This document shows positions 1 to 64,000 of a stretch of 64,000 bases of DNA, in pieces. Each line of letters starts with the position of its first letter. The first letter of the stretch is position 1. The notes beneath the pieces are model-generated. The model was not told the DNA's origin, made no database searches, and saw nothing but the letters and a program-made list of their open reading frames with translations. The position numbers and the translations under genes were made by a program. This stretch comes from Candidatus Latescibacterota bacterium. GTDB lineage: Bacteria; Latescibacterota; UBA2968; UBA8231. The stretch lies in assembly GCA_965203355.1 (NCBI GenBank), contig OZ241889.1, positions 3,680,001-3,744,000 of the forward strand. Reading direction: 5' to 3'.

Positions 1-211
1 GGGCCGCGTCCTGCATCGGCCCTTGGAGCCCTTGATTATAGGCTTTGATCTTGGCGATCACATCGCGCTCGCGCTGGGGATCGCGTATTGCTTTTCCCGC
101 GGTCTTTTTAATCCCCCCGATCTCCTGCGCACACTGCATGCGCTCGTTGAGCAAAGCAATTACTTGGCGGTCAATGGCATCTATGCGCTCGCGCCAGTCA
201 CTCAGGTCCAT
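1..211 (-). CDS. Chorismate mutase (AroQ/CM_2 domain), 3' end runs off the window
   Basis: Not in the ORF track. Manual translation from ATG at 211 (GGGAG RBS upstream) gives MDLSDWRERIDAIDRQVIALLNERMQCAQEIGGIKKTAGKAIRDPQRERDVIAK, matching the AroQ pattern R-x-x-I-D-x-I-D...L-L-x-E-R...RDPxRE. It follows trpS. Confidence 0.85.
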   Translation of the reverse strand, partial: MDLSDWRERIDAIDRQVIALLNERMQCAQEIGGIKKTAGKAIRDPQRERDVIAKIKAYNQGLQGPMQDAA

Positions 212-224
212 AATAGCTACTCCC

Positions 225-1208
225 TTACCGATGTCCCATGGCCCGACGGGCCGCGTCCATTGTTGCGTCGACAATCGGGCGCAACTGCTCGACGCTGTCG
301 GCCAGCACCTCGTCGATATAGACGGGATCGGCCGTCAGTTCCCGATAGCGGGCCTGAATCGGCTCGATCTCGGCGATGACCACTTCGGCCAGTTCCTTTT
401 TTAGGTCGCCGTACCCCTTGCCGACAAAACGCGCCTCGATCTCGGCGTAGTCCAAGCCGGTCAACGCCTGATAGATCGTCAGCAGATTGAACAGCCCAGG
501 ACGCTGTGGATCGAAAACAATGCCCTGCTGCGAATCAGTTACCGCCCGCCTGATCGTCTGGCGCACCTTATTCGGGCTGTCGAGCAGGCCGATGCTGTGG
601 TGCTGGCCCGCGGCCGACTTAGACATTTTCGCGGTCGGATCGTCGAGCCCCATGATCCGCGCCCCGACCGCGGGAATGACCGGCTCGGGCACGGTGAACA
701 CCGCGCCGAATTGGCGATTGAAGCGCTCGGCAATGTCGCGCGTCAATTCCACGTGCTGTTTTTGGTCGTCGCCGACCGGGACCTCGTGCGCCTGATAGAG
801 CAGGATATCGGCGGCCATCAACGTCGGATAGACGAACAGCCCGGTGCCGACGCGCTCGCGCCGCGCCCCCACCCGATCCTTAAACTGGGTCATCCGCTCC
901 AACCAGCCCATCGGCGTGATGCAGGTCAACAGCCAAGCTAACTCGGTGTGCTCCGGGATGTGCGACTGCACAAAAAGACGGCACTTTTGCGGATCGAGAC
1001 CGCAGGCAATGTACAGGGCCACGGCCTCGCGCGTACCGCGGCGCAAAGCCTCCGGGTCGTAGGGCCCGGTGATCGCGTGCTGATCGACCACGCAGAAGAT
1101 GTTGTCGCGCGCCGCTAGGTTGGCGAGCCAGTTGCGGACGGCACCGATGTAGTTGCCGATGTGGATGTGGCCTGAAGGCTGAATGCCCGAAAATACTCGT
1201 TTCTTCAC
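225..1208 (-). CDS. trpS: Tryptophanyl-tRNA synthetase
   Basis: FSGIQPSG, HIGN (HIGH motif), YPTLMAADIL, VPVGDDQKQH and KMSKS motifs. Confidence 0.97.
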   Translation of the reverse strand: MKKRVFSGIQPSGHIHIGNYIGAVRNWLANLAARDNIFCVVDQHAITGPYDPEALRRGTREAVALYIACGLDPQKCRLFVQSHIPEHTELAWLLTCITPMGWLERMTQFKDRVGARRERVGTGLFVYPTLMAADILLYQAHEVPVGDDQKQHVELTRDIAERFNRQFGAVFTVPEPVIPAVGARIMGLDDPTAKMSKSAAGQHHSIGLLDSPNKVRQTIRRAVTDSQQGIVFDPQRPGLFNLLTIYQALTGLDYAEIEARFVGKGYGDLKKELAEVVIAEIEPIQARYRELTADPVYIDEVLADSVEQLRPIVDATMDAARRAMGHR

Positions 1209-1984
1209 GTGCCTAATAACTCCCTCACTTTGGCGCCAATATCGGCTTCGCGCATCAGGGATTCGCCGACCAAAATCGCATCGACACCGGCGGAGGCCAG
1301 CCGCTCAACATCGCCGCGATCGCCAATTCCGCTCTCGCTGACGACGACCGTTCCCGCCGGCATCTGATCCACGAGCGCAAAGGTCGTCTCCAAGGTGGTC
1401 GCAAAAGTCCGCAGATTGCGGTTGTTGACGCCGACGAGCCGGGCACCGGCCGCTTTGGCCCGCGCCAGTTCCACCCCATCGTGAACTTCGACTAGAGCGT
1501 CTAGTGCCAACTCCTCGGCGAGGCCAAGGTAATCGTCGAGCTGGCTGGAGTCCAGCAGCGCCACGATCAGCAAAACAGCGTCGGCACCCAGGACGCGGGC
1601 TTCGTAGAGTTGGTATTCGTCAATGGTGAAATCCTTGCGCAACACCGGCAAGCCCGCGACCGCTTTAGCCATCTGCAAATGCGCGTCGCACCCTTGAAAA
1701 TACGCCTCGTCCGTCAATACCGAAAGACAGCGCGCCCCATGAGCGGCATACGCATCGGCGATCCGCTCGGGATCGAAGTCGGCGCGGATGACGCCCTTGG
1801 ACGGCGAGGCTTTTTTAACCTCGGCGATCAGCGCGATCCCGTCGGCCGCCAGCGCACCTTGAAAATCGGCCGGCCCCGCCGTATCGCGCGCCTGCGACCG
1901 CACATCGGCCAAACTGCGCTGGCGCTGGCGGTCGGCGACGAACGCGCGCTTGTACGCGGCTATTTCGCTGAGGAAATCCGCCAT
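1205..1984 (-). CDS. trpC: Indole-3-glycerol phosphate synthase
   Basis: IAEVKKASPSKG, LSVLTD, VLRKDF, GVNNRNL and VSESG motifs; operon context. Confidence 0.97.
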   Translation of the reverse strand: MADFLSEIAAYKRAFVADRQRQRSLADVRSQARDTAGPADFQGALAADGIALIAEVKKASPSKGVIRADFDPERIADAYAAHGARCLSVLTDEAYFQGCDAHLQMAKAVAGLPVLRKDFTIDEYQLYEARVLGADAVLLIVALLDSSQLDDYLGLAEELALDALVEVHDGVELARAKAAGARLVGVNNRNLRTFATTLETTFALVDQMPAGTVVVSESGIGDRGDVERLASAGVDAILVGESLMREADIGAKVRELLGT

Positions 1985-1986
1985 CG

Positions 1987-2997
1987 TCAGGCGTTGCTTA
2001 CCTCGACCAGCCGATCCAAGGCTTGGCGCGCCTTGCCCGAGTCAATGGACGCACGCGCCACCTCGAGACCGGCGCTCATGTCCTCGGCCAGCCCGCCAAC
2101 AACCATGGCCGCGGCCGAGTTGAGCAGCACCACGTCGCGCTGCGGCCCGGCCGCGCCGTCGAGTACCCCGCGCAGGATGCGCGCATTGTGAACGGCATCG
2201 CCGCCTTTGAGGGCTGCGGCTGCGACGGTCTGTAAACCAAAATCCCCCGGATGAATTTGGCGCGTCCTGACCTGCCCGTCCTTCAACTCGCTGACCTGCG
2301 TCGGCCCGGTCAGCGTGATCTCGTCCAGCCCGTCCGAGCCATGCACCACCAAGGCGCGTTCCGATCCCAACGCGCACAACACCTCAGCGAGCGCCTCGGT
2401 CAACGCGGCGTCGAACACGCCGAGCAACTGCCTTTTGGCCCCCGCCGGATTGATCAGCGGCCCCAAGATGTTAAAAACCGTGCGAGTGGCTAACTCCCGG
2501 CGCGGCCCAATGGCGTGTTTCATCCCCCCGTGCAAAGCCACCGCAAACAGGAAGCCAATGCCGACTTCGTCGATGCACTCGCCGACCTTTTCCGGAGTGG
2601 CTTCGACGTTGACTCCGAGCGCGGCCAACACGTCTGCCGAGCCGCATTCGCTCGATACAGAACGGTTGCCGTGCTTGGCCACCGTTAGGCCCGCGCCGCA
2701 GGCGACAAAGGCCGCTGTCGTAGAGATGTTGAAAGTGCCTGAATCATCGCCGCCCGTACCGCAGGTGTCGATCGGATCGGGACGCACCGTCCTTATTGGC
2801 GTGGCTTTCTCGCGCATGACTTCGGCGCAGCCCGCGATCTCGTCGATGGTCTCGCCCTTGATCCGCAGGGCAATGAGAAACGCGCCGATCTGGGCGTCGG
2901 TGGCTTGGCCGCTCATAATCTGCTCCATCGCCGCCCGCACCTTAACGCGGCCCAAGTCCGCTCCGTCGATCAGGTCTCTTATGGCTTCTTGTATCAC
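1987..2997 (-). CDS. trpD: Anthranilate phosphoribosyltransferase
   Basis: DTCGTGGD, TFNIST, KHGNRSVSS, GSAD and DGLDE motifs. Confidence 0.97.
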   Translation of the reverse strand: MIQEAIRDLIDGADLGRVKVRAAMEQIMSGQATDAQIGAFLIALRIKGETIDEIAGCAEVMREKATPIRTVRPDPIDTCGTGGDDSGTFNISTTAAFVACGAGLTVAKHGNRSVSSECGSADVLAALGVNVEATPEKVGECIDEVGIGFLFAVALHGGMKHAIGPRRELATRTVFNILGPLINPAGAKRQLLGVFDAALTEALAEVLCALGSERALVVHGSDGLDEITLTGPTQVSELKDGQVRTRQIHPGDFGLQTVAAAALKGGDAVHNARILRGVLDGAAGPQRDVVLLNSAAAMVVGGLAEDMSAGLEVARASIDSGKARQALDRLVEVSNA

Positions 2998-3007
2998 GTC
3001 GCGCTCC

Positions 3008-3571
3008 TCATAAGCGAAGAAAATTATCCAGTAGTTGTTTGCCTGCTGCGGTCAAAATCGACTCGGGATGGAACTGCACCCCTTCGAGAGGCCAGCGCCG
3101 GTGCCGAATTCCCATGATCGTCCCGTCTTCGCTCGTGGCGGATACTTCCAGACATTCGGGCAAGCTCTCCCGCTCGACAGCCAGCGAGTGATAGCGAGTG
3201 GCGACGAAGGGGTTTTGTAGGCCGGCGAACAGCGTGCGCCCGTCGTGTTGCACGGGCGTTGCGCGACCGTGGACAATCTCGCGGGCGCGACCGATGCGCC
3301 CGCCGCAAACTTGGGCGATGACTTGGTGCCCCAGACACACGCCCAAAATGGGGATCACCCCGGCCAACCGCTCGACGAGCGCACCCGAAATGCCAGCTTG
3401 CGCTGGGGCCCCGGGGCCAGGCGAGATGACGACGCGCTCGGGTGCGAGCACCACGGCGGCGGCGACCGTCAGTTCGTCGTTGCGCAAGACCTGGGTTGTC
3501 GCCCCCAACTCCTCTAAATAATGCACCAAATTGTAGGTAAAGGAGTCGTAGTTATCAAGTATCAGCAACAT
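3008..3571 (-). CDS. Anthranilate/aminodeoxychorismate synthase component II (class I glutamine amidotransferase, TrpG/PabA)
   Basis: LDNYDSFTYNL, ISPGPG, GVCLGHQ, RYHSL and GVQFHPES motifs. Confidence 0.93.
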   Translation of the reverse strand: MLLILDNYDSFTYNLVHYLEELGATTQVLRNDELTVAAAVVLAPERVVISPGPGAPAQAGISGALVERLAGVIPILGVCLGHQVIAQVCGGRIGRAREIVHGRATPVQHDGRTLFAGLQNPFVATRYHSLAVERESLPECLEVSATSEDGTIMGIRHRRWPLEGVQFHPESILTAAGKQLLDNFLRL

Positions 3572-3575
3572 GGTT

Positions 3576-5738
3576 TCAGCGCGCGAGTTTCTCCATTACT
3601 TGGGCGATCAGCCGCCGACCTAAATCGTCCTTGAGCGTCAAAATCGACTCCGGGTGAAACTGCACCGCCGCCACCGGCAACGCACGGTGCTCCACGGCCA
3701 TGATGACCCCATCGTCGGTCCGCGCTAACACCCGCAAACACTCGGGCAGTTTCTCCGGCACGGCGTAGAGCGAGTGATAGCGTCCAGCGACAAATTCCGT
3801 GGGAAACCCGGCGAAAATCCCTTCGGGCGTACAGCGGATCGTCGATTCCTTGCCGTGCATCGGATAGGACAGGACCCCCAGTTCGCCGCCGAGCGCCTCG
3901 ACAATGCCTTGCAAACCGAGGCACACGCCAAAAACCGGCAGCACACGCCGGATACACTCGTCGACCAATGCCGGCACGCCGAATTCCTCGGGCGTACCGG
4001 GCCCCGGCGATATGAAAACCAGACCGGGATCAAAGTCGGCTAAGACGCGCTGGAAATCGCGCCGGCCCCGGGCGCCGCGTGCGGCGCGCACCGTCACCAC
4101 CTCCGCTCCGGTCTGCCGCACGTAATCGCCGAGCGTGTGGACGAACGAGTCGCGGTTATCGACGAAAAGCACCCGTTTGCCCGGGCCCGAGGGCGCAACT
4201 TGGACGCTTTGCTCCCGGGCGTCGTCCGCGCCGATTACCGCGTTGATAAAGGTCTCGGCCTTGGCCCGCGTTTCGCGCTCTTCGGTGTCGGGATCCGAAT
4301 CGCAGAGCAGCGTCGCCCCGGCCCGCACTTGGGCGATGCCGTCCTCCAAGTGTACCGTGCGGATGGTGATCCCGGTGTTGATTTCGCCGCTAAAGAGCAA
4401 CATCCCAACGCAGCCGCCGTACCAACGCCGCGCCGAGTTTTCCAGTTCCTCAATTTTCTGCATGGCCGCTGGTTTGGGCGCACCCGTAAGCGTTACCGCC
4501 CACATGTGCGAAAGCAGAGCATCAAACCCATCGCAGTCGTCCTTCAACTCGCCTACTACTTGGTCCACCGTGTGAAAGACCTTGGAGTACTTTTCGATCA
4601 TCCGCCGCCCGACGACCCGCACCGAGCCTTCCTTGCAAATCCGCGCTTTGTCGTTGCGGTCCACGTCCGTACACATGTTCAACTCGGCCTCGTCCTTTTT
4701 TGAGTTGATCAAGTCGCGAATCTGCTCGGCATCCTCCATCACGGTTTTGCCGCGACCGATGGTCCCGGCAATCGGACACGTCTCGACGAATGACCCGTTG
4801 ACCCGCACGAACATCTCAGGCGAAGCGCCGATCAGATACTCACCGCCGAGGTTGATAAAGAACTCGTAGGGGCTTGGGCTCGTGCGGCGGATATTCGCAA
4901 AAAGAGCGTGCGGACTGCCGACAAAACCAGCGCTGAGCACTTGGCTCGGCGTCACCTCAAAGAAGTCGCCGCGCTCAGTACCGGCGACGACCTCGCGCAC
5001 CTTGTCGGCGTATTCGCCAGGGGCGTGGTCGCACGTGATCTCGGACGCTGCGCCGCGCACATAGGGCACGGCGTCCGCGCCGCGCTCCACGCCCTCGGTC
5101 GACAATCCATCGGCGGCAAACTCATAGCTGTAACGCCGCGCCTGTTCCTTGCGGTGATCTACCACCACCAGTTCGTCTGGCAAAAAGAGGTGCAAATCGG
5201 GCCGATCCGCGCGGCGCGGATGATGCAGTTGGAGCGGCTCAAACTGGAGTACCAGGTCGTAGCCCAAGGCCCCGTAAAAGCCCAAGTGATTTTCGCCTTT
5301 GGTCCGCATCAGCACCGCCAGGGCACGCAGGACGCTAAAGATCGTCGGCTGCTTGGATCGCGCTTCTTCGGGGAAGTACTCGGGCATGGGGGCCACCGCG
5401 CCTTTGAGCTGGCCCTCGGTTCGCTCCAACTCAATCACATGCTCGTGCGCGGAGAGGCTGCGGCGAAAGGTCTCCAGCAACACCTCGCCGCGTGCGTTGA
5501 GGGCGCGGAAGGCAAAGGTGCGCTGACGCGCCACCAGCTCCAGCGGCGGATCGACGAAGCCAATGTCCCAGCGGCTGTATCGCCCCGGATATTCGTAGCC
5601 GCTGGCGAAGACAGCGCCTCGATGCGTATTGAGCCGCTCGAGCAGGGACTCTAACGGCCTTTCTATGGGCAATTCCTCGGTCTGGCGTTTGACTTCAACG
5701 CCACCGGCCGTGCGAAAAATATGCGTGTGCGTGGTCAT
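3576..5738 (-). CDS. trpE: Fused anthranilate synthase component I+II, TrpE(G)
   Basis: Chorismate-binding domain (PSPYEFF, GASPEMFVRV, GAPK, RAGATLL) fused to a C-terminal GATase (SPGPG, GVCLG, QFHPES). At 720 aa it resembles rhizobial/cyanobacterial TrpE(G). Confidence 0.93.
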   Translation of the reverse strand: MTTHTHIFRTAGGVEVKRQTEELPIERPLESLLERLNTHRGAVFASGYEYPGRYSRWDIGFVDPPLELVARQRTFAFRALNARGEVLLETFRRSLSAHEHVIELERTEGQLKGAVAPMPEYFPEEARSKQPTIFSVLRALAVLMRTKGENHLGFYGALGYDLVLQFEPLQLHHPRRADRPDLHLFLPDELVVVDHRKEQARRYSYEFAADGLSTEGVERGADAVPYVRGAASEITCDHAPGEYADKVREVVAGTERGDFFEVTPSQVLSAGFVGSPHALFANIRRTSPSPYEFFINLGGEYLIGASPEMFVRVNGSFVETCPIAGTIGRGKTVMEDAEQIRDLINSKKDEAELNMCTDVDRNDKARICKEGSVRVVGRRMIEKYSKVFHTVDQVVGELKDDCDGFDALLSHMWAVTLTGAPKPAAMQKIEELENSARRWYGGCVGMLLFSGEINTGITIRTVHLEDGIAQVRAGATLLCDSDPDTEERETRAKAETFINAVIGADDAREQSVQVAPSGPGKRVLFVDNRDSFVHTLGDYVRQTGAEVVTVRAARGARGRRDFQRVLADFDPGLVFISPGPGTPEEFGVPALVDECIRRVLPVFGVCLGLQGIVEALGGELGVLSYPMHGKESTIRCTPEGIFAGFPTEFVAGRYHSLYAVPEKLPECLRVLARTDDGVIMAVEHRALPVAAVQFHPESILTLKDDLGRRLIAQVMEKLAR

Positions 5739-5750
5739 GAGTTTCTCCTA

Positions 5751-5790
5751 AAAACACAAAAAAACGCGGACACCCGAGGGCGTCCGCGTT
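5751..5790 (-). terminator. Attenuator (rho-independent) terminator of the trp operon
   Basis: Minus strand AACGCGGAC-GCCCTCGGGT-GTCCGCGTT followed by TTTTTGTGTTTTT, just upstream of the trpE RBS. Confidence 0.9.
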
Positions 5791-5816
5791 GGATTGAAAA
5801 TTCATCTCGTCGCAGG

Positions 5817-5897
5817 CTAGCGGATGGACGCACCTCTTTCCCGACTCGGGGAATACCCAGTGCGCCACCAGCGACGAGTGTGAAGCAAAGAGTTCAT
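5817..5897 (-). CDS. trpL: trp operon leader peptide (26 aa, MNSLLHTRRWWRTGYSPSRERGASIR)
   Basis: Short ORF with tandem TGG-TGG codons, lying between a sigma70 promoter and the terminator upstream of trpE. Confidence 0.88.
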   Translation of the reverse strand: MNSLLHTRRWWRTGYSPSRERGASIR

Positions 5898-5906
5898 AAA
5901 CGGCAG

Positions 5907-5935
5907 AAAGTAAAAGGCGCCCTTTTCGCTGTCAA
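5907..5935 (-). promoter_or_regulatory. sigma70-type promoter of the trp operon
   Basis: TTGACA-N17-TACTTT on the minus strand, 9 nt upstream of the leader ATG. Confidence 0.75.
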
Positions 5936-5949
5936 GGGCCGGTCAACGC

Positions 5950-8900
5950 TCAGCGAATCAACGCCAGCTTGGCCGTTTGAACCGCCTCGTCGGTTTGCAA
6001 CACAGCCCAATACACGCCAGAAGCCGCCGCCGCGCCCGCGGCCGTGCGACCATCCCAACGCACCCGGTGCGTCCCCGCCTCCAGCCAGCCAGCGGCCAAG
6101 GTGCGAATGGATTGTCCCAGCAGATTATAGACAGCAAGCCGCACCACACCGGCCTCGGCCAGCGCAAAGGGAATGGTCACGGCCGCGTTGAACGGCGAGG
6201 GAAACGGATCGCCCAGACCCAAAAGCCGCGCCCCGGCCACGCGCTTAGCCGCACTGGTTGGTGGCTCCCCCACATTCACATTCTGCAACTGCCAGTGCTC
6301 GAAAGAGGCGGCGCGATCTTGATTGGTGATATGGCGGAACTCGATAATGTTGGCGCCGGTGCGTAAGTATGATGGGGCCAAGACGAGATACCAAGACGTC
6401 CAATCCGCGCTCGCTGGAACCGGATTGTAAGACCGTCCATTGATAAAAATGACGACTTCATTGTCGCTTATGTCCTTTGCCGTAAAATAACACGCGACAC
6501 TGGAATGGGTTTGCTCATCAAAATCAAAACCGAATTTGACGCTTCTGGGATTTTTGGTAACGGCCGGCGGGCTGTATCCGAACAGCCCTCGGCTCGGCAG
6601 CGACTCCACCGCTTCGCCTTCAACAATAATGCGCTTCGCCCCGGAAGCCTGAGACCCTGTAACAACGACCTTCACGTCGCCGCTTCGCGCTCCGATTGGG
6701 ACCCTAACCACGATGCGGCTATCGCTCCAAGTCACGTAATCGCCGGGCACGGGCCGGACATTGGGCGTAAAGCGGACGTAACCGCTCCCCCGCGACGAGC
6801 CGAAATTGGCCCCGGTCAGGGTCAGGCGGTCTCCGGGTTTGACTCGGCTCGGAGCAACGCGGCCCAAGTAGGGGCTTGTTATCTCCAAGCGAATAGCGTT
6901 GCTGGTTCCGGCCGAAGTGCGGACGGCGACATTTCCAGAGCGCATGTTGGCGGGAACGCGAAACCGGATGCGGGTATTAGACCAAGCGATATACGAAGAA
7001 GAAGGAAGCGCGACCGAACCAATACGAACCGAACTACGCCCCCGCAACGAGCCGAAATTGCGCCCGCTGACGGTCACGCCTTGACCGGACTGCGCCCGAC
7101 GCGGGGAGAGGCTGATAATCCGAGGAGAAGCACTCGTTATCTCCAAGCGAATGGCGTTGCTGGTTCCGGCCGAGGTGCGGACGGCCACATGACCTGAACG
7201 CATGTTGGCGGGAACGCGGAACCGGATGCGGGTATTAGACCAAGCGATATACGAAGAAGAAGGAAGCGCGACCGAACCAATACGAACCGAACTACGCCCC
7301 CGCAACGAGCCGAAATTACTACCGCTGACGGTCACGCCTTGACCTGACTGCGCCCGACGCGGAGAAAGGCTGATAATCCGAGGAAAAGCACTAGCGGTTC
7401 TAGTAGTGCTATCGGCAGCTCGCATAATCGGCAGCACGAGTTTGCCGTAGCCGCTGTCGTTGTCCCGGCCCCGAGTTCCTATGTCAACCGTTGCCGCAAC
7501 AAGCGCGTTCCACAGTTGAGCACGCGAGTACGATGGGTTCGCCGACTTGATCAGGGCCGCCGCGCCAGCCACGTGGGGAGCCGCCGCGGAAGTCCCGCTA
7601 AAACCATAATATCCCATCGGCTTTCCATAAGAAACCGTCGATACTCCACTCGGCGCGACGAGTTCGGGCTTGAAGCGGCCATCGGTAGTGGGACCTCGGG
7701 AACTGTAATCTGCAATCCGACCTAGATTGTAGTAGTCATACTGGACCGCCCCGACGGCCATGGCTCCTCGGGCGTCCGCCGGGGTCGAGATACTGTTCTT
7801 AGCGACCGCATACTTTTCAAGATTGTGATTATATGACCATATTTTTAGCCTTCTAGGTAGGGCATCTTGGTTGCGAATAGCAATGTTATAGCGCCCCGCT
7901 TCTTGCGCTTCATATTCGATAATTTCTACGGGAAACCACCGGGAATTATCTTGAACATCGGTACTTCTGGCGGCTAGTTCTAAATCGCCAGCGGAGTTTG
8001 TAAAATAGAGATACAAGTCGTAGTTCTGAGCGGTGGTGGGCCAATCATTCCAAGTCAAGTAAACGTCTATCTCATCCCCTTTCTCGGCTTCAAAGCTCAA
8101 CACCGCATCTTCGCCGCCAAAGTTGTGCCAACGGTCCTCGTCGCGATCAGACCAGAATCCATCGTAATGGCTCTGGGCGTAATTGCCCGCTGAATTTACC
8201 CAGAGAATGCCCTTGTTGGCCGCGTCATTTACAATATCGCAGGCCAGCCCTCGCCCATCGCCAAAGCCGGTTGCATTGAGAGTTCCAGAGTGGCTTATCA
8301 CATCAATGCCGTCTCGTATGGCACGGTCCTTGGCGTTCTCAAGATCAACCGAATCCCCCACCTTATAGAAGTAGAGTTCGGCTTCCGGGGCCACATCGTG
8401 GATAATCTCGGCACAAGCGGTGCCGTGGACACTATCGCCAGCGTATATTCCCTCACCCGTAAAGTCGAAGTACCGCCAACGCGCTGGCATGTCTCCAGAC
8501 AGTTGTTTAGCCCCCTTAAATCCATCGTCAATAATCGCCACCTTGACCCCTTGGCCTCGCACACCTCTGAAGTAATTATCATGCGCTTTGATGAGCCGCC
8601 GCCCTTCGCTGAACGTCGCTTGAGAATGCGGCCGATGCGGCCGGCGGACAAAGCGAACCTCCGGTAGCTCGGAAACCGCCAGCAGCGCCGCCGCCGGAAC
8701 CGAAACCCGCATCAGACTCTTAGACTGGGCCAGCACCCGCCCGCCCAGCGCCGCCAGCGACGACGTATCAATCGAAGCCGACCCTTGGCCAAGATGCGGA
8801 ACCAAGATGACGACGACCGGGTCCGGCAAATCGCCAACCGATTTCGCCGCTCGGGGTGCGGCCAACTCCCACAACGCGCTCTGTATCTTGGCCGGGCCGT

Positions 8901-8997
8901 CGGGCTTGTCCGGTGTGAAGTCCAGATTTTGTCCCCAAAGGGATATGTAGCTAAGGACGCCCAAGAAAAGGGCGGTCGCGATTCTATCAGCGATCAT
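5950..8997 (-). CDS. Secreted S8 (subtilase) serine peptidase with IPT/TIG repeats and C-terminal FlgD-Ig/T9SS-like sorting domain
   Basis: Catalytic motifs IIDDG, HGTAC, AGN and FSGTSAAAP; three IPT-like units; C-terminal FPSPFN...YNLLGQ...WDG...SGVY. The start was moved to the ATG at 8997, which precedes a signal peptide (ORF track extends to 9081). Confidence 0.88.
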   Translation of the reverse strand: MIADRIATALFLGVLSYISLWGQNLDFTPDKPDGPAKIQSALWELAAPRAAKSVGDLPDPVVVILVPHLGQGSASIDTSSLAALGGRVLAQSKSLMRVSVPAAALLAVSELPEVRFVRRPHRPHSQATFSEGRRLIKAHDNYFRGVRGQGVKVAIIDDGFKGAKQLSGDMPARWRYFDFTGEGIYAGDSVHGTACAEIIHDVAPEAELYFYKVGDSVDLENAKDRAIRDGIDVISHSGTLNATGFGDGRGLACDIVNDAANKGILWVNSAGNYAQSHYDGFWSDRDEDRWHNFGGEDAVLSFEAEKGDEIDVYLTWNDWPTTAQNYDLYLYFTNSAGDLELAARSTDVQDNSRWFPVEIIEYEAQEAGRYNIAIRNQDALPRRLKIWSYNHNLEKYAVAKNSISTPADARGAMAVGAVQYDYYNLGRIADYSSRGPTTDGRFKPELVAPSGVSTVSYGKPMGYYGFSGTSAAAPHVAGAAALIKSANPSYSRAQLWNALVAATVDIGTRGRDNDSGYGKLVLPIMRAADSTTRTASAFPRIISLSPRRAQSGQGVTVSGSNFGSLRGRSSVRIGSVALPSSSYIAWSNTRIRFRVPANMRSGHVAVRTSAGTSNAIRLEITSASPRIISLSPRRAQSGQGVTVSGRNFGSLRGRSSVRIGSVALPSSSYIAWSNTRIRFRVPANMRSGNVAVRTSAGTSNAIRLEITSPYLGRVAPSRVKPGDRLTLTGANFGSSRGSGYVRFTPNVRPVPGDYVTWSDSRIVVRVPIGARSGDVKVVVTGSQASGAKRIIVEGEAVESLPSRGLFGYSPPAVTKNPRSVKFGFDFDEQTHSSVACYFTAKDISDNEVVIFINGRSYNPVPASADWTSWYLVLAPSYLRTGANIIEFRHITNQDRAASFEHWQLQNVNVGEPPTSAAKRVAGARLLGLGDPFPSPFNAAVTIPFALAEAGVVRLAVYNLLGQSIRTLAAGWLEAGTHRVRWDGRTAAGAAAASGVYWAVLQTDEAVQTAKLALIR
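6878..7393. repeat. Intragenic tandem duplication, 2 x 258 bp (86-aa IPT/TIG domain)
   Basis: GTTATCTCCAAGCGAAT... recurs at 6878 and 7136. The peptide PRIISLSPRRAQSGQGV...NAIRLEITS is repeated almost identically. Confidence 0.93.
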
Positions 8998-9115
8998 ATT
9001 GATTTCACCATTGCTCCACATTATACGGCGGGTTGAACATCGGCGGCGGCTTATAATACGCCGGTCAAAACGAGACAGCAACGAAACTTGCGGCGGACGC
9101 TAGCGAAAACTCGGC

Positions 9116-12097
9116 TCAGCGAACCAACGCCAGCTTGGCCGTTTGAACGGCACCTCCGGTTTGCAACACAGCCCAATACACGCCAGAAGCCGCCTCGGCT
9201 CCCGTCGCCGTGCGACCATCCCAACGCACCCGGTGCGCCCCCGCGTCCAGCCAGCCAGCGGCCAAGGTGCGAATGGATTGTCCCAGCAGATTATAGACAG
9301 CAAGCCGCACCACACCGGCCTCGGCCAGCGCAAAGGGAATGGTCACGGCCGCGTTGAACGGCGAGGGAAACGGATCGCCCAGACCCAAAAGCCGCCCCCC
9401 GGCCACGCGCTTAGCACTAAACGGCTTCCACAAGGCCACGTCTTTCAACTGCCAACGGGCAAAGGATGTGGCGCGATCTTGATTGATGATGTTGCGGAAC
9501 TCAAGGACGTTTTGACCGGGCTGGAGATATTTTGCATCGAGAACGAGATACCAAGTCCGCCAGCCCGCCCCAGCTCTGATCGTTTCATATCGCTGTTCGT
9601 TGAGGAAAATGACCAACTCGTCGTCGCTTATTTCCTTAGTCGAAAATTGACACAGGACATCGCGCTGGATCCCCGCAAAACCGAATTTGACGCTGTTGGG
9701 ATTCTTGCTAACCGCTGGCGGGCTGTACCCGAACAGTCCGCTGCTCGGCAGCGGCTCTATCCATTCGCTGCCAATCTCCACTTGCGCCGCCCCAGTGGCC
9801 CCATCGGCCACAAAAACCCGCACCCCACCACTGCGCGCCGCGGACGGAACGCGGACGACAATAACGCCGTTAGACCAAACCGCATAATCGTCGGCCTCGG
9901 CTCGTACATTGGGATTAAACAACACGTACCCGGCACCGCGCTCAGCACCAAAGTTGCCGCCGCTCAGCGTCAAGTACTCGCCAGCCTGTACTTGCGGGGG
10001 CGAAAGTTGCGCCAAGTACGGGCTGGCGATTTCCAAGCGGATGGCATTGCTGGTGCCTTCAGGCGTCTCGACGGTCACCTGGCCCGAGGGCGCGTTGATC
10101 GGCACGCGAAACCGTATCGTCTCATTCGACCAAGCCTCAAACGAAGACGCCGCAACCGAATCAATCCACACAGAACGGCTATCCCGTGCGAGACCAAAAT
10201 TGTCGCCGGCAATTTCGATGAGATCGCCGGTCTTAGCCCGCGCATCCATACGAGTGTGATTGGCAAGCGCTTCAATGTAAGGCGACGCAACAACCACTTG
10301 GGCGCTATCGAGGCCGACGCCAGTTATCACCTGCACGGCACCGGTGCGCGCGCCGGTCGGTACGCGCACTCGGATCTGCGAGTCGCTCCAAGCGAGATAG
10401 TCCGAATCGCTCGGCTCCTCGTCCGCGAAAAAGACCACTTTGCCCGTCCCCCTGACGGCCCCAAAACCTTGGCCGACGATGGTAACGGGGCGGCCGTATT
10501 GGACGCGGCCAGGTGAGACGCTGGCAATTTGCGGCGCCGGCACCGACAGCACGAGTTTGCCGTATCCGGTGCTGTCGTCCTTGCCCGCTGCGCCCACATC
10601 AACGGTGGCCTCGACCAGGGCCTGCCACAGCTCGTCGCGCGAGAGGGCCGGATTGGCCGACTTGAGCAGGGCAGCGGCACCAGCCACGTGAGGAGTCGCC
10701 GACGACGTTCCCCCAAACAACCGCTCCACCCCATAAGAAGCGGTTGTCACGCCCGAAGGCGCGACCAGATCGGGCTTGATGCGGCCATCGGCGGTGGGGC
10801 CGCGCGAGCTATAGCTTGCTAAGATGTTCAAATCCCATTGGTCCTGTTGGATCGCCCCAACGCTCAGCGAGCCGCGTGCGTCCGACGGAATCCCCAAGCT
10901 GCCAGCCGGAACCGGATATTCAATGTCGTGGTGCCAAGACCACACGCGCAGTTTTTTAGGCTCGGCCGCGCCGACGCGCACCACGGAAACCCCATACGTG
11001 CCCGCTCGCCCGGCAAAGTATTCGAGGAACTCCACTGGTGCTCCGCCATCCGCGCCCTGCACATCCGTGCTTTGGCTGGCTTTTGTAATGTTGCCAAACT
11101 CGTCTTGATGGTAGAGATATAAGTCGTAGTCCGCCGTGGAGATCGGCCAATCGTCCCAAGTCAGCGTCACCCTAATGGCGTTGCCGATCTCGACTGTATC
11201 GACAAAATTCACCATGTCGTCTCCAGCCGCGAAATCGTGCCGATTGTCGCCATCGCTGTCGCGCCAAAAACTCGCGTAGTGCTTTTGGGCGTAGTTGCCA
11301 ACGGCGTTGACCCACAAAATGCCGTGGTCGGCCGCGTCATTTACGATGTCGCAGATGATTCCGCGCCCATCCCCAAAGCCCTCGCCCACCCAAGTCGCCG
11401 AGTAGTTCACGATGGCCACTCGGTTTTGTATGCAGCGATCTTTGGCATTTTCTAAATCCACTATATCTCTTGTCTTGTACAAATAGAGCTCGGCTGCTGG
11501 GGCCACGTCGTAGATGATCTCAGCACACGCCGTGCCATGGGCGTCCGTGCCAGCGTAGATCCCCGCGCCCGTATAATCGCGGAACCACCGCCGCGCTGGC
11601 AGGTCTTCGGGCAAGTTGTCGGCTCCCTTAAATCCGCCGTCGATAATCGCCACCTTGACCCCTTGGCCCTTGGCGCCGACCGCGTGTTTTTCAAATGCGC
11701 GGATGCGCCCGGCACCTTCGCTAACGGTCTGTTGCGCGGACGGACGGCGCGGCTGGCGGACAAAGGCCACGCTCGGCAACTCGGACACCGCCCGCAGCGA
11801 GGCGGCCGGCACTGACACGCGCATCAAGCTCTTAGACCGGGCCAACACTTTGACGCCAAGGGCCGCAAACGACGCCGTGTCAATGGTGGCCGCCATACCG
11901 GCTGCGGGCACCAAAATGACGACCACATCTGAGCGAGTCGGCTTGGCTGCCGCGGGCGCGGCCAGCTCCCACAGCGCACTTTCTATGTTGGGAGGCCCCA
12001 CGGGTTTGGCGGGCGCGACATCGAGGTCTTGCCCCCATAAGGGCGCAGCAAAAAGGAAAAAAGCAAAGAGGAGGCGCACGGCGATCAGGGCTGGCAC
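9116..12097 (-). CDS. Second secreted S8 subtilase paralog with IPT/TIG repeats and FlgD-Ig/T9SS-like C-terminal domain
   Basis: IIDGG, HGTAC and FGGTSSATP motifs; signal peptide; same architecture as the neighbouring gene. Confidence 0.88.
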   Translation of the reverse strand: MPALIAVRLLFAFFLFAAPLWGQDLDVAPAKPVGPPNIESALWELAAPAAAKPTRSDVVVILVPAAGMAATIDTASFAALGVKVLARSKSLMRVSVPAASLRAVSELPSVAFVRQPRRPSAQQTVSEGAGRIRAFEKHAVGAKGQGVKVAIIDGGFKGADNLPEDLPARRWFRDYTGAGIYAGTDAHGTACAEIIYDVAPAAELYLYKTRDIVDLENAKDRCIQNRVAIVNYSATWVGEGFGDGRGIICDIVNDAADHGILWVNAVGNYAQKHYASFWRDSDGDNRHDFAAGDDMVNFVDTVEIGNAIRVTLTWDDWPISTADYDLYLYHQDEFGNITKASQSTDVQGADGGAPVEFLEYFAGRAGTYGVSVVRVGAAEPKKLRVWSWHHDIEYPVPAGSLGIPSDARGSLSVGAIQQDQWDLNILASYSSRGPTADGRIKPDLVAPSGVTTASYGVERLFGGTSSATPHVAGAAALLKSANPALSRDELWQALVEATVDVGAAGKDDSTGYGKLVLSVPAPQIASVSPGRVQYGRPVTIVGQGFGAVRGTGKVVFFADEEPSDSDYLAWSDSQIRVRVPTGARTGAVQVITGVGLDSAQVVVASPYIEALANHTRMDARAKTGDLIEIAGDNFGLARDSRSVWIDSVAASSFEAWSNETIRFRVPINAPSGQVTVETPEGTSNAIRLEIASPYLAQLSPPQVQAGEYLTLSGGNFGAERGAGYVLFNPNVRAEADDYAVWSNGVIVVRVPSAARSGGVRVFVADGATGAAQVEIGSEWIEPLPSSGLFGYSPPAVSKNPNSVKFGFAGIQRDVLCQFSTKEISDDELVIFLNEQRYETIRAGAGWRTWYLVLDAKYLQPGQNVLEFRNIINQDRATSFARWQLKDVALWKPFSAKRVAGGRLLGLGDPFPSPFNAAVTIPFALAEAGVVRLAVYNLLGQSIRTLAAGWLDAGAHRVRWDGRTATGAEAASGVYWAVLQTGGAVQTAKLALVR

Positions 12098-12199
12098 GCG
12101 GCTTCGCCGGTGCGGCCCAAGATCCGCTGGGACATGTCGCGGTGGTTCGTAGCAGCACGTGCGGTCGAGCGCTTGAGGAAGGGGCGGCGGGAGGAAGGT

Positions 12200-12987
12200 C
12201 TATCGTTCATTATATATAGTCTCCAGTACGTTGCCGCCGGTAATCAACTGCAACGCCGTCGCCAGCAACATCCCATACACCACCCGATTAAACCACACGT
12301 CGCTAAATCGCTGGAGCAAAAACACGCCCAGCTTCACCCCGGCGTACGCCAGTGGAGCCAACAGCAAAGTCGTCTTAAAAATGTCGGCGTGAAAAAGCCC
12401 CAAACCCCAATAGGGCGGCAGTTTGAGCAAGTTGAGCATGGCAAAAAAAATGGCCGTAGTGCCGACGAACACGCGGCGCGGTAGCTGCTGCGGCAGCAGG
12501 TAGATAACCACCGGCGGTGCCCCGGCGTGGGCGATCGTCGAGGTAAAGCCCGAGACCGCGCCCAGCAGCACACCAGCAATCGCCCCCGGACGCTGCCTTT
12601 GCACGGCCCCGACAATCGCCGCCCGCCCGAATTGGAAGGCGACAAACAACAAGGCCAAGCAACCCAAGCCCACCTCTAGAACGCGCTCGTGCTGACTGAA
12701 GTAGCCAAAAAAAAAGCCCCCACGCCGATACCCAAGGCGGAACCGGGGAGGAGCCATTGAACGCTCGTTTTGTCGAAGGTGCGGCGATAGTGTCGGACGG
12801 CAAACACATCGCAGGCAATCAACAGCGGCAACAATAGAGCCACTGCATCGGCGACCGAAACCGTCAGCGCCAAAAGCGGGGTGGCCAAAATCCCAATGCC
12901 GCCGCCAAAACCGGCCTTGGCCACCCCCATCAACAACACGGCCCCGACCGCGCAGACCCAGAATGCGGTCGGGTAGGGCGGCAGCAC
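12200..12987 (-). pseudogene. TauE/SafE (TSUP) sulfite exporter family permease split by a frameshift in a T9 run
   Basis: The N-half (GVAKAGFGGGIG, ORF 12676-12987) and C-half (SGFTSTIAHAGAPP, ORF 12200-12757) join in frame if A9 at 12707-12715 were A10. This may be a sequencing error. Confidence 0.75.
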
Positions 12988-13757
12988 TACTCGCCTTCTA
13001 CTTGGGTTACTTCAATATCCAAGTCCTCGCGATCGCGCACGTGCTCAACTTGGCCGTCCTTGACCCACACCACGCGGTCGGAGACACTGAGCATCTTGTG
13101 GTCGTGGGTAGCCGAAATGACGGTAACACCGGAGTGCTCGTTCATTTCTTTGAGCAATTCGATGATCTCGGTACCCGTGCGCAGGTCCAAGTTGCCGGTT
13201 GGCTCGTCGGCGAGGACGACGGCCGGGTCGTTGGCCAAGGCGCGGGCGACGGCCACGCGCTGCTGCTGGCCCCCGGACAGCTCGTAGGGCTTGTGCGAGT
13301 ACCGCTCGCCCAGGCCCACCTTGCCCAACAGTTCCATACCCTTGTCGCGGGCTTCGTCGCTGGTCAGGCCAGCAAACACCATCGGCAAGGTGACGTTTTC
13401 GAGCGCGGTCATCACCGGGATCAAGTTAAACGACTGGAAAATGTAGCCGATCTTGCGGCAGCGCAGCCAAGCGAGTTCATACGCGTCGAGCTGGGCGACA
13501 TCCACCTCGTCGATGTACACCTTGCCCTCCGAGGGCTTATCGAGACCGCCGACCATGTTGAAGAAGGTGCTCTTGCCCGAGCCTGAAGGCCCCATGATCG
13601 ACAGGTACTCGCCCGTGTAGATCTCCATATCGACCCCGCGCAGGGCGTGAACCTCAATCTCGCCCATCACGTACGTTTTCTTTACCTGCTGGGTCCGCAC
13701 TACCGTGCGTTTTTCCGCTTCTTGGACAGCGACCTCGCTGGGGGCGGTTTCGGTCAT
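12987..13757 (-). CDS. ABC transporter ATP-binding protein (LolD/MacB-like)
   Basis: GPSGSGKST, LSGGQQQRV, LADEPTGNLD and H-loop ATHD motifs. Confidence 0.93.
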   Translation of the reverse strand: MTETAPSEVAVQEAEKRTVVRTQQVKKTYVMGEIEVHALRGVDMEIYTGEYLSIMGPSGSGKSTFFNMVGGLDKPSEGKVYIDEVDVAQLDAYELAWLRCRKIGYIFQSFNLIPVMTALENVTLPMVFAGLTSDEARDKGMELLGKVGLGERYSHKPYELSGGQQQRVAVARALANDPAVVLADEPTGNLDLRTGTEIIELLKEMNEHSGVTVISATHDHKMLSVSDRVVWVKDGQVEHVRDREDLDIEVTQVEGE

Positions 13758-13778
13758 TGTAAGGTCTCCTCTAAGGAA

Positions 13779-14480
13779 TCAAGTGTCGGAGCGCATGGCT
13801 TCAACCGGCTCCATCTTGGCCGCGCGGTACGCTGGCAACATGGCGCCGACTAGCGAAAGCAAGGTCCCCACCACCAAGGCGTAACCAGCCGATTCGGCGA
13901 TGCCGCTCAGGGGAAAATAGGTGAACGTGTAACCGCCGTAATCGAGCAGAGCCAACCCCAGCGTCAGCGCAAAGCCAATGACGATCCCGGCCGACGTGCC
14001 CGCCAACCCCTGAAAGGTCGATTCGAGCAGGAAGAGCTTGACGATAAAAGTGTCCAAGGCCCCGAGGCACTTCATGGTGCCGATCTCGCGGAAGCGCTCG
14101 GTCACCGACATCAACATGGCGTTGGCAATGCCGACGACGCAGACTAAGAGCGAGAGACTGATGAGCCAAGTCTGCTTGGAGCGCTCTTCTTCCATGCGGG
14201 CCTTGGCCTCGGCGGAAGCGTCGCCGGCCTCAGCGATGCCGGTCTCAATGCCGTTTTTTTGCAACAGCAAGTTGATCTCGCTTTTATCCGCGTCCCGCAG
14301 GCTGCTGATGATTTCGTTGTTGCTCCACACCGACATTAAAAAGGCGATGGCCAAAATCACGCCGCTCGTGGTAATAAGCGAGCGGCCAAAGCGAATTTTC
14401 AGGCTGCGAAAACTAATTTCGACTGCTTTACTCATCGGCAGCACGATCTCCCGACCGCCTGCCAAACGCCTTTCAGACAT
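13779..14480 (-). CDS. FtsX-like ABC permease (short)
   Basis: GIANAMLMSVTERFREIGTMKCLGA and PAYRAAKMEPVEAMR motifs; adjacent to the ATPase. Confidence 0.88.
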   Translation of the reverse strand: MSERRLAGGREIVLPMSKAVEISFRSLKIRFGRSLITTSGVILAIAFLMSVWSNNEIISSLRDADKSEINLLLQKNGIETGIAEAGDASAEAKARMEEERSKQTWLISLSLLVCVVGIANAMLMSVTERFREIGTMKCLGALDTFIVKLFLLESTFQGLAGTSAGIVIGFALTLGLALLDYGGYTFTYFPLSGIAESAGYALVVGTLLSLVGAMLPAYRAAKMEPVEAMRSDT

Positions 14481-14537
14481 GGTTATTCTCCCAGCGTATG
14501 CTCGCGTTCACAATACGTAAATAAAGGTAAAAAATCG

Positions 14538-14585
14538 GTAGTGATACATTTTGAAATTGACCTTCACATTGAAAGGGTCGACTAC
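14538..14585. repeat. Family-A inverted-repeat element, short copy
   Basis: GTAGTGATACATTTTGAAATT...ACTAC shares its end with the copies at 15801, 20725 and 26157. Confidence 0.6.
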
Positions 14586-14600
14586 CAACGCACGGGGCGA

Positions 14601-15734
14601 TTACTCGCAGAAGGCCAGGCCGAGTTTGTCTAAATCATGGTTCGGTATCGCTTGCGCTTGCAAAACAGCCGGGATACACCCCGTCAACTGATTTTTTCGG
14701 AGTTTTAGGGTTTGCAGTTTTTCGAGTTTTCCCAGGGCGTCGGGAATCTTCCCGGTCAACTGGTTGCTGGTCAGTTTTAGGATTTGCAAGTTTTCGAGTT
14801 TTCCCAGGGCGTCGGGAATCGATCCCGTCAACCTGTTTTTGATGAGGTTTAAGCCCGTGACGCGGCCTTGGTCGTCGGTGGTTACGCCATGCCATTGGTT
14901 CAGCGGAGCATCGCTGTTCCAGCCGCGGCGCTTCTTCCAGCCATCGCCGCCCGTAGCCTGATAGAACGCGATCAGCGTGTCCCGATCCGAGTCATCGGTA
15001 ACAGAATCATCGGTGCCAGCCGAACAGGCGTCCAACCCGAGTTTGTCTAAATCATGGTTCGATATCGCTTGCAAAGCAACCGGGATACACCCCGTCAACT
15101 CGTTACTGGAGAGGAATAGCTCTTTCAGATTTTCGAGTTGGGCTAATGCTGCGGGAATCGCCCCCGTCAACTCGTTGTCGAAGAGGTATAGGCTGCTCAG
15201 GTTTTCGAGTTGGGCTAATGCTGCGGGAATCGCCCCCGTCAACTCGTTTCTGGAGAGGAATAGGCGTTCTAGGTTTTTGAGTTGGGCTAATTCTTTGGGA
15301 ATCGCCCCGGTCAAACCGTTGTCGAAGAGGTATAGCCATTTCAGATTTTTGAGTTGGGCTAATTCTTTGGGAATCGCCCCGGTCAAACCGTTGCTGAAGA
15401 GGTGTAGCCATTTCAGGTTTTTGAGTTGGGCTAATGCTGCGGGAATCGTCCCGGTCAAACCGTTGCCGCCGAGGTGTAACCAAATGACGCGGCCTTGGTC
15501 GTCGACTTTCACGCCATGCCACTGGTTCAGCGGAGCGTCACTGAGCCAGCCGGTGCGATCCTTCCAGTTGTCGCCGCCCGTAGCTTTATAGAACGCGATC
15601 AGTGCCGCCCGATCCGAGGAATTGTCGGTAACTTTACCGGCCGGTGCCAACGGGGACGAAGCGGGGCTTTCCGGCTGGCGATCTCCACAAGCAAAAAGCA
15701 ACGAGGCACCGATCAGGACGAATAGGCTGCGCAT
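14601..15734 (-). CDS. Leucine-rich-repeat lipoprotein (plant receptor-kinase-type 24-aa LRRs, two cap domains)
   Basis: Lipobox LFAC; repeats LxxLxxLxLxxNxLTGxIP; cap DRxxLIAFYxATGGDxW...WHGV occurs twice. Confidence 0.9.
   Translation of the reverse strand: MRSLFVLIGASLLFACGDRQPESPASSPLAPAGKVTDNSSDRAALIAFYKATGGDNWKDRTGWLSDAPLNQWHGVKVDDQGRVIWLHLGGNGLTGTIPAALAQLKNLKWLHLFSNGLTGAIPKELAQLKNLKWLYLFDNGLTGAIPKELAQLKNLERLFLSRNELTGAIPAALAQLENLSSLYLFDNELTGAIPAALAQLENLKELFLSSNELTGCIPVALQAISNHDLDKLGLDACSAGTDDSVTDDSDRDTLIAFYQATGGDGWKKRRGWNSDAPLNQWHGVTTDDQGRVTGLNLIKNRLTGSIPDALGKLENLQILKLTSNQLTGKIPDALGKLEKLQTLKLRKNQLTGCIPAVLQAQAIPNHDLDKLGLAFCE
15085..15480. repeat. 72-bp tandem repeats encoding LRRs
   Basis: GAGTTGGGCTAAT...GGGAATCGCCCC recurs every 72 bp. 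Confidence 0.9.
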
Positions 15735-15800
15735 GGCAAATCCTTTCTATTTCTATAATGAGAGAAGAGGCAGTATGCGTACTCGTGTAAGAATATAATA

Positions 15801-15897
15801 TAGTGATTCGTTTTGAGGTCTCAAGCAGTCTCGGTGCGTTTTCGGTATGCTATGTCATGGAGCTTGTTCGGCACCTCTACATTTCAAAATGTACCAC
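15801..15897. repeat. Family-A inverted-repeat element
   Basis: Left end TAGTGATTCGTTTTGA; right end TTTCAAAATGTACCAC (reverse complement GTGGTACATTTTGAAA). Confidence 0.65.
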
Positions 15898-15907
15898 GGC
15901 CAAAAAA

Positions 15908-17578
15908 TCAACACGGCCCCCTCAGCTCCACGAGCGGTAACGGCGCTGAGTCGTGTGCGCCGCGGTCGGCAACCAGCTCGGCAAAAGCGACCGGCACCAT
16001 GCTAACGCGCAAATCCCGCGCACCCGGCGACCGCACCGGCTGCGCTAAGAACGACGCCATGGCACTCGGAGTGAACACGAGGTGCTCAATGGCAAAGTCG
16101 TTTACTAACGCCTCGAGTTCGCCAACGTGGCCGATCACCGGGCGACCCGCCAGCGGGCCGGAGCCATCTCCCACCACGCCGATCAGATCGCCGTGGACCA
16201 TACCCGTGCGCTCCAACTGCTCGACGAAATGCACGGCAACCGCATCCGTTCCCACCAACAGGGTGCGCGACCGCCCCTCGCGGCCGCGCTGGTACCGGAA
16301 CCAACGCGCGGCCAAGCGCCAACCGGCGATCAGCAGCAAGTTGCAAAACCAAGCCGCGACCACCGCGAGCCGCGAGAAGTTGTACGCCTTAAAGAAAAAT
16401 ACCAGCATCGCGATGCAGGCAAACCCCAGCGTCACCCCAACTACCGACCACGCCACCGAGTAGCGGTGGCGGTCGTACAAGCCCGATGCGTAAAACGCCA
16501 ACAGCCAGACCAAGGTTGAAGCACCGTACACCGCAGCCCATTGCAAATCCGAATACGGCGGCGGTACCACCCAGCGCGTCGGTTGGGCATCGAGGCCCAG
16601 GAGATTGCCGACTTGCTCAATGCGGTAGATGAAAGGCACTAACTCTTGGTGGTAGCGCACCGCCAATCCGAGCTTCAAGCCACAGAGCACTAAGCCAGCG
16701 TCGATCAGCGGCATGGCCAAGGCGCGCCCCGCCCGGGCGCAGAGGCGGAACATTCCGTGTAGAGCAATGCCCACCTGCAAGAGCCACAGCGGGAAGAAGC
16801 GATAGCGCCGCGCCATGTGCTTGTTGACAAAAATCGACATGGCTTGGCTTTTGCGATAGAGAATTTTCAGCGGCGTCCCCCGGCCGCTCTCGCCGCGAAA
16901 GTGGAGGATCGAGGTCGTCGGCACGTAGTACATTTTCCAGCCAGCTTGGTGGAAGCGATAGCACCAGTCGATATCCTCGCCGTACATGAAGTAAGACTCG
17001 TCGAGCAGGCCGACTTGGTCCATGGCCGCCTTGCGCACCATCATGCAAGAGCCAGATAGCACCTCGACCTCGGCTGTCTGCTCGGGATCGAGATACGTCA
17101 TGTGGTAGTGGGCGATGAGCGGGTGCTTGGGAAAGAAGCGGCTCAAGCCCGACATCTTGCAGAAGGCAGCCAATGGCGTCGGAAAGCCTCGGCGGCTGTC
17201 GAGTTGCAAGGTGCCGTCCGGGTCGAGGATTTTGCACCCGCAGGCTCCGGCTTCCGGGTGCGCGTCCAAAAACGCTACCATCGTGCGCAACGCATCCTCG
17301 CGCACCAGGGTATCGGTGTTGATCAGCAGCGCGTATTCTCCCACTACCTGCCGCAAGGCCGCGTTGTTGCCAGCCGCAAAACCCACGTTGGCCGCGTTGC
17401 GGATCAGCTTCACGTGCGGGAACTCCTCGGCGACCATATCGGCGCTGCCATCGACCGAGGCATTGTCGACGACGAATATCTCCACCGCTAGCCCTTCGGC
17501 GGCCGCGAGCACAGAACGCAGGGCCTGTCGGGTCAAGTCGCGGGTATTGTAATTGAGGAAGACGATGCTCAGTCGCAC
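15908..17578 (-). CDS. GT2 glycosyltransferase (rhamnosyltransferase-like) fused to membrane and CoA-binding-like domains
   Basis: SIVFLNYN, VVDNASVDGS, NVGFAAGNN and FMYGEDIDW motifs. Probable GTG start at 17578; the ORF-track extension overlaps the upstream gene. Confidence 0.8.
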   Translation of the reverse strand: MRLSIVFLNYNTRDLTRQALRSVLAAAEGLAVEIFVVDNASVDGSADMVAEEFPHVKLIRNAANVGFAAGNNAALRQVVGEYALLINTDTLVREDALRTMVAFLDAHPEAGACGCKILDPDGTLQLDSRRGFPTPLAAFCKMSGLSRFFPKHPLIAHYHMTYLDPEQTAEVEVLSGSCMMVRKAAMDQVGLLDESYFMYGEDIDWCYRFHQAGWKMYYVPTTSILHFRGESGRGTPLKILYRKSQAMSIFVNKHMARRYRFFPLWLLQVGIALHGMFRLCARAGRALAMPLIDAGLVLCGLKLGLAVRYHQELVPFIYRIEQVGNLLGLDAQPTRWVVPPPYSDLQWAAVYGASTLVWLLAFYASGLYDRHRYSVAWSVVGVTLGFACIAMLVFFFKAYNFSRLAVVAAWFCNLLLIAGWRLAARWFRYQRGREGRSRTLLVGTDAVAVHFVEQLERTGMVHGDLIGVVGDGSGPLAGRPVIGHVGELEALVNDFAIEHLVFTPSAMASFLAQPVRSPGARDLRVSMVPVAFAELVADRGAHDSAPLPLVELRGPC

Positions 17579-18300
17579 GATCGAGCACCTCGGCGACGGC
17601 CCATCAGCTTGTAGCCGCTGAAGCAGAGAATCTGTTTGGCAAAAAGCAGATGCTCGCGCCAATCCAGCTTGCTGGCACTGAACTGGCGATTGCGGAAGAC
17701 AAAAGGCACGGACCGATGTTGCCGATAGCGGCCCTTGACCAAAATTTCGAGCAAAATTTTGTAGCCCGAGGACGTCAGCACTAAGTCCTGTATCACGGGG
17801 CGGCGCAGACAGAAATAACCCGATAGCGGGTCCTCCACCCCGGTTAACAAGCGCGCCGCGTTCACGCCGACTTGCGAAATCAGCTTGCGGTGCCAAGCCC
17901 ACTGTTCGACTCGGCTAGTCGCGCCAAAGCGACTGCCCATGACAATGTCGCATTCGCGCAGGCTGAGGACGAGTTCGGGCAAGACCGCCGGGTCGTGGCT
18001 CAAGTCGGCGTCTATCACTCCGAGGTGCGGTCGCGCCGACTGGGCAAAACCCGCCATCACCGCCGACCCCAAGCCGAGCTTGCCCGGCCGATGTATCACC
18101 TGCATGGGATAGTGGGCCTTCAGTGACTCGGCCACCTCACCGGTGCCGTCGGGCGAGTTGTCATCTACCACGATAAGCTCCAAGTCGATATCCGGCTCTC
18201 GACCGACGACCGCGAAGATCTCTTCGGCCAAGAGCGGCAGATTTTCCCGCTCGTTGTACGTGGGCGTCACCAGCGAAATTTGCACGGGGTCCATGAGCAT
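17569..18300 (-). CDS. Polyprenol monophosphomannose synthase-like GT2
   Basis: PTYNERENL, VVDDNSPDGT, KLGLGSA, DADLSH and DPLSGYF motifs. Confidence 0.88.
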   Translation of the reverse strand: MLMDPVQISLVTPTYNERENLPLLAEEIFAVVGREPDIDLELIVVDDNSPDGTGEVAESLKAHYPMQVIHRPGKLGLGSAVMAGFAQSARPHLGVIDADLSHDPAVLPELVLSLRECDIVMGSRFGATSRVEQWAWHRKLISQVGVNAARLLTGVEDPLSGYFCLRRPVIQDLVLTSSGYKILLEILVKGRYRQHRSVPFVFRNRQFSASKLDWREHLLFAKQILCFSGYKLMGRRRGARSCD

Positions 18301-18303
18301 AGG

Positions 18304-19203
18304 CTAGCGGGCAAATTGGGGAAAGTCGCGGCGAAAATGCCGAGCCGCGGCCAGGTGTTGTAGCCCCTCGACAAAGCTCATGGGTTGGCGACCGAGCACA
18401 GCTTCCAGCGCGTCGGTCCGCAAACCAGAGCGCAGCGGGCGCTTCGCTGGCAGCGCGACCGCACTGGTCGGCACCGGTTCGATCAACGCGCCGTCCATGC
18501 CAAAGAAACAGGCTATCTCCCGCGCCATCTCCCAGCGCGTCATAAAGGTCGCGCCGCCGACGTGGAGCAAGCCCCGCACCTCTCGACCGCACAGGGCCAC
18601 CAAAGCGCGGGCCAAATCGCAGATGTAGGTCGGATTGCCCCACTGATCGGCAAAAACCCGCAAGGGCTGGCCGCTAGACAGCCCATTCAGCACCCAAGTG
18701 AGAAAGTTAGACTCGACCTGCGGGCCATAGCCGTAGAGCCACAGGGTCCGCACGACTAGCACGCGCTCCATTTTTTGTAATACGCCCTCGCTTTCGAGCT
18801 TGAGTTGGCCGTAACAAGACAGCGGGTTGGCCGCGTCCCCTTCGCCGTAGGGGCCGCGCTCGCCGTCAAAGACGTAATCCGTGGAAAGGTGGACCAAGCC
18901 AGCACCCATCGCGTCGCAAGCCGCGGCCAAGTGCTCGGGAATATCGACGTTGGCCTGCCGCGCAGCCCGCCCATCTTTTTCGCAACCATCGACATCGGTC
19001 ATGGCCGCCGCGTTAATCACCCAATCGGGCGTTAGCTCGGCGACGAGTGCGGCCACAGCTTGGCGGTCGGCTAGATCGACTTGGCGATAGGGAATGCCCT
19101 CGGCCACCGGCCGACGGCCACAGCCCATCCACTCGGCTTCCCCGGCCAAGGAAAGCAGCGTACGGCCCAAAAAGCCAGTGGCACCTGTCACCAAAATTCT
19201 CAT
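18304..19203 (-). CDS. dTDP-4-dehydrorhamnose reductase family (RmlD)
   Basis: MRILVTGATGFLG, AAMTDVDGCE, STDYVFDG, YxxxK and DQWGNPT motifs; start trimmed to the ATG at 19203. Confidence 0.88.
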   Translation of the reverse strand: MRILVTGATGFLGRTLLSLAGEAEWMGCGRRPVAEGIPYRQVDLADRQAVAALVAELTPDWVINAAAMTDVDGCEKDGRAARQANVDIPEHLAAACDAMGAGLVHLSTDYVFDGERGPYGEGDAANPLSCYGQLKLESEGVLQKMERVLVVRTLWLYGYGPQVESNFLTWVLNGLSSGQPLRVFADQWGNPTYICDLARALVALCGREVRGLLHVGGATFMTRWEMAREIACFFGMDGALIEPVPTSAVALPAKRPLRSGLRTDALEAVLGRQPMSFVEGLQHLAAARHFRRDFPQFAR

Positions 19204-20660
19204 AGTGGCGGGCCGTACCGCAGCAAGGCCCGTGCCCACGAGCTGTGCGCTCGGTCGGGCACCTGCGCCAAGCGCGGCGCGGCGGCCAAGGCGACCACCC
19301 GCTCGGCGCGGCCCTGCCGCCCGTAGAACTGGAGAGCGAGCGCTTTGCCGTGGTGCCATAGCGGACCGAGGGCTGCGGGACGATCGTACGACTGCTCCAT
19401 AAAGTGCGCCACCTGCGCGGCGGCGGCGGCAAATCGCGCCTCCCCGCTCCACTCGCCCAACTCCCACAGGGCCAAGGCCGCCAAGGCTTGATCGACGAGC
19501 AGGCCGACGCTGCCCTCAACTTCTGAGTCGCAGACGTGCTGCACCCGGCCGCGGCCGTCGATACAGTGGCTGATGAGCGCGTCGCCAGCTTGCAGAGCCA
19601 CCTGCGCGGCGCGTTCGTCGCCTAACCTGGTGGCCGCAGCCAGATAGGCCCGTATCAAGGCCGCTTGGCGGTCGGCGTAGAGCGCGGGATCGGTCCACCA
19701 AGTGTCGGCCATGACTTGGCGACCGCGGAACACCCCTTCGGTTTGGTCGAAGAGGGTCCCCTCGACAAAGCCGAGCAACACCCTAGCCGCCTCGGCGTGG
19801 CCGGGCTGATCGGCTTCCAGCAACAGATGCAGCATGGCCGCCTGATCGAGAGCGTCCCGCTCGCCCGCTGGTGCGCTCCAATCGGGTGCGTACGAGTACG
19901 CGCGAAAACCACCGCTATCTCCGAGCGGCGAGGCGAGCACCGCGTCCAAGCTGGCCAAGGCCATCTGTCGCGCTGGCGCTACACCCCGCACCTCAGCATA
20001 GGCGAGCAGGAAGCGCAACGTCGAAGTTTCGAGAAATTTAGTCGGACCGCCGAAGCCGCCGTGGGCCGGGTCAAAGGCGACCGCACAGGCGCGGTAAACG
20101 GCATCTATTGCAACGGGTTTCTCAACCTGGGGACGAGCGGCGCGTTGCACCTTGGCGACGAGCACCGCGCGCTTTTCTTCGTAGGCCGTGCGCAATCGGC
20201 GCAAATAAGGCTCGACATTGGCTGGCGGAATGTCCACCGCCCGCGCGAAAACCCGCCCGTCCGGCAGCGCTACCACTAGGGCCGGCCAACCGCCGCTATC
20301 GTAGTGCTGAGCAATATCCGGCCGCTTGAACGGATCGACCTGTACGCTGACGAATTGCTCGGCGATCAGTTGGCGCAACGCGGGCGTCGGCGTGGGAAAC
20401 AGCCCCTCGCATCCCGGGGCGGCCAAATACACCAATATGGGGCTGTTTTCGCGTTGAGCGCGTGCGAACAAATCCTCGTCCCAAGCCCCCCAAGGCAACT
20501 CGCCATCGGCCCACGGCCATTCAGCCAAAACGGACCGCTCGTTGCGAGTTGCTTCTTCTGGCGGCGGCGGCTCAGAGATGGCGCAGCCCGCCAGCATCAA
20601 CAGTGCCAGCAGCTTGGCTTCAAATTGATACATCTCTTTTATATTCAATGAGTTCGGCAT
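19200..20660 (-). CDS. DUF255/thioredoxin-like plus alpha/alpha-barrel (YyaL/SSP411-like) lipoprotein
   Basis: RPDIA..Y..GGWP and FDPAHGGFGG.TKF motifs; lipobox LAGC; lacks the CxxC of canonical members. Confidence 0.7.
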   Translation of the reverse strand: MPNSLNIKEMYQFEAKLLALLMLAGCAISEPPPPEEATRNERSVLAEWPWADGELPWGAWDEDLFARAQRENSPILVYLAAPGCEGLFPTPTPALRQLIAEQFVSVQVDPFKRPDIAQHYDSGGWPALVVALPDGRVFARAVDIPPANVEPYLRRLRTAYEEKRAVLVAKVQRAARPQVEKPVAIDAVYRACAVAFDPAHGGFGGPTKFLETSTLRFLLAYAEVRGVAPARQMALASLDAVLASPLGDSGGFRAYSYAPDWSAPAGERDALDQAAMLHLLLEADQPGHAEAARVLLGFVEGTLFDQTEGVFRGRQVMADTWWTDPALYADRQAALIRAYLAAATRLGDERAAQVALQAGDALISHCIDGRGRVQHVCDSEVEGSVGLLVDQALAALALWELGEWSGEARFAAAAAQVAHFMEQSYDRPAALGPLWHHGKALALQFYGRQGRAERVVALAAAPRLAQVPDRAHSSWARALLRYGPPL

Positions 20661-20678
20661 TATTTACAAAGGCCGTTT

Positions 20679-20707
20679 AATGTACGGTATGCCCCGATGA
20701 ACGTCAA
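20679..20707 (-). promoter_or_regulatory. Probable sigma70 promoter of the DUF255-rmlD-GT operon
   Basis: TTGACG-N17-TACATT on the minus strand. Confidence 0.55.
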
Positions 20708-20724
20708 GCAAGTCCCAAGGGATG

Positions 20725-20807
20725 GTGGTGCGTTTTGAAGTTTAGCGAACGGGTCGCCCGGCTCCGCCTGAACCCCGGCGACCCAAGCCCGACCGAAAAC
20801 GTACTAC
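20725..20807. repeat. Family-A inverted-repeat element (MITE/REPIN-like)
   Basis: GTGGTGCGTTTTGAAGTTTAGC...GAAAACGTACTAC; its internal core CCCGGCTCCGCCTGAACCCCG is shared with 26157-26273. Confidence 0.7.
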
Positions 20808-21081
20808 GACCGAATGATTTGGTCTAATCCCGCTTTGGCCGTGCAGGGTAGTTGCCGACCTTGACAATAGAAATGGGACCCGGCGGTGGCGGCGTGGACA
20901 GCAGGGGAAACTAGTGCGCTGTCTAGTTGCCGAACATTGACATCCCAGAACATCGGGGTCCCATTTCCGTGACTTGCGGTGTCGTGGGTGCTACTTGAGC
21001 AGCAGCATCTTGGCGGATAGGAACGCTTCGCCGGCCTGCAAGCGGTTCGTAGGCGGGCGATCTGGCGTTCATAAGGAAAAG

Positions 21082-21118
21082 AAAATGGGACCTCAAACCG
21101 AAAATTGAGGTCCCATTT
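21082..21118 (-). terminator. Intrinsic terminator, unit 2
   Basis: AAATGGGACCTCAA / TTGAGGTCCCATTT stem followed by a T-rich tract on the minus strand. Confidence 0.8.
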
Positions 21119-21231
21119 CCGTAACTCGCGGTGTCGTGTGTGCTACTTGAGCAGTAGCAGCATCTGGATGTCGAGAAACGCTTCGCCGACCTGCAAGCGG
21201 TCCTGTAAGCTGTCGATCGGACGTTTATAAA

Positions 21232-21271
21232 GAAAAGGAAAATGGGACCCCAGAACATCGGGGTCCCATTT
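21232..21271 (-). terminator. Intrinsic terminator of the 1419-aa protein gene
   Basis: AAATGGGACCCC / GGGGTCCCATTT stem followed by TCCTTTTCTTT. Confidence 0.85.
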
Positions 21272-21295
21272 CCGTGCCTTGCGGTGTCGTGGATG

Positions 21296-24200
21296 TTACT
21301 TGAGCAGCAGCATCTTCTGGACGGCGAGGAAATCGCCGCCCGCTTGCAAGCGGTAGAAGTACATCCCGGACGACACGCTCTGGCCGCTATCGTTGGTCGC
21401 GTCCCACTCCACCGCGTAGCGACCCGCCGCCTGATGCTCGGCGACCAGCGTCCGAATCGGCTGACCCAGTACATTATACACCGTCAGCCCCACGTCCGCC
21501 GCCTGCGGCAACGCATACTGAATCGTCGTCTGCGGGTTGAACGGGTTCGGATAGTTGGCCGCCAGCGAGAACACGGCCGGGCGCGTCTGTAACGACACCG
21601 GCGCGGGCAATGCCAGCCGGTTGAAGCCCAACGCCCGGTCCCAGGTCCGGTTGTCGGTGATTTCGAGGGTCGTGTACTCGATCTCGGTCGTCGGCCGGAA
21701 GACCAAGCGCAGCATCAGCTCGCCGTCGAAAACGACATCGCCGTGCGTGGCTACCGTCAACACGCCCGCTTCGGCCAGCACTTGCGGCGTAGCGAATGCG
21801 CTATCGCCTAGCGGCTGATCGGTCTGCGCCTCGACGAAGGTCAACTGGTCGGCGTCGTACGCTATCTGCAAGCCGTAGCCTTTGACCGCCACGAAGTCGG
21901 CCAGTCGCACATTAACGCCGAACTCTTCTCTTACGCTCGGCAGGACGGCTGGCGCATCCAGATATAGCCGCGCCGCCGCATTCAGCCCGGCCTGCAACGG
22001 TACCGGCTTGCCGGCTCCGCTGTTGAACCGACCGAACAACGAATCCAGGTCGACAAAGTCCAGCATCGCGTTGATGGTAATCGCGAACGTCAGCGAGACG
22101 CTTTCGGCGCCAGCCGTCGCCGTGTAGGCGACTTCAACGGCCCCATCGGTCGCCGCGTCCGGTGTGCCCGAAATCGTCCGGGTCGCCGCGTCAAACGACA
22201 GACCCATCGGCAGACCCGACACGCTGTACGTGATGGAGCCTTCGCCGCCCATCGCCATCGGCAGGACCAACGGCGTAATCGCCGTGCCCGCCGTGTAGGT
22301 GTGTGCGGCGACCGAAGTGCCCTCGACGAACGCCAAGGAGATCATCATATCCTTATCGCCGTCCATCATGCCGCTGTCTGTGTCGGTCAGTACCAGTGTC
22401 GCCGAACCTGCCGTCAAGCCGGGCAACATCGCGTTGAGCACGATCGTCTCGTCGCCCTCGGCCATACTGTCGGCCGTCGGATCAACCAACAGGCGCGTCG
22501 AACCCATGATCGAACCGGCGGCAATGGTGATGATCGGATCGAACAGGGCCGAGTAGTCCGTGTCGCGCAGGGCACTACTCGAAGCCTCATCAATCGAGAC
22601 GGTCGCCGTGGCATCCTCGGCCAGCGGCTTGCCGTCCAGCGCAGCCATGACCATTACTTCCGTCAATTCCGCCGTCTCGCTGAGCGCGCTCGGCGTCACC
22701 GACAGCACCAGAGACGTGCTTGGCGTCTCGTCGTCGGAAATCCGCAGGTCCACCTGCCCCCAACCGCCCGAAGCCGCCGCCCGAACCCCCAAGTGCTTAT
22801 GACCGTCCGCCGAAGCGTTGTCAATCGGCGACAGGAAAAGCGTCGTCCAACCCATCGTCTCGCCAGCCGCAATGGTGATCGTCCCGGCCAATGTTGCGGT
22901 GTAATCCACGTCGCGGGTGGCCATCGTTCCGCTGGCCGGCGGCACAATCGTGAAGCGGACCGTCTCGGTCGCCGGTGCCGAGCCCGACAAGGTCGCCGTA
23001 ACTCGGATTTCAGCCGTGTCGCCGTTTTCGCGCACCGCCGATTGCGACGCCATCACACTGGCGACGCCCACCGTGACCGGCGGGGCCTCGCTGACGGTGA
23101 TGGTAATGGTTTTTGCCCGGCCATTGTCGGCGTCATCGAACGCCATATAGACGACCGAGGTCATGCCTGCCAGCGTCGGCGTGCCCGAAAGCTTCCGGGT
23201 GGTAGCGTCAAACGACAGCCCCATCGGCAGGCTCGACGAGACCCGGTACCGCAGCGTTCCTTGGCCACCTGTCGCGGCGGGCAACACCTCGCTGAACGCC
23301 TGACCTACCGTCGCTTCAAAGGCTAATGCGGCCGCACCGAAACTCGGCCCTCCCGTGGCCGCGGGCGTATCCGAAGAACCAGAATCATCCATCTTCGCCG
23401 CGTCTTTCAGCGTGATCTTCGCGGTGCTGACCGTAATCTTGTCGTCGTCTTGGTTCTTGAGATTGTCCGTCAACTGCTTGATCGTGATCGTCTCGTCGTT
23501 GTCGTCTTTGCCGTCGTTGACCGGCGTGATCGTGATCGTCGTTGAGCCGGTGATCGCGCCGCGTGGAATCGTCAGCGAGCTAAGCGCTGCCGTGTAATCC
23601 ACGTCCCGCGTCGCCGACTTGTCCGGCGTCCGATCCACGACCAGCGTGATCGTCGCCGCCGCATCGAGCACTTTGCCGTTTAACGTGCCCGTCACCGTAA
23701 CGGTCGTCGCCCCGGCGTCCTCTTTGATTTCGCTCGGGCTGACCGACAGCGTGATGTCATCACTCAGCGTCTCATCGTCCGTGATCTCGAACGGCGCATC
23801 CTTCATCTGAGATGCGTCATCGCCGACTTTCGCTTGCACCGTGAATGTCCACGGATTATTCACACCGCTGTTGTCCACTGGCGTGACGCGCAGCATGGCC
23901 GTGCCTTTGGTATCACCCGCCGGGATCGTCAAGCCCTCAATCACCTCCACTTCGTAATTCACATCGCGCGTCCCGGAAGAACCCGCCGTAATCTGAAAGT
24001 CCACCGCCTTTGCGCCGGTCAAGGCTTTCTCCAATTCAACCGTCATCGTAACGTCGGTCGCTCCGGCGGCCTCGCGGATCGTCGCCGGACTCAGCGTGAA
24101 CGCCTTAATCTGCGCGACTGCGACGTCCTCGACCGTGATGGTGCCCGCATTGACCTTAACCGGAAAGGCAAAAGTTTCCATATACGTTAGGGTACTACCG

Positions 24201-25555
24201 GTACCATAAGGACTAGTCGACATGTTACCATTGCCGTTATGGTCGATACCGATGTTGACTTTCCGGCCTTTGGGAAACCTAGCAGTTATACAGTCACTCA
24301 CCGAACGCGTTGTGCTCGTTGCCGGCCATAAGCAGGGACCATATTCCGTTAATATGGTGTCGGCGGGCACCACAAAGGTATCCAAATAATCGTCATCCCC
24401 GAAAAAGTCGAACCCCAAGTCTTTTTCTACCAAGACGGTCCCCGCAGGTACGAAGTCGGATTCGTCCACATCATAACCGGGGTCATCGAATATTCCAAGA
24501 GTCCCATCGCCGTCAAGGTCTATTCCGATTGTAGAACTTTGAGGCAACCTATCCGCCCACCAGTTATTACTTTTAGCGGGTACAACGAAACCATCGGGAT
24601 CAAAGGTACCATCGCGGTCGAAGTCGAGCCGGACCTGCTTACCCGCGCTGTTTGTCCGTTTGGACTTCACCGTCAGCGTCGTATCACCACTGGCACTGAC
24701 CCCCAGCACGATCTTGCCCGCCTTATTACTCGGATCAACGGTGATCGTCATCGTCGCTTCGGTCTTCCCCTTCGGAATGGTCAGCTTTCCCAGCCCGCTA
24801 ATCGAGAAATTCACATCGCGCGCCAACGTATCGCTGGTAGCCCCCTTGCCCTCAACCACAACCAACTGGGTTTCAAGGTCGCCCTTCAACGCGCCGCCAT
24901 CCAACGTCGCTGTCACTTTAATCGGAGTCGCACCCGCCTGCTTGCCGAGCTTGGACGGCGAAAAAGAAAGGTTGATATTTCGGGGCAAACGCTCGTCGTC
25001 AATGATCTCAATATAGAAGACGCCCGTAGTACCACCTTGCTCAGTATAGGCCGCGGCGGTTTTGCCTTTCTCGAAGATGTTGCCAGTAGAGCCGCCGATA
25101 TCAACCACGATAGGAATGTTAGGCCGCGTTAGAACTTTAGCCGTATCGACCGTACCCGTTATGGTCAGCGGATCAATATCGACTGAAGCGGTCGCCGCGC
25201 GCACGATAGGTCCGATCCGATCATTGTTTATCGGGGTTATGGTGATCGTCCCGGTCGCCTTGCGTTCATCCTTCTTAATCACCAAAGAGGGGAAGGATAT
25301 GGTGAATAAATCGTTGAGATAGCGGGACGTGACACCGACAAGACGCAACGGAAGATAAAGATCGACCGCCGCCTTTAAGTTCGCATCTTTTAATTCGGCT
25401 GTTATGGTAATATCTTGCGCTCCCCCATCCTCGCGGACGGAACGCCGATCAACGGATATGTCGATGTCCTCGGTCTGAGCCGGGGCTTCCCCGGCCAACA
25501 GCAAACTGGCAATCAGCAAAAAAGGAAAGGTGAAAAGCCGCGTGTGCGTACTCAT
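21296..25555 (-). CDS. Large secreted adhesin-like protein: Calx-beta-like/Ig repeats, two putative-Ig (He_PIG-like) domains, cohesin-like domain, FlgD-Ig/T9SS-like C-terminal domain
   Basis: Signal peptide; repeated ATRDVDY / E.AG.T.V.V units; LPMGLSFDAxTRxxSGTP twice; NYPNPFNPQTTIQY...YNVLGQ...WDATND.G..VSSGMYFY. Confidence 0.82.
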   Translation of the reverse strand: MSTHTRLFTFPFLLIASLLLAGEAPAQTEDIDISVDRRSVREDGGAQDITITAELKDANLKAAVDLYLPLRLVGVTSRYLNDLFTISFPSLVIKKDERKATGTITITPINNDRIGPIVRAATASVDIDPLTITGTVDTAKVLTRPNIPIVVDIGGSTGNIFEKGKTAAAYTEQGGTTGVFYIEIIDDERLPRNINLSFSPSKLGKQAGATPIKVTATLDGGALKGDLETQLVVVEGKGATSDTLARDVNFSISGLGKLTIPKGKTEATMTITVDPSNKAGKIVLGVSASGDTTLTVKSKRTNSAGKQVRLDFDRDGTFDPDGFVVPAKSNNWWADRLPQSSTIGIDLDGDGTLGIFDDPGYDVDESDFVPAGTVLVEKDLGFDFFGDDDYLDTFVVPADTILTEYGPCLWPATSTTRSVSDCITARFPKGRKVNIGIDHNGNGNMSTSPYGTGSTLTYMETFAFPVKVNAGTITVEDVAVAQIKAFTLSPATIREAAGATDVTMTVELEKALTGAKAVDFQITAGSSGTRDVNYEVEVIEGLTIPAGDTKGTAMLRVTPVDNSGVNNPWTFTVQAKVGDDASQMKDAPFEITDDETLSDDITLSVSPSEIKEDAGATTVTVTGTLNGKVLDAAATITLVVDRTPDKSATRDVDYTAALSSLTIPRGAITGSTTITITPVNDGKDDNDETITIKQLTDNLKNQDDDKITVSTAKITLKDAAKMDDSGSSDTPAATGGPSFGAAALAFEATVGQAFSEVLPAATGGQGTLRYRVSSSLPMGLSFDATTRKLSGTPTLAGMTSVVYMAFDDADNGRAKTITITVSEAPPVTVGVASVMASQSAVRENGDTAEIRVTATLSGSAPATETVRFTIVPPASGTMATRDVDYTATLAGTITIAAGETMGWTTLFLSPIDNASADGHKHLGVRAAASGGWGQVDLRISDDETPSTSLVLSVTPSALSETAELTEVMVMAALDGKPLAEDATATVSIDEASSSALRDTDYSALFDPIITIAAGSIMGSTRLLVDPTADSMAEGDETIVLNAMLPGLTAGSATLVLTDTDSGMMDGDKDMMISLAFVEGTSVAAHTYTAGTAITPLVLPMAMGGEGSITYSVSGLPMGLSFDAATRTISGTPDAATDGAVEVAYTATAGAESVSLTFAITINAMLDFVDLDSLFGRFNSGAGKPVPLQAGLNAAARLYLDAPAVLPSVREEFGVNVRLADFVAVKGYGLQIAYDADQLTFVEAQTDQPLGDSAFATPQVLAEAGVLTVATHGDVVFDGELMLRLVFRPTTEIEYTTLEITDNRTWDRALGFNRLALPAPVSLQTRPAVFSLAANYPNPFNPQTTIQYALPQAADVGLTVYNVLGQPIRTLVAEHQAAGRYAVEWDATNDSGQSVSSGMYFYRLQAGGDFLAVQKMLLLK

Positions 25556-25735
25556 GATCTCACTCCTTTAGAAAAGGGAAAAGTGACAGAAGAAATGGAC
25601 TTAGCCCTATCACTAAGCCGCTGCATTCTTGCGTTTTTGCTAACGTTGAAAAAGACGAATGCCTCGCGGCGAGAGCTAGGGTTACGACGTCGCCCGCCGA
25701 CGAGGATGGTTTTCGTTTGTGATGTGGATGGGTGG

Positions 25736-25770
25736 CCACTGACCACTGACCACTGACCACTGACCACTGA
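25736..25770. repeat. Heptanucleotide simple repeat (CCACTGA)x5
   Basis: Read directly from the sequence. Confidence 0.95.
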
Positions 25771-25888
25771 TCGGTGGGGCTTACCGACGCGGCCGGGCAG
25801 AGCAATGCCTCTTCCCGCTTCCGTAGAGGAAGGGGAGCGAGGCGAATAGATTGGCGAGTGAAGCTAGGGCTTAATGCCCAAGAAAATC

Positions 25889-25903
25889 GGGGGGGGGGGG
25901 GGG
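25889..25903. repeat. G15 homopolymer tract
   Basis: Read directly from the sequence. Confidence 0.9.
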
Positions 25904-26120
25904 TAAATCATTGTTTTTTAAAGACTTACAGAAATAAAAACTCGGCGTTTTTTCAAGCGTAGAACAAGACACCGCCATTGCATTAAGCACCGCGCCCAGC
26001 GATGGTGTTCTTTGTGATATTGACGTTGTGCCCATGTCCTGTTAATCCGATTAAGAATGCCGCAAACGGCGGGGGTTCTATACCCAAACGCGCCGCGCCG
26101 CTCTGTGAATTGCAACGCAT

Positions 26121-26150
26121 ATTTTATGAATTTCAGTAAAGGCGTGTCAA
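26121..26150 (-). promoter_or_regulatory. Possible sigma70 promoter facing the 1419-aa gene
   Basis: TTGACA-N18-TAAAAT on the minus strand. Confidence 0.45.
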
Positions 26151-26156
26151 GTGTAG

Positions 26157-26273
26157 GTAGTGGTACGTTTTGAAATTTAGCTTTACTACCATTAATACGG
26201 ATCGCCCCGGCTCCGCCTGAACCCCGACTTCAACCGGACCGCGACAATTGGAGATTGCAAAATGTGCCACTAC
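26157..26273. repeat. Family-A inverted-repeat element (best copy)
   Basis: GTAGTGGTACGTTTTG ... CAAAATGTGCCACTAC: a 16-bp terminal inverted repeat with 2 mismatches. Confidence 0.8.
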
Positions 26274-26347
26274 CCAGGAGGCGGGCTTTTTGTCGCGGAT
26301 AGTTTGGCCTATGTTTTGTTTTTCTCATCTTACCAGAGGAACACACC

Positions 26348-27343
26348 ATGAATCCACGCGAAAAAGTCACCCTCGGCAGCAGCGGCCTGCGCGTCACCCG
26401 TCTCGGCTTGGGCTGTGCCTCCATCGGCGGTCTATACGGCGACATATCAGACGACCAAGCCGTCGCCGTTGTACACCGCGCCCTGTCGTTAGGACTAAAC
26501 CTCTTAGACACTGCGCCGCTGTACGGAGCGGGCAAAAGCGAACTCCGGCTCGGCAAAGCCCTCGCGGGCGTACCGCGCGACAGCTATGTGCTCGCGTCCA
26601 AAGTTGGGCGCGTCTTGGTCCCAACCGAACAAAATCAACAGACGGGCATTTTCGCCGGCCCGGCCGCGTATCAACCGATATTCGACTTCAGCTACGACGG
26701 CGTCATGCGCTCGTTTGACGACAGCCTCAAACGCCTCGGTGTAGAGCGCATCGACATCCTCCACATTCACGATCCAGACAACCACTGGCAAGAAGCCATC
26801 GACAGCGCGTATCCCGCGCTCGACAAGCTGCGAAACGAAGGCGTCATCCGCGCCGTCAGTGCGGGCATGAACCAGTGGGAAATGCTGGCCCGCTTTGCCC
26901 GCGAAGGCGATTTCGACTGCTTTCTCCTGGCCGGACGTTACAGCTTGCTCGACCAAAGCGCACTCGACGAACTCTTGCCACTGTGCGTACAAAAGAACAT
27001 CGGCATCATGGCTGGCGGCACGTACAACAGCGGCATCTTGGCCAAAGGCGCGCACCGAGGCGCGACGTACAACTACCAAGAAGCACCGCCCGAAATCGCG
27101 GCTAAAGCCAAGGCGCTCGAAGCCGTGGCCGCACGCCACCACGTCAACCTCAAAGCCGCCGCCTCGCAATTCGTCTTTGCCCATCCAGCCATCACCTGCA
27201 TCATCCCCGGGACCCGGCAACCCGAGCGCGTACAAGAGAACTTCGACTTGCTCACGCAGGCGATCCCGGACTCGTTTTGGGCCGAACTCCGCGACGAAGG
27301 CCTAGTCCGCGGCAATGCCCCACTGCCGATTGCCAGCGGCTAA
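26348..27343 (+). CDS. Aldo/keto reductase (D-threo-aldose dehydrogenase-like)
   Basis: DTAPLYGAGKSE, SKVGR, SLKRLG, IHDPD and GRYSLLDQ motifs. Confidence 0.9.
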   Translation: MNPREKVTLGSSGLRVTRLGLGCASIGGLYGDISDDQAVAVVHRALSLGLNLLDTAPLYGAGKSELRLGKALAGVPRDSYVLASKVGRVLVPTEQNQQTGIFAGPAAYQPIFDFSYDGVMRSFDDSLKRLGVERIDILHIHDPDNHWQEAIDSAYPALDKLRNEGVIRAVSAGMNQWEMLARFAREGDFDCFLLAGRYSLLDQSALDELLPLCVQKNIGIMAGGTYNSGILAKGAHRGATYNYQEAPPEIAAKAKALEAVAARHHVNLKAAASQFVFAHPAITCIIPGTRQPERVQENFDLLTQAIPDSFWAELRDEGLVRGNAPLPIASG

Positions 27344-27372
27344 GAAGCGTTTTTAAGTTGCAGCGCCGCTTT

Positions 27373-28176
27373 TCAGTACAGCTCATTGACAAAGTGCAAC
27401 TTGCCGTGCGGCGGGCGCTGGTACTCGCCGTGCGGCGGACGCGGCGGCAGCTTGATCTTTTTTGGCATCACGTCCTCGTAGGGCAGTTGGCTGAGGATGT
27501 GCGCGATGCAGTTGAGACGTGCCCGCCGCTTGTCGTCGGCCTCCACTGTGTACCAAGGCGCTTCGGGAATGTCCGTGTAGAAAAACGCCTCGTCTTTGGC
27601 CTTGGAATACTCGACCCACATGTTCCGCGACTTGATGTCCATCTCGCTGAGCTTCCAGTGCTTGAGCGGATTGCGGGCGCGCTCCTGAAAGCGGTTTTCT
27701 TGCTCCTCCGCGCTCACCGACAGCCAGTACTTGAGCAGGATAATCCCCGAGCGCACTAGCATGCGCTCAAACTCCGGGCACGAGTGGAGAAACTCCCAAT
27801 ACTCCTCCTCGGTACAAAAGCCCATCACCCGCTCGACGCCGCTGCGGTTGTACCAACTGCGGTCGAAGACCACAATCTCGCCCGCGGCCGGCAGGTGCGC
27901 CACGTAGCGCTGAAAGTACCACTGGGTGCGCTCGCGGTCCGACGGCGTACCCAAGGCCACCACGCGCGCCCCGCGCGGGTTGAGCGGCGCGGTGATGCGC
28001 TTGATGACACCGCCTTTACCCGCTGTATCGCGTCCCTCAAATACGATCACGACCCGCAGGCCCTGATCCTTAATCCAGTGCTGCAACTTGACCAGTTCGT
28101 AGTGTAGCTTGGTCAATTCGCGCTCGTAGTCTTTCCTCTTCATCTTCTCCGCCTTGGCGGCTTTTTTGGTTTTCAT
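27373..28176 (-). CDS. ppk2: Polyphosphate kinase 2
   Basis: FEGRDTAGKGG, QWYFQRY, FDRSWYNR and ADDKRRAR motifs; ATG at 28176 with a GGAG RBS. Confidence 0.95.
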   Translation of the reverse strand: MKTKKAAKAEKMKRKDYERELTKLHYELVKLQHWIKDQGLRVVIVFEGRDTAGKGGVIKRITAPLNPRGARVVALGTPSDRERTQWYFQRYVAHLPAAGEIVVFDRSWYNRSGVERVMGFCTEEEYWEFLHSCPEFERMLVRSGIILLKYWLSVSAEEQENRFQERARNPLKHWKLSEMDIKSRNMWVEYSKAKDEAFFYTDIPEAPWYTVEADDKRRARLNCIAHILSQLPYEDVMPKKIKLPPRPPHGEYQRPPHGKLHFVNELY

Positions 28177-28320
28177 CCCCAATCTCCATCGCTTGCAGTT
28201 CGACGTTTAAGAAAACGTACATAAGACAGCAACGCGAGAAAACCTACCTCGCCCCATCTTGCTCGACCCCGACCAGCCGCGTACCTTGTCGCCCACACCG
28301 CTAAACCGACGAGGACCATT

Positions 28321-29853
28321 ATGAGCCAATCACCCCGCCCCAACCTGCTCTACATCCACTCCGATCAACACAGCCCCTACGTCGCGGGCTGCTACGGCGA
28401 CTCCTTGGTCAAAACCCCCCACCTCGATGCCCTCGCCGAGCGCGGCGTGGTATTCGACAACACCTATTGCCCCTCGCCGATTTGCGTCCCCTCGCGGATG
28501 TCCATGCTTTCGGGCCGCTACCCCTGCGACAACCAAGTCTGGACCAATGCCCACATCCTCGACTCGGGCATCCCCACCCTCGCCCACGCCATGGGCGCGG
28601 GCGGCTACCGCCCGGTTCTCATCGGCCGCATGCACTCGGTCGGGCCAGACCAGCTACACGGGTACGCCGAGCGACTCGTCGGCGACCACGGCCCCAACCA
28701 GCCCGGGGGCCAAGGCGTTGATCACGGCCAACTCTCGGGCACGGCCGGGCCGGGCCGCGTCAGCCTGCGCCTGTCCGGCCACGGCCAGAGCACCTACCAA
28801 GTCCACGACGAAGACGTCGCCGCCGCGACCATTGACCGCCTCAACCGCCTCGGCGTCGCCAAGCGCGCAGGCCAAGCCGCAGAGCCGTTTTCGCTTTCGG
28901 TTGGTTTCATGTTGCCGCATCAGCCTTTTGTCGCCCGCTTGCAAGACTATCGCTACTACTACGAAAACATCACCCCACCGCAAACCCCCGAACCCTTCGG
29001 CGACCATCTCCATCCCCACATCAAAGGCTGGCGTCAAGCCTGCGAGATCGAGGAAGTCAGCGCCGAGGAAACCCGCCGCGCCCGCGCCGCCTATTGGGCG
29101 CTAGTCCACCGCATGGACGCGCTAATCGGCCAGATCATAGCCGCGCTGCGGGAAAACGACTTAGAGGAAAACACCCTCATTCTTTACACATCGGACCACG
29201 GCGAGCAAGTCGGCGAGCACGGGCTGTGGTGGAAACAGACCTTTTACGAGGACTCGGTTAAGGTGCCAGCCATACTCGCTTGGCCCGGGCGCTTGCCCGC
29301 AGGTACCCGTTGCGACCGAGTGATTTCTTCACTCGACCTCAACGCCACCCTGCTCGACGCCTTGGGCTGCCCGGCCTTGCCCCACTCGCGGGGCCGCAGC
29401 CTATTGCCCTTGCTTGCCGATCCCCAAAACGCCGCGTGGGACGACGTCGCCTTCTCCGAGTTCTGCCAAGACGAAGCCGGGGCCGGCGGCCCCTTCCCGG
29501 ATGCGGGCATTTTTCAGCGCATGATTCGGCGCGGGCCTTGGAAACTCAACTACTACCACGGGCAGCCCTGCCAGCTTTTCGACCTCCAAGCCGACCCCCG
29601 CGAGCGCTGCGACCTAGCGGCCGACCCGGCGCACCAAGAAACGCTGGCCGCCCTCAAAGCCGAGGTCCTAGACGGATGGGACCCAGCGTGGATCGCCGCA
29701 CGCCTAGCCGCGCTCCGCGCCGACCGATCCATCCTAGCGGAGTGGGGCCGCACCATACAGCCCCCGGACCAGTGGCGCTGGAAGCTCGACCCGGCCATGG
29801 ATTACCTCGACCCCGAACAGCTCGACGACAGCCAGCGCAGTACCAACAAATGA
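28321..29853 (+). CDS. Sulfatase (choline-sulfatase-like, Cys-type)
   Basis: HSDQH, CVPSR (CxPxR), SDHGE and KQTFYE motifs. Confidence 0.9.
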   Translation: MSQSPRPNLLYIHSDQHSPYVAGCYGDSLVKTPHLDALAERGVVFDNTYCPSPICVPSRMSMLSGRYPCDNQVWTNAHILDSGIPTLAHAMGAGGYRPVLIGRMHSVGPDQLHGYAERLVGDHGPNQPGGQGVDHGQLSGTAGPGRVSLRLSGHGQSTYQVHDEDVAAATIDRLNRLGVAKRAGQAAEPFSLSVGFMLPHQPFVARLQDYRYYYENITPPQTPEPFGDHLHPHIKGWRQACEIEEVSAEETRRARAAYWALVHRMDALIGQIIAALRENDLEENTLILYTSDHGEQVGEHGLWWKQTFYEDSVKVPAILAWPGRLPAGTRCDRVISSLDLNATLLDALGCPALPHSRGRSLLPLLADPQNAAWDDVAFSEFCQDEAGAGGPFPDAGIFQRMIRRGPWKLNYYHGQPCQLFDLQADPRERCDLAADPAHQETLAALKAEVLDGWDPAWIAARLAALRADRSILAEWGRTIQPPDQWRWKLDPAMDYLDPEQLDDSQRSTNK

Positions 29854-29867
29854 CCCAACAAACTCGC

Positions 29868-30668
29868 TCATTCTTCGCCCCTTTCGCGCCTCTTCACCTC
29901 GTCCCATATCGCGTCTAGGGCCACCAGCGAGAGCGCAGCTACTTCCTCTCCCCGCGCCTGCGCGATCTCCTCTAGGGTGCGGAAGCGACGCTCGAACTTG
30001 GCGACTGCGCGTCTGAGGGCTTGCTCGGGATCTACGTTGAGGAATCGGCTGGCGTTGACCAACGAGAAGAGTAGATCGCCAAACTCCTCCTCGACCGCTG
30101 CGGTTTCACCCCTCTCCCAAGCCTGGCGCACTTCGGCGAATTCCTCTTCGACCTTGTCGAGTGCGCCATCAACCTCGTCCCAATCAAATCCCTGCTGGGC
30201 AACGCGCGCTTGGATGCGATGGGCACGCATTAGGGCCGGGAGGTGCTTGGGAATGCCCTCCAGCAACGACGGCGCCGTTTCCCCTTGCTCCCGACGCTCC
30301 TGCTTTTTGATCTGCTCCCAGCGGAGCAAGACCTCGTCGGCCCCGTCCGCCCGGGCATCGCCAAAGACGTGAGGATGGCGACGAACCAGTTTATCGACGA
30401 TGGCTTGACCGACTGCCTCAATGTCGAAGCGGCCCTCCTCGGCCGCGATCTGGGCGTGGAACACCACCTGTAGCAACACATCGCCCAATTCCCGACATAG
30501 CTCGGCGTCGTCTGCTGCGTCCATGGCTTCAAGAGCCTCGTACACCTCCTCTAATAGGTAGGGTTTGAGCGTGGCATGGGTCTGCTGGCGGTCCCAAGGG
30601 CAGCCAGCCGGGCCGCGCAGACGCGCCATGATAGCAACTAATTCTGAGAAGGAGGAATCGTTTTGCAT
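29868..30668 (-). CDS. mazG: Nucleoside triphosphate pyrophosphohydrolase
   Basis: GCPWD, ELGDVLLQVVFH, KLVRRHPHVF and EEFGDLLF motifs. Confidence 0.95.
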   Translation of the reverse strand: MQNDSSFSELVAIMARLRGPAGCPWDRQQTHATLKPYLLEEVYEALEAMDAADDAELCRELGDVLLQVVFHAQIAAEEGRFDIEAVGQAIVDKLVRRHPHVFGDARADGADEVLLRWEQIKKQERREQGETAPSLLEGIPKHLPALMRAHRIQARVAQQGFDWDEVDGALDKVEEEFAEVRQAWERGETAAVEEEFGDLLFSLVNASRFLNVDPEQALRRAVAKFERRFRTLEEIAQARGEEVAALSLVALDAIWDEVKRRERGEE

Positions 30669-30835
30669 CGTCGTCTCTCATGGTTGAACTTACGTGAAAA
30701 GGAACCGCTCACCACCAACTCAAAAACCTGGCAACGCAAACACGCGCAAGCGATTTACGAAAACATATAACCTATTTATTTTATGAGACTTATGTGCCCT
30801 TTATGCCCCATCTGTAATCAAATTGGCACAAACCC

Positions 30836-30863
30836 TTGACAAGCCATTGCCCCGATTTATATT
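30836..30863 (+). promoter_or_regulatory. Probable sigma70 promoter upstream of parA
   Basis: TTGACA-N16-TATATT. Confidence 0.5.
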
Positions 30864-31024
30864 GAATGCAGGCGGTGATTAGGGCCTTCTGTACAACTCC
30901 CCTGAACACGCTCCCTTTCGCTATGGGAGCAGTCAGTCGGCCCTCTTGATTTGTTTCATTAAATAGCACGGAGTCGCACTTAGGTGCGCTCCGATGAGCT
31001 GATTGAGCCTTTTTGTAGGCTTTA

Positions 31025-31819
31025 ATGGGGCAAGATATGGGTATGGGCAAAATCATCGCTATTGCCAATCAAAAAGGTGGAGTGGGCAAGACAACCACGG
31101 CTGTCAATCTTGCCGCCGGTCTAGCCCTTTTCGGGCACCGAACCCTACTCATCGACTTAGATCCGCAGGCCAATGCCACTAGCAGTTGCGACGCCGAACT
31201 CGGCAGCGACTATGCCTCGACCTACGAGGTTTTGCTAGGCCAGCTCAGCGTCTCCTCGGCGACCTTTCCCACCTATATAAAGGACCTCTTCGTAGTGCCC
31301 GGGCACATTCGCCTCGCAGGTGCCGAAGTAGAGATGGCCGCGATGGTCGGGCGCGATAGACGGCTGGCCGAAGTGCTGGGCCCGATAAAACGACAATACG
31401 AATTTATACTCATTGATTGCCCGCCGTCCTTGGGCTTGCTGACCATCAACGCGCTGAGTGCGGCCGATTCCGTGCTCATTCCGGTGCAGTGTGAATACTA
31501 TGCCTTAGAAGGCGTGAGCAAGCTCAAGGATACCATACGCTTGGTGCGGCGCTATCTCAATCCCAATCTCGAAATCGAGGGCGTTTTACTTACTTTGTAC
31601 GACAACCGCTTGCAGCTTTGTCGCCACGTGGCCCAAGAAGTACGCAACCACTTCGGCGACAAGGTCTATCAGACGGTCATCAGCCGCAACATTAGCTTGG
31701 CCGAGGCCCCGGGTTTTAGCCAGCCCGTCGCGCTCTACAACGCAGAATCGAGAGGCTTCAGCAACTACAGCAGTTTAGTGTCCGAAATCTGTGCCCATAG
31801 GCCCTCGGTCTTGGCCTAA
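31025..31819 (+). CDS. ParA/Soj family ATPase
   Basis: NQKGGVGKTTT, DLDPQANAT, IDCPPSLG and PVQCEYYALEG motifs; the start may be at 31043. Confidence 0.92.
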   Translation: MGQDMGMGKIIAIANQKGGVGKTTTAVNLAAGLALFGHRTLLIDLDPQANATSSCDAELGSDYASTYEVLLGQLSVSSATFPTYIKDLFVVPGHIRLAGAEVEMAAMVGRDRRLAEVLGPIKRQYEFILIDCPPSLGLLTINALSAADSVLIPVQCEYYALEGVSKLKDTIRLVRRYLNPNLEIEGVLLTLYDNRLQLCRHVAQEVRNHFGDKVYQTVISRNISLAEAPGFSQPVALYNAESRGFSNYSSLVSEICAHRPSVLA

Positions 31820-31920
31820 TCCCCCATCTACCTCCTACATTGTTTTTTCTTGACAATCCCTTGCACTCGCATATTATATTCACTCTTGCATTAAATATCC
31901 AAAAAGAAGGGAGGTTTTCT

Positions 31921-32937
31921 GTGTATTCTTGTACGTCTGCCAACTCAGACGAGGCTACGCGAGGAGGTGCGTCCTCTGACCATCCCGAATTCATCACCCA
32001 AAATGCCCAAGTCCGCCGCCTGCTAGCCCAAGCCGACCGGATCGCTGAGTTCCCAGCGACCGTGCTCCTCACTGGCGAAAGCGGCACGGGCAAAGAAGTG
32101 TTGGCGAGGCGTTTGCACAGGCGCAGCCCAAGGCGCCGGGCCTCGTTTGTGCGTCTCAACTGCGCCTCGCTGCCCGAAGGCGTGCTGGAGAGTGAACTGT
32201 TCGGGCACGAAAAAGGATCCTTTACGGGCGCGGTCCGCCAGCACTTGGGCCGCTTTGAACTAGCGAATCGCGGGACCTTGTTTCTCGACGAAATTGGCGC
32301 AGCGGATATGCGCGTACAACTGCGCCTGTTGCGCGTCCTGCAAGAACGCGAGTTCGAGCGCGTCGGCGGCGCCGAGACTTTGCGGGTAGATGTGCGGGTC
32401 ATTGCCGCCACCAACGTCGATTTGCGGGAAGAGGTCCGCAAGGGAACGTTCCGCGAGGACCTGTTCTATCGGCTCAACGTCGTACCGCTCAAGCTGCCGC
32501 CACTGCGCCAGCGCAAGGGAGACATTCCCCTACTAATCGAGCACTTTATCCGCCGATTGGCCGCGCAAAACGGGTGCAAAATTCGCGGGATTGACGCCGC
32601 GGCCTTAAACCACTTCTTGGCCTATCCATGGCCGGGCAATGTGCGGCAGTTGGAAAACGCGCTCGAACGCATGGTCCTCCTCGCAAGCGATAGCTTGTTG
32701 CGAGAAGAAGACGTGCCCGAAGAGATCGTCCACTGGCAAGACGAAGAAGATCCCGATCTAAGCCAGCGCGATTTTAAGGAAGCGCGGAACTCGTTTGAGC
32801 GACACTTCCTCTGCGAGGCTCTGCACCGACATCGCGGGGTGATTTCGCAAGTAGCCGAAGACGTGGGCCTTTCGCGCAAAAGCCTGTACGCAAAGCTAGA
32901 ACACCTCGACATCGACTACCAACACTACCGCACCTAA
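31921..32937 (+). CDS. Sigma-54-dependent enhancer-binding protein lacking an N-terminal sensory domain
   Basis: GESGTGKE, ESELFGHEKGSFTGA, LFLDEI, FREDLFYRL and WPGNVRQL motifs plus a Fis-type HTH; GTG start at 31921 after GGGAGG. Confidence 0.88.
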   Translation: MYSCTSANSDEATRGGASSDHPEFITQNAQVRRLLAQADRIAEFPATVLLTGESGTGKEVLARRLHRRSPRRRASFVRLNCASLPEGVLESELFGHEKGSFTGAVRQHLGRFELANRGTLFLDEIGAADMRVQLRLLRVLQEREFERVGGAETLRVDVRVIAATNVDLREEVRKGTFREDLFYRLNVVPLKLPPLRQRKGDIPLLIEHFIRRLAAQNGCKIRGIDAAALNHFLAYPWPGNVRQLENALERMVLLASDSLLREEDVPEEIVHWQDEEDPDLSQRDFKEARNSFERHFLCEALHRHRGVISQVAEDVGLSRKSLYAKLEHLDIDYQHYRT

Positions 32938-32938
32938 C

Positions 32939-33997
32939 TCACATGCGCGTGGCGAGCGCACGGCGGAATTTCGCCATCTGGCCTTCGAGATAGCTCCGGT
33001 GCTCGCCATCGGTCGGCTCGATCGCGAGGGCCTGGCGCATAATGGCCACGGCGTGGTCAGGCCGCCCCAACAGGTGTAGCAATTCCGCATAAGTGTCCAA
33101 ATAGACCGGGCTTTCCGCTTCGAGCTTGACCGCGCGCATCGACAGACTCAGCGCATGGCTAAGACGCAAGCCCTCTTCTGCATAGGTCCAAGCCAAGTTG
33201 TTGAGGACCAGCGGATCGTCGGGAGCATCGGCCAAAGCGCGCTCGTAGTATTCAATAGCACCGTCGGGCCGCTCGCGCTCGTAGTAGATGCGGGCGATCT
33301 CAACGGCACTAACGATCCCGGCTGTCAGCGCGTGCTCAAAAGTGCGAGTGGCCTGTTCCGCAAGCCCTTGGCGGAGCTGGCAATCGCCCAAGGTGAGGAC
33401 GAGTTGCCGGTCATCGGGTTGAATGCGCACGGCCTCGGCGAGCGCGGCCTCGGCCTCGGCGAATCGCCCCTGGGCAATCAAAAGGCGACCGAGTTCAATG
33501 TGGGCGAAGAGGTGGTGCTCGTCGAGTCGGATGGCTTGGCGCAGCGCTTCTACGGCGGCGGCGGGCCGCTCTTGCCGGGCGCGGAGCCAGCCCTCGGTTG
33601 CCCACAGCGACGCACTTTCTCCGTGGGCTGCGCGCAGTTGCGCGAGGAGTTTTTCGGTTTGGGCGAAGTGCTCCTCTTTTTTGCCAATGTCGCGCAAGGC
33701 CCGGTACAGGTCGTCGTTGTCCGGTGCCAAGGCAGCGGCTTGGCCGATCAGTTCCAGTGCGGCATCTACTTCGTCTAGGCCCAGCCGGGCGAGGGCGGCG
33801 ATGAGCAGCAAGCGGTCATCCGGCCCGTCTTGGCGAATGGCCCGGCGGGTTTCGGCCAAGGCTTGGTCGTAGAGGCCATCGCGCAAATAGGCGTACGCTA
33901 GCTGGGCGTGCTCGGCTCGATAAGCCCCGCATTGTGGGTTGCTGATGACGAACGCGCCGAGTAGGGCGCAGCACATCGCCTGTCTAGCAACGCGCAT
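32939..33997 (-). CDS. Tetratricopeptide repeat protein
   Basis: Repeated helical TPR patterns; LNNLAW..AE and YLDTYA motifs. Confidence 0.8.
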   Translation of the reverse strand: MRVARQAMCCALLGAFVISNPQCGAYRAEHAQLAYAYLRDGLYDQALAETRRAIRQDGPDDRLLLIAALARLGLDEVDAALELIGQAAALAPDNDDLYRALRDIGKKEEHFAQTEKLLAQLRAAHGESASLWATEGWLRARQERPAAAVEALRQAIRLDEHHLFAHIELGRLLIAQGRFAEAEAALAEAVRIQPDDRQLVLTLGDCQLRQGLAEQATRTFEHALTAGIVSAVEIARIYYERERPDGAIEYYERALADAPDDPLVLNNLAWTYAEEGLRLSHALSLSMRAVKLEAESPVYLDTYAELLHLLGRPDHAVAIMRQALAIEPTDGEHRSYLEGQMAKFRRALATRM

Positions 33998-35236
33998 TCA
34001 AAACTCGTGGCGGTAGGTGCCGATGTGGAGGAGTAAACCGATGGCGAGGAGGTTGGACAGCAGCGAAGAGCCTCCCGAACTGAGGAAGGGCAGCGGCAGG
34101 CCGGTGATGGGCATGACGCCGATAGTCATGCCAACGTTGATAAACACGTGAAAGGTCAGCATCACAGCCAAGCCGAGGGCTGTTAGGCTGTAAAAGGCAT
34201 TGTTGGCCATGGAGGCGATGTGCAGTGCTCGATAAATGAGAAGGAAGAACAGGCCCAGCACTATCAAGGCCATGACAAATCCCCCCTCCTCGGCAATGAC
34301 CGAGAAGATAAAATCGGTATGAGCGGCCGGCAGAAACTGGTGCTTAGTCTGCGTGCCTTCTAGCAGGCCCTTACCCGTCAGCCCGCCGGAGCCAATGGCG
34401 ATCTTGGATTGGATGATGTTCCACCCAGAGCCAAGCGGATCGCTCGCCGGATTGAAGAAGGTCATAATGCGGGCCTTTTGGTATGGGTGCAGAAAATTCT
34501 CCAAAAAGTACACCGTGAGCAAACCCGCCGAGGTATTGACGACGGCCAGGGAAATGGTCAACCAGAGTTGGCGCGTAAAGTGATGAACCAAAAAGGTGCT
34601 GCCGATGACAAAGCCGGCGAAAACATAGGGAGTACTCTGTTGCCACAGCGGATCTAAGGAGCAGAAGACGCTGATGAACGGAGAGAGGAGGAGGAGAATG
34701 AAAAACTTGCGCATCCCCGCCCAATAGAGCATGGGGAAAAACGGCGCACCAAAAGAAATCGCGGTCCCCAAGTCGGGCTGGCGCACGATCAAGGCCATCG
34801 GCACCAATACGAGGACCAAGGCCCCGAAAAAGCCGCCGAAGGAGTTGATGTGTTCGGCGTTGCGATCGCTCAGGTAACGAGCCAGGGCTATGATGGTGGC
34901 GATCTTGGCCAGTTCTGAAGGCTGTAACATCATCGGTCCCAAGCGCAACCAACGAGTAGCATCGCCCGTACCCCACATCAGCACCGCGACTAGGCTCACA
35001 ATGCTGAACAGATACAGCAGGTACGCCACGCTGTAAATGACCTTTTCCGGGATATAGACGATGGCTATGGCCACGGCAAAAGCCAAAACAGCGAATTGGA
35101 GTTGCTTAATCCAAGCGTTCTGCACCGAGGTAGAGTCGTTGTGATACGTAGCACTGTAAATCGCGATGATACCGATCAGTACGGTCGCCAAAGTCGCCAT
35201 CAGGAGCGGAACATCGAGCCTGCGGATCAAGCGCAT
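33998..35236 (-). CDS. rodA: Rod shape-determining protein RodA
   Basis: QPSELAK, QPDLGT, QSKIAIGSGG, HTDFIF and GLPLPFLS motifs; adjacent to PBP2. Confidence 0.95.
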   Translation of the reverse strand: MRLIRRLDVPLLMATLATVLIGIIAIYSATYHNDSTSVQNAWIKQLQFAVLAFAVAIAIVYIPEKVIYSVAYLLYLFSIVSLVAVLMWGTGDATRWLRLGPMMLQPSELAKIATIIALARYLSDRNAEHINSFGGFFGALVLVLVPMALIVRQPDLGTAISFGAPFFPMLYWAGMRKFFILLLLSPFISVFCSLDPLWQQSTPYVFAGFVIGSTFLVHHFTRQLWLTISLAVVNTSAGLLTVYFLENFLHPYQKARIMTFFNPASDPLGSGWNIIQSKIAIGSGGLTGKGLLEGTQTKHQFLPAAHTDFIFSVIAEEGGFVMALIVLGLFFLLIYRALHIASMANNAFYSLTALGLAVMLTFHVFINVGMTIGVMPITGLPLPFLSSGGSSLLSNLLAIGLLLHIGTYRHEF

Positions 35237-35239
35237 GAG

Positions 35240-37018
35240 TTAAAGCATTCCCTCGTTAGTCAACAGCGTGTCCACCTCGGTCACTTCCGGCTCAATGATG
35301 CCCTCTTGAATGCAAAAGGCTTTGACGACCTCGCGCACAACTGGGCCGACGCGCGCCCCGCCACTGCCGCCCCCTTCGACCACGGCCGCGATGGCAATGG
35401 CGGGGTTATCGTACGGGGCAAAAGCCACCATCCAAGCGTCATCCTCCCGACTAGGCACTTGGGCAGTACCCGTCTTGGCCGCAATCGCGACGCCGTCAAC
35501 CCGCGCTCGGCGGCCAGTACCGGTATCGCTGGCCACCACCCGGCGCATGGCCTTTCTCACGATGCTGAGCGTCCGCGACGAAATGCCGTCAATGCGTTGG
35601 CGGCGCGGGGGATCGCCTCTGACGTGTGGCGAGACCAAATAACCGCCGTTGGCAATGGCGGCCACGTAGCGGGCCATCTGCATGGGCGTGACTAACAAGG
35701 AACCTTGACCAATGGAGAGGTTGAGCAAGTGGCCAAAGGACCAGCCACCGCGCTCCTCATGGTACTGGCGCGAGGGCAGGAGACCAGCCAATTCCCCGGG
35801 ATAGGTGATCCCGGTCGGCCGGCCGAAGCCTAACTTGGCCCCGTACTTGTGCCACGTTTCAACGCTCATCAACCGCGCCAAATGGTAGAAGTAAACATTA
35901 CAGGAGACCTCGATCGCCTCCGGCAGGGTCAGGCTACCGTGGCCTGTTCGCTTGTGACAGCGGAACGTGCTCCTACCCACCTGCAATGCACCATAGCAAG
36001 GCTCAAACAGGCTCAGCGTATCGGTGACGCCCGTTTCGAGCGCGGCTATGGCACTGACCATCTTAAACGTCGAGCCAGGCGGATAACGCCCTTGCAAAGC
36101 GCGGTTGAGTAGCATTGTCTCGCTCTGCAACACCCGCCGCCGCTCCTCTTGGGCTTGGAACGACACGAAAATGTTGGGATCAAAACTCGGCTTGCTGACC
36201 AAAGCCAGCACAGCCCCAGTGCGCGGGTCAAGGGCAACCAGCGCACTGGCAAAGCTATCGGGCAAGGCGCGCTCGGCCGCTAGCTGCACTTCCAAGTCAA
36301 GGGTCAGGTGTAGAGGCGCGCCGGGCACGGGAAGCCGATCGCGCTCTGGAAACTCGCGGCCCGTGCGACCGGTCGCGTCAATTTCGACGTACATCATGCC
36401 ATCGCGGCCGCGTAGGCTGTTTTCGTACACTTTCTCAATCCCGGTCTTGCCGATAAAATCGCCGAGTACATAGGCGTTTTCATTGTTCCCTTGGAGATCT
36501 TGGTCGCGGATGATGCCGATATAACCAAGCAAATGGGCGGCGGCTGTACCGTAGGGATAGTAGCGCTGGGTCTCGATTTCAATGTCGAGCAGAGGCCAAT
36601 CGGCTTTGAGTCGCTCTTCGATGATCGATACTGTACGGAAGTCGACATCGCGCTTGAGGCGGATGGTGCGATATTTGCGACTGTATTCTCCGTCTAGTTC
36701 TACATCCCCGATGGCCCTTGTAAACGCTGTGGTGGCCGCCTCAAAGTCCTTGCGCGTGGTGCGCTCTAACGCGACAGTGTAAAAGGGGCGGGTGCGGGCC
36801 AATATGCGTCCATCGCGGTCGTAGATCAGCCCGCGGGGAGCTTTGACGCGCCGCTGAGCAATGCGGTTTTCCTCGGACTCGCGCGCGTAGTCGGCCGAGG
36901 AGACGACCTGCAAATAGAACAGACGCAGGAGCAAAATCGCGAACAACAAGACGACGGGCGCGAGCAGGATTTTGAGGGGCGGGTGCTCATCTTGTGGCAG
37001 TGGATGTTGCATGATCAA
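35240..37018 (-). CDS. mrdA: Penicillin-binding protein 2
   Basis: PRGLIYDR, PGSTFK (SxxK), SCN and KTGTAQ motifs. Confidence 0.95.
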   Translation of the reverse strand: MIMQHPLPQDEHPPLKILLAPVVLLFAILLLRLFYLQVVSSADYARESEENRIAQRRVKAPRGLIYDRDGRILARTRPFYTVALERTTRKDFEAATTAFTRAIGDVELDGEYSRKYRTIRLKRDVDFRTVSIIEERLKADWPLLDIEIETQRYYPYGTAAAHLLGYIGIIRDQDLQGNNENAYVLGDFIGKTGIEKVYENSLRGRDGMMYVEIDATGRTGREFPERDRLPVPGAPLHLTLDLEVQLAAERALPDSFASALVALDPRTGAVLALVSKPSFDPNIFVSFQAQEERRRVLQSETMLLNRALQGRYPPGSTFKMVSAIAALETGVTDTLSLFEPCYGALQVGRSTFRCHKRTGHGSLTLPEAIEVSCNVYFYHLARLMSVETWHKYGAKLGFGRPTGITYPGELAGLLPSRQYHEERGGWSFGHLLNLSIGQGSLLVTPMQMARYVAAIANGGYLVSPHVRGDPPRRQRIDGISSRTLSIVRKAMRRVVASDTGTGRRARVDGVAIAAKTGTAQVPSREDDAWMVAFAPYDNPAIAIAAVVEGGGSGGARVGPVVREVVKAFCIQEGIIEPEVTEVDTLLTNEGML

Positions 37019-37491
37019 GCGGGAAAGAGATAGCGTTTGATGAGCAAGCCGACCAAGAAAACCGCACTGATCAGGCCCGTGAACGCAGCGCGGCCCAAAA
37101 TCTTGAAAATTTCAACTTCAAAAAAGGCCACGTCAGCGCCGGTAAACGTATAATAGATGAGATCATGGACGATCACAGCACAGAAAATCAGCGCGGTCTG
37201 CATTTGAATGCTGTCGGAGACGATGTGAGTATGACTGTAGCCAAAGCCCGCGCCAATGAGCGACTTGGCGAGTGCGTTGACCCCGAGGTCGGCGGGCGTA
37301 TAGAGGTCTTGGAAGATGCCCAGCCCCAGCCCCATATAGGCCCCGACCACCGGCCCGCGGCGCAGCGCAACAAGACTCAACGCCACAATCAATAAATCGG
37401 GTTTGATCGACCCTATCTTAATAGAATCAACCCAAGTGGTTTGCAGGATGAAGGCCAGTGCTAACAAAAAAATATGGCGGACCGCACTCAT
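37015..37491 (-). CDS. mreD: Rod shape-determining protein MreD
   Basis: Hydrophobic protein with IKPDL and G..QD..T...LG.NAL motifs, upstream of mrdA; start trimmed to the ATG at 37491. Confidence 0.82.
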   Translation of the reverse strand: MSAVRHIFLLALAFILQTTWVDSIKIGSIKPDLLIVALSLVALRRGPVVGAYMGLGLGIFQDLYTPADLGVNALAKSLIGAGFGYSHTHIVSDSIQMQTALIFCAVIVHDLIYYTFTGADVAFFEVEIFKILGRAAFTGLISAVFLVGLLIKRYLFPA

Positions 37492-37492
37492 G

Positions 37493-39391
37493 TCACCTCG
37501 GGATTTGCAAGGTCGTACCCGCCAGCAGCGTCTCCGAGAGGCCGATGTTGTTCTGGCGAGCAATAGCACTGGGAGCGAGGCCGAATCTGCGCGCAATACC
37601 GTGCAGCGTATCACCGGCGACCACGGTGTACATCTGCGTTTGTTCGTTGGCCACGGTTAGCTGTTGGCCCGGTTTAATCAGCACCCTTTTGAGGCCGTTC
37701 CACGCCTGCAAGTCGGCCACGCTAACCGAAAAGTCGCGGGCCAAGTCCCACAGCGTATCGCCCGGCTGCACCGTGTAGGTTTTGCCACCGCTCAGCACTT
37801 CTTGGCGGCTAGACGGCTGTTGCACCACCAATTTCTGACCGGGCTTGATCAGCGTGGTATGGAGGCCGTTCCATTGCATCAGGTCGCGCAGGCGCACCCC
37901 GTGCCTAAAGGCGATGGTGCTGAGCGAATCTTTCGGGCGCACCGTGTAGGTCTTCTCGCTGCGATTCGCTTGCTTGGCATGCTGGACAATCGGAGCCGAG
38001 ATCGGGATATAGAGCACTTGCCGCGGTCGGATGAGATTGGGGTTTTTGAGGCTATTGGCCGCGATGACGACCCGCGTGGAAACGCCAAAGATCTGGGCGA
38101 TGCTAGAGATCGTGTCGCCGCGTTGCACCTGGTACTGATGGATCGCGGCTCCCGGCGGGACCGGCAGGCTAGCGTACTGGTCGAGCAAGATCCGGCCCTG
38201 GCCCGGCGGCACCTTCAAAACATAAGGCCGGCGGCTCCCCGGCGGCGTGATGTCTTGGCGCAGCTCGGGATTGAGGTCGTGCAACACCCCGCGTTCAATG
38301 CCCAACAGCTTGGCGGCCGCTTTCAGATCGACATAGAGCCAGTCTTTGGGCAGGACGACTTCTTCGTATGCAAAGGCCGACTCTTCGGCTTGAGGTTCAA
38401 AACCAAAAAGCGACGGCTCCTTGGCTATGATGGTCGCGGCCATAAAAAGCGGTACGTAGTTTTTTGTTTCGCGGGGCAGATCGAGTTGCCAGTAGTCATT
38501 GGTGTCGGCGCGGGCGATGGCCCGGCGGACTCGCCCAGGCCCGGCGTTGTACGCCGCCAACGCTAAACGCCAGTCGCCAAACTCGGCCAAAAGGTCTTTT
38601 AGGTACCGGGTAGCCGCAACGGTCGCCTTGACCGGATCGCGCCGCTCGTCAACCCAGTGGTTTCGCTTGAGGCCCATCATGCGACCAGTGTGCGCCATAA
38701 ACTGCCACAATCCCACCGCACGCGACCGCGAATAGGCCCTTGGGTTGAGACCACTTTCGATAACCGCTAGATAGAAAAGATCGCTGGGCATCCCCTCGCG
38801 TTGGAGAATATCGGTGATCAGGGTGCGATAGCGCCCAGCGCGCCGCAACCAAGTGGCAAAGGTCTGGCGGCCCCGCGTCTGAAAAAATTGGAGACTGGCA
38901 ATGACGCGGTCATTGGCATCAATGGGCATGTCGCTGCGGCGACCGAGACGTTGGATGAGCACCAAAGGCTTGGCATCGGTCGGCAGATCCTCGATTTTTT
39001 CCTGAGATAGCCCTTCAAGTAAAAGGTTCAAATGGCTGTCGGCGGGAAAGCGCTCCAAGTGCGGCAACAGGTAGAGATAGGTCTGCTCAATGGCTAAGCT
39101 GAGAGCCGCCGCCTGCGCGGTATCCACCAGCGCGTCGTGCTGGTCGAGGTCCGCGAGAATGCCAAGGGCCGCATCGAGCGATTCTTGCGCCCGTTGAGTC
39201 TGACCGAGAGCGTGGCTTTCGGTAGCAAACAGCAAGTGCCAGCGAACAGCGCGTAAATCGGCCGTATCTGGCGGTGGATCCTCAACCGTCACGACCGGGG
39301 CGACCTCATCGTCGAAGACCTTCGGTCCGGTGCTTTTGCCATGGGCACAAGCCATGAGCAGTAAGGCGATGACACAGCAGCACAAGCGCAT
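37493..39391 (-). CDS. MltD-like lytic transglycosylase with four LysM domains
   Basis: IESG, A.GLWQFM, VDERRDP, AAYNAG and ETKNYV motifs; Y.V..GD.L repeats. Confidence 0.9.
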   Translation of the reverse strand: MRLCCCVIALLLMACAHGKSTGPKVFDDEVAPVVTVEDPPPDTADLRAVRWHLLFATESHALGQTQRAQESLDAALGILADLDQHDALVDTAQAAALSLAIEQTYLYLLPHLERFPADSHLNLLLEGLSQEKIEDLPTDAKPLVLIQRLGRRSDMPIDANDRVIASLQFFQTRGRQTFATWLRRAGRYRTLITDILQREGMPSDLFYLAVIESGLNPRAYSRSRAVGLWQFMAHTGRMMGLKRNHWVDERRDPVKATVAATRYLKDLLAEFGDWRLALAAYNAGPGRVRRAIARADTNDYWQLDLPRETKNYVPLFMAATIIAKEPSLFGFEPQAEESAFAYEEVVLPKDWLYVDLKAAAKLLGIERGVLHDLNPELRQDITPPGSRRPYVLKVPPGQGRILLDQYASLPVPPGAAIHQYQVQRGDTISSIAQIFGVSTRVVIAANSLKNPNLIRPRQVLYIPISAPIVQHAKQANRSEKTYTVRPKDSLSTIAFRHGVRLRDLMQWNGLHTTLIKPGQKLVVQQPSSRQEVLSGGKTYTVQPGDTLWDLARDFSVSVADLQAWNGLKRVLIKPGQQLTVANEQTQMYTVVAGDTLHGIARRFGLAPSAIARQNNIGLSETLLAGTTLQIPR

Positions 39392-39397
39392 GGCGCG

Positions 39398-40174
39398 TTA
39401 CTCCTCCTGCGAGACGATAATCTGGGAGCGGACCTTGAGGGCGTTGGGGTAATACCTCCCTATTCGTTCGGCCGCGGCCTGGGCTTGCGCCTCGGTCCGA
39501 TAGTTGCCGACTTCGATCTTGTAGTACGGTCCCCTAAGAATCACGTTGATGTCTTCGCGCTTCAGGCGCTTTTTGGCCTCTTCCGCGAGGCGAACGGCCT
39601 TGTCGTGATCGTGCGCTAGGAACTGGTCGATCAGCACTCGCCAGCCAGTGATACTCACCATCTCGGGCGCGGCCTCGGCCGGAACGGCGTTGGGCCCTGC
39701 GCTCGTCGGAACTTCGACGACATAGGCATCGGCGTAATCCGGGCCCAGTGCGGCAACCTGTTCCTTGAGGGCCGCGGCCGCGGCGTAGGTAGCGTATTGG
39801 CCAGCTTGCAAAACCGAATGTGCGTTGCGGACCACCAGATAAACCCTCACGCCGAGTGTACGCTCTAATTCGGCGCGGCGCTGGCGGGCTATGGCTTCAT
39901 TACTCAGGGCCACTAGCTGGAGGCGATAGACCGAAGTGCTCCCGGCCAGGGTGGGATCTTGTGCGGAAGCCTCTGGCTCCGCTCGGACTGGGGCCTGCTC
40001 GCGGTTTTCTCGTTGAACCGGCTCAATTAGCAAATCTTCGTCGAGCGTACGCGGATCGAATTCTTCGCGGCGGACCGGTTCGGAATCGCCCGCATCACTG
40101 CGCCAGCGCGGTGCGCTCGCGCAGTGGGCCGTACCGAGCAGGGCCAGCAAGAGGAGGAAAAAGTACGTTTTCAT
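39398..40174 (-). CDS. SPOR-domain lipoprotein
   Basis: Signal peptide with Cys; two SPOR-like units (YRLQL..., PYYKIEVGNY...A..A). Confidence 0.7.
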   Translation of the reverse strand: MKTYFFLLLLALLGTAHCASAPRWRSDAGDSEPVRREEFDPRTLDEDLLIEPVQRENREQAPVRAEPEASAQDPTLAGSTSVYRLQLVALSNEAIARQRRAELERTLGVRVYLVVRNAHSVLQAGQYATYAAAAALKEQVAALGPDYADAYVVEVPTSAGPNAVPAEAAPEMVSITGWRVLIDQFLAHDHDKAVRLAEEAKKRLKREDINVILRGPYYKIEVGNYRTEAQAQAAAERIGRYYPNALKVRSQIIVSQEE

Positions 40175-41211
40175 GGCTCAATCCAAGCGCGCAGGGTGGG
40201 TTCGTACGGAGCGCGGGCGACGCCCTTTTCCGAAATGATCGCCGACACCAAGTCGCCGGGCGTGACGTCAAAGGCCGGATTGTAAACCGGCACCGCGTCC
40301 GGGGCTGTGCGCTGGCCCATGCCTTGGCGCACCTCGGCCGCGTCGCGCTTTTCAATGGGGATTTCCGCACCCGAGGCCAAGGCCAGGTCGAGGGTTGAGA
40401 CCGGCGCGGCCACGTAGAAAGGCACGTCGTGTTCGCGGGCGAGGATCGCCAGCCCATAGGTGCCAATTTTGTTGGCCACGTCGCCATTTTTGGCGATGCG
40501 GTCCGCGCCCACGATACAGCAGTCAATCGCCTCATTGCGCAGCACGACCGCAGCCGCATTGTCGCAGATGACCTTGACGTCGATGCCGCTCTGCATCAAC
40601 TCCCATGCGGTCAGCCGCGAACCTTGGAGCAAGGGGCGAGTTTCGTCGGCAAATACGGCGACTTTCTTACCTGCCTCTTGGGCCGCATAGACGATGCCCA
40701 AGGCCGTGCCGTAGTCGGCCGTGGCCAAGCTGCCGGCGTTGCAGTGGGTGATGACTTGGCTGCCATCGCGCAGGAGCGCCGCGCCGTGGGCACCAATCTG
40801 GCGGCAGACTTGGCGGTCTTCCTCAAAGAGGCGGTGAGCAGCCGCTAGCAAGGCGGCGCAGACAGCGCGGTTATCGCGGCCCCGATTCGCCCCCAATACC
40901 TCCTGCATCTGATCTAAGGCCCAGAACAGATTGACTGCGGTAGGTCGGGTGCGGGCGAGGCGAGCAATGGCCGTTTCCACGCGACGACAAAAAGCCTCGG
41001 GCGTGCAATCAACCGCGGCGTACGCGCCCACCACCACGCCATACGCAGCCGCCAAGCCAATGGCCGGGGCACCGCGCACCACCAGTCCTTCAATGGCGCG
41101 GGCGATGGCTTCGGTGTCGCGGTAGGTAGTGTACACCAGTTCCTCGGGCAAGCGAGTCTGATCGAGCAAGACCAGCGCGTCGTCTTGCCATTTGAGCGTT
41201 TGCATCGGCAT
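40171..41211 (-). CDS. mtnA: S-methyl-5-thioribose-1-phosphate isomerase
   Basis: LDQTRLP, VRGAPAIG, RPTAVNL, THCNAGSLAT, ETRPLLQG and ANKIGTY motifs. Confidence 0.95.
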   Translation of the reverse strand: MPMQTLKWQDDALVLLDQTRLPEELVYTTYRDTEAIARAIEGLVVRGAPAIGLAAAYGVVVGAYAAVDCTPEAFCRRVETAIARLARTRPTAVNLFWALDQMQEVLGANRGRDNRAVCAALLAAAHRLFEEDRQVCRQIGAHGAALLRDGSQVITHCNAGSLATADYGTALGIVYAAQEAGKKVAVFADETRPLLQGSRLTAWELMQSGIDVKVICDNAAAVVLRNEAIDCCIVGADRIAKNGDVANKIGTYGLAILAREHDVPFYVAAPVSTLDLALASGAEIPIEKRDAAEVRQGMGQRTAPDAVPVYNPAFDVTPGDLVSAIISEKGVARAPYEPTLRAWIEP

Positions 41212-41618
41212 TAGAAGGTCGAAAACTCAAAGGGGTTTTCTGCCGCTTCCTCGGGCGCCCCCCCATCGGGGAAGTCCGTGCGCGCGGCGTCGCCCCACAG
41301 CCTTTCTAGGCCGTAAAAATCGCGCACTTCCTCGCGAAAGATGTGGACGACAAAATCGACGTAATCTATCAGCACCCAGCGCCGCGTATCCACCCCTTCG
41401 ATGTGCCAAGGCTTTTCCCCTATCTCGGCGAGTTGATCCCGCACTTCGTCGGTGAGGCTGCGGATGTGCTGTTCAGAAGTGCCCGTACAGAGCAGGAAGT
41501 AGTCGCAGGTGTCGGTGATGTCGCGCAGGTCCAGCAAGGTTATTGCGAGGGCCTTTTTATCTTGTAAAACTTCTACGATGCGGGCGATGCTCGGCTCTTG
41601 GGACAGACTCATGGACAT
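41211..41618 (-). CDS. rsfS: Ribosome silencing factor
   Basis: DKKA..I..LD, WVLIDYVD.VVHIF and FYGLERLW motifs. Confidence 0.93.
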   Translation of the reverse strand: MSMSLSQEPSIARIVEVLQDKKALAITLLDLRDITDTCDYFLLCTGTSEQHIRSLTDEVRDQLAEIGEKPWHIEGVDTRRWVLIDYVDFVVHIFREEVRDFYGLERLWGDAARTDFPDGGAPEEAAENPFEFSTF

Positions 41619-41630
41619 TTTCTCGCAGGG

Positions 41631-42098
41631 TTACTTAACCGGGTCGAGCAGGCCGATGCGGCGGTAGTCGTGCCCGATGACAATCGAGACGCGCGCCAAG
41701 CTGAACTGATCTTCCTTCTTCTGGCGAATAAAATGGGGGATACCCAAGACATTCGCCACTTGTCTGGCTTGCTCGATATCGCCGTCCAAAGCAACGACGA
41801 TCGTGTGCAGGTGATTGAAGCTGGGTGCATTACCTTCGTGAATCACATCTAGCCCGAGGGCGCGCGCCTTTTTACGGAGACGGGCGGCGATCTGGGGTTC
41901 GCCTCCGCCATTGAGGATTTCGACCCGAATGGGGCTACGCTGGGGAGCGGTTTTCGACTTGGCAACTTCCCGCTGAAGCACGGGCTCGGGGGCCGTAGCA
42001 GAGTGCGGCCAGAAAGCCGTCTTGAGGAGCAGGGCTACGGCCACCGCGGCCAGCCCCCACAAAATTAGCTCTTGCAGGTTGGGGTTTCCTCGCTCCAT
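41631..42098 (-). CDS. LytR C-terminal domain membrane protein
   Basis: IRVEILNG.G, GNA and V.IVIG.D motifs; typical neighbour of rsfS. Confidence 0.8.
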   Translation of the reverse strand: MERGNPNLQELILWGLAAVAVALLLKTAFWPHSATAPEPVLQREVAKSKTAPQRSPIRVEILNGGGEPQIAARLRKKARALGLDVIHEGNAPSFNHLHTIVVALDGDIEQARQVANVLGIPHFIRQKKEDQFSLARVSIVIGHDYRRIGLLDPVK

Positions 42099-42167
42099 TG
42101 CTCCATCGTCATTACATTCAAGTGAATAAGAAACGGCAAGTTACGTCAAGCAAACAAAGGAAGAACC

Positions 42168-43121
42168 ATGGAGTTCTTGCGCGAAGAAATCTTTGCCCAT
42201 CACTTCTCCACGGCTGACTTTCTCGCCGCCTGTCACCAAGCGTTTGAGCACTACGGCGCGGGGGTCATCCACAATCCACCGCGCACTGAATCCATCCAAA
42301 AGCGCGGAGCATTCGACTACTTTCGCTTGGACATGCCAGCCGAATGGCCGGGGAAGTTTCGCACGTGCAAGATCATCGAAGAATTTTCAGACGTGGCGAG
42401 CGGGCGGTTGGCCAAGCGGGAAGCGTATATCGCATTGAAAGCACTGCAACAGAGCCGATCGTGGCGGCTAGAGGCCGGATACATCACCGACCAGCGCACG
42501 GGCGCGGCCGGCGCACTGGGCCTTCAATATCTAGCGGGCAAATCCATCAAGCGAGTCGCCATTCTGGGAACCGGCCGGATTGCGCGGGCCTTGGCCCTGT
42601 CCTGCGACGCACTCTTTGATCTAGCGGAGATTGCCTGCACGAGTCGCCGGCCTGAGAACCGCGCGGCGTTTGCCGAAGCGGTCGAACCAGCTCTGTGCGC
42701 CAGCCTGCGGATGGCAGCCTCGCTAGAAGCGTGTATAGCCGGTGCCGACGCCGTGCTGACGGCGGTGCCGACGCCGCAGCCCATTTTGACCGCGGCGATG
42801 CTGGCCGACGTGCCTTATCTCGCCGTCATCGCCGGGGACAGTCGCACGCGCCAACTCGCGCCAGCAGTACTCTACGAGCGCACGGTCGTCGTCGATATCC
42901 TCGCTCAAGCCCAGCAGTCCGGGGAGTTCCGCTTTGCGGCGGAGCAGGGCCAAGCTGCGCCGATCGCCTTGGCGCGCAACGTCGAAGGCAAGGTGCTGGA
43001 TATCGGCGATGCGGCCTGCGGGCGTCTTGGCACGTCCGCGCCGAGCGCGGTCTATCTGACAGGCATGGGGGCGCAGGACTTGTGTGCGGCGGCCATGGTG
43101 TACCACCGCCTGCTCACTTGA
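42168..43121 (+). CDS. Ornithine cyclodeaminase/mu-crystallin family protein
   Basis: ITDQRTGAAG, ILGTG and TGMGAQD motifs. Confidence 0.8.
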   Translation: MEFLREEIFAHHFSTADFLAACHQAFEHYGAGVIHNPPRTESIQKRGAFDYFRLDMPAEWPGKFRTCKIIEEFSDVASGRLAKREAYIALKALQQSRSWRLEAGYITDQRTGAAGALGLQYLAGKSIKRVAILGTGRIARALALSCDALFDLAEIACTSRRPENRAAFAEAVEPALCASLRMAASLEACIAGADAVLTAVPTPQPILTAAMLADVPYLAVIAGDSRTRQLAPAVLYERTVVVDILAQAQQSGEFRFAAEQGQAAPIALARNVEGKVLDIGDAACGRLGTSAPSAVYLTGMGAQDLCAAAMVYHRLLT

Positions 43122-45963
43122 ACAACCCCGAGTACTTAAAGGTCATAATGTAATCCTGCGAGCCTTTCCTTTTTTCTTGCGGCCGGCTGTCGTAAATATC
43201 CCAGCCGAAGCCAAAGAGAAACTGATCCTTGTAAAAGGAAACGGCCACGCCCAGCGAAATGGCCAGCGAGTTTCCGGTCGACAGGGCTTCAAGGACATTG
43301 CCGATGGCGGTAAAATGGATGCCGGAAATCGACGGGCTATCCACGTTGTGCCAGCCGGCAAAGGCCAATCCGGGCAAGCCAATCAGGCGCTCGGTTTGGC
43401 CCGGGATCGCGTTGCCGTCGGCGTCGGTATAATCGCGGCCGGGACGGATCGTCAAAAAGGAAACCAGTGGCTTGGCCTCAAATTCCCACCTCCAGCCCCC
43501 GGCTTCCAAAAGCTGCGACACGCTCTGCGGCGGAGCACCCGGGTAGCTATGGGTGGTAATTTTGAGCCGCACGCGGCGATTGTCTTCTTCCGACAACCGC
43601 AAGTTGAGATCTTCGGCCAGGACGCGCTCGCCGCTCGACTCGTAGATGGGAACCTTCTGCTTTTGAGTACTGCTTTTGCTTTTGGGGTCATAGTTTTCGT
43701 CGAGTGGAGTCCACTCGACGACCAGTTCGCGACCGATTAACGCCGGCCGCAGGGAGTCGGGAATCGCAAAGGCTACATCCACTTTGGTACCGTCTTTTTG
43801 CACCACCGGCGTATTGTCCCAGCCGACCGCCAAGGGCTGGGTCTGCTCGCCGCGCGAAACCAAAACTTCGACAATCTGCGCCAAGTCAATGTCGGCGAGC
43901 ACCCCGCGTCCCTTGTATTCGAGTGGACGGGCGCGGTCCTTGACATCATTGCTAATCAACAGAACGCGCCCTCGGCGGTCGCCCAAGGCATTAGGCGTAA
44001 AAAATAGCGTGAGGCGGGCGGACTCGCCCGGGGCCAGTGCGAATTGCGCCGGTGCCACTTGGGCCTCTTTGCTTTGGGAATGCGCCTCGACTTGCAGCAC
44101 AGTATCGCCGACGTTAGTGGCCACCAAGGTCCTTTCTGTTTGTTCCCGCAAGACCGCGTAGCCAAAATCGACGACGCCCGCCGGATTCAGCTCGATTTCC
44201 GCGGCCACGCCGTTGCCCTTGAGCAGGATGTCGAGCGTCATCATCTCATGCGCGCCCAAGCCATCCAAGCGCAAAGTCCCGGAAATCGCTCCGCGGGTCG
44301 ACGGGCTAAAGGCCACGTGCAACGGCAAGGTGCGCTGGCTGTGGGCCGGTAGCAAGAACTTGCTGTGGGCGTCGATTGAGGTGTGAGCGGTAAACTCGCT
44401 ACTCGTCGATCGAAGCTGGTTAATCTCAAAGTCGGCGTTGCCCACATTGGCTATCTCGAGGACTCGGCTGCTGCTTTCGCCAACGGCGACTCGACCGAAA
44501 TCCACGGTCGCCGGGCTGAGGGCGAAAAACTGGCCGACGCCCTGCAAGCGCACGGTCTGGCGTTCTGCTCCGGCCTCGACGTGGAGGACGGCTTGGCGAG
44601 CGCCGGCTTCCTTGGGCGAAAAACTCAGGGCCACTTGCGCACCAGCTTTAGGCTGAACCAGGACCGAGTGCTGTTCGAGACCAAATTCAACGCCCTCGTC
44701 CGCCGCCAGGGCGACCTCCACTACACCCGGCTGGCCCCCCTTGTTCCACAACAGCAAATGGCCGCGCACGGTCCCGCCGATGGGCACGCGGCCAAAGTCA
44801 ACGGCGCCATTGATAATCTCAATGCGCGGCGGGCTGATTTGGCCGCGACCCGCGAGGGGGATGGCCACTTCGGCGGCTTGTGGATCGCTAGTGGACAGAC
44901 GCAGGACGCCGCTTCGTTCCCCTTCGCTCTGCGGCACAAACGCCGCACTCAGGTCGAGTCGCCCTTTGGGCGCAATGGTCGCCGACGAATCCACCACGCC
45001 AAGGACAAAAGCCGCCCCTTCAATGGCGGCGTTTTCAAGGTGCAACTCGGCTTGGCCCTGATTGAGGACGGTCACGCGGCGCGTTAGGCGCTGGCCCACT
45101 TCAACGGCGCCAAAGTCGAGACCCACTTGTGGGAGGGGCGAAAAGGCCGCTTGCGGCACTAACCCGCGCCCGCGCAAGGGAATGGACCAATTCCCAACGT
45201 CGGGCGCGGCCACGACGAATTCGGTCGCGACCAGCCCCTTGCGCCTCGGGGAGAATGCAACGTCGATCCGCGTTTCACCCCCGGGAGCAGGCCAAGTGCC
45301 AACCTCGCCCGCAACGCTAAAAGGCTCTTGTAGATCGGCAACTTCCAGCCGCCCAGCCGCCACGGACACGGCACCGGTGTTTTTGACAATAACGGCGGCC
45401 GTCGCCACTTGCCCGACGGGCACTGCGCCAAAATCCAACCCTTCGGCCGGCAAGATCACTAGAGTCGGAACGACGGCGGCGGCTTGGAGCGGCACGGCCA
45501 AGCGCTCGTCTTTGAACAAGCCGGCTACCTGCAATGTCAGTTCGCCTACATGCGCTCTGGCTACCGTAGCACGGAAGCGCACTTCGACGCGGCTGACGCT
45601 CTTACCGCCCAGGCGCAGCGTATCCGGTGATGCGTCAAAACCAGCACCGTTAATGCCGACGATCACTTCGATTGCATCGTCTTGTAGATTTTCGACGGAA
45701 ACAGACGCGCGCGTCTCCACGCCAACGCCGACTATACCCAAGTCGATAGCATTCGAGTCCGTGGCGAGGGATTGGGCGCGTAGAGCCGCTGGCAGGAACA
45801 GGAGGGCAAGTAGCAGCAAAAAAGAAGAGCGACCAACCAGCCAGAATACCGAATACAATGTTTGTCGAAGTTCCACGTCGTAGAGGAGTGGAAAACTTCC
45901 TCTGAGGTATTCTTCGCGCCGATTCAGGTCGCTCTCTGTTCGTTGAAACATACGCTTAAACAA
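43114..45963 (-). CDS. Secreted protein with ~6 ASH/choice-of-anchor-D-like Ig repeats
   Basis: Repeated [LV]DFG.V..G...V.N.G...F.P...G...G.L units. The true start is probably nearer the signal peptide FLLLLALLFLPAALRA. Confidence 0.75.
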   Translation of the reverse strand: MFKRMFQRTESDLNRREEYLRGSFPLLYDVELRQTLYSVFWLVGRSSFLLLLALLFLPAALRAQSLATDSNAIDLGIVGVGVETRASVSVENLQDDAIEVIVGINGAGFDASPDTLRLGGKSVSRVEVRFRATVARAHVGELTLQVAGLFKDERLAVPLQAAAVVPTLVILPAEGLDFGAVPVGQVATAAVIVKNTGAVSVAAGRLEVADLQEPFSVAGEVGTWPAPGGETRIDVAFSPRRKGLVATEFVVAAPDVGNWSIPLRGRGLVPQAAFSPLPQVGLDFGAVEVGQRLTRRVTVLNQGQAELHLENAAIEGAAFVLGVVDSSATIAPKGRLDLSAAFVPQSEGERSGVLRLSTSDPQAAEVAIPLAGRGQISPPRIEIINGAVDFGRVPIGGTVRGHLLLWNKGGQPGVVEVALAADEGVEFGLEQHSVLVQPKAGAQVALSFSPKEAGARQAVLHVEAGAERQTVRLQGVGQFFALSPATVDFGRVAVGESSSRVLEIANVGNADFEINQLRSTSSEFTAHTSIDAHSKFLLPAHSQRTLPLHVAFSPSTRGAISGTLRLDGLGAHEMMTLDILLKGNGVAAEIELNPAGVVDFGYAVLREQTERTLVATNVGDTVLQVEAHSQSKEAQVAPAQFALAPGESARLTLFFTPNALGDRRGRVLLISNDVKDRARPLEYKGRGVLADIDLAQIVEVLVSRGEQTQPLAVGWDNTPVVQKDGTKVDVAFAIPDSLRPALIGRELVVEWTPLDENYDPKSKSSTQKQKVPIYESSGERVLAEDLNLRLSEEDNRRVRLKITTHSYPGAPPQSVSQLLEAGGWRWEFEAKPLVSFLTIRPGRDYTDADGNAIPGQTERLIGLPGLAFAGWHNVDSPSISGIHFTAIGNVLEALSTGNSLAISLGVAVSFYKDQFLFGFGWDIYDSRPQEKRKGSQDYIMTFKYSGLFK

Positions 45964-45972
45964 CCTACCATG

Positions 45973-47145
45973 TCAAGCGGAAAGAAGTTGCTCCAACCCT
46001 CGGACGAGCCGATCCATGCCCTCGGCCACATCCTTTTGGCGCAATGCACCGTAGGCGACGCGCAAATAGCAGTCCGCGCTCAATCCGAAGGCATTGCCAG
46101 GGATGACGGCGACCTTGTGATCCCGCACCAAGCGAGCGACCACGTCCATCGCGTCCAGATCGGTTTGCAGACGCGCCAACAAATAAAAAGCACCCTCGGC
46201 CGCCGGAACTTGCACTCGCGCGCCGATCTCGCCCAGCCGCTCTAGGCAAAGCCGGCGCACCGCATCCATACCCGCTAGATGAGTCCTACAGTATGCAGAG
46301 CCGACCGCGAGCGCCCCGAGCGCAGCGCGTTGCGAGATGACCGGCGGGCAGATGAGCACAGTGTCTTGAATTTTTTCTAGCGCGCTCAACAGATGCCGTG
46401 GAGCCACGAGGTAACCGACCCGCCAACTGGCGAGGCCGTAGGCTTTGGAAAAGGAAAAAAGCGAGATGGTGTGCTCGGCACTGTGGGACAGTGAGCCGGG
46501 CGAAAAGTGTCGCGCCGCGCCGTAGGTGAAGTACTCGTACGCCTCGTCGGAAAAGTGGTAGAGACCCCGCTCGCGGCAGAGCCGATTGACCGCAGCCAAG
46601 TCCGCGGGCCGATAGACCGCACCCGTTGGATTGTTGGGCGAGATCGTGACAATGGCGCGGGTGCGCGCTGTGATCGCGGCGGCAATCGCGTCGAGGTCGA
46701 GCTGATAGGCCGCGTCTGTAGCCACGAGCACGGCCCGGCAGTTGGCCAAGGCCAAGGCCATTTCGTGGTTGAAATAAAAAGGCGACATCACGACGATCTC
46801 ATCGCCCGGGTCGGCAATGGCGAGCAAGGCGTGGTAAAAGCCCATGTTGGAACCTGCCGTGACCATCAAGACCTGATCGTCGCCCACCTCGATCTGATTC
46901 TCGCGCACGAGTTTTTGGTGCAGCTCTTCCCTGAGTTCGGGCAGGCCAAGGGCGGCCTGATAGTGATGTTCGGCAATCGCACCGCCGAATTGGGCCACCG
47001 CCTGCATGGCTTGGGGTGGCGGCGGGTAGTGAACTACGCCTTGGCCGAGGGAAATGGTGCCCGGGTTATCGCGGATGAGGGCGGCCACATGCGGGATCAC
47101 CGGGCTTTGTACCGCCTGTACGCGCTTTGAGTCGAACATGGGCAT
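45973..47145 (-). CDS. PLP-dependent aminotransferase class I/II
   Basis: ISLGQG, SPNNPTG, SDEAY and SFSKAYGLASWRVG motifs. Confidence 0.92.
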   Translation of the reverse strand: MPMFDSKRVQAVQSPVIPHVAALIRDNPGTISLGQGVVHYPPPPQAMQAVAQFGGAIAEHHYQAALGLPELREELHQKLVRENQIEVGDDQVLMVTAGSNMGFYHALLAIADPGDEIVVMSPFYFNHEMALALANCRAVLVATDAAYQLDLDAIAAAITARTRAIVTISPNNPTGAVYRPADLAAVNRLCRERGLYHFSDEAYEYFTYGAARHFSPGSLSHSAEHTISLFSFSKAYGLASWRVGYLVAPRHLLSALEKIQDTVLICPPVISQRAALGALAVGSAYCRTHLAGMDAVRRLCLERLGEIGARVQVPAAEGAFYLLARLQTDLDAMDVVARLVRDHKVAVIPGNAFGLSADCYLRVAYGALRQKDVAEGMDRLVRGLEQLLSA

Positions 47146-47155
47146 GGGATTTTTG

Positions 47156-47767
47156 CTATCCTTCTATGCCTACAATGACCAGCGGAACCGTTGGTACGCC
47201 ACGTCCTTGTCGTACTACGTTGTACAACTCCCCCTCGTAATAAGCTACTCCAGAACTCATTTGCGATTGCAAGGTCTTCGTCGGCAATATCTCAATGCCC
47301 ACATCTATCTGATCGCCAACATAAAAAGCAAGATGCTTTACAAATAAGTCGTATGCAACGAATGAATACTTGCCAAATTGCACCTCGATAGCTACTCTAT
47401 TTTTCACAAAATCAGTCTGATTGTAACTGAAGATTGGCTCCTGACCTGCTCGCCGAATTTCCTCCTTCTGATTCTCAGCAGACATTGTAAGAGTCCTTCT
47501 TATCAGCCCCTCATCTTTCGTCACCCAATAGTTGACCCGACTTTCAGACCATCCCTGCGATTTTAGCAACCTCTTAAACGCTTTATTCATTTCTACGGGA
47601 CTATATAGTAAGCGTCCCTCCATAGTTCTCTCTCGTGATACTTTTGTCTTGCAAGCATTGCCATCTACTTGCTCGATCACCTCCTTTATCTCTGTCCATA
47701 GGTCTGAGCGATGAACGAGTAGGTATTCAAGTCCGTTTAAGTGAGAGTATGCTTCAGCTACCTTCAT
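47156..47767 (-). CDS. Type II restriction endonuclease, BglII/BstYI family
   Basis: YSHLNG.E, QTDFVKNRVAIEVQFGKY (D...ExQ active site) and G.EILP motifs; low GC; 4-bp overlap with the methyltransferase gene. Confidence 0.85.
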   Translation of the reverse strand: MKVAEAYSHLNGLEYLLVHRSDLWTEIKEVIEQVDGNACKTKVSRERTMEGRLLYSPVEMNKAFKRLLKSQGWSESRVNYWVTKDEGLIRRTLTMSAENQKEEIRRAGQEPIFSYNQTDFVKNRVAIEVQFGKYSFVAYDLFVKHLAFYVGDQIDVGIEILPTKTLQSQMSSGVAYYEGELYNVVRQGRGVPTVPLVIVGIEG

Positions 47768-48711
47768 GAAGATCGCTTCTCTTTAATCAAAATCAACTGA
47801 TCGGATTCTTTCTCTTTCGAGTTCCAAGGCGACACAGCCAACTTGTTCTTCTTTGCCGTCGGATCGTATTTGGGTTTATTCATCGGCCTCGTTTTCAACG
47901 TTCCGTTTATTGCGCTCTGAACCCTATCTCGGGCGATTTCAACATACTTACCTTCTGTCTCTGCTCCAACGCCGCGGCGGCTGTTTTTTATGGCAGCAAT
48001 AACAGAAGTACCCGTTCCAAGAAATGGGTCTAGTACCCAGTCACCCTCATTTGTCATTGACAGAACAAGCCGTTCAATCAGTTCGACTGGATACTGGCAA
48101 GGATGTTGGGTTTTTTCTATGTGATTGCTTTTAACATTTGGCACGTCCCAAATATCGCCTGGATTTTTTCCCAATGGATTACAAGAATACTGCCCGGCTT
48201 TCGGCCCCTTGAAGTACTTCTTAGCCGGGTACTTCTGCGGAACTCGCACTGGATCGAGATTAAAAACGTAATTCTTTGTTTTTTTAGTGAACCAATTTAT
48301 CGTTTCATAGCGTCCAGAAAATCTTCTAGAACAATGCAGGCCGTGTTCAAAGTGCCAAATAATTCTATTTCTCATAACGAGGTTTTGTTCTTGAAACATA
48401 GGAAAAAGAATGGTATCGAGAGGAATAATCGAACCATTATTAATGTAATTTCCCACTTGCCAACAAATACTGCCAGAGTTGGAAAGAACGCGGACGCATT
48501 CCCTTATTACTTCTCTTTGTTGTTTTAAGTAGATCTCAATATCAAGTCTTTTTTCGTATTCCTTACCTATGTTATACGGAGGCGATGTAACAATTAACTG
48601 TATTGAATTATCTGGAATGGACTTAAACAACTCTAGGCAATCCCCATAAAAAATTACTGCATGTTCCTCACAGTCAAATTTTTCCGCTACTTTGATATCT
48701 AAGCCGAACAT
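47764..48711 (-). CDS. Site-specific DNA methyltransferase (beta class, N4-C/N6-A)
   Basis: TSPPYN (motif IV) precedes VLDPFLGTGT (motif I); also HPCQYP. Confidence 0.92.
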   Translation of the reverse strand: MFGLDIKVAEKFDCEEHAVIFYGDCLELFKSIPDNSIQLIVTSPPYNIGKEYEKRLDIEIYLKQQREVIRECVRVLSNSGSICWQVGNYINNGSIIPLDTILFPMFQEQNLVMRNRIIWHFEHGLHCSRRFSGRYETINWFTKKTKNYVFNLDPVRVPQKYPAKKYFKGPKAGQYSCNPLGKNPGDIWDVPNVKSNHIEKTQHPCQYPVELIERLVLSMTNEGDWVLDPFLGTGTSVIAAIKNSRRGVGAETEGKYVEIARDRVQSAINGTLKTRPMNKPKYDPTAKKNKLAVSPWNSKEKESDQLILIKEKRSS

Positions 48712-48773
48712 CTTTTATTCTCCTCTTTCTCTAGCGCATAGATAACTTTTCGCAACGTTGTTTCTCTCCCAAC

Positions 48774-49685
48774 TTACCGCAACGCTTCCTGCAACCGCTC
48801 GAACAGACGATCTATTTCGGCACGTGTTTCCGCGTCGAGGGCATAGCTCAGAGGGCCGCGGTGAACTGGGTTGGGAAAGAGGCCGCGCTTGTGCATTAGA
48901 TAGCGCTCGACCACGATAAAGCCGTCCAAGCCCCCTTGAATCTGCAACGTACACAGGGCGCAGATGGGGAAGTAAATCTGGTACGCACGTGCTTCGTCGC
49001 CAGCGACGAGCGCACGCCACAAGGCCGTCGTGCCGTCGAGTAGATCAACGCCGGGAATGGTCCCGCGAATACCGCGGCGGAAAGAGTCAATAAGCAACAA
49101 TCCGCCGCTGCCTTCAAAGATGCCGGCCCGGCCCCCCGTGTGGTCGCGCAGGGCCGAAATGCAAGGTCCCAAAGGGGTTGCTTCGGGTTTGAAGAGGATG
49201 CGCTCGCCATAGTCGCGAAAGAGCGACGCTTGAAACTCAATGCTCATGGGATTGCCGACATACGAGCTGGCGTCTTGGATCATGACTGGGATGGAGACCT
49301 CGGCGAGCAAAGCGGCAAAATACGCACGCAACTCGCTTTCCCCCAAGGCGCGGGAAATGGGCGGAATGGCCATGACGGCGGCCGCACCGCCGTCTTCAGC
49401 CGCACGGGCGTAACGCCGGGCTTGGGCCGTGCCCTCGGCCCCAACGCCGATGATGACCGGGCCACGCCCTTGAGCGAACTCCACGAGCCGGGCCGGAAGC
49501 ACCAGCCGCTCGGCAGCCGTCAAGCGCAACAGGTCGGATACCAAAGCGAGGCAGAACCCGTGTGCTCCCGTCGCGAAAAGGTAATCGACTTCGTTGGCCA
49601 GTACGGTGTAATCAATGGCTTGGTCGTCGGTGTACGGCATGTGGACGACCGGCAGAACGTCTTTGATCTCGTAATTCATGGTCAT
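48774..49685 (-). CDS. Dihydrodipicolinate synthase family aldolase
   Basis: Pattern LT.AER...PVIIGV...GA..VMAIPP...PVMIQD...KPE; start trimmed to the ATG at 49685 or 49679. Confidence 0.8.
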   Translation of the reverse strand: MTMNYEIKDVLPVVHMPYTDDQAIDYTVLANEVDYLFATGAHGFCLALVSDLLRLTAAERLVLPARLVEFAQGRGPVIIGVGAEGTAQARRYARAAEDGGAAAVMAIPPISRALGESELRAYFAALLAEVSIPVMIQDASSYVGNPMSIEFQASLFRDYGERILFKPEATPLGPCISALRDHTGGRAGIFEGSGGLLLIDSFRRGIRGTIPGVDLLDGTTALWRALVAGDEARAYQIYFPICALCTLQIQGGLDGFIVVERYLMHKRGLFPNPVHRGPLSYALDAETRAEIDRLFERLQEALR

Positions 49686-50530
49686 AGGCTTCGGTGTGAC
49701 CGGCGCAGGATGGCAAAGAGCTGTTCGGCGATATCGTCGTTGGCGGCCGCCAAGAAGTGCCCGAATTTGCGGCGCTGAGTATAAGTCGGGCGGCGATGCT
49801 CCCCAACGTAGCAACGCGCTCCGGCTTCTTCGGCAATCAGCGACGGCGGGCCGACGTCATAGACTTCGACTTGGCGCGTCAGGTACGCGCACAGCGTCCC
49901 CTCGGCGATCTCGGTGAGGACCAATGCGGCGCCAATGGGACTTTCGCGCGGGATCAGCGCGGGGCGGGCAAGGGCCTGATAGGGGCGGGCTTTGGAGGAA
50001 ATGAAGACCTTGTTCGTGCGCGGTTCGCCAGGGAGCTGCAAGCACCGAGGGCGGCCATTGCCAACGCGCACAAAAGCACCCGCGCCCTTAACGGCCGTGA
50101 AAATTTTATCCTCCGAGGGCCGCGCGACAATCGCGGCTAGCATCTCGCCATCGCAAGCCAAACCGATCGCGATGTGATAGGGCGCGTCGCCCCGCTTGAA
50201 ATGCAAGGTGCCGTCAATGGGGTCGAGGATGACCGCATAAGGCGAGGTGTTGCCGACAAAGCGCTTTTTGAGCGGTGTGCGCTCCTCGGCAATGCAGCGC
50301 ACAAACGGGAAGTGCTGGAGCACAGCCGCGAGGAGGATGTCCTGCACGGCCGCGTCGAGCACCGTGAAAGCCGTGGAAGCGTCCTGCGCTTTGCGGCCGG
50401 TAAGGCTCTTGTCCGCAGCCTTGCCAATGTCGGCGACTTGCCCGTAGAAAATCAGCGAGGCGCGGGCGCACTGACCGACGACTGGCAACAGCGCGTCGAT
50501 AAAGTCGTCGGGGGCGATGTTTTCGGCCAT
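49682..50530 (-). CDS. Inositol monophosphatase family protein
   Basis: AEE, ILDPIDGTLHF and YD....LIAEEAG motifs. Confidence 0.85.
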   Translation of the reverse strand: MAENIAPDDFIDALLPVVGQCARASLIFYGQVADIGKAADKSLTGRKAQDASTAFTVLDAAVQDILLAAVLQHFPFVRCIAEERTPLKKRFVGNTSPYAVILDPIDGTLHFKRGDAPYHIAIGLACDGEMLAAIVARPSEDKIFTAVKGAGAFVRVGNGRPRCLQLPGEPRTNKVFISSKARPYQALARPALIPRESPIGAALVLTEIAEGTLCAYLTRQVEVYDVGPPSLIAEEAGARCYVGEHRRPTYTQRRKFGHFLAAANDDIAEQLFAILRRSHRSL

Positions 50531-50539
50531 AATACAAGC

Positions 50540-50583
50540 CCCGGTTTGTCGGGCAAATCGACCACTCGCCCCGACAAACCGGG
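50540..50583. terminator. Long GC-rich hairpin downstream of the molybdoenzyme gene
   Basis: CCCGGTTTGTCGGG ... CCCGACAAACCGGG 14-bp stem; weak U tract. Confidence 0.55.
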
Positions 50584-50595
50584 CGGTGCGGCTCC

Positions 50596-52902
50596 TCAGC
50601 CAGCCGCTACTTCTAGCGGCGGATGCAAGGCGGCGACGACTCGGTCTGGACTCATCGGCAGTTCACCGAGGCGGCAACCAATAGCGTCGTAGATGGCGTT
50701 GGCAATCGCGGCCATCGGCGGCACCAAGGGCACTTCGCCAACGCCGCGGATCCCGTGCGGGCTGGCCGGGTTGGGCACTTCGACCAAAATCGTCTCGATC
50801 AAGGGAATGTCAAAGGTCGTAGGCATCCGATAGTCGAGGAAGGTCGGGTTGGCCATCTGGCCATCGTCCGTGTAGAAGTAGCCCTCTGTGAGCGCCCAGC
50901 CAATGCCCTGCACGGCCCCGCCTTGGATCTGGCCCTCGACGTACGAGGGATGAATGGCCTTGCCCACGTCTTGCACGGCCGTGTAGCGCAAAATCTCGAC
51001 TTTGCCGGTGTCTGGATCGATCTCCACATCGACGATATGCACGGCAAAGGCATTGCCCGGACCGCCGGCGTTGATCGTGCCCTTGCCGGTGATCGGGCCG
51101 CCGGTGCTGCCCTGATTGGCGGCGACCTCCGCAAAGGTGAGCCGCTGCGTGGGATCGGACTTGCAGACAAAGCTGCCGTCCGCAAACTCGATATCGTCCT
51201 CGGCGACCTCTAGCTGCCGGGCAGCACGCCGGCACATTTCGGCCTTGACGTCTTCAGCCGCGTTGTAGCAGGCGTGGCCGGTGGCATAGCACACGCGGCT
51301 GCCACCAGTGCCGCCGGTAAAACCAATCGAGCTGGTGTCCGGGATCGAGGGGTTGACGTCCTCGGCCCGCAGGCCCAAGGTCTCGGCGACGATCATGGCC
51401 ATGGCGGCACGGCTACCGCCGATGTCAACCGAGCCTTCGGTGAGGTTGATCGTGCCGTTGTCGTTGACCGCAATGGCCGCCGAAGACATGCCACCGCCAT
51501 TAAACCAAAAGCCACTGGCCACGCCGCGCCCCCGATAAGGGCCTTCGAGCGGGCTGTGGTAGTGCTCCGAGTCCTGAGCAGCGCGCGTGGTTTCCTCGCA
51601 GCCGATCCGCTTGTACACCGTGCCATCGGCGCGGCGCGTCCCCTCTTTGGCCGCGTTCTGTAGCCGCATCTCCAGCGGGTCCACGCCGATCTTTTCGGCC
51701 AACTCGTCGATGACGCTTTCCGAGGCAAAGGCCGCATTGGGTGCCCCAGGCGCGCGGTAGGCCGAGGACTTGGGCTTGTTCACTACCACGTCGTACGCGT
51801 CGATGGTGACGTTGGCGATGTTGTAAGGCGCGAGAATGCACTGCGCCCCAGCCCCCACGGCCGAGCCGGGATAAGCCCCGGCCTCGTACGCCATGTAGCA
51901 GTGGGCCGCGGTGATGGTGCCGTCGTTTTTGGCCCCCATCTTAACCTTTATATAGGAACCAGGGGCCGGGCCAGTCCCCTGAAAGACCTCGGTGCGGCTC
52001 ATGATCATTTTGACCGGCTGGCCGGTTTTGTGCGACATAATGGCCGCGGCCGGCTCCATATAGGTGGGAAACTTGCCGCCGAAGCCGCCGCCGATTTCGC
52101 AGGGAATAACCTTGACCTTGGAGACTGGCACGTTGAGCACTTCCGACACCTGCGAGCGGATCTCAAACGGCCCTTGCGTGCTCACCCACACGGTGACGCT
52201 GCCGTCGTTCTTCCACCAGACAGTCGTGTTATGCGGCTCAATGTAACCTTGATGAATGGTCGCCGTGTGAAATTCGCGCTCGACGATCGCGTCGGCCTCG
52301 GCAAAACCCGCTGCGAGGTCGCCCATGGCGTGCTGGTTGTGCGTGGCGATATTGCTCTGCTTGCCCGTGTCCTCTCCGAGGGCACGCGTGGTGCGGTTTT
52401 CGTCGAGCAGCGGGGCATCGTCGCGCATGGCCTCGCGGACATCGACGACCGGCTCCAAGACCTTGTATTCGACCTCGATTAGGTCGAGGGCCTCTTCGGC
52501 GATGTGGGGGCTTACGGCGCAGACCGCGGCGACAGCGTGGCCGACGTAGAGCACCTTGTCCGAGGCCAGCGAGTTTTTGGCGATCTCGCGGACGTTGACG
52601 GTGGTTTCGCCGATGTTAGAGAGCTTATCCACGGTCTCGACCAAATCGTCGGCCGTGGCCACGGCGCGTACTCCGTCGAGCGCGAGGGCCTTGGAGGTGT
52701 CGATCGAGCGGATCTCGGCGTGGGGATGCGGGCTGCGCAGGACCTTGCCGTAGAGCAGCCCCGGCAAGCGCACGTCAGCCCCGTACACCGCCGCCCCGGT
52801 GACCTTATCGACGCCATCGTGGCGGATGGGGCGGGTGCCGATGACTTTGTACTTGCCGTCGGCTGTGTAGTTGGGATAATTTTTGCTGGAAAAAGCAGCC
52901 AT
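50596..52902 (-). CDS. Xanthine dehydrogenase/aldehyde oxidase family molybdopterin-binding subunit
   Basis: KVTGAAVY, RSPHPHA, GGGFGGK, AYRAPG, EGQIQGG and GVGE motifs. Confidence 0.92.
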   Translation of the reverse strand: MAAFSSKNYPNYTADGKYKVIGTRPIRHDGVDKVTGAAVYGADVRLPGLLYGKVLRSPHPHAEIRSIDTSKALALDGVRAVATADDLVETVDKLSNIGETTVNVREIAKNSLASDKVLYVGHAVAAVCAVSPHIAEEALDLIEVEYKVLEPVVDVREAMRDDAPLLDENRTTRALGEDTGKQSNIATHNQHAMGDLAAGFAEADAIVEREFHTATIHQGYIEPHNTTVWWKNDGSVTVWVSTQGPFEIRSQVSEVLNVPVSKVKVIPCEIGGGFGGKFPTYMEPAAAIMSHKTGQPVKMIMSRTEVFQGTGPAPGSYIKVKMGAKNDGTITAAHCYMAYEAGAYPGSAVGAGAQCILAPYNIANVTIDAYDVVVNKPKSSAYRAPGAPNAAFASESVIDELAEKIGVDPLEMRLQNAAKEGTRRADGTVYKRIGCEETTRAAQDSEHYHSPLEGPYRGRGVASGFWFNGGGMSSAAIAVNDNGTINLTEGSVDIGGSRAAMAMIVAETLGLRAEDVNPSIPDTSSIGFTGGTGGSRVCYATGHACYNAAEDVKAEMCRRAARQLEVAEDDIEFADGSFVCKSDPTQRLTFAEVAANQGSTGGPITGKGTINAGGPGNAFAVHIVDVEIDPDTGKVEILRYTAVQDVGKAIHPSYVEGQIQGGAVQGIGWALTEGYFYTDDGQMANPTFLDYRMPTTFDIPLIETILVEVPNPASPHGIRGVGEVPLVPPMAAIANAIYDAIGCRLGELPMSPDRVVAALHPPLEVAAG

Positions 52903-52982
52903 GAAACACTCCTTATTTAGGAATTGAGAATTCGCGATTCGTAATTTGAATGCGATAACTTACGGCGTCAAGTGAACCTTTT

Positions 52983-53702
52983 ATGACTATTCTTTGGCAA
53001 ATCCCGTCGGGCTGGCCGCGGCTCGGCGACGATGAAATCCACGTCTGGTGCGTCGAGTTGGACGCGGCCGGTGAAGGGGCCGCGCTCGCGGCTTGTCTAA
53101 GCGAAGAAGAGCGCGAGCGGGCGGGCGGTTTGCGCTCTGGTGCCCATCAGCGACGCTTTGTAGTGGCCCGGGGAATGTTGCGCCGCCTCTTGGGACGCTA
53201 CCTCGACCGAGATCCCGGCGCGGTAACTTTTTCACGCGGCGCACACGGCAAGCCCTTTCTGCAAGAGGGCGGGCTACATTTCAACGTGTCCCATACCCGC
53301 GAATTAGCGCTGTACGCGATAGCGCAAAGCCGCGAGGTCGGTGTCGATGTAGAGTGGATGCGGCCCCAAATCGCGCACGAGCCAATTGCCGCGCGCTTCT
53401 TTTCACTCGAAGAGCAAGAAGCGCTGGCGCAGGTGCCGGACGAAGAGCGACGAACCGCTTTTTACCACATCTGGACGCGCAAGGAAGCCTACGTCAAGGC
53501 GCGGGGCGACGGAATCGCCGCTGGCCTCGGCACCTTTGCGGTGTCACTTGGAGCGGCGGCCGCGCTTTTGCGCTCGGACGAGGGGCAAGACGAAGTAGAG
53601 CGGTGGAAGCTGATGGCACTGGAACCGGCGGACGGATACGCGGCGGCTTTGTGCGGGGCTGGCGTGGATTGGCGGCTGCGGAGTTGGCGCGGGCGGCCTT
53701 AG
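52983..53702 (+). CDS. Sfp-type 4'-phosphopantetheinyl transferase
   Basis: GKP, FNVSH, GVDVE and WTRKEAYVKARG motifs. Confidence 0.92.
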   Translation: MTILWQIPSGWPRLGDDEIHVWCVELDAAGEGAALAACLSEEERERAGGLRSGAHQRRFVVARGMLRRLLGRYLDRDPGAVTFSRGAHGKPFLQEGGLHFNVSHTRELALYAIAQSREVGVDVEWMRPQIAHEPIAARFFSLEEQEALAQVPDEERRTAFYHIWTRKEAYVKARGDGIAAGLGTFAVSLGAAAALLRSDEGQDEVERWKLMALEPADGYAAALCGAGVDWRLRSWRGRP

Positions 53703-53767
53703 ACGATCCGCCCGGGGGGCGACCTTTAGCGTTTCGGCCACTATTTAAAAAATCTGTCAGCAAGAAA

Positions 53768-54517
53768 TCAAATAATCCGCTGCGTCACCACGCCGTGCAG
53801 ATCCATCTCAAAGTCAATTGCTACAACCGGCGGCCGAGCATAGTGCCAACGCACCCCACCGCGCCGCACCGCACTCATCGCCGGCAGGAGAATCTCTTCG
53901 AGTAGGTCCGCCAAGGGATAGATGGTGTACACGTCAACCGCGTCGATCAGTGCCCACGTCCCGCCAAGGCCCGCGAGCCGCTCGCCCATAACCTGCGCCA
54001 CATAAGCGGCCTTCTCGCGCATGGCCGCGGGCGACCTATCGCCAGGGCGGATAATCCCCTCGGTCGCGAGGTGTCCCTCCCGCAACTCGCCCGCCCCGGC
54101 CACGATCAGGGTTTTGCGCTCAATCCGGCCGTTGGGAACCGCATAGGAAAAGGCGTACAGCGAAGGCACAGACGGCGGATCGCACGCGGGCGCGACGTTT
54201 GTCCGGGCCACCGGATTGAGCGCATCCACGTACAAACCCCACGCCCGCAAAACAGCGCAGTACTCGCGGTTGAAGTCGATAAATCCCGGCATGGTAAAAG
54301 GCGCGGGCGAGCGCAGCTCCATCGCGCAGAGCGAGACGCGGTCGCAGCCTTCGGCTGCCAGATGTGCGTCCACGCGCTCAAAGCCCTCGCGCCAAGGCCG
54401 CGGCTCGGCCAGCACGACGCGGACGATCTCCCAGCCCGGCTCGGCAACAACGCCACAGGAATAGGGGTCAATGCCGCGAAGAAAGCGATAGTGTCCTTTG
54501 GGATGTGCGATCAACAT
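53768..54517 (-). CDS. CnbZ-like protein (2-amino-5-chloromuconate deaminase-like), function uncertain
   Basis: From recall, YRFLRGIDPYS.GV.A.PG, CAMELRSP.PF, NPVARTNV.P and PPV...FEMD resemble the CnbZ family. Confidence 0.55.
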   Translation of the reverse strand: MLIAHPKGHYRFLRGIDPYSCGVVAEPGWEIVRVVLAEPRPWREGFERVDAHLAAEGCDRVSLCAMELRSPAPFTMPGFIDFNREYCAVLRAWGLYVDALNPVARTNVAPACDPPSVPSLYAFSYAVPNGRIERKTLIVAGAGELREGHLATEGIIRPGDRSPAAMREKAAYVAQVMGERLAGLGGTWALIDAVDVYTIYPLADLLEEILLPAMSAVRRGGVRWHYARPPVVAIDFEMDLHGVVTQRII

Positions 54518-54625
54518 GATGCCTCAAGGTCGCCCACGCCGTCCTAGGCGTCAAGGTCTCTTGCTGAAACGGACGCCTTATTTATATTCCCTTCCCTGCA
54601 ACCCAATCCCCAATTCCTAACTCCA

Positions 54626-55582
54626 ATGCCCTACAAAGTCCTGCTCCGCTCGGAAATCGAACCGTATCACACCATCGTCCCCATGATCGAGGAACGCGCC
54701 GAGATCGCGCACTGGAATCCGCTGCACCCACAGCCCCCGGCCGAACTGCTCCGCACCATCGAAGGCGTGTACAACTACGGCCACCACGCCTTCACCGCCG
54801 CATACATGGATCTCATGCCCGACCTCCGCGTCATCAGCAACTACGGCGTCGGCGTCGATCACATCGACCTCCAAGCCGCCCAAGAGCGCGGCATCCCCGT
54901 AGGCAACACGCCCAACGTCCTCGACGGCGCAACAGCCGACCTGACCTTCGCCTTGCTCTTGGCTGCGGCGCGCAACCTCATCCAAGGCGACCGTTTTGCG
55001 CGCGGCCCGGATTTTGTCGCCTACGATCCGAGTTTCATGCTGGGCCAAGAAGTCCACCACCAAGTCCTCGGCATCATCGGGTTGGGCAGCATCGGCTACC
55101 AAGTAGCGCGCCGCGCACTGGCCTTCGACATGACCGTCTTGTACCACAACCGCCAGCGCAATCCCAAGGCCGAAGCCGCCCTCGGAGTGCGCTACGTTGG
55201 GCTGGATGAGCTGCTCCGGCAGGCGGATTTCGTGGCCTTGAACATGCCGTTGACCGATCAGACGCGCGGCCTGATCGGTCGGCGCGAGCTGGGCCTGATG
55301 AAAAAGTCGGCCGTGCTGGTCAACGCCGCGCGCGGAGGCGTCGTCGATCACGACGCACTAGTAGAAACCCTGCAAAACGGCGGCCTCCACGCCGCCGCCC
55401 TCGACGTAACCGAACCCGAACCCCTCCCCCGCGACCACCCCCTGCTCGCATTGGACAACCTCGTTGTCATACCCCACCTAGGCAGCGCAACGCACCAGAC
55501 GCGCCAAGCCATGGCCGAGCGGTCGGTCGGCAACCTGCTAGCCGGGTTGGAGGGCCGAGAACTTTTGAGTCGCATCGTCTAA
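54626..55582 (+). CDS. D-2-hydroxyacid dehydrogenase (glyoxylate/hydroxypyruvate reductase-like)
   Basis: [30 protein letters not shown] and PHLGS motifs. Confidence 0.92.
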
Positions 55583-55593
55583 AAAGGAGCACA

Positions 55594-56529
55594 ATGAGCA
55601 CCAATCACCACTACAAGGTCGCCATCATCGGCTCGGGTCCAGCCGGACTGACGGCCGCGCTGTACGCGGCCCGAGCCGACCTAGCCCCGCTGGTTCTCGA
55701 AGGCTTGCAGCCGGGCGGCCAGCTAACCATTACCACGGACGTAGAAAACTACCCAGGCTTTCCCGACGGCATCATGGGGCCAGAACTCGTCGATCGGATG
55801 CGCCAGCAGGCCCAGCGCTTTGGGGCCGAGTGCCAATTCAAAATTGCCACTGAAGTCGATTTGTCCAAGCGGCCTTTTGCCGTCACAAGCGACGACGACG
55901 CCTACACATGCGATGCCCTAATCATCGCCACCGGCGCGTCGGCGCGGCTCCTCGGCTTGGAATCCGAGACGCGGCTCATGGGGCACGGGGTCTCGGCCTG
56001 CGCCACCTGCGACGGCTTTTTCTTCCGCGACAAGGCGCTAGTCGTCGTCGGCGGCGGCGACTCGGCTATGGAGGAAGGAACCTACCTGACGAAATTCGCC
56101 TCCAAGGTCACCATCGTCCACCGCCGCGCCGAGTTCCGCGCCTCCAAAATCATGCTCAAGCGCGCACAGGACAACGACAAGATCGACTTCGTGGTCAACG
56201 CCACGGTCGCGGAAATTTTACAGGCGGACGACGAGTTGACCGTGCGCGGAGTCCGGCTCGCGGACACCCAAACGGGTCAGACCCGCGAATTCCCCTGCGA
56301 GGGCGTCTTTATGGCCATCGGCCACGTACCCAACTCCCAGCTTTTCGCCGGCGCGTTGGCCATGGACGAGCAAGGCTACATCCTCACCAAGCCGGATTCG
56401 ACCGCGACCGCCATCCCCGGCGTTTTCGCCTGCGGCGACGTCCAGGACGCCGCGTACCGCCAAGCCGTCACCGCGGCGGGCAGCGGATGTATGGCAGCGA
56501 TTGAAGCCGAGCGGTTCTTAGCGCATTGA
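55594..56529 (+). CDS. trxB: Thioredoxin-disulfide reductase
   Basis: GSGPAG, VENYPG, CATC, GGGDSA and YRQAVTAAG motifs. Confidence 0.96.
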
Positions 56530-56536
56530 GAAGTTC

Positions 56537-57307
56537 CTAACTCCCATCCCACAAGGCGCGGGTGATTTCGCCGAACTCGCGCGGCGTGACAGTGTACACG
56601 GGCTTGCTCTTGATCTTCTTGCTCAAACGGGCGAGAGCGGCGGCCGGGACGATCTGCTGGACTTGTTCTTGGCGGCGGGCAAAGAGGCTTTCCAAGACCT
56701 GCCGAAAAAACGCCTCGGACGGCACGGCAAACTTGGGCTTGGTGCGCTTGATGAGCACGAGCGCGCTATCGACTTCGGGGCGGGGCCAAAAGGCGTCTTT
56801 GCCCACCGACTCGATCCACTCTGCTTGGGCCAATCGCCCAACGGCGACCCCGATCCGACAATAGCCCTTTTGCCCGACCGGGGCACACAGCCGCTGGCCC
56901 AGCCGCTTGGGCAACATGAGCACGGCGCGCTCGAATCGCTGGTTTAGCAGCTTGAATACAATGGGCAGGGCCACTTGATACGGCAGATTGGCTACTACCT
57001 TGTCAAAACGCGGAAAATCCACGGCCAACGCATCGCCCCATAGTACCCTGAGATGCCCGTGCCGCCGCTGCAACGGCTTCAGACACCGAGCAAACTGGCG
57101 GTCTTGCTCTATCGCCACGACTTGCCCGGCGCGCGCTACCAAAAACTGCGTTAGATTGCCGATCCCAGCCCCGATCTCCAGCACCGTATCGCCGGCCGCA
57201 AGGTCGGCGCAAGCCACTGCCCGGCGCAGCACGGCCGGGTCGGCGAGAAAGTTTTGGCCGCGATTTTTCTTGGGGCGAATGGCGTAGCGAGTTAAGAGGG
57301 ATTGCAT
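56537..57307 (-). CDS. rsmA: 16S rRNA dimethyladenosine transferase
   Basis: GQNFL, EIGAGIG, ANLPY and F.P.P.VDS motifs. Confidence 0.88.
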   Translation of the reverse strand: MQSLLTRYAIRPKKNRGQNFLADPAVLRRAVACADLAAGDTVLEIGAGIGNLTQFLVARAGQVVAIEQDRQFARCLKPLQRRHGHLRVLWGDALAVDFPRFDKVVANLPYQVALPIVFKLLNQRFERAVLMLPKRLGQRLCAPVGQKGYCRIGVAVGRLAQAEWIESVGKDAFWPRPEVDSALVLIKRTKPKFAVPSEAFFRQVLESLFARRQEQVQQIVPAAALARLSKKIKSKPVYTVTPREFGEITRALWDGS

Positions 57308-57385
57308 TCGGATTATTCTGCGTCCGGGCGAATGCTGTTGAATTCGGGTTGTGTCAAGTAGCTAGCAACTCCTAAGGCCCAATGC

Positions 57386-58360
57386 TCAATCCCGAACTCG
57401 CAGGACGACCTTGCCGATATTGCGGTTTTGCCGCAGGATGTCTTGGGCGTCGGCCGCGCGCTCAATGGGCAACACATCCTCGATCACGGCTCTCATGCGC
57501 CCGGCGACTAGCAGGGGCCAGAAGCGTTTTTTGAAGGCCGCGATAATCGCGGTTTTCTCCTCGTCCGAGCGGCTGCGCAAAACCGAGCCGATCAGCCGCA
57601 GCCGCTTTCTCTGTAGCTCCAAGAGGTCAATCTGAGCCTCGGCACCAGTCAGAACGGCGATGATCACGAGGCGGCCACCGGACTTGAGCAGTTGCACATT
57701 GCGCGACAAATAGCCCGCTCCCGCGATGTCGAGGATCACATCAACGCCGTCGGTGTGGGCGAGAATGGCCTCGGCAAAATCCCGCTCCTTGTAATTGACC
57801 CCAAACTCCGCGCCCAACGCTAGACAGTACGCCACCTTGGCCTCCGTACCGGCCGTAACGATGGCCTTGGCCTCGGCTGCGCGGCACAGTTGCACCGCGG
57901 CCGTGCCGACGCCGCTGCCCCCGCCGTGAATGAGGGCCGTCTCGCCGGCGCGCAAGCCCGCTTCGCGGAACAAATTGACAAAAGCAGTGAGAAAAACTTC
58001 GCAGATGGCCGCGCCCCACGTGAAGTCGCGGTCGCCGGGCAGAGGCAGCAAGTGGGTGGCGGGTACGGCCACGCGCTCGGCGTACCCACCGCCAGAGAGC
58101 AGACCCAAGACGCGGTCGCCGGGCTGCCACTGCGTTACAGCCGCGCCGACAGCACCGACCACGCCCGCCATTTCCAAGCCCATGTAGGGCGAAGCACCCG
58201 GCGGCGGCGGGTAGTTGCCGACGCGCTGGAGGAGGTCGGCGCGATTGACGGCGGTGGCATGTATATCGACGAGCACCTCGCTTGGTCCACAGGGCGGCTC
58301 TGGGACCTCTTGCCAGCAGAGCGAGTGGTCCAAGTCGTTAGCTACGACGATGGCTTTCAT
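57386..58360 (-). CDS. NAD(P)H-quinone oxidoreductase (PIG3 family)
   Basis: VNRADLLQ, GLE, HGGGSGVG, GS.LR.R and GKVVL motifs. Confidence 0.9.
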   Translation of the reverse strand: MKAIVVANDLDHSLCWQEVPEPPCGPSEVLVDIHATAVNRADLLQRVGNYPPPPGASPYMGLEMAGVVGAVGAAVTQWQPGDRVLGLLSGGGYAERVAVPATHLLPLPGDRDFTWGAAICEVFLTAFVNLFREAGLRAGETALIHGGGSGVGTAAVQLCRAAEAKAIVTAGTEAKVAYCLALGAEFGVNYKERDFAEAILAHTDGVDVILDIAGAGYLSRNVQLLKSGGRLVIIAVLTGAEAQIDLLELQRKRLRLIGSVLRSRSDEEKTAIIAAFKKRFWPLLVAGRMRAVIEDVLPIERAADAQDILRQNRNIGKVVLRVRD

Positions 58361-58458
58361 GGTCTATAACTTTGACGTATCGAGCCGTAGGCCGCAAGTT
58401 TGACGCGCCAAGGGACAGGCGTACATTCTTAGGCCGCATTCAACAGAGCGCATCCAAC

Positions 58459-58971
58459 ATGACCAATATTGAAATCAAAGCGCATTATCCCGATGTCGAG
58501 CGCGCCGAAGAAAACCTCAACGCCCTCGGCGCCGGGCTAGCCGGGACCTTCCACCAGAAGGACACCTATTTCAACGTCGCCCAAGGGCGGCTCAAACTGC
58601 GCGAGCTTGGCACCGATGAAGGTCATCTGATTTTCTACCACCGCGAGGACCTAACCGGCCCCAAGCGCAGCGACTACGAGATCGCCAAAACCGAAGATCC
58701 CGATGGCCTGCGCAACATCCTCAGCAGCATCCACGGCATCTGGGTCGAAGTAGAAAAGACGCGCCAAGTCTGGCTGTGGGAAAACGTGCGCATCCACCTC
58801 GACGACGTAAAGGGCCTCGGCCAGTTCGTCGAGCTAGAGGCCGTGACCGAAGAAAAGGGCATTGAGGAGTCGCACCGGCGCGTCGAAGCCTTGATGCGGG
58901 CCTTGGAAATCACCGGCGATCAGCTAGTCGAAGGATCCTACGGAGATATTGTCGCCGCTAAAAACTTTTAG
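58459..58971 (+). CDS. CYTH-domain protein (class IV adenylate cyclase-like)
   Basis: IEIK, QKDTYF, RLKLR and HLDDVKGLG.F.ELE motifs; start at the ATG at 58459. Confidence 0.88.
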   Translation: MTNIEIKAHYPDVERAEENLNALGAGLAGTFHQKDTYFNVAQGRLKLRELGTDEGHLIFYHREDLTGPKRSDYEIAKTEDPDGLRNILSSIHGIWVEVEKTRQVWLWENVRIHLDDVKGLGQFVELEAVTEEKGIEESHRRVEALMRALEITGDQLVEGSYGDIVAAKNF

Positions 58972-59222
58972 AAGCGTTTTTAAAACGCTCGTCGGACTAC
59001 TTCAACGGGCCGTCGAGCGGTTCCTGGATCGGGCGTTTTTCGCGGGCGAGATTCCAGTACTACTAGGCTTTTTGGGGGATCAAAAAACAATAAGAATAAT
59101 TTTAAAAAGGCTTCTTAGAAGCGTTTTTAAAACGCTCGTCGAGCGGCTCCCACGTCGGGCGTTTTTCGCGGGCGAGATTCCATTGCTACTTTTACAATTA
59201 AGAGGAATCTTAAAAAGCCGCG
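58970..59222. mobile_element. Two tandem copies of a MITE-like element (family B)
   Basis: Copy 1 (58970-59115) is AGAAGCGTTTTTAAAA...TTTTAAAAAGGCTTCT. Copy 2, from 59117, shares the left end and TCGGGCGTTTTTCGCGGGCGAGATTCCA. A lone end lies at 27343-27356. Confidence 0.65.
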
Positions 59223-59385
59223 TCGCGCAACCTCTGCTACGCGCGTGCTGCGATTTCCTCTACTGGTCGCCATCGTGCCATCTTCGCCGCTTCAGCCGAA
59301 TAAACTCGGCTGCTCGCTTGCTCTTTCCGTTGACCTCTTGCGGAATCGCCGCTTTGGCGCGAAAAACGCTCAGTCGCCCCTTTCC

Positions 59386-60744
59386 CTACCCAAACAACCT
59401 TTCCACCTCGTCGCACAACAAGGCGGCTTCCTCGGCGCTTGCGCTCTCGGCAATGACCCGGACAATGGGTTCGGTATTGGAGGCGCGGAGGTGGATCCAC
59501 GGGCATTCGAGCCGCCCGCTCAGGTAGAGTTTGGAACCATCGCACACCGGGTGGATGTACGCTTGGGGGTAGCGGTCGTGCAGCGCGGCAAGGGCGGCGG
59601 CTAGCCGCTCTGGAGTACAAGTGATTTTGCGCTTGTCAATGGCGTAGCGGGGCAGTGCGGCGATCCGTTCTTCAAGCGACTGCCGCGCACCGGCCATCGC
59701 CTCCAGCACCAAGGCCAAGCCAAGGGCCGCATCGCGGCTGGGGCCCACTGAGGCGACGATGACGCCGCCGTTGCCCTCGCCGCCGATGACCGCTCCCTCA
59801 GCCATCATCTTCTCCACCACGTGAACCTCGCCGACCGCCGTGAGAAAAACCGGACAGTTGTGGGCCATGGCCGCGTCTGTGACCGCCTGCGAGGTGGAAA
59901 GGGTGGTGACGACCGGGCCGGGTTGCCGCGCCGCCACCGCTTGAACGGCCAGTGCCAGCGTGTAGTCTTCGCCCACGGGCACCCCCCTCGCATTGACCAA
60001 CGCGACCCGGTCGGCATCCGGGTCCATGGCAAAACCGACAGCGCAACCCCAGTCGCGCACGGCTTGGCCGAGCGGGCCGAGATTGGCGGGCACCGGCTCC
60101 GGGTCGTGGGCGAAATCGCCGTCGGGCCGCGCGTTGATAAGCCTAGCTTCAGCGCCTAAGGCATCGAGCAGGCGCGGAACCACCAAGGCCCCCGTGCCAT
60201 TGCAGGGATCGACAGCCACCTTGAATCCGGCTTGGCGAATGGCGGCGGCATCCACATAGTCCACGATTCGCTGCACGTGCCGCGCCACCACGGCGTCTGC
60301 GTCGATCGTGGCCAGCGCACCGGACGCCGCACCGCGAAATTCGCCCGCGTAAAAAAGAGCCTCCACGCGCGCGCCCTCTTCCGCATTGAGGAAGACGCCA
60401 TCGGCGCGCACCAGTTTGAGGCCGTTCCACCGGGCCGGGTTGTGGCTGGCTGTGATGATGATCGCGCCCGCGGCACCCAGCGCGGCGACCATCAGCTTGG
60501 CTCCGGGCGTGGAGCACATGCCCAAATCGACGACGCGACAGCCCGTCTGGCGCAAAGCGGTGGCCGCCACTTGGGCAAAAGTCGCGCCAGATGGGCGCGT
60601 GTCGCGCGCGAGGACGACGGTATCGCCCGGCGTCAAAGTGGTGCCAAAGGCCGCGGCAAAGCGCGCGACGACCGCATCGGTGAGCGACTCGCCGACGAGA
60701 CCGCGAATTCCAGAAATGCTGACGATGAGTGGGGCGTTAGACAT
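59386..60744 (-). CDS. Phosphohexomutase (phosphoglucosamine mutase/phosphomannomutase family)
   Basis: SISGIRG, TASHNP, DPDADR, GGEGNGG and RASNTEP motifs; start trimmed to the ATG at 60744. Confidence 0.9.
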   Translation of the reverse strand: MSNAPLIVSISGIRGLVGESLTDAVVARFAAAFGTTLTPGDTVVLARDTRPSGATFAQVAATALRQTGCRVVDLGMCSTPGAKLMVAALGAAGAIIITASHNPARWNGLKLVRADGVFLNAEEGARVEALFYAGEFRGAASGALATIDADAVVARHVQRIVDYVDAAAIRQAGFKVAVDPCNGTGALVVPRLLDALGAEARLINARPDGDFAHDPEPVPANLGPLGQAVRDWGCAVGFAMDPDADRVALVNARGVPVGEDYTLALAVQAVAARQPGPVVTTLSTSQAVTDAAMAHNCPVFLTAVGEVHVVEKMMAEGAVIGGEGNGGVIVASVGPSRDAALGLALVLEAMAGARQSLEERIAALPRYAIDKRKITCTPERLAAALAALHDRYPQAYIHPVCDGSKLYLSGRLECPWIHLRASNTEPIVRVIAESASAEEAALLCDEVERLFG

Positions 60745-60752
60745 AATTTTTC

Positions 60753-61556
60753 TCAGCGTTTTTCGACGACTAGCGCGGCGCGGCGTTGAACCCCTAATTG
60801 GCGCGCGGCATGGCCGCCGTTGACCGCAATTTCCAACAGACCAGCACTGCCGATCAAAGCGAGCGGCGCGCCCAACTCGACATCCTCGTACGTGCGGCAA
60901 AGTTCCGCCAGTACCTGGTCCCCAAGGCAGATGCACAGCGCGGTGCCCCACGGCGCAATGTCGGCAGCCTCAATGTTGCTTATCAAGTTGCCGAATCCAT
61001 CAATGTGGACGATGTGGCCGGCGATGCGGTCCGCCGATTTACAAGGTGCGGCTTCGGCCAAGCGCACCGGATCGGCCACCAGCGGGCCGACAGCGGCCCA
61101 GTCCAAACCGCCGCAAAGATGAGCAGCCAGCGGCGCGAAGAGGTCGCGGCCGTGGAAGGTGCTGCTCGGATTGGCCCGGGCGAGATCGGCCCGGGCGATT
61201 TCGCGCACCCGGCTGTCGGCGCGGTCGAGGACGAAGCTGAAGAGGCCGTTGTCCGGCCCCACCCACCAGTGGCCGCAGCCGTGGAGAGCCAAGGGCCGTC
61301 GGCGCATCCCCACGCCGGGATCGACGACCGCTAAATGCACGGTGCCCGGCGGAAATTCGCGTGCGGCGTGGCGCAGCACAAAAGCGGCGGCCAGCACATC
61401 TTGCGGCGGAATCTGGTGGGAAATATCCACGATCTGGGCCTCCGGGGCGATGCCCAAGATGACCCCTTTCATCGCGCCGACGTAGTAATCGCCCTCGCCA
61501 AAATCCGTTGTCAGCGTGACGATTGGGGCCTTATGCCGCTCGATCTTATTCTGCAT
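60753..61556 (-). CDS. SAM hydroxide adenosyltransferase (DUF62; chlorinase/fluorinase superfamily)
   Basis: LTTDFG, VVDPGVG..R, GPDNG, STFHGRD and D.FGN motifs; start trimmed to the ATG at 61556. Confidence 0.9.
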   Translation of the reverse strand: MQNKIERHKAPIVTLTTDFGEGDYYVGAMKGVILGIAPEAQIVDISHQIPPQDVLAAAFVLRHAAREFPPGTVHLAVVDPGVGMRRRPLALHGCGHWWVGPDNGLFSFVLDRADSRVREIARADLARANPSSTFHGRDLFAPLAAHLCGGLDWAAVGPLVADPVRLAEAAPCKSADRIAGHIVHIDGFGNLISNIEAADIAPWGTALCICLGDQVLAELCRTYEDVELGAPLALIGSAGLLEIAVNGGHAARQLGVQRRAALVVEKR

Positions 61557-61676
61557 TGTACGCGCATCCCTTCCGCTTCCCAAGTATAGCGACAGATTCA
61601 ATTTGTTGATAGCCAGCGGCTCGGGCCTTAGATTTGCCGCGCAATCCCATCCTCTTGCCGCGAAAGGAAAATCGCC

Positions 61677-62696
61677 ATGGCCGTCAAAAGCCACATTGCA
61701 ATCGCGCCCGGCCTCAAGGTCGCGGCGCAGATGTCCCCCGAGCCGAGCGAGGCGGAAATGGCCTTTGTGCGGCAGATGGGCGTAGAATACGCCGTGACTT
61801 GGATTGATCCGGCCAAGGCCAGCCCCGAGTACTATCGCAGCCGTCGAGAACACTTTGCCCGCGGCGGCATCCAGCTCTACGGCTTGGGCAATGGCAGCGT
61901 CCACAACGTGGATGCGATCACCCTCAACCTGCCCGAGCGCGACGCGAAAGTTGCCGAGTACAAGGCGCACATCCGCAACTTGGGCCAAGCCGACATTCCC
62001 TATACGACCTATGCCCACATGGCCAACAGCGTGTGGAGCACACCGCCAGAGCAAACCCGCGGCGGCGCGAAGGCGCGGGCCTTTGACCTAGCGCGGCTCG
62101 CCGAGGCGACCGGCGGCGGTTTTACCGGCGCGGGCCTGACGCATGGCCGCGCATACAGCGAAGAAGAATTGTGGGACAACTTCGCCTCCTTTGCGCGGGA
62201 AATCGCGCCGGTCGCCGAGGAAGCGGGCGTCCGCATTGGCATTCACCCGGACGACCCGCCCGGGGTGTTGTTGGGCGGAGTGCCGCGGCCCATTTTTAGC
62301 AGCTTTGCCGGGTACCAACGCGCCCTCGAAATCGCCGACAGCCCCAACGTAGGCATGTGCTTGTGCATTGGCTGCTGGCTGGAGGGCGGCGAGGCCATGG
62401 GCCGCGACGTGGTGGAGACGATCCGCTACTTCGGCGGGCAGGGCCAGATCTTTAAAGTCCACTACCGCAACGTCGACAAGCCGCTGCCGCACTTTGTCGA
62501 GACCTTTGTTGACGACGGATACTTCGACATGTATCAGGCCATGCGCGCACTGGCCGAGGTCGGATACGACGGCACCTTGATCCCGGATCACATCCCGCAG
62601 ATGGGCGATGACGGACGGCTGGGCACCGCTTATACGCTGGCGTACATGCGCGCCTTGCAAAAGAGAGCAGCAGAAGAAAGGAGTCAGACATGCTGA
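61677..62696 (+). CDS. uxuA: Mannonate dehydratase family
   Basis: PVAEEAGVRIGIHPDDPP, H.RNV and PDHIP motifs. Confidence 0.85.
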   Translation: MAVKSHIAIAPGLKVAAQMSPEPSEAEMAFVRQMGVEYAVTWIDPAKASPEYYRSRREHFARGGIQLYGLGNGSVHNVDAITLNLPERDAKVAEYKAHIRNLGQADIPYTTYAHMANSVWSTPPEQTRGGAKARAFDLARLAEATGGGFTGAGLTHGRAYSEEELWDNFASFAREIAPVAEEAGVRIGIHPDDPPGVLLGGVPRPIFSSFAGYQRALEIADSPNVGMCLCIGCWLEGGEAMGRDVVETIRYFGGQGQIFKVHYRNVDKPLPHFVETFVDDGYFDMYQAMRALAEVGYDGTLIPDHIPQMGDDGRLGTAYTLAYMRALQKRAAEERSQTC

Positions 62697-63502
62697 GCCA
62701 AGAACAAATCGCGCACTATCGCGAACAGGGCTATCTCAAAGTCCCCCAACTCTTCACGCCCAAGGAAGCCGAAGAGCTGGCCGCCGAGATGGTGCGAGTG
62801 ATCGAACAGTGGGGGCAGGAGACCATCGGCTGGGTCGGCCCTTGGCGAGACCGCTACCTCGACGAAGAAGACCGGCTCAACACGCGCGCGGTCTTCATGC
62901 ACAACCCACACTTTTACTCGGCCGCTTGGGGCCGCGTCCTTTTCCACGAGGCCATGATCGCCTGCGTCCAGCAGCTCATCGACGGCCCGGTGCAGTGGCA
63001 CCACACGGTCCTACACGCCAAGCCGCCCGAGAAAGGCACGCCTTTCCCCATGCACCAAGACTATCCATTCTACCCCCACGATGGCCCGGATTTCGTGGAC
63101 TGCTTGTTGCACTTAGACGACACGCCGCTGGAGAGCGGTGCGCTGATGGTCGTGCCGGGCAGCCACAAGCGAGGGCCGCTGGAACACGTATTAGGCCCGG
63201 AAACAGCGCCGCACCTGCCGCCGGCCCAGTACCACCCCGATCACCTCGACAGCGTGGCCGTGCCGGCCGAACGCGGCGACGTGATCTTCTTTAGCTACCA
63301 AACGATCCACTGGTCGGATTGCAACCGCACGGATTCTTGGCGCAAATCCGTGCGCTTTGGCTATCACAGCACGGCCCTGCGGCCGGTGGGGCGAGCCGCA
63401 GACAACCCGCATCGCATCGACCAAGACAACGTGTTGGAGCGCAACAACAACATCGTCGTGGCCGGATTTCGCGACAACGACATGGAGCCAGCGGCCAACT
63501 AA
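62690..63502 (+). CDS. Phytanoyl-CoA dioxygenase (PhyH) family protein
   Basis: YREQGY, HQD, G.L.VVPGSH, GDV.FF...IH and N.T..WR motifs. Confidence 0.88.
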   Translation: MLSQEQIAHYREQGYLKVPQLFTPKEAEELAAEMVRVIEQWGQETIGWVGPWRDRYLDEEDRLNTRAVFMHNPHFYSAAWGRVLFHEAMIACVQQLIDGPVQWHHTVLHAKPPEKGTPFPMHQDYPFYPHDGPDFVDCLLHLDDTPLESGALMVVPGSHKRGPLEHVLGPETAPHLPPAQYHPDHLDSVAVPAERGDVIFFSYQTIHWSDCNRTDSWRKSVRFGYHSTALRPVGRAADNPHRIDQDNVLERNNNIVVAGFRDNDMEPAAN

Positions 63503-63760
63503 GCCTGCGCTATGCAAGAAGCGGCACCGGCTTTAACTGGGACGCCTGTTACGCGGGCTGGCAAAGCGAATCATTGCAGTATTACTGGCAAGATCTAGAC
63601 CTAAACGTGGTACCGCAGCTATCCCGCTGGGGGATCAAGGGTTTGCCGAGGCCCGGTCCTTAGCGCGGAACGGCTTGTATCCGTTGCGACGCATTGCGCG
63701 GCGCGATCCCGAGTCCGAGCGCGGTCAGCAAGCTCTCCAACTCCTACACGAGGTGAATAT

Positions 63761-64000
63761 ATGAAGGCAATCATGGTCATGTTCGACTCGCTCAACCGGC
63801 ACATGTTGCCGCCCTACGGCTGCGATTGGACGCACGCGCCCAATTTTCAGCGGCTCGCCGAGCGGTCGCTCACTTTCGACACCAGCTACGTCTGCTCCAT
63901 GCCGTGTATGCCCGCCCGCCGCGACTTGCACACCGGGCGGCCCAACTTTCTCCACCGCTCTTGGGGGCCGCTGGAGCCGTTTGACGACTCCGTCCCGCGA
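63761..64000 (+). CDS. Sulfatase, 5' part (runs off the window)
   Basis: Not in the ORF track. Manual translation gives MKAIMVMFDSLNRHMLPPYG...SMPCMPARRDLHTGR (CxPxR motif); GAGGTG RBS. Confidence 0.88.
   Translation, partial: MKAIMVMFDSLNRHMLPPYGCDWTHAPNFQRLAERSLTFDTSYVCSMPCMPARRDLHTGRPNFLHRSWGPLEPFDDSVPR

Follow-up and report, generated by a model that had tools for sequence, protein, structure and literature searches.

The 64,000-nt stretch of Latescibacterota DNA analysed here (hereafter, the window) contains a gene for a giant predicted secreted protein, behind which stand two further units resembling the end of that gene, and the question raised by this locus is whether these extra tails serve to exchange the end of the protein or record the history of the gene family. 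The protein consists of a variable N-terminal part, He_PIG Ig repeats, and a T9SS type-A-like/FlgD-Ig C-terminal domain, and its C-terminus matches TIGR04183 with 32.1 bits (cut-off 23). SprA homologues were present in all five relatives searched. In P. gingivalis, the export signal is placed in the last 22 residues, which form the last two β-strands (PMC4804311, accessible part), and the 18-residue tail of the giant protein would therefore overlap such a signal, covering most of the last two strands. A close relative of the host is contained in two runs labelled as sponge metagenomes. No relevant paper on the FlgD-Ig/T9SS-type domain family in Latescibacterota, or on its expansion, was found in the accessible part of a literature mainly in journals outside subscription, and the accessible part of PMC12993501 does not mention secretion, FlgD, transposase, Calx, adhes, or T9SS.

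The three units that an earlier sequence-only reading had described were confirmed (Table 1), with stop-to-stop steps of 153 and 152 bp and start-to-start steps of 153 and 155 bp. The one-codon deletion in unit 3, the homology of the two linkers, and the common start of all three tails also stood; this start, CCGCTTGCA (at 21353, 21200, and 21045), occurs on the minus strand of the window only these three times. Self-BLAST of the array gave E values of 2e-57 and 1e-29. Among the units, the 25 nt from the stop codon to the stem are identical at 20–23 positions (23/25 between units 1 and 3), and in the 5′ half of the tail, 22 of 24 positions are identical between units 2 and 3, whereas unit 1 matches them at 16 and 18.

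Table 1. Features of the giant-gene locus, in window coordinates
Feature	Position	Strand	Remarks
Giant gene, 1,419-aa predicted secreted protein	21296-25555	-	Pfam PF05345, PF13860; TIGR04183
Unit 1 tail (real gene end), RLQAGGDFLAVQKMLLLK and stop	21296-21352	-	LAVQKM type, the type of 3/136 family ends
Unit 2 orphan tail, RLQVGEAFLDIQMLLLLK and stop	21143-21199	-	KM motif lost
Unit 3 orphan tail, RLQAGEAFLSAKMLLLK and stop	20991-21044	-	3 nt shorter; KMLLLK kept
Linker 1	21201-21237	-	Alignable with linker 2; variant versions in the contigs of each of the four runs
Linker 2	21046-21080	-	Bridged by 0-difference contigs in X1, X2, X4
Unit 1 intrinsic-terminator-like hairpin and U tract	21238-21273	-	Fold and terminator scan
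Unit 2 hairpin (16 bp), of the long form seen at relatives' real gene ends	21081-21120	-	Fold and terminator scan
Unit 3 hairpin, split by insert	20870-20967	-	Arms 20956-20967 and 20870-20881, 74 nt apart
Non-autonomous transposon-like element, 5,554 bp (giant gene, 5′ region, tail array)	20721-26274	-	TIRs at both ends
Upstream MITE, 119 bp, two inverted IS1-type ends	26156-26274	-	Its outer end marks the left end of the element
Downstream degenerate MITE	20721-20811	-	Its outer end marks the right end of the element
Sigma70-like promoter for the adjacent DUF255 gene, not part of the element	20679-20707	-	Region conserved in empty sites

Each unit had also been credited with a 3′ UTR and a hairpin. 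The UTR recurs in all three, but the combination of a GC-rich stem, short loop, and U tract was found only in units 1 (−27.6 kcal/mol, z −3.3) and 2 (−31.3 kcal/mol, z −5.4); the split arms of unit 3 reach a z of only −0.75 and were not called in the terminator scan. The stem of unit 2 is perfectly paired over its whole length and is followed by a U tract. The matched changes noted earlier amount to one compensatory pair and a 2-bp extension of the stem, and the long form also occurs 3′ of real genes in relatives (e.g., L084, L092, and L094), so it was likely inherited and did not co-vary in place. The right arm of the unit 3 hairpin continues into the distal sequence of the single-tail form of the element described below, and a distal 14-mer is common to the window element and to element L128 of the closest genome, G001.

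Preservation of the reading frame and stem had been taken to suggest either selection or an origin from real gene ends. An origin from gene ends is supported by our results, but the open frames are what chance would give: the probability that the tail acquires no internal stop is 0.84–0.67 for 6–15 random changes, and units 1 and 2 differ by 10 non-synonymous and four synonymous changes, matching the neutral share of 0.75. A small in-frame ORF running from the linker into the tail was considered and rejected, the start codon in the linker being out of frame. Among real genes, 136/136 family ends and 97/97 real ends have M at position −5 and K/R at −6. Unit 2 has L and M at these otherwise invariant positions, and it carries the LDI of the commonest gene type. 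The shorter tail length of unit 3 was found in 4/97 real ends.

The gene and the array lie together within a transposon-like element, the TIRs of which have two and three mismatches to a 17-mer, and the list of ORFs contains no transposase inside it. GGnnnTG ends are a feature of the IS1 family (PMC6807381, accessible part). The element TIR adjoins a PF03400 IS1 transposase in G051 and likewise an IS1-family transposase in G004; PF03400 was found in one of the five genomes searched, with no match in G001. All 20 orthologous loci represent the empty site, in which the aldo-keto reductase gene abuts the DUF255 gene with neither the giant gene nor tails, and the DUF255 protein is 81–89% identical to its orthologues in 20 genomes. 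The target duplication in the window is degenerate (2/8 at the strict register), and the flanks of the element each match the empty-site octamer at 7/8 positions if the ends are shifted by 1–2 nt. IS-family TIRs, no internal transposase, a target duplication (clear in the G001 copies, degenerate in the window), and an empty site are features of a MITE-bounded non-autonomous composite transposon. Three other candidates were set aside: IS1595 as the partner (no TIR match beside the seven PF12762 loci inspected, of 19 matches), the flanking repeats as att sites (they proved to be MITEs), and the joint 20787–26223 as an excision product (it falls inside the MITE repeats, with 27 nt on one side).

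The same gene family is dispersed in G001, where it occupies about 18 sites, with the gene end present in at least 19 regions, from the 40 of 72 candidates that were scored. Among the 17 loci for which target duplications were tabulated (all except cluster L126 and the broken L128), seven have both TIRs, with 8-bp duplications matching at 8, 8, 8, 8, 7, 7, and 6 of 8 positions, and the remaining 10 match at 1–4 of 8. A second tail within 1.5 kb was found at none of the 19 G001 loci, which means that the element functions without an array. In genomes G002–G005, the family occurs mostly in tandem clusters. In the window species, 15 full-length paralogs were found on a 4,171,184-nt contig, which presumably belongs to the same chromosome as the window. 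A tree of their last 250 residues places them in a single group (98/98), although gene conversion could also explain this grouping. Variability among the paralogs is concentrated in residues 100–500 (35–73% identity), whereas the tail is 84–100% identical.

A comparison of the tails with the sorting-domain genes, which the sequence-only reading had proposed as a search for whole matches, returned the entire array tail at none of the 15 paralogs and none of the 136 family ends. After GGDF, the paralogs end in LDIKKMLLLK (11 genes), LDVKKMLLLK (one gene), or LAVQKMLLLK (three genes). This partial LAVQ tract occurs in only 3/136 family ends, all on the 4,171,184-nt contig, and Q at −7 is found in those three ends alone, so some trading of sequence between the orphans and real gene ends is likely. 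The GE[AT]F motif is absent from all 136 family ends. It is carried by a more distant real gene (L102/L200), which ends in GETFLAVEKMLLLK and whose subfamily is probably that of the orphan tails.

For other loci of the window species, the view was limited to short contigs and to proteins. In runs X1 and X2 (study P1) and X4 (study P2), one of these studies being possibly the window's own source, the junction of units 2 and 3 and the insert in unit 3 are spanned by contigs that show 0 differences; because these contigs cross the junction, the array is not an assembly artefact. In the same three runs, single-tail ends were also found, in which the unit 1 hairpin leads directly to the distal end of the element (joint 20866–21249). 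Divergent pieces of the array, with many differences, were present in X1, X2, X4, and X6, the last being the run of a related strain, which also has the array; record 22 of X4 spans linker 1 and tail 2, and record 25 of X6 spans the unit 2/3 junction. Among the divergent contigs are linker–tail junctions in which the linker letters differ, as well as alternative versions of the unit 3 insert, and exact and variant array contigs occur in three studies. The summed contig depth at linker 1 exceeded that of the flank (2229 vs ~490–590 in X1 and 1575 vs ~227 in X6), which is a rough sign of several copies and not a measure of copy number. In unit 2, variant letters restore KM and give a LAVQKM-type tail, accounting in X4 for all of the listed depth at 21160/21162; orphan tails elsewhere may be intact, and the decay of unit 2 may be recent.

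These contigs indicate that arrays exist at several other loci of the window species. The array is therefore not unique to this locus and strain, the situation in which the sequence-only reading would have seen a simple degenerate duplication, and the surrounding transposon, absent from that reading, accounts for its presence in several copies. Its proposed search for similar arrays behind other FlgD-Ig-tailed genes succeeded in X1, X2, X4, and X6 but not in G001, nor in a metagenome protein scan of 78 mostly distant loci, in which a duplicated tail within 1.5 kb was found at 0/91 sorting-domain gene ends (some of these loci end sooner). The tail-plus-UTR pattern gave 0 stretches in metagenome contigs. 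In the 75 family genomes, the linker motif had three matches, compared with seven for the control, so that the linker was not traced to a source, and the unit 3 insert motif had none.

Pairs of tails less than 1.5 kb apart were found by motif and DNA searches in at least seven family genomes (G039, G042, G047, G048, G050, G051, and G054), counted among the matches listed for the 42 of 75 genomes that the family-wide motif search matched. The orphan tails in these relatives are about 36–125 nt long and occur singly in each genome. In G042, G051, and G039, the family terminator is followed by a ribosome-binding site and by the start of a family gene, ten codons long, joined to fragments of the sorting domain, and then by the orphan, which is frameshifted in G039; this arrangement marks the orphans as remnants of paralogs whose bodies are gone. 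In G054 and G047, the orphan lies 3′ of inserted small genes, and that of G054 has a native 3′ UTR also present in G042, G051, and G039. In G050, the gene end, a terminator, about 210 bp, the orphan, and another terminator follow one another. The site behind the first gene of the cluster contains different inserts in different genomes. Orphan-tail scars are a recurring by-product in this gene family.

On this basis, we favour, with moderate confidence, the explanation that the extra tails are the scar of a collapsed paralog, which was doubled and then carried by the transposon to several loci, with incidental conversion. The array is real and multi-copy, but it is probably not a dedicated switch of the secretion signal and probably has no function as a swap system. 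The explanation draws on the element and its ends, the empty site, the dispersal in the sister genome, the single-tail versions, the lack of array tails on intact genes, and the collapsed-paralog orphans of relatives, from which we infer the following steps. Deletion would have removed the body of a tandem paralog from the GE[AT]F subfamily, leaving a terminator, a linker of about 33 bp, and a tail. This step rests on analogy with the relatives, given that the source of the linker was not found. A block of ~153 bp would then have entered the 3′ end of the element via recombination in the shared UTR/hairpin and been doubled by unequal exchange, and the array could have spread among the ~15 element copies by transposition in trans or by gene conversion. 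The orphans and real ends would still trade short tracts (LAVQ to three genes and LDI to unit 2), in the manner of homologous repeats in general, and the orphan peptide would be under no selection; the movement of tracts between orphans and genes was likely in both directions. Against the collapsed-paralog explanation, the two window orphans share one start base, whereas the scars in relatives are variable, and this shared start makes the duplication step necessary. The KM-restoring variants, the KMLLLK of unit 3, the presence of the array in X6, the degenerate target duplication, and the search of G001 that found no IS1 transposase also count against it. Among the options of the sequence-only reading, scars of serial integration or cargo replacement come closest, in that an origin of the tails as gene ends is supported, but the scars that could be traced in relatives are collapsed tandem paralogs and small inserted genes, and not replacements of cargo at the site.

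The remaining explanations differ in the role that they assign to the tails. If the orphans were maintained donor cassettes, they would rewrite the last β-hairpin of the sorting domain by conversion or deletion and thereby tune export or anchoring; stated more fully, silent tails in a subset of at least 15 transposon-dispersed giant T9SS-type genes would act as conversion donors (LDIK to LAVQ) that tune secretion or anchoring in a likely sponge symbiont. The confinement of LAVQ to three ends of one contig, the orphan-type variants giving the same LAVQKM, the majority-type LDI in unit 2, the shared start base of the orphans, and the location of the P. gingivalis signal all agree with this idea, which we nevertheless consider doubtful: no paralog carries the whole array tail, the exchanged residues occupy positions that vary freely among real ends, KM is lost in unit 2, G001 has the gene family without arrays, and the variability of the family lies outside the tail. 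Tail-swapping cassettes, as originally proposed, find no support, given the ends of the paralogs and the lost KM of tail 2, whereas the sequences lend some support to a weaker form in which orphan tails and gene ends trade segments. It is unlikely that the units are attachment-site scars, left when small DNA circles bearing a copy of the tail integrated at the conserved gene end and pushed the old end and its terminator downstream, with the linkers as eroded inserts. Such integration would suit the orphans directly 3′ of inserted small genes in G054 and G047, the native 3′ UTR retained by the G054 orphan, and the varied inserts behind the first cluster gene; however, the duplicated lengths range over about 36–125 nt and share no fixed core, the inserts that were translated showed no integrase, and the window linkers are homologous to each other, which points to duplication and not to independent inserts.

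Selection might instead act on the hairpins, as tandem terminators that insulate neighbours (the DUF255 promoter) from read-through of a strongly expressed surface-protein gene, with the peptide as baggage. The intact stem and U tract of unit 2 beside its altered peptide, and the position of the element 14 bp upstream of a promoter-like −35 hexamer, are in line with this, but the unit 3 hairpin is broken, broken-form variants occur at other loci, and single-terminator elements are the rule in G001 (0/19 arrays), making it quite unlikely. The third option of the sequence-only reading, an array of small RNAs mimicking the 3′ ends of sorting-domain mRNAs, is highly improbable and was not upheld. 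Although the units do resemble mRNA 3′ ends with a stable hairpin, they contain no promoter-like site (20720–21700), have the same sense as the mRNAs, and come after a strong terminator, and an Rfam scan of 19500–27500 gave no match at the gathering level, its only match having an E value of 0.8. A one-off local duplication of the gene's own end, or an assembly artefact, is barely credible. The regular spacing and the UTR and loop shared by units 1 and 3 (23/25) would be expected of a local duplication, but the 5′ half of the orphan tails is of another subfamily, and an artefact is at odds with the exact and variant contigs from three studies.

Under the collapsed-paralog explanation, the array most likely preserves the traces of a multigene family collapsing and making its 3′ ends uniform, and the more notable feature of the locus is the transposon that spreads giant T9SS-type cargo. 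IS1-derived miniature ends carry a whole secreted-protein gene of 4.3–5.8 kb, with its promoter and terminator, to about 15–18 sites in two sister species, and the protein has diversified in its N-terminal third but kept a uniform export signal. Such dispersal provides a concrete route to a polymorphic repertoire of surface proteins, candidate adhesion or colonisation factors, in an uncultured lineage. If the tails were selected donors, the array would represent cassette switching of a secretion signal, of which no case was found in the accessible part of the literature.

In silent-cassette antigenic variation of the vls and pilS type, promoter-less partial copies lie beside an expressed gene. 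The window array likewise places promoter-less partial copies beside a presumably expressed gene and bears signs of segmental exchange in the LAVQ/LDI mosaics among orphans and gene ends; however, vls and pilS cassettes encode a hypervariable exposed region, whereas the window has two cassettes of a conserved signal, at only some of the paralog loci. In its layout, the array resembles the orphan modules of CDI and Rhs systems, but it lacks the features that define them. The cdiA-CT/cdiI and rhs-CT orphans (PMC3150448, accessible part) are also start-less C-terminal fragments behind a giant secreted-protein gene with a shared start motif, VENN in CDI and RLQ in the window array, but they encode unrelated toxin domains of 100–300 aa, come with immunity genes, and in other strains occur as fusions to the main gene, whereas the window orphans are export-signal tails of 17–18 aa in ~153-bp units with a UTR and hairpin, no partner ORF, and no whole-tail fusion seen. 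The C-terminal domain of the giant protein, above the TIGR04183 cut-off and with SprA homologues in the five relatives searched, resembles the T9SS type-A sorting domain (PMC4804311, accessible part); export by this domain is known in P. gingivalis and would be a prediction for Latescibacterota. The element itself is most like TIME-COMP (PMC4133298, accessible part) and the mobile insertion cassettes of Bacillus (PMC3281130, accessible part), which also combine miniature ends, a passenger gene, no transposase, and a target duplication. TIME-COMP has Tn3-type, 38-bp ends and a 5-bp duplication, whereas the element described here has IS1-type ends and an 8-bp duplication, and, in contrast to both systems, its passenger is a secreted-protein gene of 4.3–5.8 kb present in at least 15 divergent copies in one chromosome.

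Fifteen full-length paralogs of the window protein (P0001–P0013, P0015, and P0016) shared 35–73% identity with it across amino acids 101–500 and 74–98% across amino acids 501–1400, and this identity was distributed as mosaic blocks. The paralogs fell into two size classes, of about 1,430 and 1,900 amino acids. Judged from their sequences, the window protein and these 15 paralogs constitute a putative polymorphic surface-protein family. The giant T9SS-type cargo gene has been spread to about 15–18 intergenic sites by the IS1-ended non-autonomous transposon, found in the window and at loci L110–L128 of the sister genome G001, where 8-bp target duplications were observed. The ~600-bp 5' region of the gene contains a poly-C run, GTGGTCA repeats, and several hairpins, is kept at about 80% in most G001 copies, and had no match in Rfam; it is a possible regulatory leader.

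Within the window, the LRR gene may be another passenger. The tandem subtilase genes had a different tail type (TAKLAL.R) from that of the giant gene, and no tail array was found at either.

Positions of features in the window
Feature	Position (nt)	Remark
Tandem subtilase-TIG-FlgD-Ig genes	5950-9081; 9116-12097	two genes
Further IS1-type end	14537-14560	flanks LRR gene
LRR gene	14601-15734	between IS1-type end and solo MITE
Solo MITE	15799-15901	flanks LRR gene
IS1-ended transposon	20721-26274
5' region of giant gene	25556-26150

At about 3,051,500 in G001 (L212/L153), an element end truncates a family gene after about 140 codons and unrelated genes follow, consistent with an IS1-type adjacent deletion. 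A frameshifted sorting-domain remnant of the AVEKM type lies about 1.2 kb from an element in the same genome (L124, 4600-4760).

In the ancestral cluster, small inserts recur at one hotspot, directly after the first gene (L191, L192, L199, and L204–L206): a coiled-coil gene, a 304-amino-acid gene that had no match in Pfam but looks Rpn-like, and a pair of genes that looks toxin–antitoxin-like. A third genome, G052, also carries dispersed family copies (L195–L198), with different ends; these were possibly mobilised independently. Behind three of them lie arrays of an ATTCCC-N8-GGGAAT-like repeat, which resembles dRS3 of Neisseria.
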